Shown: positions 1 through 64,000 of the stretch, in pieces
Layout: every line of letters begins with the position of its first letter
Position numbering within the stretch: the stretch's first letter is position 1
NCBI RefSeq assembly: GCF_000006765.1
Contig: NC_002516.2
Origin: Pseudomonas aeruginosa PAO1
Lineage (GTDB): Bacteria; Pseudomonadota; Gammaproteobacteria; Pseudomonadales; Pseudomonadaceae
DNA length: 64,000 nucleotides
Strand: one strand, 5' to 3'
Translations under genes and position numbers: made by a program
Notes under the pieces: model-generated
Told to the model about the DNA's origin: nothing
Databases searched by the model: none
The model's input: only the letters and a program-made list of their open reading frames with translations

Positions 1-452
1 CGCCGCAGGACCCGCGCAAGGCCGAGCGGCACCTGCTCAAGGCCGCCGCCAGCGAACCCCAGGCCAACTACTACCTGGGGCAGATCTACCGCCGCGGCTT
101 CCTCGGCAAGGTCTATCCGCAGAAGGCCGTCGACCACCTGATCCTCGCCGCCCGCGCCGGCCAGGCCAGCGCCGACATGGCCCTGGCCCAGCTCTGGTCG
201 CAGGGCCGCGGCATCCAGCCGAACCGGGTCAACGCCTACGTCTTCGGCCAGCTCGCCGTGCAGCAGCAGGTACCGCAGGCCAGCGACCTGCTCGGGCAGA
301 TCGAAGCGCAACTGCCGCCGGCCGAACGCAGCCAGGCGCAGCAATTGCTCAAGCGCGAACAACAGAGCCGCGGCAACAACTGGCAGGCCACCGTCAGCCT
401 GCTGCAGAGCCAGGACTCGCCGATCAACGAAGAAGAGCCAGAAAGCCTATGA
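1..452 (+). CDS. algK: Alginate secretion SEL1/TPR lipoprotein AlgK, 3' part (truncated by window start)
   Basis: Open frame from base 3 to TGA 452; SEL1-like repeats ([26 protein letters not shown]); stop overlaps algE ATG (ATGA). Confidence 0.93.
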
Positions 453-1921
453 ACAGCTCCCGTTCCGTCAACCCGCGGCCGTCCTTCGCGCCGCGCGCCC
501 TGTCCCTGGCCATCGCCCTGCTGCTCGGCGCGCCGGCGTTCGCCGCCAACAGCGGCGAGGCGCCGAAGAACTTCGGCCTGGACGTGAAGATCACCGGCGA
601 ATCGGAAAACGATCGCGACCTCGGCACCGCTCCCGGCGGCACCCTCAACGACATCGGTATCGACCTGCGGCCCTGGGCCTTCGGCCAGTGGGGCGACTGG
701 AGCGCCTACTTCATGGGCCAGGCGGTGGCCGCCACCGACACCATCGAGACCGACACCCTGCAATCGGACACCGACGACGGCAACAACAGCCGCAACGACG
801 GTCGCGAGCCGGACAAGAGCTACCTCGCCGCACGCGAATTCTGGGTCGACTACGCCGGCCTCACCGCCTACCCCGGCGAGCACCTGCGCTTCGGCCGCCA
901 GCGCCTGCGGGAAGACAGCGGCCAGTGGCAGGACACCAACATCGAGGCGCTGAACTGGAGCTTCGAGACCACCCTGCTCAACGCCCACGCCGGGGTCGCC
1001 CAGCGTTTCAGCGAATACCGCACCGACCTCGACGAACTGGCTCCGGAGGACAAGGACCGCACCCATGTGTTCGGCGACATTTCCACCCAGTGGGCGCCGC
1101 ACCACCGCATAGGCGTGCGCATCCACCACGCCGACGACAGCGGCCACCTGCGCCGCCCCGGCGAGGAAGTCGACAACCTCGACAAGACCTATACCGGCCA
1201 GCTCACCTGGCTCGGCATCGAGGCTACCGGCGATGCCTACAACTATCGTTCGAGCATGCCGCTGAACTACTGGGCCAGCGCCACCTGGCTGACCGGCGAC
1301 CGCGACAACCTGACCACCACCACGGTCGACGACCGGCGCATCGCCACCGGCAAGCAGAGCGGCGACGTCAATGCCTTCGGCGTCGACCTCGGCCTGCGCT
1401 GGAACATCGACGAGCAATGGAAGGCCGGCGTCGGCTACGCCCGCGGCAGCGGCGGTGGCAAGGACGGCGAGGAGCAGTTCCAGCAGACCGGGCTGGAGAG
1501 CAATCGCTCCAACTTCACCGGCACCCGCTCGCGCGTGCACCGCTTCGGCGAAGCCTTCCGCGGCGAACTGAGCAACCTCCAGGCAGCCACCCTGTTCGGC
1601 TCCTGGCAACTGCGCGAGGACTACGACGCGAGCCTGGTCTACCACAAGTTCTGGCGCGTCGACGACGACTCCGACATCGGTACCAGCGGCATCAACGCCG
1701 CCCTGCAACCGGGCGAGAAGGACATCGGCCAGGAACTCGACCTGGTGGTGACCAAGTACTTCAAGCAAGGCCTGCTGCCGGCCTCGATGAGCCAGTACGT
1801 CGACGAGCCCTCGGCGCTGATCCGCTTCCGCGGCGGCCTGTTCAAGCCGGGCGACGCCTACGGGCCGGGCACCGACTCGACCATGCACCGCGCCTTCGTC
1901 GACTTCATCTGGCGCTTCTGA
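449..1921 (+). CDS. algE: Alginate export outer-membrane porin AlgE (490 aa)
   Basis: Signal peptide, beta-strand pattern, C-terminal Phe (DFIWRF), operon position. Confidence 0.97.
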
Positions 1922-1941
1922 GCCCCGCGAGGAAACCGGAC

Positions 1942-3573
1942 ATGCCCGACATTTCCCTTTCGATCCCCCGCCGCCGGCTCCCGCGCCTGCGCCCGCTGGC
2001 CGCGGCAGTGCTCGGCGCGGTGCTGCTGCACGGCCAGGCGTGGGCGGCGCAGCCGGTGGAGAAACCGCAGCCGGTCCCGGCGCAGGCCGGCAACGAGCCG
2101 GGCCTGACCCAGGGCCTGAAGGAAACCGGCAACTACACGGTGACCACCGCGCCGGCCGAACCGTTGCACCTGGACCCGCCGAAACTGCCCGACCTCTCCG
2201 GCTACACCGCCGCCGCGGTGGAAGCCAAGATCGTGCGCAAGCCGGGTGGCCGCGCCAGCGTGCAGCGCATGGTCCAGCAGCAGCCGCTGAAGGAGTTCAC
2301 CGGTGGCAGCAACCGCCTCGCCGAATGGGTCAAGCGCCAGCGCCAGATGCCCCAGGCGATCTTCATCGAAGGCGGCTACGTGAACCTCGCCCAGCTCGCC
2401 GGCAAGCTTCCCGCCAGCGCGCTGGAACAGGTCGAGCCGGGGGTGTTCGTCGCCCGCCTGCCGATCGTGGTCAGCCAGGGCGCGACCCTCGACATCGACA
2501 AGCAGGTCAAGGAACTGCGCCTGTCCCAGGAGCGCGGCGCGTTCCTGGTCAACGACGGCATGCTGTTCGTCCGCGACAGCAAGGTCACCGGCTGGAGCGA
2601 ATCGAAGAAGGAGCCGGCCTGGTTCAAGACGCCCAACGAGTTCCGTCCGTTCCTGATCTCCTGGGGCGGCGCCGAGGTGTACCTGAGCAACAGCACCTTC
2701 ACCAGCTTCGGCTACAACGCCTCCAAGGCCTACGGCATCTCCATCTCGCAGTACAGCCCGGGCATGGACAAGCAGATGAAGCGCCCGCGCCCCAAGGGCT
2801 GGGTGATCGACTCGACCATCGTCGACAGCTGGTACGGCTTCTATTGCTACGAGGCCGACGACCTGGTGGTGAAGGGCAACACCTACCGCGACAACATCGT
2901 CTACGGCATCGACCCGCACGACCGTTCGCACCGCCTGATCATCGCCGACAACACCGTCCACGGGACCAGGAAGAAGCACGGCATCATCGTCTCGCGGGAA
3001 GTCAACGACAGCTTCATCTTCAACAACCGCAGCTACGAGAACAAGCTTTCCGGGATCGTCCTCGACCGTAACAGCGAGGGCAACCTGGTGGCCTACAACG
3101 AGGTCTATCGCAACCATTCCGACGGCATCACCCTCTACGAGAGCGGCGACAACCTGCTCTGGGGCAACCAGGTCCTGGCCAACCGCCGCCACGGCATCCG
3201 CGTGCGCAACAGCGTGAACATCCGCCTCTACGAGAACCTCGCGGCGGGCAACCAGCTGATCGGCGTGTACGGCCACATCAAGGACCTCACCAACACCGAC
3301 CGCAACATCGCCCTCGACCCATTCGACACCAAGGTCTCGCTGATCGTGGTCGGCGGCAAGCTCGCCGGCAACGGCTCCGGCCCGCTCTCGGTGGATTCGC
3401 CGCTGAGCCTCGAACTGTACCGGGTGGCGATGCTCGCCCCGACCAAATCCTCCGGCATCAGCCTGCCCGGCGTTCTCGGCGAGAAGCAGGACCAGATCCT
3501 CGACCTGCTGGTGCGCCAGGACAAGGCGGTGCTGATCGACCCCGTGGAAAGCCAGGCCGAACTCCAGGACTGA
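1942..3573 (+). CDS. algG: Mannuronan C-5 epimerase AlgG (543 aa)
   Basis: Start set at ATG 1942 behind GAGGA (track ORF 688..3573 is over-extended); YGIDPHD catalytic motif; beta-helix repeats. Confidence 0.96.
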   Translation: MPDISLSIPRRRLPRLRPLAAAVLGAVLLHGQAWAAQPVEKPQPVPAQAGNEPGLTQGLKETGNYTVTTAPAEPLHLDPPKLPDLSGYTAAAVEAKIVRKPGGRASVQRMVQQQPLKEFTGGSNRLAEWVKRQRQMPQAIFIEGGYVNLAQLAGKLPASALEQVEPGVFVARLPIVVSQGATLDIDKQVKELRLSQERGAFLVNDGMLFVRDSKVTGWSESKKEPAWFKTPNEFRPFLISWGGAEVYLSNSTFTSFGYNASKAYGISISQYSPGMDKQMKRPRPKGWVIDSTIVDSWYGFYCYEADDLVVKGNTYRDNIVYGIDPHDRSHRLIIADNTVHGTRKKHGIIVSREVNDSFIFNNRSYENKLSGIVLDRNSEGNLVAYNEVYRNHSDGITLYESGDNLLWGNQVLANRRHGIRVRNSVNIRLYENLAAGNQLIGVYGHIKDLTNTDRNIALDPFDTKVSLIVVGGKLAGNGSGPLSVDSPLSLELYRVAMLAPTKSSGISLPGVLGEKQDQILDLLVRQDKAVLIDPVESQAELQD

Positions 3574-3585
3574 GGACCCAGACGC

Positions 3586-5010
3586 ATGAAAACCCGCACT
3601 TCCCGACTGTTCCGCCTGAGCGCCCTGGCCGCCGGCCTCTGCCTGGCCCAGGCAGCCCTGGCCGCCGACCCCGGCGCGGCGCCGAGCTACCAGGCGCTGC
3701 CGGCCGGCAACCTGTGCCCGGCCGCCGCCTACGACTCGCGCTACAACACCAAGTACCTGGGCTTCTTCACCCACCTGGTGCAGGCCCAGGACGACTGGCT
3801 GTTCCGCACCACCTACGACCTGCGTACCGACTTCGGCACCAGCGCCGAAGGCTGGCGCGAACTCCGCGCACTGCGCGACGAACTCAAGCGCAAGGGCATC
3901 GAGCTGGTGGTGGTCTACCAGCCGACCCGCGGCCTGGTGAACCGCGAGAAGCTCAGCCCGGCGGAAAAGGCCGGCTTCGACTACGAGCTGGCGAAGAAGA
4001 ACTACCTGGCGACCATCGCCCGCTTCCGCCAGGCCGGCATCTGGACCCCGGACTTCTCGCCGCTGTTCGACGAGAAGGAGGAGCACGCCTACTACTTCAA
4101 GGGCGACCACCACTGGACTCCCCATGGCGCCCGGCGCAGCGCGAAGATCGTGGCCGAGACGCTGAAGCAGGTGCCCGGCTTCGAGGAGATCCCGAAGAAG
4201 CAGTTCGAAAGCAAGCGCGTCGGCCTGCTGTCCAAGCTCGGCACCTTCCACAAGGCCGCCGCGCAACTCTGCGGCAACAGCTACGCCACCCAGTACGTCG
4301 ACCGCTTCGAGACCGAGCCGGTGGGCGCCAGCGACAGCGGCGACCTGTTCGGCGACGGCGGCAACCCGCAGATCGCCCTGGTCGGCACCTCCAACAGCGG
4401 CCCGGCCTACAACTTCGCCGGCTTCCTGGAGGAGTTCAGCGGCGCCGACATCCTCAACAACGCGGTGTCCGGCGGCGGCTTCGACAGTTCGCTGCTGGCG
4501 TACATGACCAGCGAGGAATTCCACAAGAACCCGCCGAAGATCCTCATCTGGGAATTCGCCACCCACTACGACATGGCGCAGAAGAGCTTCTACCGCCAGG
4601 CCATGCCGCTGGTGGACAACGGCTGCTCCGGCCGGAAGACCGTACTCAGCCGCAAGGTCAAGCTGCGCCAGGGCCGCAACGAGGTGCTGCTGAACAGCGC
4701 CGCGCTACCGATCCGTAGCGGCAGCTACGTCGCCGACGTGACCTACAGCGACCCTTCGGTACACGAGTTGAAGAACACCATCTGGTACATGAACGGCCGC
4801 CGCGAGCAGTTGAAGATCGAGCAGTCGAAAGCCGTCGATACCGGCGGCCGCTACGTCTTCCAGCTGCGCAACGACAGCGACTGGGCCGACCAGCAGTTCC
4901 TTTCCCTGGAAATCGAAGCGCCGGAGGACATGCCCCAGGGCCTGGAGGTCCAGGCCAGCATCTGCCAGGCGGCGCCCGCCAAGGCCAGCCAGTCGGTGGC
5001 CGGGAGGTAA
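3586..5010 (+). CDS. algX: Alginate O-acetyltransferase AlgX (474 aa)
   Basis: Signal peptide; DHHW and GTS SGNH-like motifs; C-terminal carbohydrate-binding region. Confidence 0.96.
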   Translation: MKTRTSRLFRLSALAAGLCLAQAALAADPGAAPSYQALPAGNLCPAAAYDSRYNTKYLGFFTHLVQAQDDWLFRTTYDLRTDFGTSAEGWRELRALRDELKRKGIELVVVYQPTRGLVNREKLSPAEKAGFDYELAKKNYLATIARFRQAGIWTPDFSPLFDEKEEHAYYFKGDHHWTPHGARRSAKIVAETLKQVPGFEEIPKKQFESKRVGLLSKLGTFHKAAAQLCGNSYATQYVDRFETEPVGASDSGDLFGDGGNPQIALVGTSNSGPAYNFAGFLEEFSGADILNNAVSGGGFDSSLLAYMTSEEFHKNPPKILIWEFATHYDMAQKSFYRQAMPLVDNGCSGRKTVLSRKVKLRQGRNEVLLNSAALPIRSGSYVADVTYSDPSVHELKNTIWYMNGRREQLKIEQSKAVDTGGRYVFQLRNDSDWADQQFLSLEIEAPEDMPQGLEVQASICQAAPAKASQSVAGR

Positions 5011-5013
5011 ACG

Positions 5014-6117
5014 ATGAAAACGTCCCACCTGATCCGTATCGCCCTGCCCGGTGCCCTCGCCGCGGCATTGCTCGCCAGCCAGGTCAGCCAGGCCGCCGAC
5101 CTGGTACCCCCGCCCGGCTACTACGCGGCGGTCGGCGAGCGCAAGGGCAGCGCCGGCAGCTGCCCCGCGGTGCCGCCGCCGTATACCGGCAGCCTGGTCT
5201 TCACCAGCAAGTACGAAGGCTCCGATTCGGCGCGGGCGACCCTCAACGTCAAGGCGGAGAAGACCTTCCGCTCGCAGATCAAGGACATCACCGACATGGA
5301 GCGCGGCGCCACCAAGCTGGTCACCCAGTACATGCGCAGCGGCCGCGACGGCGACCTGGCCTGCGCACTGAACTGGATGAGCGCCTGGGCCCGCGCCGGC
5401 GCCCTGCAGAGCGACGACTTCAACCACACCGGCAAGTCCATGCGCAAATGGGCGCTGGGCAGCCTCTCCGGCGCCTACATGCGCCTGAAGTTCTCCAGCT
5501 CGCGGCCGCTCGCGGCCCACGCCGAGCAGAGCCGGGAAATCGAGGACTGGTTCGCCCGGCTCGGCACCCAGGTAGTCCGCGACTGGAGCGGCCTGCCGCT
5601 GAAGAAGATCAACAACCATTCCTACTGGGCGGCCTGGTCGGTGATGTCCACCGCGGTGGTGACCAACCGCCGCGACCTCTTCGACTGGGCGGTGAGCGAG
5701 TTCAAGGTCGCCGCCAACCAGGTCGACGAGCAGGGCTTCCTGCCCAACGAACTCAAGCGCCGCCAGCGCGCCCTCGCCTACCACAACTATGCGCTGCCAC
5801 CGCTGGCGATGATCGCCGCGTTCGCCCAGGTCAACGGCGTCGACCTGCGCCAGGAGAACCACGGCGCCCTGCAGCGCCTGGCCGAGCGGGTGATGAAGGG
5901 AGTCGACGACGAGGAAACCTTCGAGGAGAAGACCGGCGAGGACCAGGACATGACCGACCTCAAGGTCGACAACAAGTACGCCTGGCTGGAGCCCTACTGC
6001 GCCCTCTACCGCTGCGAGCCGAAGATGCTCGAGGCGAAGAAGGACCGCGAGCCGTTCAACAGTTTCCGCCTCGGCGGCGAAGTGACGCGGGTGTTCAGCC
6101 GCGAAGGGGGAAGTTGA
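5014..6117 (+). CDS. algL: Alginate lyase AlgL (PL5, 367 aa)
   Basis: Signal peptide; NNHSYW motif. Confidence 0.97.
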
Positions 6118-6358
6118 GGGCGTGGCGGGAAGCGGGCGCACAGGCCGGGGGCCACGCGCCCCTCTACCCCGCTCGCCGACCAGGCGTCCCACCAGGCGCC
6201 ACACCCCGACCCATGCGCGACAGACGCGGGCGGGCGCAACACCTTAGGCAACACCACGGGGAGGAAAACGGCGGGTCGTCCCGCCTTTCCTCGAGCGCTC
6301 CAGGGCGCGGAAAGGCAGGGCCGACCTGAATGGTTGACGCTCTAGAGAGAGAGACGGC

Positions 6359-7921
6359 ATGGTCTTTTCTTCAAACGTGTTCCTGTTCCTGTTCCTGCCG
6401 GTCTTTCTCGGCCTGTACTACCTGAGCGGCGAACGTTACCGGAACCTGCTGCTGCTGATCGCCAGCTACGTGTTCTACGCCTGGTGGCGGGTGGACTTCC
6501 TCCTGCTGTTCGCCGGGGTCACCGTCTTCAACTACTGGATCGGCCTGCGCATCGGCGCCGCCGGCGTACGCACCAGGGCCGCGCAACGCTGGCTGATCCT
6601 CGGCGTGGTGGTCGACCTCTGCGTGCTCGGGTACTTCAAGTACGCCAACTTCGGCGTCGACAGCCTCAACGAGATCATCACCTCGTTCGGCATGCAGCCG
6701 TTCGTGCTGACCCACATCCTGCTGCCGATCGGCATCTCCTTCTACACCTTCGAGTCGATCAGCTACATCATCGACGTCTACCGCGGCGATACCCCGGCGA
6801 CCCACAACCTGATCGACTTCGCCGCCTTCGTCGCGATCTTCCCGCACCTGATCGCCGGCCCGGTGCTGCGCTTCAAGGACCTGGTCGACCAGTTCAACCA
6901 CCGCACCCACACCGTCGACAAGTTCGCCGAAGGCTGCACCCGCTTCATGCAGGGCTTCGTCAAGAAGGTGTTCATCGCCGACACCCTGGCCGCCCTCGCC
7001 GACCACTGCTTCGCCCTGCAGAACCCGACCACCGGCGACGCCTGGCTCGGCGCCCTGGCCTACACCGCGCAGCTCTACTTCGACTTCTCCGGCTACAGCG
7101 ACATGGCCATCGGCCTCGGCCTGATGATGGGCTTCCGCTTCATGGAGAACTTCAACCAGCCCTACATCAGCCAGTCGATCACCGAGTTCTGGCGGCGCTG
7201 GCACATCAGCCTGTCGACCTGGCTGCGCGACTACCTCTACATCAGCCTGGGCGGCAACCGCGGCAGCACCTTCCAGACCTACCGCAACCTGTTCCTGACC
7301 ATGCTCCTCGGCGGCCTGTGGCACGGCGCCAACTTCACCTACATCATCTGGGGCGCCTGGCACGGCATGTGGCTGGCGATCGAGCGGGCCCTCGGAGTGA
7401 ACGCCGCGCCGCGCGTGCTCAACCCGTTGAAGTGGGTGATCACCTTCCTCCTGGTGGTGATCGGCTGGGTGATCTTCCGCGCCGAGAACCTGCAGGTCGC
7501 CTGGCGCATGTACGAAGCCATGTTCAGCTTCGGCACCTGGCAGCTCTCCGAACTGAACCGCGCCAACCTCACCGGCCTGCAGGTCGGCACCCTGGTCCTG
7601 GCCTACCTGGTGCTGGCGTTCTTCGGCCTGCGCCAGTTCTACAACCAGCCATTGCAGACCAAGGCGCCCAAGGCCGCGGCGAACAGCGACGAAGTGGCCG
7701 CCGACGGCCCGGCCAGTGCCCAGCCGCGTGCCCCGCGCGAGGCCGCCGGCGACCCGGCGGCGATCGCCTACTCGCCGAGCGGCGCGCTGGTCTACCAGCC
7801 GAGCTGGCTCAGCCAGTTGCCCGTCCTGGCCACCCGCCTGGCGCTGCTCCTGCTGTTCGCCGCCTCGGTGCTGAAGCTCTCCGCGCAGAGCTACTCGCCA
7901 TTCCTCTACTTCCAGTTCTGA
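6359..7921 (+). CDS. algI: MBOAT alginate O-acetyltransferase AlgI (520 aa)
   Basis: Polytopic membrane protein; LPIGISFYTF, FWRRWHISLS and GLWHGA MBOAT motifs. Confidence 0.97.
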   Translation: MVFSSNVFLFLFLPVFLGLYYLSGERYRNLLLLIASYVFYAWWRVDFLLLFAGVTVFNYWIGLRIGAAGVRTRAAQRWLILGVVVDLCVLGYFKYANFGVDSLNEIITSFGMQPFVLTHILLPIGISFYTFESISYIIDVYRGDTPATHNLIDFAAFVAIFPHLIAGPVLRFKDLVDQFNHRTHTVDKFAEGCTRFMQGFVKKVFIADTLAALADHCFALQNPTTGDAWLGALAYTAQLYFDFSGYSDMAIGLGLMMGFRFMENFNQPYISQSITEFWRRWHISLSTWLRDYLYISLGGNRGSTFQTYRNLFLTMLLGGLWHGANFTYIIWGAWHGMWLAIERALGVNAAPRVLNPLKWVITFLLVVIGWVIFRAENLQVAWRMYEAMFSFGTWQLSELNRANLTGLQVGTLVLAYLVLAFFGLRQFYNQPLQTKAPKAAANSDEVAADGPASAQPRAPREAAGDPAAIAYSPSGALVYQPSWLSQLPVLATRLALLLLFAASVLKLSAQSYSPFLYFQF

Positions 7922-7935
7922 GCGAGGCCCACGCC

Positions 7936-9111
7936 ATGACACAGAGCATTTCCCGCCCCCTGCAATACGCCTATATCGCCGCCTTCGGCGGGCTGCTGCT
8001 GGGGCTCGCCGGATGGTCGCTGAAGAGCGTGCCGGGCTTCTCCGCCGCGGCCGATACGCCACTGCTCAACGGCAAGCTGGCGCACGCCTTCGAAGCCCAC
8101 TACGACAAGGAATTCCCGATCAAGCGCCTGGGCACCAACCTCTGGGCCGCACTCGACTACACGCTGTTCCACGAAGGCCGCCCCGGCGTGGTGATCGGCA
8201 AGGACGGCTGGCTGTTCACCGACGAAGAGTTCAAGCCGGCACCGAGCGGCCAGCAACTGGAAGACAACTGGGCACTGGTACGCGGCGTGCAGCGGGAGCT
8301 GAATCGGCGCGGCGTCAAGCTGGTGCTCGCGGTGATCCCGGCCAAGGCCCGCCTGTATCCCGAGCACATCGGCCGCGAGCAGCCGGCCGCGCTGCACGAC
8401 AGCCTCTACCAGGACTTCCTGGCCCGCGCCCGCGCCGCCGGCATCGACAGTCCCGACCTGCTCGGCAGCCTGCGCCAGGCCAAGGACAACGGCGCGGTGT
8501 TCCTGCGCACCGACACCCACTGGTCGCCGCTCGGCGCGGAAACCGTGGCCCAGCGCCTCGGCGCGGAGATCCGCGAGACGCACCTGCTGGATGTGCCGGC
8601 GCAGAACTTCGTCACCCGCGTCGGCGAAGAACGCACGCACAAGGGCGACCTGCTCAGCTTCCTGCCGCTGGACCCGCTGTTCGACGAACTGCTGCCGCGT
8701 CCGGAGCAGTTGCAGCAACGCACCACCGAAGCCGCGCCGGCACTGCCGGGCGGCCAGCAGTCCGGCGCGGGCGACGACCTCTTCGGCGATAGCCAGCAAC
8801 CGCGCCTGGCGCTGGTCGGCACCAGCTACAGCGCCAACCCCAGGTGGAACTTCGAGGGCGCGCTGAAACAGGCGCTGTCCGCCGACCTGATCAATTACGC
8901 GAAGGAAGGCAAGGGCCCCCTCGAACCGATGCTGGAACTGCTGCAGGACGAAGGCTTCCGCAAGGACCCGCCGCAACTGCTGGTCTGGGAGTTTCCCGAG
9001 CGCTACCTGCCGATGGCCAGCGACCTCAGCCAGTTCGACGCCGACTGGGTCGCCCAGCTGAAGGCCAGCGGCGGCCGCGATGAGCGCCTGGCCGCCAGCC
9101 GCAACGATTGA
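7936..9111 (+). CDS. algJ: Alginate O-acetylase AlgJ (391 aa)
   Basis: ATG 7936 behind GAGG; DTHW and LVGTSY motifs shared with AlgX. Confidence 0.95.
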   Translation: MTQSISRPLQYAYIAAFGGLLLGLAGWSLKSVPGFSAAADTPLLNGKLAHAFEAHYDKEFPIKRLGTNLWAALDYTLFHEGRPGVVIGKDGWLFTDEEFKPAPSGQQLEDNWALVRGVQRELNRRGVKLVLAVIPAKARLYPEHIGREQPAALHDSLYQDFLARARAAGIDSPDLLGSLRQAKDNGAVFLRTDTHWSPLGAETVAQRLGAEIRETHLLDVPAQNFVTRVGEERTHKGDLLSFLPLDPLFDELLPRPEQLQQRTTEAAPALPGGQQSGAGDDLFGDSQQPRLALVGTSYSANPRWNFEGALKQALSADLINYAKEGKGPLEPMLELLQDEGFRKDPPQLLVWEFPERYLPMASDLSQFDADWVAQLKASGGRDERLAASRND

Positions 9112-9183
9112 ACGAACACAGCCAAGGCTGTTTACCCACGGGGCCGAGCGCCCCGCTGAAGAAGAAGCAACGGAGGAATACCC

Positions 9184-9834
9184 ATGAACCCGATGACCCG
9201 CCGCCACACCTGGACCCGCCTGGCCTGCGCACTTTCCCTCGGCGTCGCCGCATTCGCCGCGCAGGCCGACGAGGGCGCCCTGTACGGGCCCCAGGCACCC
9301 AAGGGCTCGGCCTTCGTCCGCGCCTACAACGCCGGCAACAGCGAACTCGACGTGTCGGTCGGCAGCACCAGCCTGAACGACGTCGCGCCGCTCGGTTCCA
9401 GCGACTTCAAGTTCCTCCCCCCCGGCAGCTACACCGCCCAGGTCGGCCAGCAGAGCCTGCCGGTCAAGCTCGACCCGGACAGCTACTACACCCTGGTCAG
9501 CCAGCCCGGCGGCAAGCCGCAGCTGGTGGCCGAGCCGCCGTTCAAGAACAAGCAGAAGGCGCTGGTACGGGTGCAGAACCTCAGCGGCTCGAAGCTGACC
9601 CTGAAGACCGCCGACGGCAAGACCGACGTGGTCAAGGACGTCGGCCCGCAAAGCCACGGCGACCGCGAGATCAACCCGGTGAAGGTGAACCTGGCGCTGT
9701 TCGACGGCAGCAAGAAGGTCAGCGACCTGAAGCCAGTCACCCTGGCCCGCGGCGAGGTGGTCTGCCTGTACGTCACCGGCAGCGGCGGCAAGCTCGCGCC
9801 GGTCTGGGTCAAGCGCCCGGTGAAGGCGGACTGA
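9184..9834 (+). CDS. algF: Alginate O-acetylation protein AlgF (216 aa)
   Basis: GGAG RBS; signal peptide; LYGPQAPKGSAFVR N-terminus. Confidence 0.95.
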   Translation: MNPMTRRHTWTRLACALSLGVAAFAAQADEGALYGPQAPKGSAFVRAYNAGNSELDVSVGSTSLNDVAPLGSSDFKFLPPGSYTAQVGQQSLPVKLDPDSYYTLVSQPGGKPQLVAEPPFKNKQKALVRVQNLSGSKLTLKTADGKTDVVKDVGPQSHGDREINPVKVNLALFDGSKKVSDLKPVTLARGEVVCLYVTGSGGKLAPVWVKRPVKAD

Positions 9835-10030
9835 GACCGACCGGGAGAGGCTCGCCCCTCCCGGCATTCCACACAACAAGACCGGCCCGACACCGGCGCA
9901 CCAACCGTCAGCGCTCCCGCAGAAGGAGCGCACTGGAGAGGTCACCCGGGGCTCCGTGGAGCCCGGTAACGAGATATCCCGCCGCGCGGCGGGATCCCTA
10001 GACAGACGCATCGCTTCAAGGAGAAACAAC

Positions 10031-11476
10031 ATGATCCCAGTAATCCTTTCCGGTGGCAGCGGCTCGCGACTCTGGCCTCTTTCCCGCAAGCAGTACCCCA
10101 AGCAGTTCCTCGCCCTCACCGGCGACGACACCCTGTTCCAGCAGACCATCAAGCGCCTGGCCTTCGACGGCATGCAGGCACCGCTGCTGGTGTGCAACAA
10201 GGAGCACCGCTTCATCGTCCAGGAACAGCTGGAGGCACAGAACCTGGCGAGCCAGGCGATCCTCCTCGAACCCTTCGGCCGCAACACGGCGCCGGCGGTG
10301 GCCATCGCCGCGATGAAACTGGTCGCCGAAGGCCGCGACGAACTGCTGCTGATCCTTCCCGCCGACCACGTGATCGAGGACCAGCGCGCCTTCCAGCAGG
10401 CCCTGGCGCTGGCCACCAACGCCGCCGAAAAGGGCGAGATGGTGCTCTTCGGCATTCCCGCCAGCCGCCCCGAGACCGGCTACGGCTACATCCGCGCGAG
10501 CGCCGATGCGCAACTGCCGGAAGGCGTCAGCCGGGTGCAGAGCTTCGTCGAGAAGCCCGACGAAGCCCGCGCCCGCGAGTTCGTCGCCGCCGGCGGCTAC
10601 TACTGGAACAGCGGCATGTTCCTGTTCCGCGCCAGCCGCTACCTGGAAGAACTGAAGAAGCACGACGCCGACATCTACGACACCTGCCTGCTGGCCCTGG
10701 AGCGCAGCCAGCACGACGGCGACCTGGTGAACATCGACGCCGCCACCTTCGAATGCTGCCCGGACAACTCCATCGACTACGCGGTGATGGAGAAGACCTC
10801 ACGCGCCTGCGTGGTGCCGCTGTCCGCCGGCTGGAACGATGTCGGCAGCTGGTCGTCGATCTGGGACGTGCACGCCAAGGACGCCAACGGCAACGTCACC
10901 AAGGGCGACGTGCTGGTCCACGACAGCCACAACTGCCTGGTGCACGGCAACGGCAAGCTGGTCTCGGTGATCGGCCTGGAGGACATCGTGGTGGTGGAAA
11001 CCAAGGACGCCATGATGATCGCCCACAAGGACCGGGTGCAGGACGTCAAGCACGTGGTCAAGGACCTCGACGCCCAGGGCCGCAGCGAGACCCAGAACCA
11101 CTGCGAGGTCTACCGCCCGTGGGGCTCCTACGACTCGGTGGACATGGGCGGCCGCTTCCAGGTCAAGCACATCACCGTGAAGCCCGGCGCGCGCCTCTCG
11201 CTGCAGATGCACCACCACCGCGCCGAGCACTGGATCGTGGTTTCCGGGACCGCCCAGGTGACCTGCGACGACAAGACCTTCCTGCTCACCGAGAACCAGT
11301 CGACCTACATCCCGATCGCCTCCGTGCACCGCCTGGCCAACCCCGGCAAGATCCCGCTGGAGATCATCGAGGTGCAGTCCGGCAGCTACCTCGGCGAGGA
11401 CGACATCGAGCGCCTGGAAGACGTCTACGGGCGCACCGCAGAACCGGCCCTGCAAGTGGTCGCCGGCAGCCGCTGA
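10031..11476 (+). CDS. algA: Bifunctional mannose-1-phosphate guanylyltransferase / mannose-6-phosphate isomerase AlgA (481 aa)
   Basis: MIPVILSGGSGSRLWP nucleotidyltransferase motif; C-terminal cupin (HHHRAEHW); start at ATG 10031. Confidence 0.97.
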   Translation: MIPVILSGGSGSRLWPLSRKQYPKQFLALTGDDTLFQQTIKRLAFDGMQAPLLVCNKEHRFIVQEQLEAQNLASQAILLEPFGRNTAPAVAIAAMKLVAEGRDELLLILPADHVIEDQRAFQQALALATNAAEKGEMVLFGIPASRPETGYGYIRASADAQLPEGVSRVQSFVEKPDEARAREFVAAGGYYWNSGMFLFRASRYLEELKKHDADIYDTCLLALERSQHDGDLVNIDAATFECCPDNSIDYAVMEKTSRACVVPLSAGWNDVGSWSSIWDVHAKDANGNVTKGDVLVHDSHNCLVHGNGKLVSVIGLEDIVVVETKDAMMIAHKDRVQDVKHVVKDLDAQGRSETQNHCEVYRPWGSYDSVDMGGRFQVKHITVKPGARLSLQMHHHRAEHWIVVSGTAQVTCDDKTFLLTENQSTYIPIASVHRLANPGKIPLEIIEVQSGSYLGEDDIERLEDVYGRTAEPALQVVAGSR

Positions 11477-11488
11477 AGCGTCGACCCG

Positions 11489-11527
11489 GCCCCCTGGCGG
11501 AGCGATCCGCCAGGGGGCTGTTTTTTT
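11489..11527 (+). terminator. Rho-independent terminator of the alginate operon
   Basis: 13-bp stem GCCCCCTGGCGGA / TCCGCCAGGGGGC, loop GCGA, then TG and T7. Confidence 0.9.
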
Positions 11528-11745
11528 CCGACAACCTACGGGATTGACTTTCCCTGGCCCTCCCCATGTTTCCATGAAGTTTCCGGAATATTCACGGGGA
11601 GCGGACATCGAGTATTAATGAACCCTTAAAGAAACAGGACTCGGGTTATTAATAAAAGCCACTCAGAAAACACCCGAGATCCTTTCCAACCCTGCAAGCC
11701 CCTGAAAAAGAGGCTTCCGGCTTTATCCTCCAGTTTCTTCGAGTT

Positions 11746-11762
11746 CGTTCAGTCTTCATTCA
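11746..11762 (+). promoter_or_regulatory. PhoP-type box 1 upstream of arnB
   Basis: CGTTCA-N5-CATTCA direct repeat, 11-bp period. Confidence 0.7.
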
Positions 11763-11768
11763 GCCGTT

Positions 11769-11785
11769 GTTAAGCGAGTCTTAAC
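11769..11785 (+). promoter_or_regulatory. PmrA-type box upstream of arnB
   Basis: GTTAAG-N5-CTTAAC, close to the CTTAAG-N5-CTTAAG consensus. Confidence 0.75.
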
Positions 11786-11788
11786 AAA

Positions 11789-11823
11789 CGTTCAGGCAGC
11801 ATTCAGCGACATATAAATAACCT
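11789..11823 (+). promoter_or_regulatory. PhoP-type box 2 with putative -10 of the arn promoter
   Basis: CGTTCA-N5-CATTCA (11789-11805); TAACCT 12 nt downstream (11818-11823). Confidence 0.7.
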
Positions 11824-11859
11824 CTTCGTACCGCCCTCCCAGTACCGAGGCTTCATTAC

Positions 11860-13008
11860 ATGTCACTGGACTTTCTGCCATTCTCCCGGCCAAGCATCGG
11901 CGAGGACGAAATCGCCGCCGTGGAGCAGGTCCTGCGTTCCGGCTGGATCACCACCGGGCCGAAGAACCAGGAGCTCGAACAGCGCTTCGCCGAACGCCTC
12001 GGCTGCCGCCACGCGGTGGCGCTATCCTCGGCCACCGGCGCCCTGCACGTCACCCTGCTGGCGCTGGGCATCGGCCCCGGCGACGAAGTGATCACGCCGT
12101 CGCTGACCTGGGTCTCCACCGCCAACGTCATCACCCTGCTCGGCGCCACCCCGGTGTTCGTCGACGTCGACCGCGACACCCTGATGTGTTCGGCGCAGGC
12201 AGTGGAAGCCGCCATCGGCCCGCGCACCCGCGCCATCGTGCCGGTGCACTACGCCGGCTCCACCCTGGATCTCGAAGGCCTGCGCACGGTCGCCGGGCGC
12301 CACGGCATCGCCCTGGTCGAGGACGCCGCCCACGCGGTCGGCAGCGAATACCGCGGGCGCCCGGTAGGCTCCCGCGGCACGGCGATCTTTTCCTTCCACG
12401 CGATCAAGAACCTGACCTGCGCCGAAGGCGCGATGTTCGTCAGCGACGACAGTGCCCTCGCCGAACGGGTCCGCCGCCTCAAGTTCCACGGCCTCGGGGT
12501 CGATGCCTACGACCGCCTGAGCCATGGACGCAAGCCGCAGGCGGAAGTTATCGAGCCCGGTTTCAAATACAACCTGGCCGACCTCAACGCCGCCCTCGCG
12601 CTGGTCCAGCTCAAGCGCCTGGACGCGCTCAACGCGCGCCGCCAGGCCCTCGCCGAACGCTACCTGGAGCGCCTCGCCGGCCTGCCGCTGGCGCCGCTCG
12701 GCCTGCCCGCGCACAAGCAGCGCCACGCCTGGCACCTGTTCATCCTGCGCATCGACGCCGAGGTCTGCGGCCTGGGCCGCGACGCCTTCATGGAAGCCCT
12801 GAAGGCGCGCGGCATCGGTAGCGGCATCCATTTCATCGCCAGTCACCTGCACCACTACTACCGCCAGCGCCAGCCGCGCCTGAGCCTGCCCAACAGCGAG
12901 TGGAACTCGGCCCGCCTGTGCTCCATCCCGCTGTTCCCCGACATGCGCGACGACGACATCGAGCGCGTCGCCCGCGCCATCGAGGAGATCCTGGAGAAAC
13001 GTCGATGA
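11860..13008 (+). CDS. arnB: UDP-4-amino-4-deoxy-L-arabinose aminotransferase ArnB
   Basis: DegT/DnrJ PLP family; SFHAIKN motif; operon context. Confidence 0.96.
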
Positions 13009-14024
13009 AGCCCTATCCGATCGACCTGGTCTCGGTGGTGATCCCGGTCTACAACGAGGAAGCCAGCCTGCCCGAACTGCTGCGCCGCACCGAGGCCGCC
13101 TGCCTGGAGCTGGGCCGCGCCTTCGAGATCGTGCTGGTCGACGACGGCAGCCGCGACCGCTCCGCGGAACTCTTGCAGGCCGCCGCCGAACGCGACGGCA
13201 GCGCCGTGGTGGCGGTGATCCTCAACCGCAACTACGGCCAGCACGCGGCGATCCTCGCCGGCTTCGAACAGTCCCGTGGAGACCTGGTGATCACCCTCGA
13301 TGCCGACCTGCAGAACCCGCCGGAGGAAATCCCGCGCCTGGTGGAGCGCGCCGCGCAGGGCTACGACGTGGTCGGCAGCATCCGCGCCGAGCGCCAGGAC
13401 TCGGCCTGGCGGCGCTGGCCTTCGCGCCTGGTGAACCTGGCGGTGCAGCGCTCCACCGGGGTCGCCATGCACGACTACGGCTGCATGCTGCGCGCCTACC
13501 GGCGCAGCATCGTCGAAGCGATGCTGGCCTGCCGCGAACGCAGTACCTTCATCCCGATCCTGGCCAACGGCTTCGCCCGGCATACCTGCGAGATCCGCGT
13601 CGCCCACGCCGAGCGCGCCCACGGCGAATCGAAATACAGCGCGATGCGCCTGCTCAACCTGATGTTCGACCTGGTCACCTGCATGACCACCACGCCGCTG
13701 CGCCTGCTCAGCCTGGTCGGCGGCGGCATGGCCCTGGCCGGCTTCCTCTTCGCCCTGTTCCTCCTCGTGCTGCGCCTGGCCTTCGGCGCCGCCTGGGCCG
13801 GCAACGGCCTGTTCGTGCTGTTCGCCGTGCTGTTCATGTTCAGCGGCGTGCAGTTGCTCGGCATGGGCCTGCTCGGCGAGTACCTCGGGCGCATGTACAG
13901 CGACGTGCGCGCGCGGCCGCGCTTCTTCATCGAGCGCGTGGTCCGCGCAACGCCCTCCGCGCTTCCCTCGGCCCTGCAGCGGGCCGGTTTCACCTCTTCA
14001 TCCAGCGAGCCTTCCACGCCATGA
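13005..14024 (+). CDS. arnC: Undecaprenyl-phosphate Ara4FN transferase ArnC (339 aa)
   Basis: GT2 motifs [21 protein letters not shown]; two C-terminal TM helices; ATGA overlap with arnB. Confidence 0.95.
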
Positions 14025-16009
14025 CCTCGAAAGCCGTCGTCTTCGCCTACCACGACATCGGTTGCACCGGTATCGAAGCCCTGCTCAATGCCGGCTACGA
14101 GATCGCCGCCGTCTTCACCCATGCCGACGACCCACGGGAAAACACCTTCTACGCCTCGGTCGCACGCCTCTGCGCCGAGCGCGGCATTCCGCTGCACGCG
14201 CCCGAGGACGTGAACCATCCGCTGTGGCTGGAGCGTATCCGCCAACTGCGCCCGGACTTCCTGTTCTCCTTCTACTACCGCCGCCTGCTCGGCGCCGAGC
14301 TGCTCGCCTGCGCCGCACGCGGCGCCTACAACCTGCACGGTTCGCTGCTGCCGCGCTACCGCGGACGCGCCCCGGCGAACTGGGTGCTGGTCAACGGCGA
14401 AACGCAGACCGGGGTGACCCTGCATCGCATGATCGAGCGCGCCGACGCCGGGCCGATCCTCGCCCAGCAGGCCGTCGCCATCGACCCCGAGGACACCGCC
14501 CTGAGCCTGCACGGCAAGCTGCGCAAGGCCGCCGGCGCCCTGCTGCGCGACAGCCTGCCGCTGCTCGCCCTCGGCGTGCTGCCGGAAGTCGAGCAGGACG
14601 AGAGCCAGGCCAGCCACTTCGGCCGGCGCACCCCGGCGGACGGCCTGCTCGACTGGCACAGGCCGGCACGGCAGTTGTACGACCTGGTGCGCGCGGTGAC
14701 CCAGCCCTACCCTGGCGCCTTCTGCCAGGTCGGCGAACAGAAGCTGATCGTCTGGAGCGCCGAGGTGGTCGCCGGCAACCACGGCCGCGAGCCGGGCAGC
14801 GTACTGTCCTGCGACCCGCTGCGGATCGCCTGCGGCGAGGACTCGCTGGTGCTGCGCTTCGGCCAGCGCGGCGAGCGCGGCCTGTACCTGGCCGGCACGC
14901 AACTGGCCACCGAGCTGGGCCTGGTCGAGGGCGCGCGCCTGCGTGGCGCGGCATGCAGTCCGCAGCGCCGCACGCGGGTGCTGATCCTCGGGGTCAACGG
15001 CTTCATCGGCAACCACCTGTCCGAACGCCTGCTGCGCGACGGTCGCTACGAGGTCCACGGCATGGACATCGGCTCCGACGCCATCGAACGGCTCAAGGCC
15101 GACCCGCATTTCCACTTCGTCGAAGGCGACATCGGCATCCATTCGGAGTGGCTCGAATACCATGTGAAGAAATGCGACGTGATCCTGCCGCTGGTGGCCA
15201 TCGCCACGCCCATCGAGTACACGCGCAACCCGCTGCGGGTGTTCGAACTGGACTTCGAGGAAAACCTGCGGATCGTCCGCTACTGCGTGAAATACGGCAA
15301 ACGCGTGGTGTTCCCTTCCACCTCCGAGGTCTACGGCATGTGCCAGGACCCGGACTTCGACGAAGACCGCTCGAACCTGGTGGTCGGGCCGATCAACAAG
15401 CAGCGCTGGATCTACTCGGTGTCCAAGCAGTTGCTCGACCGGGTGATCTGGGCCTACGGCCAGCAGGGCCTGCGCTTCACCCTGTTCCGTCCGTTCAACT
15501 GGATGGGCCCGCGCCTGGACCGCCTGGATTCGGCGCGGATCGGCAGCTCGCGGGCGATCACCCAGCTCATCCTGCACCTGGTCGAAGGCACGCCGATCCG
15601 CCTGGTCGACGGCGGCGCGCAGAAGCGCTGCTTCACCGACGTCGACGACGGCATCGAGGCCCTCGCGCGGATCATCGACAACCGCGACGGCCGCTGCGAC
15701 GGGCAGATCGTCAACATCGGCAACCCGGACAACGAGGCGAGCATCCGCCAGCTCGGCGAGGAACTGCTGCGCCAGTTCGAGGCCCACCCGCTGCGCGCGC
15801 AGTTCCCGCCCTTCGCCGGCTTCCGCGAGGTGGAGAGCCGCAGCTTCTACGGCGACGGCTACCAGGACGTGGCCCACCGCAAGCCGAGCATCGACAACGC
15901 CCGGCGCCTGCTCGACTGGCAGCCCACCATCGAACTGCGCGAGACCATCGGCAAGACCCTCGACTTCTTCCTCCACGAAGCGCTCCGCGAGCGCGAGGCA
16001 CAGGCGTGA
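14021..16009 (+). CDS. arnA: Bifunctional formyltransferase / UDP-GlcA decarboxylase ArnA (662 aa)
   Basis: [12 protein letters not shown] formyltransferase motif; GVNGFIG Rossmann motif; YSVSK. Confidence 0.97.
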
Positions 16010-16893
16010 TCCAGGCCGGCCTGCGCATCGACGTCGACACCTTCCGCGGCACCCGCGACGGGGTGCCGCGGCTGCTCGAGCTGCTCGACGAAGCCGGGCT
16101 GAAGGCGACCTTCTTCTTCAGCGTCGGCCCGGACAACATGGGCCGCCACCTCTGGCGCCTGGCGCGCCCGGCGTTCTTCTGGAAGATGCTCCGCTCGCGC
16201 GCCGCCAGCCTGTATGGCTGGGACATCCTGCTGGCCGGCACCGCCTGGCCGGGCAAGCCGATCGGCCGCGAACTCGGCCCGCTGATGCGGCGGACCCAGG
16301 CCGCCGGCCACGAGGTCGGCCTGCACGCCTGGGACCACCATGCCTGGCAGACCCACGCCGGAGTCTGGAGCGTGCAGCAGCTCGGCGAGCAGATCCGCCG
16401 CGGCAGCGATTGCCTGGCGGACATCCTCGGCCAGCCGGTGCGTTGTTCCGCCGCCGCCGGCTGGCGCGCCGACGGCCGGGTGGTCGAGGCCAAGCAGCCC
16501 TTCGGCTTCCGCTACAACAGCGACTGCCGCGGACGCGGCGCGTTCCGCCCGCGCCTGGCCGACGGCAGCCCTGGCATCCCGCAGGTGCCGGTGAACCTGC
16601 CGACCTTCGACGAGGTGGTCGGTCCCGGCCTGCCGCGCGAGGCCTACAACGACTTCATCCTGGAACGCTTCGCCGCTGGCCGCGACAACGTCTACACCAT
16701 CCACGCCGAGGTCGAGGGGCTGCTCCTCGCCCCGGCGTTCCGCGAACTGCTGCGGCGCGCCGAACGGCGCGGCATCCGCTTCCGACCGTTGGGCGAACTG
16801 CTGCCGGACGATCCGCGCAGCCTGCCGCTGGCCGAACTGGTGCGCGGCCGCCTGGCCGGCCGCGAGGGCTGGCTGGGAGTGCGCCAGCCATGA
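16006..16893 (+). CDS. arnD: Ara4FN deformylase ArnD (295 aa, GTG start)
   Basis: [13 protein letters not shown] and YTIHAEVEG motifs; GTGA overlap with arnA stop. Confidence 0.94.
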
Positions 16894-18539
16894 GCCGCCG
16901 CCAGACCTGTTCGCTGCTGCTGATCGCCTTCGGCCTGTTCTACCTGGTTCCATTGAGCAACCATGGCCTGTGGATTCCCGACGAGACCCGCTACGCGCAG
17001 ATCAGCCAGGCGATGCTGCTGGGCGGCGACTGGGTGTCGCCGCACTTCCTCGGCCTGCGCTACTTCGAGAAGCCGGTCGCCGGCTACTGGATGATCGCCC
17101 TCGGCCAGGCGGTCTTCGGCGAAAACCTGTTCGGCGTGCGCATCGCCTCGGTCGTCGCCACCGCCCTCAGCGTCCTGCTCGCCTACCTGCTGGCCCGCCG
17201 CCTGTGGCGCGACCCGCGCACCAGCCTGGCATGCGCGCTGCTCTACGCCAGCTTCGGCTTGATCGCCGGGCAGTCCGGCTATGCCAACCTCGACCCGCAA
17301 TTCACCTTCTGGGTCAACCTGAGCCTGGTGGCGCTGTGGCATGCCCTCGACGCGGGGAGCCGCCGCGCGCGCCTGCTCGGCTGGACCCTGCTCGGCCTCG
17401 CCTGCGGCATGGGCTTCCTGACCAAGGGCTTCCTCGCCTGGCTGCTGCCGGTACTGGTCGCCCTGCCCTACATGCTCTGGCAGCGGCGCTGGCGCGAGCT
17501 GCTTGGCTACGGCGCGCTGGCGGTGCTGGCGGCGCTGCTCGTCTGCCTGCCCTGGGCGCTCGCCGTGCATGCACGGGAAGCGGACTACTGGCGGTTCTTC
17601 TTCTGGCACGAACACATCCGCCGCTTCGCCGGCGAAGACGCCCAGCACTCTCGCCCGTGGTGGTTCTACCTGCCGTTGCTGGCGGTCGCCTGCCTGCCCT
17701 GGAGCGGCCTGCTGCCGAGCGCTCTGCGCCAGGCCTGGCACGAGCGGCGCCAGGCGCCGGTGGTCTTCCTGGCGCTATGGCTGCTGTTGCCGCTGGCGTT
17801 CTTCAGCCTGAGCAGGGGCAAGCTGCCGACCTACATCATGCCCTGCCTGCTGCCGCTGGCACTGCTCATGGGCCACGCCCTGGTGCAGCGGCTGCGCCTG
17901 GGGAACAGCGTCGCGCTGCGCGGCAACGGGCTGCTCAACCTGGGCCTGGCGCTCCTCGCGCTGGCGGCCCTGGCCTACCTGCAACTGCGCAAGCCGGTGT
18001 ACCAGGAAGAACCCTTCGAGCTGTTCCTGGTCCTGCTGGTGATCGGCGCCTGGGCCGCCGCCGGCCTCGCCCAGTGGCGCTACCCGCTACGCGCCTGGGC
18101 CGCGCCGCTGCTGGCGAGCTGGGTGCTGATCGCGCTGCTGCCGGCAGCGATGCCCAACCATGTGGTGCAGAACAAGACCCCCGACCTGTTCGTCGCCGAA
18201 CACCTCGATGAACTGACCGGCGCCCGCCATCTGCTGAGCAATGACCTCGGCGCCGCCTCGGCCCTCGCCTGGCGCCTGCGTCGTAGCGACGTGACGCTCT
18301 ACGACACGCGCGGCGAGCTGAAGTACGGCCTCTCCTACCCCGAGCACAGCCAGCGCAGCGTGCCCTTGGCAGACATCCGCCAGTGGCTCTGGCGGGCACG
18401 CCAGGACGGCTCGATTGCCGTGCTGCTGCGGATCAACAGCGCCAGCGACCGCTACCAGCTGGCGCTGTTGCCGGGCGACGGCGAACGCTACCGGAACGGC
18501 AACCTGGTCCTGGCGATCCTGCCGCAGGTGCGCCCATGA
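16890..18539 (+). CDS. arnT: Lipid A L-Ara4N transferase ArnT (549 aa)
   Basis: PDETRYA and YFEKP motifs; many TM segments; ATG 16890. Confidence 0.95.
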
Positions 18540-18883
18540 GCGCCGCGCTGCTGCTCGCCACCCTGCTCATGACCGGCCTCGGCCAGGTTGCGCAGAAGCT
18601 CACCGTGGAGCACTGGCGCCTGGTCGCCGCCGACGGCTGGACGGCGCGCCTGCGCAGTCCGTGGCCGTGGCTGGCGCTGCTCGCCCTCGGGCTCGGCCTG
18701 CTCTGCTGGCTGCTGCTCCTGCAACGGGTGGAAGTCGGCAGCGCCTATCCGATGCTGGCGCTGAACTTCGTCCTGGTCACCCTGGCGGCACGCTTCGTCT
18801 TCGATGAGCCGGTGGATCGCCGCCACCTCGCCGGCCTGTTGCTGATCGTCGCCGGCGTGGCCCTGCTCGGGAGGAGCGCATGA
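18536..18883 (+). CDS. arnE: Undecaprenyl-P-Ara4N flippase subunit ArnE (115 aa)
   Basis: SMR/EamA-like 4-TM protein ([10 protein letters not shown]); ATG 18536. Confidence 0.92.
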
Positions 18884-19293
18884 ACGCGCTACGCGGCTGG
18901 CTGGCGGCGCTGGGCAGCGTGCTGCTGGCCAGCGCCGCCCAGCTCGGCATGCGCTGGGGCATGAGCCGCCTGCCGCTACCGGAAGCCTGGGCCGGGCAAA
19001 CGCCGGAGCGCGCCGCGCTGCTCGCGGTAGCCCTGGCGGTGGCAGCCTACGCCGCCTCCCTGCTGTGCTGGCTGGCCGCCCTGCGCCACCTGCCGCTGGG
19101 CCGCGCCTACAGCCTGTTGAGCGCCAGCTACGCGCTGGTCTACCTGCTGGCGGCGAGCCTGCCGGCGTTCGATGAAACCTTCAGTACCAGCAAGACCCTG
19201 GGCGTAGGCCTGGTGGTGCTCGGCGTGTTGACCGTCAACGCCCGCCGCACCGCTGCCGCGCCCGCGCATCATCCGTCGAGGAAAGCACCATGA
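18880..19293 (+). CDS. arnF: Flippase subunit ArnF (137 aa)
   Basis: SMR-like ([11 protein letters not shown]); ATGA overlaps at both ends. Confidence 0.92.
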
Positions 19294-20684
19294 AGATCAG
19301 CGTATTCGGCAGTGGCTATGTAGGACTGGTGCAGGCCGCCGTCCTCGCCGAAGTGGGCCACGATGTACTGTGCATGGACATCGACCGGAACAAGGTCGAA
19401 CGCCTCGCGCAGGGCCTCGCCAGCATCTACGAACCCGGGCTCGACGCCTTGCTGCGCGAAGGCCTGGACAGCGGCCGCCTGCGTTTCAGCAGCGATGCGC
19501 GCCTGGCCGTGGAACACGGCCGGGTGCAATTCATCGCGGTCGGCACCCCGCCTGGCGAGGACGGCGCGGCCGATCTCGGCGCGGTCTTCGTGGTGGCCGA
19601 TGCCATCGCCGAGCATCGCCGCAAGCCCGTCATCGTGGTGGAGAAATCGACCGTCCCGGTAGGCACCGGCGACCGCCTGCGCGCGCACATCGAGCGGCGC
19701 CTGGAAGCCGACGGACGCGAGCTGGAATTCGAGATCGTCTCCAACCCGGAATTCCTCAAGGAAGGCTCCGCCGTCGCCGACTGCCGGCGCCCGGACCGCA
19801 TCGTGGTCGGCTGCGACAACGAAGAGGTGCGCCAGGTGATGCGCGAACTCTACGAGCCGTTCAACCGCAACCACGACCGCATGCTGTTCATGGGCCTGCG
19901 CAGCGCCGAACTGACCAAGTACGCGGCGAACGGCATGCTGGCGACCAAGATCAGCTTCATCAACCAGATCGCCGAACTGGCCGAACACCTAGGCGCCGAC
20001 ATCGAGGCGGTGCGCCAGGGCATCGGCGCCGACCCGCGGATCGGCTACCACTTCATCTACCCCGGCTGCGGCTACGGCGGCTCCTGCTTCCCCAAGGACA
20101 TGCGCGCGCTGATCCACAGCGCCGAGCAGGCGCATTGCTCCAGCGACCTGTTGCAGGCAGTGGAAGCGATCAACCGGCGGCAGAAGCACAAGCTGTTCGA
20201 ACGCATCCGGGTGTTCTACGACGGCGACCTGCGCGGCAAGACCTTCGCCCTCTGGGGCCTGGCCTTCAAGCCGAACACCGACGACATGCGCGACGCGCCC
20301 AGCCGCGAACTGATGGAAGCGCTCTGGCGCCACGGCGCGCAGGTGCGCGCCTACGATCCCGAAGCCATGCAGGAAACCCAGCGGCTCTATGGCCACGACG
20401 AACGCCTGAGCCTGATGGGCACCCCCGAGGCGACCCTGGGAGGCGCCGATGCGCTGGTCATCTGCACCGAGTGGCAGCAATTCAAGGCACCGGATTTCGA
20501 GCTGCTCAAGGAGCGCCTGAAGGCCCCGGTGATCTTCGACGGGCGCAACCTCTACGACCCCGAGCGCATGGCCCGCCACGGCTTCCACTACTACCCGATG
20601 GGACGCGGGCAGTCCTGCTCGTTGCCGATCAACGAGGCCAGCCTCGCACAGGAAGATGGCATGCGCCTGTTGCGCCAGGCCTGA
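19290..20684 (+). CDS. ugd: UDP-glucose 6-dehydrogenase (464 aa)
   Basis: GSGYVG Rossmann motif; NPEFLKEG; catalytic [10 protein letters not shown]. Confidence 0.94.
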
Positions 20685-20708
20685 GGCCGCCCCAGGTCGG
20701 ATCGACCG

Positions 20709-20789
20709 CTGGGGCGAATAACCGCTTGCGGTTATCCGCCGGTTCTCCGGAGTCTCGGCGGATAACGCCTGCGGCGTTATTCGCCCTAC
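20709..20789. repeat. 81-bp REPIN (inverted REP doublet) between convergent ugd and fruA
   Basis: (CTG)GGGCGAATAACCGCTTGCGGTTATCCGCC - 16 nt - GGCGGATAACGCCTGCGGCGTTATTCGCCCTAC; same design as 40839-40919 and 41068-41148. Confidence 0.88.
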
Positions 20790-20837
20790 CCCCTGCCACG
20801 TCGCTCAGGTGGCGTAGGGCGCATGACCGCCTCGCGG

Positions 20838-22595
20838 CTATCCGCCAGCCGCCGGCTCCCGCGAGGACGAGGTCCCCAACGCCAGTCCCGGCTCGGCGCC
20901 GCGCTTGAGCACGGCGTAGAGCAGCCCGGTAAGCAGGCTGCCGGCGACGATCGCCAGCAGGTACGCCAGGGCGTGGTTGATCGCGTTGGGCACCAGCATC
21001 ACGAACAACCCGCCGTGAGGCGCCTGCAACTTGCAGCCGAAATACATCGACAGGGCGCCGGTCAGCGCGCCGCCGGCGATGCTCGCCGGGATCACCCGCA
21101 ACGGGTCCTTGGCGGCGAACGGGATGGCGCCTTCGGAGATGAAGCACAGCCCCAGCACCGAGGCTGCCTTGCCGGCCTGCCGCTCGCTCTCGGCGAACTT
21201 GCGCCGCGCCAGCAGGGTCGCCAGGCCCATGCCGATCGGCGGCACCATGCCCGCCGCCATCACCGCTGCCATCGGCGCGTAGCTGTGCGACGAGAGCAGG
21301 CCGACGGAAAAGGCGTAGGCGGCCTTGTTGACCGGTCCGCCGAGGTCGACGCACATCATCCCGCCGAGCAGCAGGCCGAGGAGGATGGCATTGGAGGTAC
21401 CCATGCCGTCGAGGAACCCGGTCAGTGCCGCGAGCATCCCGGCCACCGGCTTGCCGACCACGTAGAGCATCAGCAGGCCGGTGACCAGGCTGGCCAGCAA
21501 CGGGATGACCAGGATCGGCTTCAGCGCTTCCAGGCTCGCCGGCAGCCTCAGCCCGTGGCTGATGGCCCGCGCCGCATAGCCGGCGATGAAGCCGGCGACT
21601 ATCCCGCCGATGAACCCGGCGCCGAGGGTCCCGGCGAGCAGGCCGCCGAGCATGCCCGGCGCCAGGCCCGGGCGGTCGGCGATGGAATAGGCGATGTAGC
21701 CGGCGAGCATCGGCACCATCAGGACGAAAGCCGTGTCGCCGACCGTCCTCAGCACCGCCGCCAGGCTGCCCGGCTGCTTGTAGGCATCGATGCCGAAGGC
21801 CAGCGACAGGGCGATCAGCAGGCCGCCCGCGACCACCATCGGCAACATGAACGACACCCCGGTCAGCAGGTGCTTGTACACCCCGCGCTTCTCGTCCCTG
21901 GCGACCACCGCGCTGGCTGCGCCCGCGCTCTCGACCTGCCCTTCCGCCAGCGCCCGCTCGAGCGTCGCGCGGGCCTGCTTGAGGGCCACGCCGGTGCCGC
22001 AACGGTAGATCTTCTTGCCGGCGAAACGGGCCGTGTCCACGTCGATGTCGGCGGCCAGCAGGACCACGTCGGCGGCGGCGATGTCCGCCGGGTCGAGCGG
22101 GTTGCGCGCGCCGACCGAGCCCTGGGTCTCGACCTGCAACGCGAAGCCCAGTTGCCCCGCCGCGAGCTGCAACGCCTCGGCGGCCATGAAGGTGTGCGCC
22201 ACGCCGGTCGGACAGGCGGTCACCGCGACAATCCGCGGTGCCGCTCCGGCCTCCGGCGCAACCAGGCCGGCCTCGTCCCCGGCGACCTCCACGCTCGCCA
22301 GGGCGGCGGCCCGCTGGAGGAAGGCGCGCGGATCGGCCAGCGCCTCGGCGGGACGCGCGCGATACACCGGCTTGCCGACGAAACGCGCCGCCGCCAGCGG
22401 CTCGACGCCGACCAGCAGGACCCAGTCGGCTTCGGCGATCTGTTCGGCGCTCAGTTCGCCCTCGGGCCTCGACCCGGCATTCGCCTCGACGCAGGTTTCC
22501 CAGCCCAGGCGCTCGGCGGCGCCCCGCAGCAGGCGCGCGGCGAGCACGCTGGTGACCTGTCCGCCAGGGCAGGCGGTGACGATCGCTAGTTTCAT
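20838..22595 (-). CDS. fruA: PTS fructose-specific EIIB'BC FruA (585 aa)
   Basis: Two IIB domains (VTACPGG, VTACPTGVAHTFM); IIC with DLGGPVNK and ISEGAIPF. Confidence 0.96.
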   Translation of the reverse strand: MKLAIVTACPGGQVTSVLAARLLRGAAERLGWETCVEANAGSRPEGELSAEQIAEADWVLLVGVEPLAAARFVGKPVYRARPAEALADPRAFLQRAAALASVEVAGDEAGLVAPEAGAAPRIVAVTACPTGVAHTFMAAEALQLAAGQLGFALQVETQGSVGARNPLDPADIAAADVVLLAADIDVDTARFAGKKIYRCGTGVALKQARATLERALAEGQVESAGAASAVVARDEKRGVYKHLLTGVSFMLPMVVAGGLLIALSLAFGIDAYKQPGSLAAVLRTVGDTAFVLMVPMLAGYIAYSIADRPGLAPGMLGGLLAGTLGAGFIGGIVAGFIAGYAARAISHGLRLPASLEALKPILVIPLLASLVTGLLMLYVVGKPVAGMLAALTGFLDGMGTSNAILLGLLLGGMMCVDLGGPVNKAAYAFSVGLLSSHSYAPMAAVMAAGMVPPIGMGLATLLARRKFAESERQAGKAASVLGLCFISEGAIPFAAKDPLRVIPASIAGGALTGALSMYFGCKLQAPHGGLFVMLVPNAINHALAYLLAIVAGSLLTGLLYAVLKRGAEPGLALGTSSSREPAAGG

Positions 22596-22596
22596 C

Positions 22597-23541
22597 TCAG
22601 GCCTCCTCGACCAATGGCTGTACCACGACGCCCGCTTCGATCCGCGCCAGGCGCTGCGGATCGCCGATGCCGAACTCGAACTGGGTCACCGCCAGGCTGG
22701 CGATGGCGGTGGCCTGACGCAGCACCCGCTCGGCCGGCCAGCCGCTGGCCAGCCCGTGCAGCATGCCGGCCAGCAGGGAATCGCCGGCGCCCACCGTGCT
22801 GGCCACTTCCACCGCCGGCGGCCGCGCCTGCCAGGCACCCTCGGCGGCGAACCAGTTGACCCCCGCGGCGCCCTGGGAAATCACCACCTGGCCTACCCCG
22901 TCATGGCGCAGACGTTCGGCCGCCTGGCGCTGTGCGACCAGGTCATCCATCGGCGCCGAGCAGAGATCGGCCAGTTCCTCGACGTTCGGCTTGATCATCC
23001 ACGGCGCAGCCTTCACACCTTCGCGCAGGGCCGCGCCGCTGCTGTCGAAGGCGACCTTCAGGCCGAGGCGCCGCAAGCGCCGCAGCAGTTCGCCCAGCCA
23101 TTCCGGCTCGACCCCGCGCGGCAGGCTGCCGGCGACCACCGCCAGCTCGTGCTCCCCGGCAAGCCGGTCGAGGCGTTCGAGCAACGCCGCCTGGGCTCGC
23201 TCGTCGGCCTCCGGGCCCGGCCCGTTGAGGTCGCTGACGCGCCCGCCGCGCTCGGCCAGCTTGATGTTGCTGCGGGTTTCGCCCGGCACCCGGACGAACG
23301 CATCGGCGAAGCCACGACGCTGGAACATGGCGGTGAACGGCGGCTGGTTGTCTTCGCCGAGGAAGCCGCTGACCGTCAACCGATGGCCGAGATCGGCAAG
23401 CACCTGGGCGACGTTCAGACCCTTGCCGGCGGCCTGGGTCAGCACCGCCTCGCTGCGGTTAACCGCCCCCAGTTCCAGCTGGCGCAGGCGCACGGTGAGG
23501 TCCAGCGCCGGGTTCAGGGTAATCGTCAGGATCCGCGCCAT
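22597..23541 (-). CDS. fruK: 1-phosphofructokinase FruK (314 aa)
   Basis: PfkB motifs TITLNPALD, AGKGLNV, STVGAGDS; ATG 23541 overlaps fruI TAA. Confidence 0.95.
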   Translation of the reverse strand: MARILTITLNPALDLTVRLRQLELGAVNRSEAVLTQAAGKGLNVAQVLADLGHRLTVSGFLGEDNQPPFTAMFQRRGFADAFVRVPGETRSNIKLAERGGRVSDLNGPGPEADERAQAALLERLDRLAGEHELAVVAGSLPRGVEPEWLGELLRRLRRLGLKVAFDSSGAALREGVKAAPWMIKPNVEELADLCSAPMDDLVAQRQAAERLRHDGVGQVVISQGAAGVNWFAAEGAWQARPPAVEVASTVGAGDSLLAGMLHGLASGWPAERVLRQATAIASLAVTQFEFGIGDPQRLARIEAGVVVQPLVEEA

Positions 23542-26411
23542 TACTGCACCTCCGCTTCCACCAGGGCCCGGACCTCGGCGGCGCTCGCCAGGCCCAGGGC
23601 TTTGCGGGCCAGGCCGCGCGCAGCGACCAGCTGCAGTTCGCGCACGCCGGCCTTGACCAGGGCGATGCTGCGCGCCGAGACGCTCAGCTCGTCCACTCCC
23701 AGGCCGACCAGCAGCGGCAACGCCAGCGGGTCGGCCGCCAGTTCGCCGCAGACGCCGACCCACTTGCCCTCGGCGTGGGCGGCGCGGACGGTCATGTCGA
23801 TCAGTTGCAGCACCGCCGGATGCAGACCGTCGGCCTGGGCCGAAAGACTCGGGTGGCCGCGATCGATAGCCAGGGTGTACTGGGTCAGGTCGTTGGTGCC
23901 GACGCTGAAGAAGTCCACCTCGCGGGCCAGCACCGGCGCGAGCAACGCCGCCGAGGGCACCTCGACCATGATCCCCAGTTGCAGGTCGGCCAGCGGGATT
24001 TCCTCGCGCAGGCGCAGCGCCAGGTCACGCGCCTGGCGCCATTCGTCGAGGCTGCCGACCATCGGGAACATCACCCGCAGCGGCCGCTCCCCGGCGGCGC
24101 GGAACAGCGCGCGCAACTGGGTCTCGAGGATCTGCGGTCGCTGCAGGGTCAAGCGGATACCGCGCAGGCCCAGATAGGGATTCTCTTCGTGGGGAATCGG
24201 CCAGTACGGCAGCGGCTTGTCCCCGCCGACATCCAGGGTCCGCGCCACCAGCGGACGTCCGTCGAGGGCGTCGAGCACCCGACGGTATTCCGCTTCCTGG
24301 GTCGCCAGGTCCGGCGCGCGGGCGTTGTTCATGAAGACGAACTCGGTGCGCAGCAGGCCAACGCCCTCGGCGCCCAGCTCCACCGCGCGCGCGGCGCCGG
24401 CGGTGTCGCCAAGGTTGGCGCAGACTTCCACCGCGTGGCCATCGCGGGTCCGCGCAGGCTCCAGCCGCTGCGCGTCGGCGCGGGCCTGGCGCTGCTGGCG
24501 GGCGTCGCGCTCGGCGGCGGCCTGCTGCAACTGTTCGGTGCTCGGCGCCACCTGCAGCCAGCCGTGCTCGCCATCCAGCAGCAGTGCCGTGCCAGGCTCC
24601 AGGCCGAGCACCGCCGCGCCGGCGCCGACCAATGCCGGAATGCCGAGGGCGCGGGCGATGATCGCGCTGTGCGAAGTGGCGCCGCCGCGCGCCGTGAGGA
24701 TGCCGGCGACCCGCTGGGCGTCGAGGCGGGCGACATCGGAGGGGCCGACCTCGTCCATCACCAGGATGTACGGCTGCTCCGGCTCGCGCGGCGCCTCCAC
24801 CCCGCAGAGCCTGGCCAGCACCCGCCGGCCGAGGTCGCGGAGGTCGGCGGCGCGCTCGGCGAGCAGCGCGTCGTGCAGCGCCTCCTGTTGCGCCGCGCTG
24901 TCTTCCACCACCCGACTCCAGGCCGCTTCGGCGCTTTCGCCGCGATTCAGGCGCAGTTGCACCTGCTCGGCCAGTTCCGGATCGTCGAGCATCTCCCGGT
25001 GGGTGACGAAAATCTCGCGGATCGCCTTCACCGTGCTGCGTTCGACCAGGCCGACGATCTCCTCGTCCACCGCCCGCTTGGCCCGCAGCAGGCGCTCGCG
25101 TTCATGGGCCGGTGACTCGCCGCGCGGCTGGAACTCGAAGCGCTGCGCCACCTGGACATGCGCCGGACCACTGGCGATGCCCGGCGACGCGGCGATTGCC
25201 TGCAGGCGCTCGCCGGCGCGCAGCGGCGCCGGCCGGGCATCCTCTTCCGCCTCGCCGACGGCATCGGGCAAGGCCTCCTCCGCCAGCGCTTCGACCTCCT
25301 CGCCGAGCCCCTCGCGCACCGCGGCCAGCAAGGCTGGCAGCGCGTCCTCGGCGATCGCCGGCTCGGCGCTGAACTCCAGCGTCTGGCCGCGTCGCGCGCC
25401 GAGGGCGAGCAGCTTGCTCAGGCTCTTCGCCGAGACGGGGGCCGCCTCACTGTCGGCCAGGCGTACCCGGATCTCGCCGGCGAAACCCTTGGCCAGCTGC
25501 GCCAGCGCCTGCGCCGGGCGGGCATGCAGGCCATGCGGGTTGGCCAGGACCGCTCGCGCGCTGGGCCAGTCCGGCGGCAGCTCGCCACCGAGCGCCGCGA
25601 GTACGCTGCGGCTGCTGGTGGCGCGCACCAGCTCGGCGCCACGCCCTTCCAGCAACAGGTCGCACAGGCGTTCGAGCAGCGCCTGGTGCGCTTCGCCCAG
25701 GCTGGCCAGGCAGAACAGCCCGGTGACCAGTTGCCCCTGGTGCTGCAACGGTTGCGCCGGAGTGACGAAGGCCAGCCCGGGGCGCTTCACCAATTGTTCG
25801 CTGTGCAACCAGCACAGCCCGTCGCCCAGCGGCAACGGTTCGGTCTGCTGGAGCACGGCGGCGAAGCCGTTCTCCACGCAGCCGGCCTTCTTCAACAGGC
25901 GCGCGCCGAGCCAGGCCAGTTCGTCGAGGTCCTCGGCGTTCTGGCCGAGGCCGACCAGTTGTGCGTCCAGCGCCAGTTCCTGCGGCGCGCCCTGCAACAG
26001 GCCGAGGACTTCCTCGGCGCTGGCGGCCGCGCTCAGCGCCGGTCCCAGGTCGGCCTCGCCGAGGGCGCGGGTGAGCAATTGCAGGAGCTGCAGGTGTTCG
26101 TCGGACTTCGCCGCGATGCCGATGGCCAGGTAGACCTGCTGGCCATCGCCCCAGTCCACTCCCTCGGGGAATTGCAGCAGGCGCACACCGGTGCTGAAGA
26201 CCAGCTCGCGGGTATCCGGGGTCCCATGGGGTATGGCGATGCCCTGGCCGAGGTAGGTGGAGCCTTGTGCCTCGCGCGCCTTCAGGCCCTCGGCATAGCC
26301 GGGCGCGGCCAGGCCGTCGGCGACCAGCGCCGCGCCGAGCAGGCGCAGGGCTTCGGCCTTGTCCGCGGCGCGCTGGCCCATGCGGATCTGCCGGGTATCG
26401 AGTTCGAGCAT
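23541..26411 (-). CDS. fruI: Multiphosphoryl transfer protein EIIA-HPr-EI (956 aa)
   Basis: IAIPHG (EIIA), HGLHARPA (HPr), TSHSAI and GLLRTEF (EI). Confidence 0.95.
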
Positions 26412-26648
26412 GGAAACCTCCTCAGGAGCGAACGGCTCCCCGTCTCACGTCCGGATCGTCCCGCCGCGCCGAGGCGCGGGCGCGGGATGTGCCGGCGGTA
26501 GCGGAAAGCGGCTCGCGGGAGCCTTCCGTACAGCCAGGGGCGGTGATCCGCTTGTTGTCATTGACCTGCCATAGCGTAGGCGGCGCCGCGTTCGGGCTGC
26601 GCGAGGCAGCCTGGGGCAGGGGGCGCCGGCTTCGCCGGAATCTTTTGC

Positions 26649-26660
26649 TGAATCGATTCA
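26649..26660. promoter_or_regulatory. Cra/FruR operator
   Basis: Perfect palindrome TGAATCGATTCA between divergent fruI and fruR; fits the Cra consensus. Confidence 0.8.
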
Positions 26661-26738
26661 CTTAATTAAATTGGCACGTTACCCGATAATGATTGATCCT
26701 TGAAGCCCAACTTGTCGTCGCCTCCAGTAGAGATCGGT

Positions 26739-27728
26739 TTGAAACTCAGTGATATCGCCCGCCTGGCCGGGGTCTCGGTGACCACCGCCAGCTACGTCAT
26801 CAATGGCAAGGCCGCCCAGCGGCGCATCAGCGCCGCCACCGTCGAGCGCGTGCTTGCCGTGGTCGAGGAACACGGCTACCAGCCGGACCAGCAGGCCGCC
26901 GGCCTGCGCCGCGGGCAGACCCGCACCCTCGGCTTCATCCTCCCGGACCTGGAAAACCCCAGCTACGCCCGCCTCGCCAAGCAACTCGAACAAGGCGCCC
27001 GGGCGCGCGGCTACCAGTTGCTGATCGCCTGCTCCGACGACGAGCCGGAGACCGAGCGCCAGGTGGTCAACCTGTTCCGCGCGCGCCGCTGCGACGCGCT
27101 GATCGTCGCCAGTTGCCTGCCGGCCGGGGATGATACCCATGCCCGGCTGGTCGCCGAAGGCCTGCCGGTGGTGGCCATCGACCGCCAGCTCGACCCGCAG
27201 CGCTTCGCCTCGGTGATCAGCGACGACCAGGACGCCGCGCGCCGCCTCACCGAAACCCTGTTGCAACCGGCGCCGCGCCATATCGCCCTGCTCGGCGCGC
27301 GGGCGGACCTGATCATCAGCCACGACCGCGCCGCCGGCTTCCGCCAGGCGCTGAAGGACTTCCGCGGCGAGGTCATCGTCGAGCATGCCGAGGTGTTCAG
27401 CCGCGAGTGCGGACGCCGCCTGATGGAGCAATTGCTCGAGCGCCTGGGCTACCTGCCCGACGCCCTGGTGACCACTGCCTATGTACTCCTCGAAGGCGTC
27501 TTCGATGTGTTCCAGGCGCGCGCCGACGGTTGGCCCGAAGGCTTGCGGGTGGCGACCTTCGGCGACACCCAGTTGCTCGACTTCGTGCCGCTGAAGGTCA
27601 ACTCGATCTACCAGCAGCACGCGCTGATCGCCGCCAACGCCCTCGAACTGGCGCTCCGTGCGGTCGAGGAGAACGACTACCGGCCGGGCCTGCACGCCGT
27701 CCCCCGGCAACTCAAGCTGCGCGACTGA
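26739..27728 (+). CDS. fruR: LacI-family fructose repressor FruR/Cra (329 aa, TTG start)
   Basis: MKLSDIARLAGVSVTTASYVING HTH; sugar-binding domain. Confidence 0.93.
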   Translation: MKLSDIARLAGVSVTTASYVINGKAAQRRISAATVERVLAVVEEHGYQPDQQAAGLRRGQTRTLGFILPDLENPSYARLAKQLEQGARARGYQLLIACSDDEPETERQVVNLFRARRCDALIVASCLPAGDDTHARLVAEGLPVVAIDRQLDPQRFASVISDDQDAARRLTETLLQPAPRHIALLGARADLIISHDRAAGFRQALKDFRGEVIVEHAEVFSRECGRRLMEQLLERLGYLPDALVTTAYVLLEGVFDVFQARADGWPEGLRVATFGDTQLLDFVPLKVNSIYQQHALIAANALELALRAVEENDYRPGLHAVPRQLKLRD

Positions 27729-27738
27729 GCCGGCCGCC

Positions 27739-28518
27739 ATGCGCCTGGTCGACACCCACAACCACCTCGACTTCCCGGACTTCGACGCCGACCGCGCCGC
27801 GCTGCTGCAACGCAGCCGCGCGCTGGGGGTCGAGCGCCAGGTGGTGCTCGGCGTCTACCGCGAGAACTGGCAACGGGTCTGGGACCTGGCGCAGGCCGAG
27901 GATGGCCTGTACGCGGCGCTCGGCCTGCACCCCGTCTACCTGGCGCGGCACCGCCCGCAGCACCTGGACGACCTGCGCCAGTGGCTGCAACGCCTGCGCG
28001 GCGAGACGAAGCTCTGCGCGGTCGGCGAGATCGGCCTGGACTACTACCTGGAACACCTCGACCGCGACGCCCAGCAGGCGCTGTTCGAGGCCCAACTGCG
28101 GCTGGCCGCGGAATTCCGCCTGCCGGCGCTGATCCACGTGCGCCGCGCCCACGCGGCGACCATCGCCACCCTCAAGCGCATCCGCCTGGAGCGCCGTGGC
28201 ATCATCCATGCCTTCGCCGGCAGCCGCGAGGAAGCCCGCGAGTACCTCAAGCTCGGCTTCCGCCTCGGCCTCGGCGGCGCGCCGACCTGGCCGCAGGCCA
28301 ACCGCCTGCGCAAGGTGGCGGCGGAGCTGCCGGCCGAGGCCATCGTGCTGGAAACCGATGCGCCGGACATGGCGCCATCGATGCATCCCGGCCAGCGCAA
28401 CAGTCCGGAGCACCTGCCGGACATCTGCCGCGCCCTCGCCGAGCTGCGCGGGGTCGACGCCGAGGAACTGGCGGCGAGCAGCAGCCGCAACGCCGCCGAG
28501 CTGTTCGGCTGGGACTGA
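27739..28518 (+). CDS. TatD-family DNase / metallo-hydrolase (259 aa)
   Basis: DTHNH, GLHP, VGEIGLD, LETDAP motifs. Confidence 0.92.
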   Translation: MRLVDTHNHLDFPDFDADRAALLQRSRALGVERQVVLGVYRENWQRVWDLAQAEDGLYAALGLHPVYLARHRPQHLDDLRQWLQRLRGETKLCAVGEIGLDYYLEHLDRDAQQALFEAQLRLAAEFRLPALIHVRRAHAATIATLKRIRLERRGIIHAFAGSREEAREYLKLGFRLGLGGAPTWPQANRLRKVAAELPAEAIVLETDAPDMAPSMHPGQRNSPEHLPDICRALAELRGVDAEELAASSSRNAAELFGWD

Positions 28519-28821
28519 TCAAGCGTCGCGCAGGACTTCCGGCGCCAGTTGCGGGTACGTCTCGCGCAACGCCTCCAGGCAGGCCGAAAGCTGCGCCGCT
28601 TCCTCCGGCAGGCGCCGGGCGAAGTCGCTCCAGCCTTGCAGACGCAATCGCCGGGGCATCGGCACCAGGCCGCTGATGGCGTCCCAGAAGGCATCCCAGT
28701 TGCATCCGTACCACGGCGGCAACGCCAGGGCCTCGCGCAGGCGTTCGTGCAAGCGCGCGGCGCTGTCCACGTCCGCCAGCTCGATGGCCAGGCTCGCCGC
28801 CCGGTTCAGTTCCTCGTCCAT
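28519..28821 (-). CDS. Barstar-family ribonuclease inhibitor, orphan (100 aa)
   Basis: ATG 28821 behind GGAGG; LHERLREALALPPWYGCNWDAFWDAISG matches the barstar signature; hidden at the end of track ORF 28519..29400. Confidence 0.82.
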   Translation of the reverse strand: MDEELNRAASLAIELADVDSAARLHERLREALALPPWYGCNWDAFWDAISGLVPMPRRLRLQGWSDFARRLPEEAAQLSACLEALRETYPQLAPEVLRDA

Positions 28822-29726
28822 GGAGCCTCCGCCAGCAATGCGTCGCAACGCTCGCGCACGAACGCGCGCAAGAGGGTCACCGGACGGGTCAACTGGGCGC
28901 GGTGGGTACACAAGAGGTTCATCGGCGTCGCTTCGCCCTGCCACTCCGGCAGCAGCAGGCGCAGGCGCCCGGCGCGCACGTCCTCGGCCACGTCCAGCCA
29001 GGACTTGTAGACCAGCCCCTTGCCGGCCAGGGCCCAGCGCCGCACCACGTCGGCGTCGTCGCAGACCCGGTCGCCGGCGACCGTCAGGGTCAGGCTGCGG
29101 CGGCCCCGCTGGAACGCCCAGCGGTCGTGTACCCGGCCGCCGAGTTGGTAGAGCAGGCAATTGTGCTCGCGCAGGTCGTCCGGCTGGCGCGGCTCGCCGC
29201 GCTCCGCCAGGTAGCCCGGCGCGGCGCAGAGCACTCGCCGGTTGTCCGGCGCCAGCGGCAGGGCGACCAGGCTGGAGTCGGCCGGTGCGCCGTAGCGGAT
29301 CGCCACGTCCACCGGTTGCCGGTAGAGATCGGTCACCCGGTCGCCGAGCAGCAGGCGCAGGCTCAGTTGCGGATAGCGCGCCTGGAACTCGTCGAGCCAT
29401 GGCAGCAGCAGGTTGCGGCCGAAGTCGGAGGGCGCGGAAAGCTGCAGTACCCCGGCGATCTGGTCCTTGCCGCCCTGCAGCAACCGGCGCCCCTCCTCCA
29501 GGCTGCGCAACGAGGCGCGGGCATGCAGGAGGAACGCGTCGCCCTCGGGAGTCAGGCGCAGGCTGCGGGTGGAGCGGGCGAACAGGCGTACCTCCAGCTC
29601 GCTTTCCAGGCGCTTCAGCGCCGCGCTGGCCACCGCCGGGGAAATCTCCAACTGGCGCGCGGCGGCGGACAACGAGCCGCTGTCGCTGGTGTGGACGAAC
29701 ACCTGGAGGTCGTCGTAACGCAGCAT
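28806..29726 (-). CDS. LysR-family regulator (306 aa)
   Basis: N-terminal wHTH (SGSLSAAARQLEISPAVASAALKRLE); start at ATG 29726. Confidence 0.93.
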   Translation of the reverse strand: MLRYDDLQVFVHTSDSGSLSAAARQLEISPAVASAALKRLESELEVRLFARSTRSLRLTPEGDAFLLHARASLRSLEEGRRLLQGGKDQIAGVLQLSAPSDFGRNLLLPWLDEFQARYPQLSLRLLLGDRVTDLYRQPVDVAIRYGAPADSSLVALPLAPDNRRVLCAAPGYLAERGEPRQPDDLREHNCLLYQLGGRVHDRWAFQRGRRSLTLTVAGDRVCDDADVVRRWALAGKGLVYKSWLDVAEDVRAGRLRLLLPEWQGEATPMNLLCTHRAQLTRPVTLLRAFVRERCDALLAEAPWTRN

Positions 29727-29783
29727 TTTCAAGATTCCTTTGAAAGAGTCTTCCCTGATAGCCTGTTTTTCAGCGATTTGAAA
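29727..29783. promoter_or_regulatory. Two related palindromes in the divergent LysR/monooxygenase promoter
   Basis: TTTCAA-N7-TTGAAA (29727-29745) and TTTCA-N6-TGAAA (29768-29783). Confidence 0.55.
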
Positions 29784-29821
29784 TAGCCCATCCTGACTCC
29801 GCCCCATCGAAGGAACCCACC

Positions 29822-30115
29822 ATGAGCACACCCCTCACCCTGATCGCCACCATCACCGCCGCCCCCGGCCACGCCGAGGCCCTGGAACGCGAATTGCGCG
29901 CCCTGGTCGCCCCGTCGCGCGCCGAGGCTGGTTGCCTGCAGTACGACCTGCACCAGGACCGCCACGACTCCCACCTGTTCTACATGATCGAGCAGTGGCG
30001 CGACGACGCCGCCCTGGAGCGGCACCAGAACACCGAACACTTCCTGCGCTTCAGCCGCGGCAACGAAGCCCTACTGCAGAACGTGAAGATCGACCAACTC
30101 TATCGCCTCGCCTGA
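29822..30115 (+). CDS. ABM-domain putative quinol monooxygenase (97 aa)
   Basis: SRAEAGCLQYDLHQD, IEQWRD, HQNTEHF pattern. Confidence 0.88.
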   Translation: MSTPLTLIATITAAPGHAEALERELRALVAPSRAEAGCLQYDLHQDRHDSHLFYMIEQWRDDAALERHQNTEHFLRFSRGNEALLQNVKIDQLYRLA

Positions 30116-30136
30116 GGCCCGTTTCCCGGAGTTCCC

Positions 30137-31150
30137 ATGAAAGCTGTCGGTTACTACCAATCCCTGCCCATCGACCATCCCGACGCCCTGCTCGACCTCG
30201 AACTGCCCGAGCCCACGCCGGGCCCGCGCGACCTGCTGGTGGAGGTCCGCGCCATCTCGGTCAACCCGGTGGATACCAAGGTCCGCCAGCGCGCCCAGCC
30301 GGAAGCCGGCCAGGCCAAGGTGCTGGGCTGGGACGCGGCGGGCGTGGTGCGCGCGGTCGGCAGCGAGGTCAGCCTGTTCCGTCCTGGCGATCGGGTCTGG
30401 TACGCCGGGGACATCACCCGCCCCGGTAGCAACAGCGAGCTGCATCGGGTCGACGAGCGCATTGCCGGGCACCTGCCGAAAAGCCTCGACTTCGCCCAGG
30501 CCGCGGCCCTGCCGCTGACCACCATCACTGCCTGGGAACTGCTCTTCGAGCGCTTGCAGATCGCCGAAGGCAAGGCCGACCAGGGCCAGAGCCTGCTGGT
30601 GGTCGGTGCCGCCGGCGGGGTCGGTTCGATCCTGGTCCAACTGGCCCGGCAACTGACCGGCCTGAACGTGATCGGCACCGCTTCGCGCGCAGAGACCCAG
30701 GCCTGGGTCCGCGACCTCGGCGCGCACCATGTGATCGACCACGGCAAGCCGCTGGCCGAAGAGCTGAAGCGGATCGGTGTCGCCGAGGTCAGCCACGTCG
30801 CCAGCCTGACCCACACCGACCAGCACCTCGAACAGATCGTCGCCGCGCTGCGCCCGCAAGGCCGCCTGGCGCTGATCGACGACCCGGCGTCGCTGGACAT
30901 CGGCAAGCTGAAGCAGAAGAGCCTGTCGCTGCACTGGGAGTTCATGTACACCCGCTCGATGTTCCAGACCGACGACATGATCGAGCAGCACCGGCTGCTG
31001 GAGCGGGTCGCCGGGCTGATCGACGAAGGCGTGTTGAAGACCACCGTCGGCGAGCATTTCGGCCGCATCGACGCGGCCAACCTGCGCCGCGCCCACGCGC
31101 TGCTGGAGAGCGGCCGGGCCAAGGGCAAGATCGTTCTCGAAGGGTTCTGA
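30137..31150 (+). CDS. MDR-superfamily quinone oxidoreductase / alcohol dehydrogenase-like protein (337 aa)
   Basis: AISVNPVDTK, VGAAGGVG, GKIVL motifs. Confidence 0.9.
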   Translation: MKAVGYYQSLPIDHPDALLDLELPEPTPGPRDLLVEVRAISVNPVDTKVRQRAQPEAGQAKVLGWDAAGVVRAVGSEVSLFRPGDRVWYAGDITRPGSNSELHRVDERIAGHLPKSLDFAQAAALPLTTITAWELLFERLQIAEGKADQGQSLLVVGAAGGVGSILVQLARQLTGLNVIGTASRAETQAWVRDLGAHHVIDHGKPLAEELKRIGVAEVSHVASLTHTDQHLEQIVAALRPQGRLALIDDPASLDIGKLKQKSLSLHWEFMYTRSMFQTDDMIEQHRLLERVAGLIDEGVLKTTVGEHFGRIDAANLRRAHALLESGRAKGKIVLEGF

Positions 31151-31207
31151 ACGGCAGGACCACGGGGCGCGGCGTTTTCCACCCTACCGCCGTGCCCCTG
31201 GCCTTTG

Positions 31208-40558: not shown

Positions 40559-40838
40559 GGGGTAGCGACTTGCCGTGGAGCATTGGCCATGACTCAGGGC
40601 ACGAAGGTGGCGTTTCGGCACCGGGTGCACGGGGACTGCCTGGCGGGCCGTGAATGCGTGACTGGCCCCCAGCTCCCGTCGCTGCCTGCACGGCACTAAG
40701 GGGGGAAGCTGTTGCTTAGCGCTTGAGCGGGCGTCGTGCTTGCCTTGGTCTCTTGTTTCGCCTTTCCAGGCGAGTTCCTTCTGCAAGCGTCCAAAAGACT
40801 CGCCCCACTACTCGGAGGGCATGCCAGGAGCCCGATCC

Positions 40839-40919
40839 GTAGGGCGAATAACCGCTTGCGGTTATCCGCCGGCTGTCCGGGGCATCGGCGGATACCGCCT
40901 GTGGCGGTATTCGCCCTAC
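40839..40919. repeat. 81-bp REPIN in unit 1
   Basis: GTAGGGCGAATAACCGCTTGCGGTTATCCGCC - 16 nt - GGCGGATACCGCCTGTGGCGGTATTCGCCCTAC. Confidence 0.9.
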
Positions 40920-41067
40920 GGGACGTTCGAGCGGGCTTCATGTTTGCTGCTCAAGCTGCTTGTCGTGCTTGCCTTGGCCTCTTGTTTCAACTTTCCAGGC
41001 GAGCTCCTTCTGCAAGCGTCCAAAAGACTCGCCCTGCCACTCGGAGGGCATGCCAGGAGCCCGATCC

Positions 41068-41148
41068 GTAGGGCGAATGACCGCTTGCGGTTATCCGCCG
41101 GCTCTCCAGGGCATCGGCGGATACCGCCTGTGGCGGTATTCGCCCTAC
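41068..41148. repeat. 81-bp REPIN in unit 2
   Basis: Near-identical to 40839-40919; offset 229 bp. Confidence 0.9.
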
Positions 41149-41541
41149 GTGACTATATCGCTCGCGATTTCTTAGCTACACGGCAGTGAGGGGGTCGCTG
41201 TTGCTTAGCGCTTGAGCGGGCGTCATGTTTGGTGGTCAAGCTGTTTTCTGTGCCTGCCTTGACCTCTTGTTTCGCCTTCCCAGGCGAGTGCCTTTTGCAA
41301 GCGTCCAAAAGGAACCAAAAGACTCGCCCCGGCATCCGGCCCCAGCCGCTTCTCGACTGGGGTGCCCTCCTGACGGGGCGGGTTTGCCGCCCCACCACTT
41401 GGAGGGCAAACCTCCCTTCGTGCATGCCAGGAACCCGATCCGTAGGGCGGATAACCGCAAGCGGTCATTCACTCTACGGATCAGGGCTTCGGTATGTGGA
41501 AGTCTGGCATGCACGAGGTCATCCCCCTCCTGAAGCGCCCC

Positions 41542-42327
41542 TCAGCTCAATCGAATCCTTCCGCTCGCCACCAGCACCGCATGCCCGGCGATACTCACCC
41601 GCTCGCCCTCCAACCGGCACCACAGCTCGCCGCCGCGCGCCGAGCACTGCTGGGCGGTCAGCGACAGTTTGTTCAAGCGCTGGGCCCAGTAGGGAATCAG
41701 GCTGCAATGCGCGGAGCCTGTGACCGGGTCTTCGTCGACGCCCATCGCCGGGGCGAAGAAGCGCGAGACGAAATCCTTCTGCAGACCCCGCGCGGTGACG
41801 ATCACTCCACGCCAGGGCAGCCGCGCCAGGGCCGCGAAGTCGGGGCGACAGGCGCGCACCGCCTCTTCGGACTCGAGCAGCACCAGCAGCTTGTCGGTGG
41901 AGCCCAGCACGTCCACCGGCGGCAGGCCCAGGGCCTGCTCCAGCTCGACGGTGCTACCGACTTCGCTCGGATACTGCGCGGGGAAATCCAGGACCAGCCG
42001 CTCGTCCTCGCGGTTGACCCGCAGCGCACCGGAGCGCGAGATGAATTCCAGGCGCTCGCCCGGCTCGTCGTAGACCTCGAACAGTACGTGGGCCGCAGCC
42101 AGTGTGGCGTGGCCGCAGAGCGCCACCTCGACGCTCGGGGTGAACCAGCGGATCCGCCAGGCCTCTCCTTCGCGAACGACGAAGGCGGTCTCGGAGAGGT
42201 TGTGCTCGGTCGCGATCATCTGCATCAACTCGTCCGCCAGCCAGGCGTCGAGGCGATAGACCACGGCGGGATTGCCACTGAACGGGCGGGAAGAAAACGC
42301 GTCGACCTGGTGGAACTCGAGCTGCAT
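41542..42327 (-). CDS. PhzF-family isomerase/epimerase (261 aa)
   Basis: QVDAF..FSGNPAVV, NLSETAF, LCGHATLA, EDPVTGSAH; start at ATG 42327. Confidence 0.92.
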   Translation of the reverse strand: MQLEFHQVDAFSSRPFSGNPAVVYRLDAWLADELMQMIATEHNLSETAFVVREGEAWRIRWFTPSVEVALCGHATLAAAHVLFEVYDEPGERLEFISRSGALRVNREDERLVLDFPAQYPSEVGSTVELEQALGLPPVDVLGSTDKLLVLLESEEAVRACRPDFAALARLPWRGVIVTARGLQKDFVSRFFAPAMGVDEDPVTGSAHCSLIPYWAQRLNKLSLTAQQCSARGGELWCRLEGERVSIAGHAVLVASGRIRLS

Positions 42328-42522
42328 GGCAGACCTCCTGGGAACGATCGCCACAGCATGCCGCCGCAGGCTCCGGGATGGGCGATACAGTGCGATCTTT
42401 TCCGATCGTAACAGTGGGACTTCGCCCTGCCTTCGACCCATTGCCCGAGCGGGCGTTTGCGGCGACCTGCCGGCGTTGTGAAGCCGCCGGCAAAAACGCC
42501 GCCTTTTTCCGCGAAACGCCGC

Positions 42523-44007
<1,485 letters not shown>

Positions 44008-44070
44008 GGAAAACCTGACAGATTGAAAAGTAAGACGAATGCCGACCGCTAGGCCGGCGGGATTAGCGGC

Positions 44071-44541
44071 TCATTCACGGCCGATGGCGGCGAACGAACC
44101 CTGGGTCAGCTGGGCCAGCACCTCGGCCGCCAGCTCCACTTCCAGCCCGCGCCGTCCTGCGCTGACATGGATGCTCGGGTACTGCCGCGCGCTTTCATCG
44201 ATGAAGGTACGCAGGCGCTTCTTCTGCCCCAGCGGGCTGATCCCGCCCACCAGGTAGCCGGTGGCCCGCTGCGCCGCCTGCGGATCGGCCATGTCGGCCT
44301 TCTTCGCCCCCGCCGCATGGGCCAGGGCCTTCAGGTCGAGACTGCCGATCACCGGCACCACCGCCACCAGCAACTCGCCCTTCTCCGTGGCGGCGAGCAG
44401 CGTCTTGAACACCCGCTGCGGGTCCAGGCCGAGCTTTTCCGCGGCCTCCAGGCCATAGGAAGGTGCCTTGGGGTCGTGGCTGTAGCTGAGCACCTTGTGC
44501 GCGGCGCGGGCCTTTTTCAGCAGGTCGATGGCAGGGGTCAT
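44071..44541 (-). CDS. ybaK: Cys-tRNA(Pro) deacylase YbaK (156 aa)
   Basis: MTPAIDLLKK, RVFKTL, GGISPLGQKK, SAGRRGL motifs. Confidence 0.9.
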   Translation of the reverse strand: MTPAIDLLKKARAAHKVLSYSHDPKAPSYGLEAAEKLGLDPQRVFKTLLAATEKGELLVAVVPVIGSLDLKALAHAAGAKKADMADPQAAQRATGYLVGGISPLGQKKRLRTFIDESARQYPSIHVSAGRRGLEVELAAEVLAQLTQGSFAAIGRE

Positions 44542-44713
44542 GGTCACTCCCGGAGAAGAACGTTGGCTGAAAACCGGCGCCTACCTTAAGCCATCGCCGC
44601 CCCTGCTGCACGGGCGCCGATGCCGCGGCCCGCGTGCCTCGGTAGCGATATTCGATTGGCCGCGAAAACGAAACCGGAGGGTCGTTTTTCGGACAAACGT
44701 TCATCTTCGCGCT

Positions 44714-44742
44714 TTGACAGCATTCCTTTGTGAATATATTTT
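44714..44742 (+). promoter_or_regulatory. Sigma70 promoter of glpFK
   Basis: TTGACA-17-TATTTT. Confidence 0.72.
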
Positions 44743-44758
44743 TTCGAAACTGAACAAT
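44739..44758. promoter_or_regulatory. GlpR operator overlapping the glpF -10/+1
   Basis: TTTTTTCGAAACTGAACAAT resembles WATGTTCG-N4-CGAACATW. Confidence 0.7.
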
Positions 44759-44805
44759 TTTCACGGCTGCCCGCCATAATTACAAGAACAGACAAGAGAG
44801 GCCCC

Positions 44806-45645
44806 ATGACCACCGCCGCCCCGACCCCGTCCCTGTTCGGCCAATGCCTGGCCGAGTTCCTCGGCACCGCCCTCCTCATCTTCTTCGGCACCGGTTGCGT
44901 CGCGGCCCTGAAGGTCGCCGGCGCCAGCTTCGGCCTGTGGGAAATCAGCATCATCTGGGGGGTCGGCGTGAGCATGGCGATCTACCTCAGCGCCGGCGTC
45001 TCCGGCGCCCACCTGAACCCGGCGGTGAGCATCGCGCTGTGGCTGTTCGCCGGCTTCGAGGGGCGCAAGCTGCCGTTCTACATCACCGCCCAGGTGGCCG
45101 GTGCGTTCTGCGCCGCAGCGCTGGTCTACACCCTCTACAGCAGCCTGTTCATCGAGTTCGAACAGGCGCAGAACATCGTCCGCGGCAGCCAGGACAGCCT
45201 GGCCCTGGCCTCGGTGTTCTCCACCTATCCGCACCCGGCGCTGTCGGTCGGCCAGGCGTTCCTCGTCGAAGTGGTGATCACGGCCATCCTCATGGCGGTG
45301 ATCATGGCCCTTACCGACGACGGCAACGGCCTGCCGCGCGGTCCGTTGGCGCCGCTGCTGATCGGCCTGCTGATCGCCGTGATCGGTAGCGCCATGGGCC
45401 CGCTGACCGGTTTCGCGATGAACCCGGCGCGCGACTTCGGCCCCAAGCTGATGACCTACCTGGCCGGCTGGGGGCCCATCGCCTTCACCGGCGGCCGCGA
45501 GATTCCCTATTTTCTGGTGCCGATCTTCGCCCCGATCCTCGGTGCCTGCCTCGGCGCCGGCGGCTATCGTGTACTGATCGCGCGCCATCTGCCGAGCGCC
45601 GCGGCGCCCGCCGAAGCCGAGCCGGAGAAGGTTCGCGCTTCCTGA
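44806..45645 (+). CDS. glpF: Glycerol uptake facilitator GlpF (279 aa)
   Basis: Two NPA motifs (HLNPAV, AMNPARD). Confidence 0.96.
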   Translation: MTTAAPTPSLFGQCLAEFLGTALLIFFGTGCVAALKVAGASFGLWEISIIWGVGVSMAIYLSAGVSGAHLNPAVSIALWLFAGFEGRKLPFYITAQVAGAFCAAALVYTLYSSLFIEFEQAQNIVRGSQDSLALASVFSTYPHPALSVGQAFLVEVVITAILMAVIMALTDDGNGLPRGPLAPLLIGLLIAVIGSAMGPLTGFAMNPARDFGPKLMTYLAGWGPIAFTGGREIPYFLVPIFAPILGACLGAGGYRVLIARHLPSAAAPAEAEPEKVRAS

Positions 45646-47202
<1,557 letters not shown>

Positions 47203-47210
47203 CGAGCTGG

Positions 47211-47243
47211 CGCCATTCGTCCGCCGCGATGCGGCGAATGGCG
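47211..47243. other. Hairpin downstream of glpK
   Basis: CGCCATTCG-T-CCGC-loop-GCGG-CGAATGGCG. Confidence 0.5.
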
Positions 47244-47407
47244 TGTTCCCCGGCGCCGCTCTGGCATGCCCTGGGTAACGTTTGCGCGCGGCGGCCGGGT
47301 GCCGCCGCGGCGCCCTCTACGACTCATGCACGGCTGACAACGGCCCCCCGCGTGCGGCATTCTTGGCGACTTTCCAGGGTCCCGGCCCGGCAGCACGAGA
47401 ACAACCC

Positions 47408-48163
47408 ATGAACCTGCCCCCCCGACAGCAAAGCATCATCGAGGAGGTCCGCGAGCGCGGTTACCTGAGCATCGAGGAGATGGCGCAGATGTTCGCGGTC
47501 ACCCCGCAGACCATCCGCCGCGACATCAACCAGCTCGCCGAACAGGGACTGCTGCGCCGCTACCACGGCGGTGCGGCCTACGATTCGAGCATCGAGAACA
47601 CCGCCTACACCATGCGCGCCGACCAGATGCGCGACGAGAAGCAGCGCATCGCCGAAGCCGTGGCCAGCCTGGTGCCGGACAACGCCTCGCTGTTCATCAA
47701 CATCGGCACCACCACCGAGGCCATCGCCCGCGCCCTGCTCAACCACCGCAATCTGAAGATCATCACCAACAACCTGCACGTGGCCGCCACCCTCAGCGCC
47801 AAGGAAGACTTCGAAGTGCTGGTCGCCGGCGGCACCGTACGCAGCGACGGCGGCATCGTCGGCCAGGCCGCGGTGGACTTCATCCAGCAGTTCCGCGTCG
47901 ACTTCGCCCTGGTCGGCATCAGCGGCATCGACGAGGATGGTAGCCTGCTCGACTTCGACTACCAGGAAGTGCGCGTATCCCAGGCGATCATCGACAACGC
48001 GCGGCAAGTGTTCCTGGCCGCCGACTCGAGCAAGTTCGGGCGCAACGCGGTGGTCCGCCTGGGACCGATCTCGCTGGTCAACCGGGTCATCAGCGACAGC
48101 CCGCCGCCCGCCGCCATCGCCCGCCTGATGGCACAGCACAAGGTTCACCTGGACCTGGTCTGA
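47408..48163 (+). CDS. glpR: DeoR-family glycerol-3-phosphate repressor GlpR (251 aa)
   Basis: [12 protein letters not shown]; FINIGTTT; LAADSSKFG. Confidence 0.95.
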
Positions 48164-48199
48164 GGCATTTCCCCTGCCACGGCGCCGTTCGGCGCCGTG

Positions 48200-48219
48200 A
48201 ATGTTCGTTTCAGAAAAAC
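48200..48219. promoter_or_regulatory. Distal GlpR-operator-like site upstream of glpD
   Basis: AATGTTCGTTTCAGAAAAAC, strong left half-site. Confidence 0.5.
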
Positions 48220-48387
48220 CACCTGCCGCCCCCGTCCATGCGCCGCGATCCTCGGCGGCCGCTTTCCCGCATGCGGAAGAGGGGCTGTTCCCGCGCGGAC
48301 GGGCAAACCGGTAGCGCCCGGGCAACCCTTCGAAATTGAAAAAGCCTGGTGAATCGGGCTGGTCAATAACTGCGCAATCGACTAAGC

Positions 48388-48407
48388 TATTTTCGAATTC
48401 GAACAAA
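48388..48407. promoter_or_regulatory. GlpR operator upstream of glpD
   Basis: TATTTTCGAATTCGAACAAA. Confidence 0.75.
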
Positions 48408-48440
48408 ACTACGTTCACTTTCGACTTCAGGGCCTTTCAC

Positions 48441-49979
48441 ATGAGTCAAGCGCACACCCCCTCCGCTCCACTCGCCGAAGTCTACGATGTCGCCGTGGTC
48501 GGCGGTGGCATCAACGGTGTAGGGATCGCCGCCGACGCAGCCGGGCGCGGCCTGTCCGTGTTCCTTTGCGAACAGCACGACCTGGCCCAGCACACTTCCT
48601 CGGCCAGCAGCAAGCTGATCCACGGCGGCCTGCGCTACCTCGAACACTACGAATTCCGCCTGGTCCGCGAAGCCCTGGCCGAGCGCGAGGTCCTGCTGGC
48701 CAAGGCGCCGCACATCGTCAAGCCGCTGCGCTTCGTCCTGCCGCACCGTCCGCACCTGCGCCCGGCCTGGATGATCCGCGCCGGCCTGTTCCTCTACGAT
48801 CACCTCGGCAAGCGCGAGAAGCTGCCCGCCTCGCGCGGCCTGCGCTTCACCGGCAGCAGCCCGCTGAAGGCCGAGATCCGCCGTGGCTTCGAGTACTCCG
48901 ACTGCGCGGTGGACGATGCGCGCCTGGTGGTGCTCAACGCGATCTCCGCCCGCGAGCACGGCGCCCACGTCCATACCCGCACCCGCTGCGTCAGCGCCCG
49001 TCGCAGCAAGGGACTCTGGCACCTGCACCTGGAGCGCAGCGACGGCAGCCTGTATTCGATCCGCGCCCGCGCCCTGGTGAACGCCGCCGGCCCCTGGGTA
49101 GCGCGCTTCATCCAGGACGACCTGAAACAGAAGTCGCCCTACGGTATCCGCCTGATCCAGGGCAGCCACATCATCGTGCCGAAGCTGTACGAAGGCGAGC
49201 ACGCCTACATCCTGCAGAACGAAGACCGCCGCATCGTCTTCGCCATCCCCTATCTGGACCGTTTCACCATGATCGGCACCACCGATCGCGAGTACCAGGG
49301 CGACCCGGCCAAGGTGGCGATCAGCGAAGAGGAAACCGCCTACCTGCTGCAAGTGGTGAACGCCCATTTCAAGCAGCAACTCGCGGCCGCCGACATCCTG
49401 CACAGCTTCGCCGGCGTGCGTCCGCTGTGCGACGACGAGTCCGACGAGCCTTCGGCGATCACCCGCGACTACACCCTGTCGCTCTCCGCCGGCAACGGCG
49501 AGCCGCCGCTGCTCTCGGTGTTCGGCGGCAAGCTGACCACCTACCGCAAGCTGGCCGAATCGGCGCTGACGCAGCTCCAGCCGTTCTTCGCCAATCTCGG
49601 CCCGGCCTGGACCGCCAAGGCACCGCTGCCGGGCGGCGAGCAGATGCAGAGCGTCGAGGCGCTCACCGAGCAACTGGCCAACCGCTACGCCTGGCTCGAC
49701 CGCGAACTGGCGCTGCGCTGGGCGCGCACCTACGGCACCCGGGTGTGGCGCCTGCTGGACGGGGTCAATGGCGAAGCCGATCTCGGCGAGCACCTGGGCG
49801 GCGGCCTGTATGCCCGCGAAGTGGACTACCTGTGCAAGCACGAGTGGGCCCAGGACGCCGAGGACATCCTCTGGCGCCGCAGCAAGCTCGGCCTGTTCCT
49901 CTCGCCGAGCCAGCAGGTGCGCCTCGGCCAGTACCTGCAGAGCGAGCATCCGCATCGCCCGCGGGTGCATGCGGCCTGA
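48441..49979 (+). CDS. glpD: Aerobic glycerol-3-phosphate dehydrogenase GlpD (512 aa)
   Basis: VGGGING FAD motif; TSSASSKLIHGGLRYLE; start at ATG 48441. Confidence 0.96.
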   Translation: MSQAHTPSAPLAEVYDVAVVGGGINGVGIAADAAGRGLSVFLCEQHDLAQHTSSASSKLIHGGLRYLEHYEFRLVREALAEREVLLAKAPHIVKPLRFVLPHRPHLRPAWMIRAGLFLYDHLGKREKLPASRGLRFTGSSPLKAEIRRGFEYSDCAVDDARLVVLNAISAREHGAHVHTRTRCVSARRSKGLWHLHLERSDGSLYSIRARALVNAAGPWVARFIQDDLKQKSPYGIRLIQGSHIIVPKLYEGEHAYILQNEDRRIVFAIPYLDRFTMIGTTDREYQGDPAKVAISEEETAYLLQVVNAHFKQQLAAADILHSFAGVRPLCDDESDEPSAITRDYTLSLSAGNGEPPLLSVFGGKLTTYRKLAESALTQLQPFFANLGPAWTAKAPLPGGEQMQSVEALTEQLANRYAWLDRELALRWARTYGTRVWRLLDGVNGEADLGEHLGGGLYAREVDYLCKHEWAQDAEDILWRRSKLGLFLSPSQQVRLGQYLQSEHPHRPRVHAA

Positions 49980-49996
49980 TCGCCAGCCAGAAACGT

Positions 49997-50028
49997 CGAG
50001 GCCCGCTTTTGCGGGCCTCGTTCGTTAT
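49997..50028 (+). terminator. Intrinsic terminator after glpD
   Basis: CGAGGCCCGC-TTTT-GCGGGCCTCG followed by TTCGTTAT. Confidence 0.7.
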
Positions 50029-50111
50029 GGAAGGGTACGGGACGATCCGGGCATAATGCGCGACGCCACCAAGCCGGTGGCGCCGCCGCAGTCGAGAATC
50101 CCGTGGACCTG

Positions 50112-50441
50112 ATGTTCAAGGCGCTGATCGGCGCCGCCGTGGTCGTGCTCCTCGCCGTCCTGTCGAAGACCCGCAACTACTACATCGCCGGCCTGGTGCC
50201 GCTGTTTCCCACCTTCGCCCTGATTGCCCACTACATCGTCGGCAAGGGCCGTTCGCTGGACGACCTGAAGACCACCATCGTCTTCGGCATGTGGTCGATC
50301 ATCCCCTACTTCGTCTATCTCGCCGCGCTCTACCTGCTGGTCGAGCGCTTCCGCCTGGAGACCTCGCTGGCCCTGGCGGCGCTGGCCTGGCTGGTGGCGG
50401 CAAGCGTGCTGGTGGGCCTCTGGGTACGCCTGCACGCCTGA
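50112..50441 (+). CDS. glpM: Membrane protein GlpM (109 aa)
   Basis: 4-TM protein with [16 protein letters not shown]; position after glpD. Confidence 0.9.
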
Positions 50442-50457
50442 GACCGCGAGCGCGGCT

Positions 50458-51444
50458 TCAGAGCTGGACGACGCTGGCCTGCCGATGGGCCTTCAGGTAA
50501 GGCACCACCGCCGCCAGCAACGGCTCCTTGAAGGCTTCCTGGAAGCGATGGGCGAGACCGGGGATCAGCTTCAGCTCCGAGCCACGGATATGCGCCGCCA
50601 CGTGCACGCCGTGCATCACCGGCAGCAGCGGATCGGCGGTGCCATGGATCACCAGGGTCGGCACCTGCAGACGGTTCAGCAGCGGCACCCGGCTGGGTTC
50701 GGCGAGGATCGCCAGCAATTGCCGCTGCACGCCTTCCGGGTTGAAGGCGCGGTCGTAGGAACGTGCGGCCTGCAACAGAAGTTGCTGGCGATCATCGCGC
50801 ACTTCCGGACTGCCCAGCGCCGCCAGCAGGTCGGCCTGCTGCTCGACCGCCTGCTCGCGGCTGGCCGCCTCGCGCCGCGCCAGCAGGCGCAGCAGCGACT
50901 CGCTGGGCGCCGGCAGGCCTTCGGCGCCGGAGCTGGTCATCACCAGGGTCAGGCTGAGCAGGCGCTGCGGCGCCATGTCGGCGATGTGCTGGGCGATCAT
51001 CCCGCCCATGCTGGCGCCGAGCACATGGGCCTGGGGGATATCCAGCGCGTCGAGCAGATGCAGGGCATCGCCGGCCATGTCGGTGAGGGTATAGGGCGCG
51101 CTGACCGGCAGGCCGAGGCGATAACGCACCACTTCGTAGGTCAGCCGCGAACTGGGCACCGGCACGTTCCAGGCCGACAGGCCGACGTCGCGGTTGTCGT
51201 AGCGGATCACCCGGAAGCCTTGCTCGCACAGGGCGCTGACCACCTCGTCCGGCCAGTGGATCAGTTGCCCGCCCAGGCCCATCACCAGCAGCAGGGCCGG
51301 ATCGCTGTCGCGGCCGATGCTCTGGTAGGCCAGGCGCACGTCGCCCAGTTCGACCGTCTCGGTAGGTACGCGTGCGTCGCAACGCGCCGCCGCAAAGGAG
51401 GAGAGGCTGCACAACAAGGCGGCCAGGAAGATGAAAGCACGCAT
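50458..51444 (-). CDS. Secreted alpha/beta hydrolase (328 aa)
   Basis: Signal peptide [13 protein letters not shown]; GASMGG nucleophile elbow; HGTADPLL; GLAH. Confidence 0.9.
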
Positions 51445-51685
51445 GAAGAAAACCCAGAACGCAAAACCCCAGTGGAGCGCGATTCTGATTAAATTTCGTC
51501 CAGCGCGCTGCCACAGTAGCGTGACAGTTTGATGAATGCCGCCAGGCGGTCGTGGCGTTGTGGCTCTGCGGCGTTGCGCCGCTGCTCCGGGCCGCCGTCC
51601 CGTGTGCCGGGCTATTCTCCCCGTCGCTCCACGATTGCGCGCTCTGCGGGATCGAGGCCATCGCTTGTCGACAGCCCCTGGCGTA

Positions 51686-51698
51686 TGAGACAAACTCA
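51686..51698. promoter_or_regulatory. MetR-type T-N11-A site (likely autoregulation)
   Basis: TGAG-ACAAA-CTCA palindrome ending 44 nt before the metR ATG. Confidence 0.6.
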
Positions 51699-51742
51699 AC
51701 GAATCCGCACCGCTATCAAGTTTTGCTCATACAGAGGCCGCC

Positions 51743-52663
51743 ATGCTCGAACTTCGCCACCTCAAGACCCTGCACGCGCTGCGCGAAGCCGACAGCCTGG
51801 TGGAAGCCGCCGAGCGCCTGCACCTTACCCAGTCGGCGCTGTCGCACCAGTTCAAGGAACTGGAAGAGCGCCTGGGCATGCAGTTGTTCGTGCGCAAGAC
51901 CAAGCCGGTACGCTTCACCAGCGCCGGGCTGCGCCTGCTGCAACTGGCCGACTCGCTGCTGCCCCAGCTGCGCACCGCCGAGCGCGACCTGGCGCGGCTC
52001 GCCGGCGGTACCGCCGGACGCCTGCACATGGCCATCGAATGCCACAGTTGCTTCCAGTGGCTGATGCCGACCATCGACCAGTTCCGCGACGCCTGGCCGG
52101 AAGTCGAACTGGACCTGGCCTCGGGCTTCTCCTTCGCGCCGCTGCCGGCCCTGGCCCGCGGCGACCTCGACCTGGTGGTGACCGCCGACCCGGTCGAGTT
52201 GCCCGGCATCACCTACGTGCCACTGTTCACCTACGAAGCGCTGCTGGCGGTGGCCAACCAGCATGCCCTGGCTGGTCGGCCGTACGTCGTCCCGGAGGAC
52301 CTGGAGCGGGAAACCCTGATCACCTATCCGGTGGAACGCGATCGTCTCGACGTCTTCACCCGCTTCCTCGACCCCGCCGACGTGGAGCCGGCGCAGGTGC
52401 GCATAGCCGAGCTGACCGTGATGATGATGCAGCTGGTGGCCTCCGGTCGCGGCGTCTGCTGCCTGCCGAACTGGGCCCTGCACGAGTACAGCTCGCGCGG
52501 CTACGTGACGGCCCGGCGCCTCGGTGAAAAGGGCCTGTACTGCACGCTCTTCGCCGCCATCCGCACGGACATGTTCGATGCGCCATTCATGCGCGACTTC
52601 CTGCTCACCGCCAAGGACACCTCCTTCGCCACCCTCGAAGGGGTCAGCGCCGCCAAGGGCTGA
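51743..52663 (+). CDS. metR: LysR-family methionine regulator MetR (306 aa)
   Basis: LTQSALSHQ HTH; LHMAIECHSCFQWLMP characteristic of MetR. Confidence 0.93.
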   Translation: MLELRHLKTLHALREADSLVEAAERLHLTQSALSHQFKELEERLGMQLFVRKTKPVRFTSAGLRLLQLADSLLPQLRTAERDLARLAGGTAGRLHMAIECHSCFQWLMPTIDQFRDAWPEVELDLASGFSFAPLPALARGDLDLVVTADPVELPGITYVPLFTYEALLAVANQHALAGRPYVVPEDLERETLITYPVERDRLDVFTRFLDPADVEPAQVRIAELTVMMMQLVASGRGVCCLPNWALHEYSSRGYVTARRLGEKGLYCTLFAAIRTDMFDAPFMRDFLLTAKDTSFATLEGVSAAKG

Positions 52664-52668
52664 ACGGC

Positions 52669-53919
52669 TCAGAACAGCGGCAGCTCATAGGTCAGGTACA
52701 GGCGGTTCTCGTCGATGTCGCGGCTGAAGGCCGAACGGTAGGTAGCGTTGCGCCAGACCAGCCCCAGTCCCTTCAGCGCACCGCCCTGCAACACGTAGCG
52801 CAGGTCGCTGTCGCGTTCCCACTCGCGACTGCCGTCGGCGCCCTTCGGTTTCGCGCCATGGCCGCTGAAATAGCGCGTCATCAGGCTCAGGCCGGGCACC
52901 CCGAGCGGCGCGAAGTCGCAGTCGTAGCGCAGTTGCCAGGAGGATTCGCCAGCCTCGGCGAAGTCGTTGTACTGGCCGAAATTGACCAGGTACGGATCGG
53001 TCCCCTCCAGGTAGGGGAAACCGTGGTCGCCGCTCATCCGCTGGTAGCCCAGGCCGAAGGCCTGGCCGTTGCGCAGGCGGTAGGTGAGCGACCCGCTGAA
53101 GGAACGGTTGTCGATGCGCCCGCCGCGAGCGCCGCCGGTATCCCGGCTGAGCGCCAGGCGCAAGTCGCTCTCCAGGCTGTCCGCAGCGATGCCGATGCGC
53201 CCCTTGAGACCGAGGAAATGCTGGGCGTAGACCTGCTCCAGTTCGCCATAGTGGTAGCTGCCGGTCCAGTCCGGGGCGATACGGTAGTCCAGGCCGGCCA
53301 GGTCGAAACGGTCCGCCTGCGCCGCGCCGGCGAACCGCCGGTTGCGGTTGAACAGCGCCAGGTCGCTGGTGCCCGCCTCGTTGCGCTGGCTGACCTCGGT
53401 CAGCCGTCCCAGGTTCAGGCTCAGTCCGCTCAGTTCACCGGAAGTCAGCAGCGCGCCCTGGAACACCTGGGGGAATAGCCGCCCGTAGTTGGGCTGGATG
53501 GTCGGTAGCTTCGGTACCAGGCCGCCGACCTTCAGTTCGCTGCGCGACAGGCGCAGCTTGGCGGTCGCGTCCAGCCGCGCGTAGTCGCCCGCCGCGCTGC
53601 CATCGTCGCGAAGCGGAAGCAGGCCGGTGCCGCTACGCCCCGCGCCGGAATCGAGCCGGACGCCGAGCTTGCCCAGCAGGTCGAGACCCACGCCGAGGGT
53701 GCCCTCGGTATAGCCCGAGCGGTAGTCGAAGAGAAAGCCCTGGGCCCACTCCTCGCTTTTCGCACGTCCCGCGCCATCGCGGAAGTCGCGGTTCATGTAG
53801 AAGTTGCGCAAGGCCAGGCTGGCCCGCGAGTCTTCGAGGAAGCCCTCGGCCAGGGCGGGAACGCTATCGCCGGCAAGGATCGGCAGCAGGAAAAACGCGC
53901 ATTTCTTGTTGTTGTTCAT
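52669..53919 (-). CDS. opdR: OprD/Occ-family outer membrane porin (416 aa; recalled as OpdR)
   Basis: LRNFYMNRDFR, SGYTEGTLGVGLD, DENRLYLTYELPLF C-terminus. Confidence 0.88.
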   Translation of the reverse strand: MNNNKKCAFFLLPILAGDSVPALAEGFLEDSRASLALRNFYMNRDFRDGAGRAKSEEWAQGFLFDYRSGYTEGTLGVGLDLLGKLGVRLDSGAGRSGTGLLPLRDDGSAAGDYARLDATAKLRLSRSELKVGGLVPKLPTIQPNYGRLFPQVFQGALLTSGELSGLSLNLGRLTEVSQRNEAGTSDLALFNRNRRFAGAAQADRFDLAGLDYRIAPDWTGSYHYGELEQVYAQHFLGLKGRIGIAADSLESDLRLALSRDTGGARGGRIDNRSFSGSLTYRLRNGQAFGLGYQRMSGDHGFPYLEGTDPYLVNFGQYNDFAEAGESSWQLRYDCDFAPLGVPGLSLMTRYFSGHGAKPKGADGSREWERDSDLRYVLQGGALKGLGLVWRNATYRSAFSRDIDENRLYLTYELPLF

Positions 53920-53971
53920 ACGCACTCCGAACGGGCGCCTGGGCGCCTCTTTTTCTAGGGGGAACGGTGTC

Positions 53972-55177
53972 TCATCGGCAGCGCTCGATCACCATCGCCA
54001 CGCCCTGGCCGAGCCCGACGCACAGGCTGACCACCGCGTAGCGCCGCTCGATGCGTTGCAGCCCGCGGGCGGCGGTGAGCACCAGGCGCGCACCGGAGGC
54101 GCCGAGCGGATGGCCGAGGGCAATGGCGCCGCCATGGGGATTGACCCGCGGGTCCTCGTAGTCCAGGCCGAGCAACTTCAGGCAGGCCAGGACCTGCGGC
54201 GCGAAGGCTTCGTTGATCTCGATCAGGCCGACCTCGTCCAGGTCGATGCCGGCGCGTTGCAGCGCGCGGAGGATCGCCTGCTGCGGGCCGATGCCCATCA
54301 ACCGGGGCTCGACGCCGACGCTGGCGCTGGCGAGGATCCGCGCCAACGGCCGGATGCCCTCGCGCTCGCCGATCGCGCGATCGCCCAGCAGCACTACCGC
54401 CGCCCCGTCGTTGATCCCAGACGCATTACCGGCGGTCACTACCCCACCGGCGAACAACGCCGGCAAGCGCGCCAGGGCCGCCAGGTCGGCCTGCGGTCGC
54501 GGATGCTCGTCGCGCTCCACCAGCCGCGTCTCGCCCTTGCGTCCGGCACGCACCTCCACCGGAAGGATCTCGCCGAGGAAAAAGCCCTCCTCCAGCGCAG
54601 CCTGGTAGCGCGCCTGGGAAGAAGCGGCGAAACGGTCGGCGTCTTCGCGGGCGATGCCGAAGGCGCGGGCCACGTTGTCGCCGGTCTCCGGCATGCTGTC
54701 GTTGCCATAGCGCTCGACCAGCCTGGGGTTGGCGAAGCGCGCGCCGATGGTGCTGTCGAAGACCTCCAGCGTGCGGCTGAAGGCGCTCTCCGCCTTGCCC
54801 ATGACGAACGGCGCCCGGGACATGCTTTCGGCGCCGCCGGCCAGGTACAGCCGGCCCTCACCGCAACTGATCGCGCGCGCCGCGTCGATCACCGCCGACA
54901 GTCCGCTGGCACACAAGCGGTTGACCGTCTGCCCGGGCAGCCGCGCCGGCAGGCCGGCTGCGAGCAGCGCGTTGCGCGCCAGGTTGCGGCTGTCTTCGCC
55001 GGCCTGGTTGGTGCAACCGAGGATCACATCCTCCAGGTCGTCGACGGCGAACCCGGAGGTTTCCGCGAGACGCGCCAGCAGCAGGCCGGCCAGGTCGTCC
55101 GGACGCACCGTCGAGAGTGCACCGGCATGCCGGCCGAAAGGCGTACGCAGGCCGGCGTAGATATAGGCATCGAGCAT
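53972..55177 (-). CDS. Thiolase, PaaJ/PcaF-like (401 aa)
   Basis: NRLCASG, NEAFA, GHPLGASG, SLCVGLGQG; start at 55177. Confidence 0.93.
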   Translation of the reverse strand: MLDAYIYAGLRTPFGRHAGALSTVRPDDLAGLLLARLAETSGFAVDDLEDVILGCTNQAGEDSRNLARNALLAAGLPARLPGQTVNRLCASGLSAVIDAARAISCGEGRLYLAGGAESMSRAPFVMGKAESAFSRTLEVFDSTIGARFANPRLVERYGNDSMPETGDNVARAFGIAREDADRFAASSQARYQAALEEGFFLGEILPVEVRAGRKGETRLVERDEHPRPQADLAALARLPALFAGGVVTAGNASGINDGAAVVLLGDRAIGEREGIRPLARILASASVGVEPRLMGIGPQQAILRALQRAGIDLDEVGLIEINEAFAPQVLACLKLLGLDYEDPRVNPHGGAIALGHPLGASGARLVLTAARGLQRIERRYAVVSLCVGLGQGVAMVIERCR

Positions 55178-55199
55178 GGTGTGTTTCTCCGCGAAAGGA

Positions 55200-56732
55200 T
55201 CAGGAGGCCAACGGGCTGTCCGGCTGGCGCAGGGAAAGGCCCAGTTGGGCGCGCCGGCGCAGCCAGGGACTGGGGCGATAGCGCGGGTCGCCGCTGAGCG
55301 CATGCAGGCGTTCGAGGATGCGCAGCACGCGCCCGGCGCCCAGTCGGTCGCCCCACTCCAGCGGCCCCAGCGGATAGCCGAGACCGAGGCGCACCGCCAG
55401 GTCGATGTGCTCCACCGAAGCGATACCCTGCTGGGCGATGTCGCAGGCGAGATTGACGATCGAGGCGAGGGTGCGCTGGACGATGAACCCGGCGCTGTCG
55501 CGAATCAGCGTGACGCCCACGCCGTCCCGTGCGAACAGGGTGCGAGCCGCCTGCTGCAGCTCCGCTCGGGTCGCCGGGCAGGCCATCAGGCAGCGGTGTC
55601 GCTCCAGGTCCGACAGCACGTCGATGGCCAGGCTGCGCGTCGGATCGACGGCGAACCGCCGCGCTGCGGCGCTGACGTCGGCGCCCAGTGGCGCAAGCAG
55701 GCACAACGGCGCCCCGGAAGGACGCTCGCCGCTCTCCACCTCGGCGCCCAGACGTTGTAGCAACATCAGCAATGGCGCGCGGTCATGTTCGTCGTCGACG
55801 CCCAGCCACACCGGCGGCAACGCCGCGCCTGGCGCAACCGCCGGGGCGGCGACGGGCACCTGCCCAGCGCCGTCGTAGCGGTAGAAGCCCTGGCCGCTCT
55901 TGCGCCCCAGGCGGCCGGCGGCGAGCATCTGGCGCAGCAAGGGATGCGGACGATAACGCGGCTCCTCGTAGTACTGCCGGTAGATCGACTCCATCACCGG
56001 CAGGCTGACGTCCAACCCGACCAGGTCGAACAGCTCGAACGGGCCCATGCGGAAGCCGGCGCCCTCGCGCAGGACTTCGTCGATCGCCGCCACCGGCGCC
56101 ACGCCCTCGCCGAGGATACGCAGCGCCTCGGTGCCGAAGGCCCGTCCGGCATGGTTGACGATGAAGCCGGGGCTGTCCGTGGCACGCACCGCCTGGTGGC
56201 CGAAGGTCGCCACCAGGGCGCACAGTCGCTCGGCGATGCCGGTGCGGGTGGCGAGACCCTCGATCACCTCCACCAGACGCATCAGCGGCACCGGATTGAA
56301 GAAGTGCAGACCGGCGATCCGGCCGGGATCGCGACAGGCCGAGGCGATCGCGGTAACCGACAGCGAGGAGGTATTGCTGGCGAGGATCGCTTCGTCGCCG
56401 ACCACCTCTTCCAATTGGCGGAACAACGCCTGCTTGGCCTCCAGGTTCTCGACGATCGCCTCGATCACCAACTGGCAGCCGCCTAGGACCCGCAAGTCCT
56501 CGACCACCCGCAGATTGCCCATCGCGCGCTCGACAGCCTCCGCCTCCAGCCGGCCCCGCTCCACCTGCCGGGCAAGGACCGTGGCGATCTGCTCGCGCGC
56601 TTGCAGCGCCACCCCCTGGCGGCTGTCGTAGAGCAGCACCGACAGTCCGGCACAGGCAGCGAGCTGGGCGATGCCCTGGCCCATGGCACCGGTACCGACG
56701 ATACCGATGAGAACGATCGATGGCTCGCTCAT
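55200..56732 (-). CDS. 3-hydroxyacyl-CoA dehydrogenase, PaaH-like (510 aa)
   Basis: IVGTGAMGQG, SNTSSL, LHFFNP, duplicated C-terminal domain; ATG overlaps the upstream stop. Confidence 0.92.
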   Translation of the reverse strand: MSEPSIVLIGIVGTGAMGQGIAQLAACAGLSVLLYDSRQGVALQAREQIATVLARQVERGRLEAEAVERAMGNLRVVEDLRVLGGCQLVIEAIVENLEAKQALFRQLEEVVGDEAILASNTSSLSVTAIASACRDPGRIAGLHFFNPVPLMRLVEVIEGLATRTGIAERLCALVATFGHQAVRATDSPGFIVNHAGRAFGTEALRILGEGVAPVAAIDEVLREGAGFRMGPFELFDLVGLDVSLPVMESIYRQYYEEPRYRPHPLLRQMLAAGRLGRKSGQGFYRYDGAGQVPVAAPAVAPGAALPPVWLGVDDEHDRAPLLMLLQRLGAEVESGERPSGAPLCLLAPLGADVSAAARRFAVDPTRSLAIDVLSDLERHRCLMACPATRAELQQAARTLFARDGVGVTLIRDSAGFIVQRTLASIVNLACDIAQQGIASVEHIDLAVRLGLGYPLGPLEWGDRLGAGRVLRILERLHALSGDPRYRPSPWLRRRAQLGLSLRQPDSPLAS

Positions 56733-57526
56733 TTTCCCAGGTACTCCGCTGTGCGTTTTTCCAGGAAGGCACGCATGCCCTCCTTCTGGTCGTGGCTGTC
56801 GAACAGCAACTGGAAGGCCTTGCGCTCCAGCGCCAGGGCCTGGTCCAGCGGCAGGTCGGCGCCGGCCAGGACCACTTCCTTGATCTGCGCCAGCGCCAGC
56901 GGCGGCAGGCCGGCGATCTGGCGAGCCAGTTCGAGGGCGCGATCCAATGCCTGGCCATCCGCCGCCACCTCGCTGACCAACCCTATGGCCAGGGCCTCCG
57001 GCGCCCGTACCGTGCAACCGGTAAACAGCATGCGCAGCGCCTGGAACTTGCCCACCGCTCGCACCAGGCGCTGGGTGCCGCCGGCGCCGGGCATCACGCC
57101 GACACGGATTTCCGGCTGGGCGAAGCGCGCCGAGGCACCGGCGACGATCAGGTCGCAGTGCATCGCCAACTCGCAGCCTCCGCCCAGGGCATGGCCCTCC
57201 ACGGCGGCGATCAGCGGTTTGCGGCAGGCGGCGAGGGCCTGCCAGTGGCGCTCCACCCCGCGCTGCTGGATCTCCAGCGCGGACGCCTCCGCCAGTTCGT
57301 TGAGATCGGCGCCGGCGGCGAACGCCGTGCCATTTCCGGTGAGGACGATGACCCGGGTATCGGCGCACTCGTCGAGGCGCCGTACGTGCTCCGCCAGAGC
57401 CTCGCGCAGGCGCATGTTCAGGGCGTTGAGCACTGCCGGGCGGTTCAGTCGCAACAGGGCCACGCCCTGCTCCGGCCGCTCCAGCAGCACGAGTTCGGGG
57501 CGCACCGCCCCAGGGGAGGAATCCAT
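56729..57526 (-). CDS. Enoyl-CoA hydratase (265 aa)
   Basis: FAAGADL, ALGGGCELA, QPEIRVGVMPGAGGTQRL; ATG 57526 behind GGAGA. Confidence 0.93.
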   Translation of the reverse strand: MDSSPGAVRPELVLLERPEQGVALLRLNRPAVLNALNMRLREALAEHVRRLDECADTRVIVLTGNGTAFAAGADLNELAEASALEIQQRGVERHWQALAACRKPLIAAVEGHALGGGCELAMHCDLIVAGASARFAQPEIRVGVMPGAGGTQRLVRAVGKFQALRMLFTGCTVRAPEALAIGLVSEVAADGQALDRALELARQIAGLPPLALAQIKEVVLAGADLPLDQALALERKAFQLLFDSHDQKEGMRAFLEKRTAEYLGK

Positions 57527-57585
57527 GGCCATCTCCAATTGCCCGGGGATTGAGTTGCACGGCGCAGGCCGTGCCGTGAGGGGTT

Positions 57586-58773
57586 TCAGGCGCGGACGAT
57601 GCCGCGCCGGACCAGCGCGTCGATCGCCTCGGCGCTCAATCCCAGTTCCGCCAGGACTTCCCGGGTGTCTCCGCCCAGCACCGGCGGCGCGGCGCGGTAA
57701 CTGGCCGGGGTGCGCGAAAGCTTCACCGGCGAGGCGATGCCGCGATAGCCCTCGAGTTCGACGACCATCCCGCGATGGCGGGTGTGCGGGTGCTCCACCA
57801 CCCGATCCACCGTGGCGATGGCTCCGCAGGGCACGCCGAGACGGATCAGCCGCTCGGCCAGCTCGCGACCGTCGTGGGCCGCCAGGTAGTCCTCCAGGGC
57901 GCGCTTCAGCGCCTCGCGGTTGACCGAGCGCTTGCCGTTGTCGGCGAAGCGCGGGTCCCCCGGCAGTTCATCCGCTCCCAGGTACTCGCACAGGCGGGCG
58001 AACTGGCGGTCGTTGCCGACGGCGAGGAAGATCGGCTCGGTACCGGTGCGGTAGCTGTCGTAGGGCGCGATGTTCGGGTGGGCGTTGCCGCTACGCCGGG
58101 GCGTACGTCCGGAAGCGAAGTAGTTCGGCAGGTGCGGGTGCAGCAGGGAGATACCGCAGTCGTACAGGGTGATGTCCACCGACTGCCCGCGCCCGCTGAC
58201 CTGGCGCTCGTGGAGGGCGAGGAGGATGCCGGCCATGGCGTTCAGCCCGGTGACCATGTCGACGATCGGCAGGCCGATGCGCAACGCGTCGCCGCCGGCC
58301 TCGCCGTTCACGCTCATCAGTCCGGCCATCGCCTGGATCGCCGCGTCGTAGCCGGGCAGGCCGCCGAGCGGGCCGTCGGCGCCGAAGCCCGATACCGCGC
58401 AGTGGACCAGCCGCGGGAAGCGCTGGCGAAGCACCTCCTCGTAGCCGATCCCCCAGCGCGCCAGGGTGCCGGGCTTGAAGTTCTCCAGCAGTACGTCGGC
58501 GTCCTCCAGCAAGCGCAGCAGCAGCTCGATGCCCTCCGCCGTCGCCAGGTCGACGGCGATGCCCTTCTTGTTGCGGTTCACGCCCTTGAAGTAGGACGCC
58601 GTGTCGCCCTCGAAGGGCGGCCCCCAGCCACGGGTCTCGTCGCCGCCGAGGGGTTCCAGCTTGATCACCTCGGCGCCGTGGTCGGCCAGCGCCTGGGAGC
58701 AGTAGGGTCCGCCGAGGACCCGGCTGAGATCGATGATTTTCAGGCCACGCAGGGCGCCCGTCTGATTGGTCAT
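57586..58773 (-). CDS. Family III CoA-transferase (CaiB/BaiF, 395 aa)
   Basis: LSRVLGGPYC, GAEVIKLEP, NRNKKGI, ENFKPG, PGYDAAIQA. Confidence 0.93.
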   Translation of the reverse strand: MTNQTGALRGLKIIDLSRVLGGPYCSQALADHGAEVIKLEPLGGDETRGWGPPFEGDTASYFKGVNRNKKGIAVDLATAEGIELLLRLLEDADVLLENFKPGTLARWGIGYEEVLRQRFPRLVHCAVSGFGADGPLGGLPGYDAAIQAMAGLMSVNGEAGGDALRIGLPIVDMVTGLNAMAGILLALHERQVSGRGQSVDITLYDCGISLLHPHLPNYFASGRTPRRSGNAHPNIAPYDSYRTGTEPIFLAVGNDRQFARLCEYLGADELPGDPRFADNGKRSVNREALKRALEDYLAAHDGRELAERLIRLGVPCGAIATVDRVVEHPHTRHRGMVVELEGYRGIASPVKLSRTPASYRAAPPVLGGDTREVLAELGLSAEAIDALVRRGIVRA

Positions 58774-58811
58774 GGCGACTCTCTGGTTGTTGTGAGCGGG
58801 AATGCGGGCAG

Positions 58812-60539
58812 TCAGGCCGGCAGCAATTGCATGGCTTCGGCCTGGCTCAGCGGCACCTCGCCGACCACCCTGGCCAGCAGTTCGGCCTGGTCGGTCCAAC
58901 CCTCCAGGTGCAGCGGGTCGCGCGGCAGCAGCTTGTGCCGGGCGACCAGGAAGGCCAGGGCCAGGCGGCGCTGGTCGGGTGCCTGGCGGCTGGCTTCCCA
59001 GGCCATGAAGATCGCCGTGCACAGGTGGTAGAGGGCGCTGCCGGCCTGGCGCACCTGTTCATCCTGGCGGCGCTCGGCGACGTCGGCCATGGTCGCGACC
59101 ACTCGCACCAGCAGTTCGTCGAAGAGGTCGCGGGCGTCCCCTGGCAGGTCGCTGTCATCCAGCAGCCGGCGCAGGTGGCGCTGCAAGGGTTCGAGCGCCT
59201 GTTCGCGGCTCACCGCACGAGCGACGTCCAGCGCCACGATGTTGCTGGTACCCTCCCAGATCGACCCCAGGTGGGCGTCACGCACCAGCCGCGGGTCGCT
59301 CCACTCCTCGATGTAGCCGACCCCGCCGCGCACCTCCATGGCGTCGCCGGTGACCCGTCGCGCATCGCGGCAGGCGCGGAACTTGATCAGCGGGGTGAGG
59401 ATCCGCACGCATTTCTGCGCCTCGACCTCGCCGCCATCGGCGCGCGGCAGCAGCGTGGCGATCTGCATGAACATCGAGCGCGCCTGTTCGGTGGGCAGCA
59501 TCATCTTCAGCAACTGCTTCTGCATCAGCGGCATGTCGATCAGGTGCTTGCCGAAGGCGCGCCGATGGCGGGCGACGAACAGCGCCTCGCTCAGCGCCCG
59601 GCGCATCAGCCCGGCGGCGCGCACGCCGTTGGACAGGCGCGACATGTTGACCATGTCGGCCATCTGCTGGAAGCCGCGGCCGATCTCGCCGATCAGGTAG
59701 GCGCTGGCGCCTTCCAGGCGGACTTCGCCGCTGGCCATGGAGCGGCTGCCCAGCTTGTCCTTCAGGCGGACGATGCGATAGGCGTTGCGCGTGCCGTCCT
59801 CGCGGACCTTCGGCAACAGGAACAGGGTCACGCCCTTCATTCCTTCCGGCGCGCCTTCGGGGCGGGCCAGGACCATCGCCAGGTCGGCGTCCGGGTTGGA
59901 GCAGAACCACTTGTCGCCGTAGAGCTTCCACTCGCCGCCCTGCTCCCGCGCCACGGTACGGGTCCGCGCCACGTCGGAGCCGGCGGCCTGCTCGGTCATG
60001 AACATGGCGCCCTGGAACAGCTCGTCGAAATCCCGCGAGGCGAGGGACGGCAGGTAGCGCTCGACCAGTTCTGGCGCGCCGAACCTGCGCAGGGTGCGGG
60101 TCAGCGAGTCGGTCATGCTGACCGGGCAGCAAAGGCCGAACTCGGCCTGTACGAACAGGTGGGTGAGCGCATACTTCACCAGCGGCGGCGGGCCGTCCGG
60201 GCGATGGCTCATGGAAGCCAGGCCAAGTTCGGCATAGGCCACCCGTTCGAGGGCGACGTAGTCCGGATGCTTGCGAATGCTCTGCAAATCCTCGCCGCGG
60301 CGGGTGCGCGGCGCCAGCACCGGCGGGTTCTTGTCCGCCGCCAGCGCCAGCACGTCCAGCTCGCCGCCGGCACGGGCGCCGAGCCGTTCGAGGAGCGGCC
60401 GCCATTCGGCGAGCAACGCCGGCGGCAGGTATACCTCCAGCAGCCGCTCCAGGGCCGGATCGCAGGTGTAGAGATTCAGCCCACGGCTGTCGGGGATGTT
60501 CAGCGTATCTTCGCGAAGTATTTCGGGCATGGCGGTCAT
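58812..60539 (-). CDS. Acyl-CoA dehydrogenase, AidB-like long form (575 aa)
   Basis: CPVSMTDS, MFMTEQAAGSD, LKDKLGSRSMASGE, SIWEGTSNI. Confidence 0.92.
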   Translation of the reverse strand: MTAMPEILREDTLNIPDSRGLNLYTCDPALERLLEVYLPPALLAEWRPLLERLGARAGGELDVLALAADKNPPVLAPRTRRGEDLQSIRKHPDYVALERVAYAELGLASMSHRPDGPPPLVKYALTHLFVQAEFGLCCPVSMTDSLTRTLRRFGAPELVERYLPSLASRDFDELFQGAMFMTEQAAGSDVARTRTVAREQGGEWKLYGDKWFCSNPDADLAMVLARPEGAPEGMKGVTLFLLPKVREDGTRNAYRIVRLKDKLGSRSMASGEVRLEGASAYLIGEIGRGFQQMADMVNMSRLSNGVRAAGLMRRALSEALFVARHRRAFGKHLIDMPLMQKQLLKMMLPTEQARSMFMQIATLLPRADGGEVEAQKCVRILTPLIKFRACRDARRVTGDAMEVRGGVGYIEEWSDPRLVRDAHLGSIWEGTSNIVALDVARAVSREQALEPLQRHLRRLLDDSDLPGDARDLFDELLVRVVATMADVAERRQDEQVRQAGSALYHLCTAIFMAWEASRQAPDQRRLALAFLVARHKLLPRDPLHLEGWTDQAELLARVVGEVPLSQAEAMQLLPA

Positions 60540-60615
60540 GGCGCGGCTCCTGCTTGTCTTGCGCCGAGACTAGGCGAGTGCTTCGATAAGCATCCAATAC
60601 AAAAAAAATCATCGA

Positions 60616-60634
60616 CGATAAGAAAAACAGATCG
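60616..60634. promoter_or_regulatory. LysR recognition site in the divergent promoter
   Basis: CGAT-N11-ATCG dyad containing T-N11-A. Confidence 0.55.
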
Positions 60635-60652
60635 TAGAACCAGGTGCCTGCC

Positions 60653-61540
60653 ATGGATCTCAGACAGCTTCGCTACTTCATCGCGGTCGCCGAGGAACTG
60701 CATTTCGGTCGCGCCGCGGCTCGCCTGTTCATCTCCCAGCCGGCGCTGAGCTTCGACATCAAGAAGCTGGAGGAACAGCTCGGAACCCAATTGCTGCTGC
60801 GCAACAACAAGTCGGTGAAGCTCACCGGCGCCGGCCAGGTCCTGCTGGTGGAAGCGCGCAACCTGCTGCTGCAGGCAGAGAAGGTGAAACGCCTGACCCA
60901 GCTATCCGCCGAGGGCGACGTCGGCCAACTGCGCGTCGGCTTCGTCAACTCCATGCTCTACCGCGGCCTGCCCAGGGCCATGTCCCGCTTCGAACGGGAG
61001 CACCCGAACATGGAGGTGGTGCTCGGCGAAATGAACAGCGCGGAGCAGGCCCAGGCATTGCAGCGCGGGCAGATCGACCTGGGCTTCGTGCACTGGGGCA
61101 GGCTGCCGGCGGAAATCGTCTCCGAACCCTTGATCAGCGACCCGTTCCTCTGCTGCCTGCCCGCCGGGCACCGCCTGGCTGGCCAGGCGCGTCTGGACCT
61201 CGCCGAACTGCGCGACGAAGACTTCATCCTCTTCCCGCGCCATGTCTCCCCGCACTACCACGACCTGATCATCGCCCGCTGCGTGGACGCCGGCTTCAGC
61301 CCGCGCATCCGCCACGAGGCGCGCCTGTGGCAGACCGTCGCCGCCATGGTCGGTCTCGGCATGGGCGTCGCGCTGATCCCGGAGACCCTCTGCCTGGCCT
61401 GGCGGAACGAGGTGCGCTACCTGGAAATCGAGCCGGCCGGCGCGCGTTCGGAGATCCACGCGATCCTTCCGGCCAGCGAACCTTCCCGGGCGGCGCAGGC
61501 GTTCCTGGCGACGCTGAAGAGCGGCCTGGACGACGCCTGA
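60653..61540 (+). CDS. LysR-family regulator (295 aa)
   Basis: MDLRQLRYFIAVAEELHFGRAAARLFISQPALS HTH. Confidence 0.94.
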   Translation: MDLRQLRYFIAVAEELHFGRAAARLFISQPALSFDIKKLEEQLGTQLLLRNNKSVKLTGAGQVLLVEARNLLLQAEKVKRLTQLSAEGDVGQLRVGFVNSMLYRGLPRAMSRFEREHPNMEVVLGEMNSAEQAQALQRGQIDLGFVHWGRLPAEIVSEPLISDPFLCCLPAGHRLAGQARLDLAELRDEDFILFPRHVSPHYHDLIIARCVDAGFSPRIRHEARLWQTVAAMVGLGMGVALIPETLCLAWRNEVRYLEIEPAGARSEIHAILPASEPSRAAQAFLATLKSGLDDA

Positions 61541-61758
61541 GCGAGGGCTGACGGAAAACGTCGATATGGAATCCCTTATCGAGCCATAAGATTAAAAGAC
61601 TATTGATTTGCGGGGGTGCCACCTAGACTCCGAGGCACCCGGGTCAACACCGACGCACGCTTTCCCTCCACGGAAACCAGCGTTTCCGCCCCGCCTTTCA
61701 GCGAAGGGCGGTAGGGCGCGGCGTGTCGACGAGAACAACAATAAACAGGACTCGACCC

Positions 61759-63168
61759 ATGCCGCGCACGCCCTCTCCCGAAGACGCCGACCTGCACAAG
61801 AAGGCCCGCAGGGCCGGTATCGCCTCCTTCATCGGCACCACCATCGAGTGGTACGACTTCTACATCTACGGCCTGGCCGCCGCCCTGGTGTTCGGCAAGG
61901 TATTCTTCCCCGCCGACATGGATCCGGGCCTGGCCACCCTGCTGTCCTTCGTCACCCTCTGGTCGGGCTTCATCGCTCGCCCGCTGGGCGGGATCATCTT
62001 CGGCCATCTCGGCGACCGCATCGGCCGCAAGACCACCCTGGTGATCACCCTGATAATGATGGGCATCGCCACGACCTGCATCGGCCTGTTGCCGGTCTAT
62101 ACGCAGATCGGCATCTGGGCACCGATCTCCCTGGTGGCGCTGCGTATCGTCCAGGGCATCGCGGTCGGCGGCGAGTGGGGCGGCGCGATCCTGATCGCCA
62201 GCGAAAGCGCGCCCAAGGGCAAAGGCATCCTGTACGCCGCCTTCGCCCAGCAGGGCTCGCCCACCGGCAACCTGCTGGCGACCCTGGCGTTCTTCGCCCT
62301 CAGCGCCCTGCCCGCCTCGGACTTCATTCTCTGGGGCTGGCGCGCGCCGTTCCTGCTCTCTGCGGTGCTGGTCATCGTCGGCATGGTGATCCGCCTGAAG
62401 CTGGAGGAGTCGGAAGACATGAAGCGCGTGCTGGCGCAGAAGCGCACGGTGAAGCTGCCGCTCGCCGAGGTGCTGGGCAAGCACTGGAAGATCGTCCTGC
62501 TCGGCGCCGGCGTGCTGCCGATCATCCACGTCACCTACTTCAAGAGCACCTTCGCCCTCTCCTGGGCGACCAAGACCCTCGGCTACAGCCAGGGCACCTT
62601 CCTCAGCATCATCGTGGTCGCGCTGGTGGTGCAGTTCCTCAGCCAGCCACTGGGGGCGCTGCTCACTTCGCGCATCGACATGCGCAAGGCGGCATGCCTG
62701 ATGGTGCTGCCGGAGTTCATCCTGATGCCGGCGATGTTCTTCGCCGTAGAAACCAAGGTCTACTGGATCGCCGCGGTCGGCATGTGCCTGGCCACGGTGC
62801 CGCACGCGATGTTCTACGGCGCGGTGGGCGGTATCCTCGCCCGAGCCTTCCCGGCGCGGGTGCGCTACACCGGCCTGTCGCTGGCCTACCAGCTCTGCTC
62901 GCTGCTGGTCGGCGGCGGTACACCGGTACTGGCCCAGTGGATTCTCAACAGTACCGGCAGCATCGTCGGCGTGGCCCTGGCCTCAGCCTGCTACGCGCTG
63001 GTCTCGCTGGCCTGTACCCTGGCCCTGTTGCGGATCACCGGGTTCCACGCCAGCGACCTGTCGACCGCCGAGCGCGCCGACGCCGAGGACTTGCAGCGGC
63101 CCGTAGCGGTCGAGCGGGAACCGGTGTTGCGCGCCCCCGCCCGGCTTCTGGGCGGCGATCCCGGCTAG
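61759..63168 (+). CDS. MFS metabolite:H+ symporter (MHS-like, 469 aa)
   Basis: IEWYDFYIYG, GHLGDRIGRK, GGEWGGA motifs; start at ATG 61759. Confidence 0.93.
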   Translation: MPRTPSPEDADLHKKARRAGIASFIGTTIEWYDFYIYGLAAALVFGKVFFPADMDPGLATLLSFVTLWSGFIARPLGGIIFGHLGDRIGRKTTLVITLIMMGIATTCIGLLPVYTQIGIWAPISLVALRIVQGIAVGGEWGGAILIASESAPKGKGILYAAFAQQGSPTGNLLATLAFFALSALPASDFILWGWRAPFLLSAVLVIVGMVIRLKLEESEDMKRVLAQKRTVKLPLAEVLGKHWKIVLLGAGVLPIIHVTYFKSTFALSWATKTLGYSQGTFLSIIVVALVVQFLSQPLGALLTSRIDMRKAACLMVLPEFILMPAMFFAVETKVYWIAAVGMCLATVPHAMFYGAVGGILARAFPARVRYTGLSLAYQLCSLLVGGGTPVLAQWILNSTGSIVGVALASACYALVSLACTLALLRITGFHASDLSTAERADAEDLQRPVAVEREPVLRAPARLLGGDPG

Positions 63169-64000
63169 CCGGCAGCGCCCATGCGCCGCTCGTGCTCCAG
63201 CAACCAGCGCTTGCGCCACAGGCCACCGCCATAGCCGGTCAGGGAACCGTCCGAACCGATGACGCGGTGGCAGGGAATCACGATGGCGATCTGGTTGGCT
63301 CCGTTGGCGCGGGCCACGGCGCGCACCGACGACGGCGAGCCGATGGACCTGGCCAGCCCGGCGTAGCTCTGCGTGCTGCCGCACGGTACCTCGCGCAGCG
63401 CCTGCCAGACCGTGCGGGTGAAGGCCGAGGCGTTCAGCGCCAAGGGGGTCTGGAAGCGCACTGGAGTACCGCCGAAGTAGTCGGCGAGTTCCGCCTCGAT
63501 CCTGTCGATGGAGGCGAAACGGCCGAAACCGATGCTCGATCCGCTGCTCTTCTGCAGGCGTTTCAGCTCCCCGCTCAACGCCGGGCGGTCGAAGAATTCC
63601 AGCAGGTGCAGGGCCTGCGCATCGGCCACCGCGAGCATGGCGCCGAGCGGGGTCTGCAGCCAGTCCGCCTTGAGCAGCTCGCGCCCGCGCAACTGCGACG
63701 GCGGCTCGCCCAGCAGGCGCGCGAAGGCGCTACGGAAGCCGCTGTCGGAGTCGAAGCTGGCATCCAGTTGCGCGTCGATCACCCGCGCGCCCGAGGACAG
63801 CCGCTCGGCGACCTGGCCAAGACGGCGCAGGCGAGCCATTTCCAGAAAGGTCACGCCGAACTCGCGCTTGAAGGCACGGCGCACGGTGGACGGGTCATAG
63901 CCCAGCGCCGCCAGGTCGTCTTCGAACCAGCGCCGCTGCGGTTGCCGACCGAGGCGCTGGAGCAGGTCGCTGACCAGCGGCCCCTGCGTGCCGAGCCGTT
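63165..64000 (-). CDS. Ada-like bifunctional regulator / O6-methylguanine-DNA methyltransferase, 3' part (5' end outside window)
   Basis: Frame open to the window edge; AraC-type HTH region followed by active-site IPCHRV. Confidence 0.9.
   Translation of the reverse strand, partial: RLGTQGPLVSDLLQRLGRQPQRRWFEDDLAALGYDPSTVRRAFKREFGVTFLEMARLRRLGQVAERLSSGARVIDAQLDASFDSDSGFRSAFARLLGEPPSQLRGRELLKADWLQTPLGAMLAVADAQALHLLEFFDRPALSGELKRLQKSSGSSIGFGRFASIDRIEAELADYFGGTPVRFQTPLALNASAFTRTVWQALREVPCGSTQSYAGLARSIGSPSSVRAVARANGANQIAIVIPCHRVIGSDGSLTGYGGGLWRKRWLLEHERRMGAAG

Follow-up and report, generated by a model that had tools for sequence, protein, structure and literature searches.

The window analysed here, a stretch of 64,000 nt from Pseudomonas aeruginosa PAO1, harbours two convergent genes whose intervening gap is filled by three related units. 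The left gene (40076-40558, plus strand) codes for a hypothetical protein, 140 residues long as called in other strains, with no family match in Pfam or NCBIfam; it flanks the locus in every strain that we fetched. The right gene (41542-42327, minus strand) codes for a PhzF-family protein. Both were taken from the ORF list, and the second assignment relies on the Pfam PhzC-PhzF signature of an identical protein elsewhere. The original prediction had described three units at 40689-41516, each consisting of a module without REPs and, behind it, a REP or REPIN of the GTAG type, and all the features that it listed are present.

Unit 1 starts with a degenerate type I-F CRISPR repeat that we called R_a (40681-40701, minus strand; GCTGCCTGCACGGCACTAAGG on the plus strand). 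Next come short module 1 (40702-40835, minus strand), which according to the alignments and to our covariance model R1 has kept nothing of the family core described below but its 3' hairpins and A/C-rich tail, and REPIN 1 (40836-40924), an inverted repeat composed of two inverted GTAG-type REP hairpins (REP-pattern matches at 40837 and 40903). Unit 2 is made of short module 2 (40925-41064, minus strand), identified with R1 and located 229 bp from module 1, and of REPIN 2 (41065-41150; REP-pattern match at 41066). The REPINs of these two units have perfect outer arms of 12-14 nt, placed 57-59 nt apart and enclosing two hairpins. A 17-nt block, GACTATATCGCTCGCGA (41151-41167, minus strand), which is possibly a spacer remnant, separates REPIN 2 from a second, decayed type I-F repeat, R_b (TTTCTTAGCT----ACACGGCAGTGA; 41168-41189, minus strand), with which unit 3 starts. 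The same 17-mer follows a repeat in L009 and in L032 of Pseudomonas paraeruginosa, and it is found inside an intact array in L099. The long module of unit 3 (41190-41433, minus strand) was delimited by blastn and R1. It is followed by a single hybrid REP hairpin rather than by a doublet (41434-41485), an inverted repeat that by comparison with L009 holds the junction of the array-less allele. A 13-nt arm (41504-41516), 100% complementary to 41418-41430, encloses this REP. Promoter scans of the region returned nothing, and the terminator-like matches are the module hairpins.

The relationships proposed between the units were borne out. Tandem Repeats Finder reported a period of 229 bp over 40733-41153 (1.8 copies, 94% identity), as expected from the offset announced for units 1 and 2, and repeat searches returned three-copy direct families and REP palindromes in the region. 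The core GCAAGCGTCCAAAAG occurs exactly three times in the 64 kb, all of them here (shuffle mean 0.19; 0 of 100 shuffles reached three). As described, three-way alignments showed that units 1 and 2 are devoid of both the GGAACCAAAA duplication and an internal block whose edges read CGCCCC, and that a 25-nt block kept in units 2 and 3 is gone from unit 1. By direct reading, the 28-mer at 40708-40735 is identical to that at 41197-41224.

The two repeats that open units 1 and 3 were compared with the type I-F repeat, GTTCACTGCCGT(A/G)TAGGCAGCTAAGAAA. Allowing for a single 4-nt deletion, 22 of 22 positions of R_b agree with it, as do 15 of 21 in R_a. The window contains one pattern match for R_b, versus zero expected by chance, and the orthologous position in P. 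paraeruginosa is occupied by an intact 28-nt repeat, as in L109, L111 and L113. R_a aligns in the same register as R_b and as the better-preserved inverted repeats of P. paraeruginosa (e.g. L082). With two decayed repeats located 487 nt apart, the window falls short of a CRISPR array defined by at least two near-identical 28-nt repeats and spacers of ~32 nt. In Rfam, a sub-threshold CRISPR-DR4 match was obtained on the canonical repeat that adjoins the module of L009.

Other strains carry a genuine array at this position. Contig L005, collected by way of a spurious ORF, has the left flank of the window and a unit-3-like element, followed by an array with at least 13 copies of TTTCTTAGCTGCCTATACGGCAGTGAAC and 32-nt spacers; reverse-complemented, this sequence gives the type I-F repeat of P. 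aeruginosa. Ten genomes were then retrieved through the identical PhzF-family protein, which we consider an unbiased sample. Their intergenic regions range from 761 to 3987 bp, and six of the ten harbour 4-20 canonical repeats at the locus. Altogether, L005, L009-L011, L014, L015 and L017 combine the flanks of the window with 4-20 canonical repeats (GTTCACTGCCGTATAGGCAGCTAAGAAA) adjoining modules. The arrays are preceded by ~960 bp comprising a 104-residue ORF (ORF104), which belongs to no Pfam or NCBIfam family, and an A/T-rich leader, and the direction of crRNA transcription corresponds to the minus strand of the window. No cas genes were found within 10 kb in any allele.

The wider environment identifies the site. 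The window contains a YbaK-like gene at 44071-44547, the counterpart of which in other strains has the ybaK-type tRNA_edit domain, and an AraC-type, mmsR-like gene at 35724-36656. According to a preprint, the isolated array CR3 lies between ybaK and mmsR, and its leader region shares 98% identity with the leader region of CR2, the array next to the cas genes (Malaluan & Dy, bioRxiv 2026, PMC13142298). The locus in the window is thus the CR3 site of P. aeruginosa, in a strain without the isolated array. The abstract and CR3 passages of that preprint do not mention the modules, the decayed repeats of array-less strains or the REP-to-REP junction, and the words 'trailer' and 'PA3577' are absent from its text. 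The PAO1 'orphan CRISPR' of PMC11687729 was considered as a description of the same locus and rejected, as it is a REPIN run at a different locus.

We collected 22 P. aeruginosa alleles in addition to that of the window. Each of them, like the window, combines a single long module with one to three short ones; R_a was found in 22 of 22, and R_b in most. In most other strains the long module has 357 nt, with 97.8-100% identity. When unit 3 was aligned with the 357-nt module of L009 by blastn, query positions 75-178 (~105 nt) remained unmatched; the deletion is marked by a 4-nt microhomology, CCTC. Unit 3 has therefore undergone deletion too: it is the fullest form within the window, as originally stated, but it falls short of the module of other strains. 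A different stretch of ~89 nt is missing from the long module in four other alleles, so that two distinct internal deletions exist among the alleles. The local amplification and decay that had been proposed are thus visible across strains, which have two to four cores each and several distinct microhomology deletions. One allele carries an insertion sequence between modules, and another a Mu-like prophage at a module/REP border. All three module copies of the window are truncated. The original prediction had missed this truncation, as well as the two decayed CRISPR repeats and the CR3 array site.

Comparison with L009 defined the array-less junction. The reverse complement of window positions 41420-41545 corresponds to L009 positions 10780-10883 joined directly to position 13005 onward. 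The crossover is located within GGCGGATA, at ~41446-41453, and the join falls within TATCCGCC, which is present both in the REP that lies downstream of the PhzF gene and in the distal-end REP of the array. The array-less allele thus reads as a clean REP-to-REP fusion, and the ORF104-leader-array segment is therefore exactly what the two REPs enclose. REPs of the same type are found elsewhere, at 20707-20830 of the window and in a row of four REPINs in tandem upstream of CR2, which means that REP-by-REP recombination can explain both the movement and the loss of arrays. Array loss and array gain predict the same junction. We lean towards loss in this strain over an array that was never gained.

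To our near-exact patterns, in the partial data that were scanned, well-conserved modules of P. aeruginosa occur only at this locus. Exact-pattern scanning of genome contigs for the core hairpin yielded ~52 chance matches and four matches in P. paraeruginosa, but missed P. aeruginosa altogether; as not even the present locus was recovered, the representative of this species may be masked. The four matches in P. paraeruginosa ATCC 9027 led to full modules at three loci unrelated to the window, each with an inverted type I-F repeat outside the module and the ORF104-leader-array segment on the other side. Locus A lies between SCP2 and PhoD genes, with arrays of 4-16 repeats, locus B lies between two BCCT paralogues, with arrays of 1-21 repeats across strains, and locus C is decayed, with a frameshifted ORF104. 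Three P. paraeruginosa strains have a perfect 28-mer as their solitary inverted repeat. A scan of metagenomes recovered the same loci only, plus one chance match (L094).

Intact copies of the module thus lie beside or inside I-F arrays in P. paraeruginosa. Usually, the module is outside the array, upstream of ORF104 and adjoining the inverted solitary repeat. In L099 and L101, a second module occupies a spacer position inside the array, with a good repeat on either side; the 17-mer found ahead of it is the one that also precedes R_b in the window. The inverted modules of these two alleles flank the ORF104-leader-array segment, which would be expected if such modules were the arms of a vehicle for arrays, with recombination or transposition at modules or REPs inverting and relocating CR2-type arrays and the window retaining a leftover arm. 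The orientation of the cassette relative to the module is moreover opposite in P. aeruginosa and P. paraeruginosa, and module and cassette are found together at four independent chromosomal sites, with the module absent from the cas-adjacent CR2 loci; it is also absent from the cas-less oprD-pvdL loci. Nevertheless, most alleles have the module on one side only, and the observed junctions are explained by REP-by-REP homologous recombination alone. No target duplication was found either: the direct repeats that flank the locus B cassette were considered as such and rejected, as this sole flank repeat corresponds to the 3' tails of the two tandem BCCT paralogues. We consider such a vehicle unlikely.

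Homologues of the module were also sought beyond these two species. Blastn of unit 3 against plasmids and phages gave no match, and the full 357-nt module gave three short ones. One of them, 126 nt at 75% identity, is in the host-derived end of the transposable phage Forsyth, an end unique to that record; according to an abstract, transposable phages package host DNA. The other two are in megaplasmids, with 56 nt at ~86% identity. The pattern of a variant hairpin from L099 detected seven viral contigs, one of which, the metagenomic contig L120, could be aligned along 238 nt (69% identity; score 165 versus 28 +/- 4 for shuffles). In protein space, a first search with a plus-strand frame retrieved spurious ORFs of this locus only. 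Searching with the open frame that runs through the module again gave spurious ORFs, and a profile built from them collected 30 'hypothetical proteins', from Pseudomonas sp. BN417 (at least five contigs), BN411, BN102, BN515, BN415 and A46, and also from P. alcaligenes, Metapseudomonas lalkuanensis and compost metagenomes. Repeats of the CCAAAAG...ACCAAAA type, which the original prediction had mentioned for other pseudomonads, were found, and they represent a variant hairpin of this module family.

Our survey of the family covered a few loci. At the four loci of other species that were read, the element is in ordinary intergenic regions. Terminal inverted repeats bracket it in L124 (33 nt, 85% complementary) and L123 (37 nt, 76%), and they are absent from L126 and from the surroundings of the P. 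aeruginosa module. In two other species, these inverted repeats of 33-37 nt contain the GTAG REP, in agreement with the proposed fusion of the module to REPs. With homologues of the non-REP blocks at three other loci in P. paraeruginosa, on a viral contig and in the intergenic regions of other pseudomonads, the units are more than a REP or BIME array, as had been suspected. By sequence similarity, the module belongs to a wider Pseudomonas repeat family with a structured core of ~250 nt that is matched by no Rfam 15 family. The presence of the element at several loci and its inverted repeats suggest that the family may be mobile.

These relatives also bear on the idea that the modules are decayed CRISPR leaders, each unit being a dead mini-array made of a leader and a first repeat. 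On the minus strand, the module is indeed directly 5' of a repeat in every copy examined, L082 displays in this direction the order module, repeat, 32-nt spacer and second repeat, and in P. paraeruginosa one of these mini-arrays is oriented away from the active array. However, the module is G+C-rich and folded versus the A/T-rich true leader, the repeat-proximal bases differ between copies, and the family members of other species lie in intergenic regions with no adjoining CRISPR repeat in the sequences examined. Blastn with 7-nt words, furthermore, found no significant similarity to the leaders or trailers of CR1 and CR2, and we rejected the module as a leader or trailer of either. A leader origin is thus very unlikely.

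The structure of the module was predicted with RNAalifold from a cross-species alignment of ten sequences. The consensus has 68 pairs, 24 of which are compensated, with a covariation term of -4.4. Shuffled alignments gave 9.2 +/- 1.8 compensated pairs, with 0 of 500 reaching 24, and slid controls gave 0-4, which supports the claim that the module is structured. Pairing cells amount to 97.7%; shuffles reach 91.0%, and slid controls 36-54%. The consensus folds at -108.4 kcal/mol in the minus-strand sense versus -85.4 in the antisense, and the sense strand has 25 G-U cells versus 4 A-C cells. This strand preference favours a minus-strand RNA or a single-stranded DNA, in a test that is partly circular, as the preference is partly built into the prediction. 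When the comparison is restricted to P. aeruginosa and P. paraeruginosa, covariation is weak and there is no strand bias (20 G-T versus 18 A-C, not significant).

The covariance model R1 gave scores of 210-273 bits for full copies and 137.9 bits for the untrained copy of L125; most of the remaining high-scoring sequences had been used for training, and the E-values are approximate. In the window, R1 detected only three matches, all on the minus strand: the long module (41263-41404, 139.7 bits), module 1 (40749-40845, 44.2 bits) and module 2 (40978-41074, 34.4 bits). The ~105 nt that are gone from unit 3 correspond to helices 3-7 of the family core, and units 1 and 2 retain only the two 3' hairpins and the tail. 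No Rfam 15 family matches the module at an E-value of 1 or below, and none reaches its gathering threshold anywhere in the window. On the full module of L009, weak chance hits to MIR918 were obtained in addition to CRISPR-DR4. Searches of all six frames against Pfam and NCBIfam identified no family, with a lone DUF1467 match far below the cut-off.

The covariation also weighs on the simplest account of the units, a plain neutral duplication of a REP/BIME cluster whose non-REP blocks are ordinary unique intergenic DNA. The apparent confinement of well-conserved P. aeruginosa modules to this locus would agree with it, as would copy numbers that vary freely across strains and copies that decay. 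Blocks found only here, untranscribed and devoid of covariation were to be its mark, according to the original prediction. It fails on two of these three counts because homologous blocks occur at other loci and in other species, where they covary strongly; in addition, the units are framed by decayed CRISPR repeats. We regard neutral duplication as highly improbable. Hardly credible is a small protein whose upstream leader would resemble a riboswitch, an idea put forward in the literature: a 90-residue ORF is open on the minus strand, probably at 41153-41425, and PMC7857532 names a small gene, PA3577, and a predicted transcribed hairpin region downstream of PA3578, but this ORF runs through the module and the decayed CRISPR repeat, is interrupted by strain deletions of ~89 and ~104 nt, at least one of them frame-shifting, and by 1-nt indels in the paraeruginosa copies, has no Pfam or NCBIfam match in any frame, and has substitutions that track base-pairing, not codons.

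Together, these data lead us to view the region as the relic of a CRISPR array, with three truncated, REP-associated structured elements framed by two decayed type I-F repeats, a reading to which we assign a probability of about 0.7. Its history may have been as follows. A member of the Pseudomonas family, with its folded core of ~250 nt, A/C-rich tail and REP ends, would have entered a type I-F array, within a single interval between two repeats, in the lineage that P. aeruginosa and P. paraeruginosa share. Unequal recombination from repeat to repeat would then have duplicated this interval, giving rise to the relationship between units 1 and 3, and a second duplication, from REPIN to REPIN, would have generated units 1 and 2 with their 229-bp period. 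The copies would have been trimmed by deletions between direct repeats of 4-7 nt. Finally, two REPs would have fused cleanly in this strain, leaving it devoid of the ORF104-leader-array segment. The order of these events is our reconstruction. Entry in spacer position is suggested by one intact example (L099) and by remnants of 17 and ~13 nt, the sum of which is only roughly spacer-sized. As the module of P. paraeruginosa is mostly outside the array, by the inverted solitary repeat, its adjacency to repeats could instead stem from inversion or duplication rather than from insertion.

The copies in the window are probably inert. For intact members of the family, the odds are about even that they act as folded minus-strand RNAs, in the same direction as the pre-crRNA, as the predicted fold suggests. 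The main alternative role, that of a single-stranded DNA structure in transposition, is a real possibility. A more ambitious proposal would make of these elements an undescribed structured RNA family, with a ~250-nt core, a multi-branch junction and two 3' hairpins, carried on REP-ended mobile elements. In the arrays of the P. aeruginosa and P. paraeruginosa lineage, where copies would occupy spacer position, these RNAs would be co-transcribed with the pre-crRNA and excised by Cas6f at the adjoining repeats, and inverted pairs of elements around the ORF104-leader-array cassette would, through recombination, invert and relocate CR2-type arrays, creating isolated arrays such as CR3. We deem this combination rather doubtful.

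These analyses have consequences for the annotation of the locus, as the stretch described as a 'hypothetical gene' with a proposed riboswitch is better read as a CRISPR-array relic with truncated repeat elements. The scar left at the CR3 site of array-less strains, i.e. two decayed repeats, modules and a REP-to-REP junction, may be used for scoring array gain and loss across the pangenome, and it points to REP recombination as the mechanism by which isolated arrays are gained or lost. The 250-nt element, which has 24 compensated pairs and no Rfam match although it occurs in well-studied pseudomonads, is a candidate for a new structured RNA or for a single-stranded DNA structure of transposition. 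The main interest thus resides in the module family and its tie to isolated arrays, rather than in the relic of the window.

The region resembles several known systems. REPINs are REP doublets mobilized by RAYT transposases (Bertels & Rainey 2011, PMC3116915). Like REPINs and BIMEs, units 1 and 2 terminate in a pair of inverted REP hairpins of the GTAG type, REPs of this same kind are dispersed, and the inverted ends of the element contain a REP in two other species. Unlike REPINs, in which a short spacer separates the REPs, ~400 nt of conserved, covarying structure lie between or beside the REPs here. P33 (RF02404) is the only Rfam family that matches this region, on the REP doublets (34.5 bits for REPIN 1 and 32.6 bits for REPIN 2); all of its matches, at 23-35 bits, are below the gathering score of 45, and they cover the REPINs, not the module. 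With MITEs such as ERIC, Correia/NEMIS and the R200 (320 bp) and R26 (352 bp) repeats of P. fluorescens (PMC2718517), the last two compared by description only, the family shares a size of a few hundred bp, a richness in hairpins, several intergenic loci per genome and, for some module copies, inverted ends. Covariation in 24 of 68 pairs is, however, what one would rather expect of a functional RNA than of a MITE, and neither an autonomous partner nor a target duplication was identified. Phages carry solitary repeat units and RNA anti-CRISPRs, as reported by Camara-Wilpert and co-workers in 2023; the lone intact type I-F repeat by a structured sequence in P. paraeruginosa is reminiscent of them, but it is chromosomal and beside a bona fide array, and the repeat of the window is decayed. 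A further parallel is CR3 itself (PMC13142298): the window differs from it in being without an array, but the locus is the same, and the array-bearing strains share its repeat and its CR2-like leader.

A conserved ORF of 104 residues (ORF104, MAKPNDTS...) lies directly upstream of the CR2-type leader in an array-bearing P. aeruginosa strain (L009:11169-11483). ORF104 precedes every CR2-type leader, including those of the cas-adjacent array CR2, of the isolated type I-F array CR3 and of the P. paraeruginosa loci. In the decayed P. paraeruginosa locus L082, ORF104 carries a frameshift, and the window is devoid of this ORF. Searches of Pfam and NCBIfam matched ORF104 to no family.

In P. paraeruginosa L099, the ORF104-leader-array cassette is flanked on both sides by modules, the non-REP structured blocks of the units, in inverted orientation (L099:4490-4738 and 6225-6473). 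The cassette is likewise found between two inverted modules in L101, and this arrangement occurs in some strains of the species. The right-hand module of both pairs is located inside the array, with a good repeat on either side. Such an inverted pair could explain the inversion of the cassette relative to the module between P. aeruginosa and P. paraeruginosa.

The Metapseudomonas lalkuanensis copy of the family scores 138 bits with R1, the covariance model of the family core, despite an insertion of ~65 nt within helix 4-5 of the core (L125:1455-1520). A partial, intergenic member on the P. aeruginosa megaplasmid NZ_CP093017.1 (L115:1340-1560) comprises 56 nt of the core and a 5' 'CCCCTCTCCCAGA..GGGG' domain, which is shared with the Pseudomonas sp. 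members BN417 and BN411.

Mu/D3112-like transposable phages have inserted independently at module-type DNA in two cases (L004:5225-5245 and L114:617-738). In the former, from another strain, the prophage end directly follows ATGCCAGG, at the module/REP border of unit 3. In the latter, the PA14 host DNA packaged by phage Forsyth terminates in a module-like copy that has diverged (75% identity; R1 score of 34 bits). An IS3-family insertion sequence (HTH_Tnp_1 and rve) is present between modules in one array-bearing strain (L014:13192-14354).

A 90-residue ORF on the minus strand of the window (41153-41425), which runs through the unit-3 module and the decayed CRISPR repeat, is probably the annotated gene PA3577, and this gene call appears to be spurious. 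In one paper, a riboswitch associated with PA3577 was proposed for this region (PMC7857532). A REPIN of the same GTAG family as in the units is found at 20707-20830 of the window with no attached module. The PAO1 'orphan CRISPR array 2', published at coordinates 3841728-3841955 (PMC11687729), was rejected as a CRISPR array: it is a run of GTAG-type REPINs, at a locus distinct from that of the window units.
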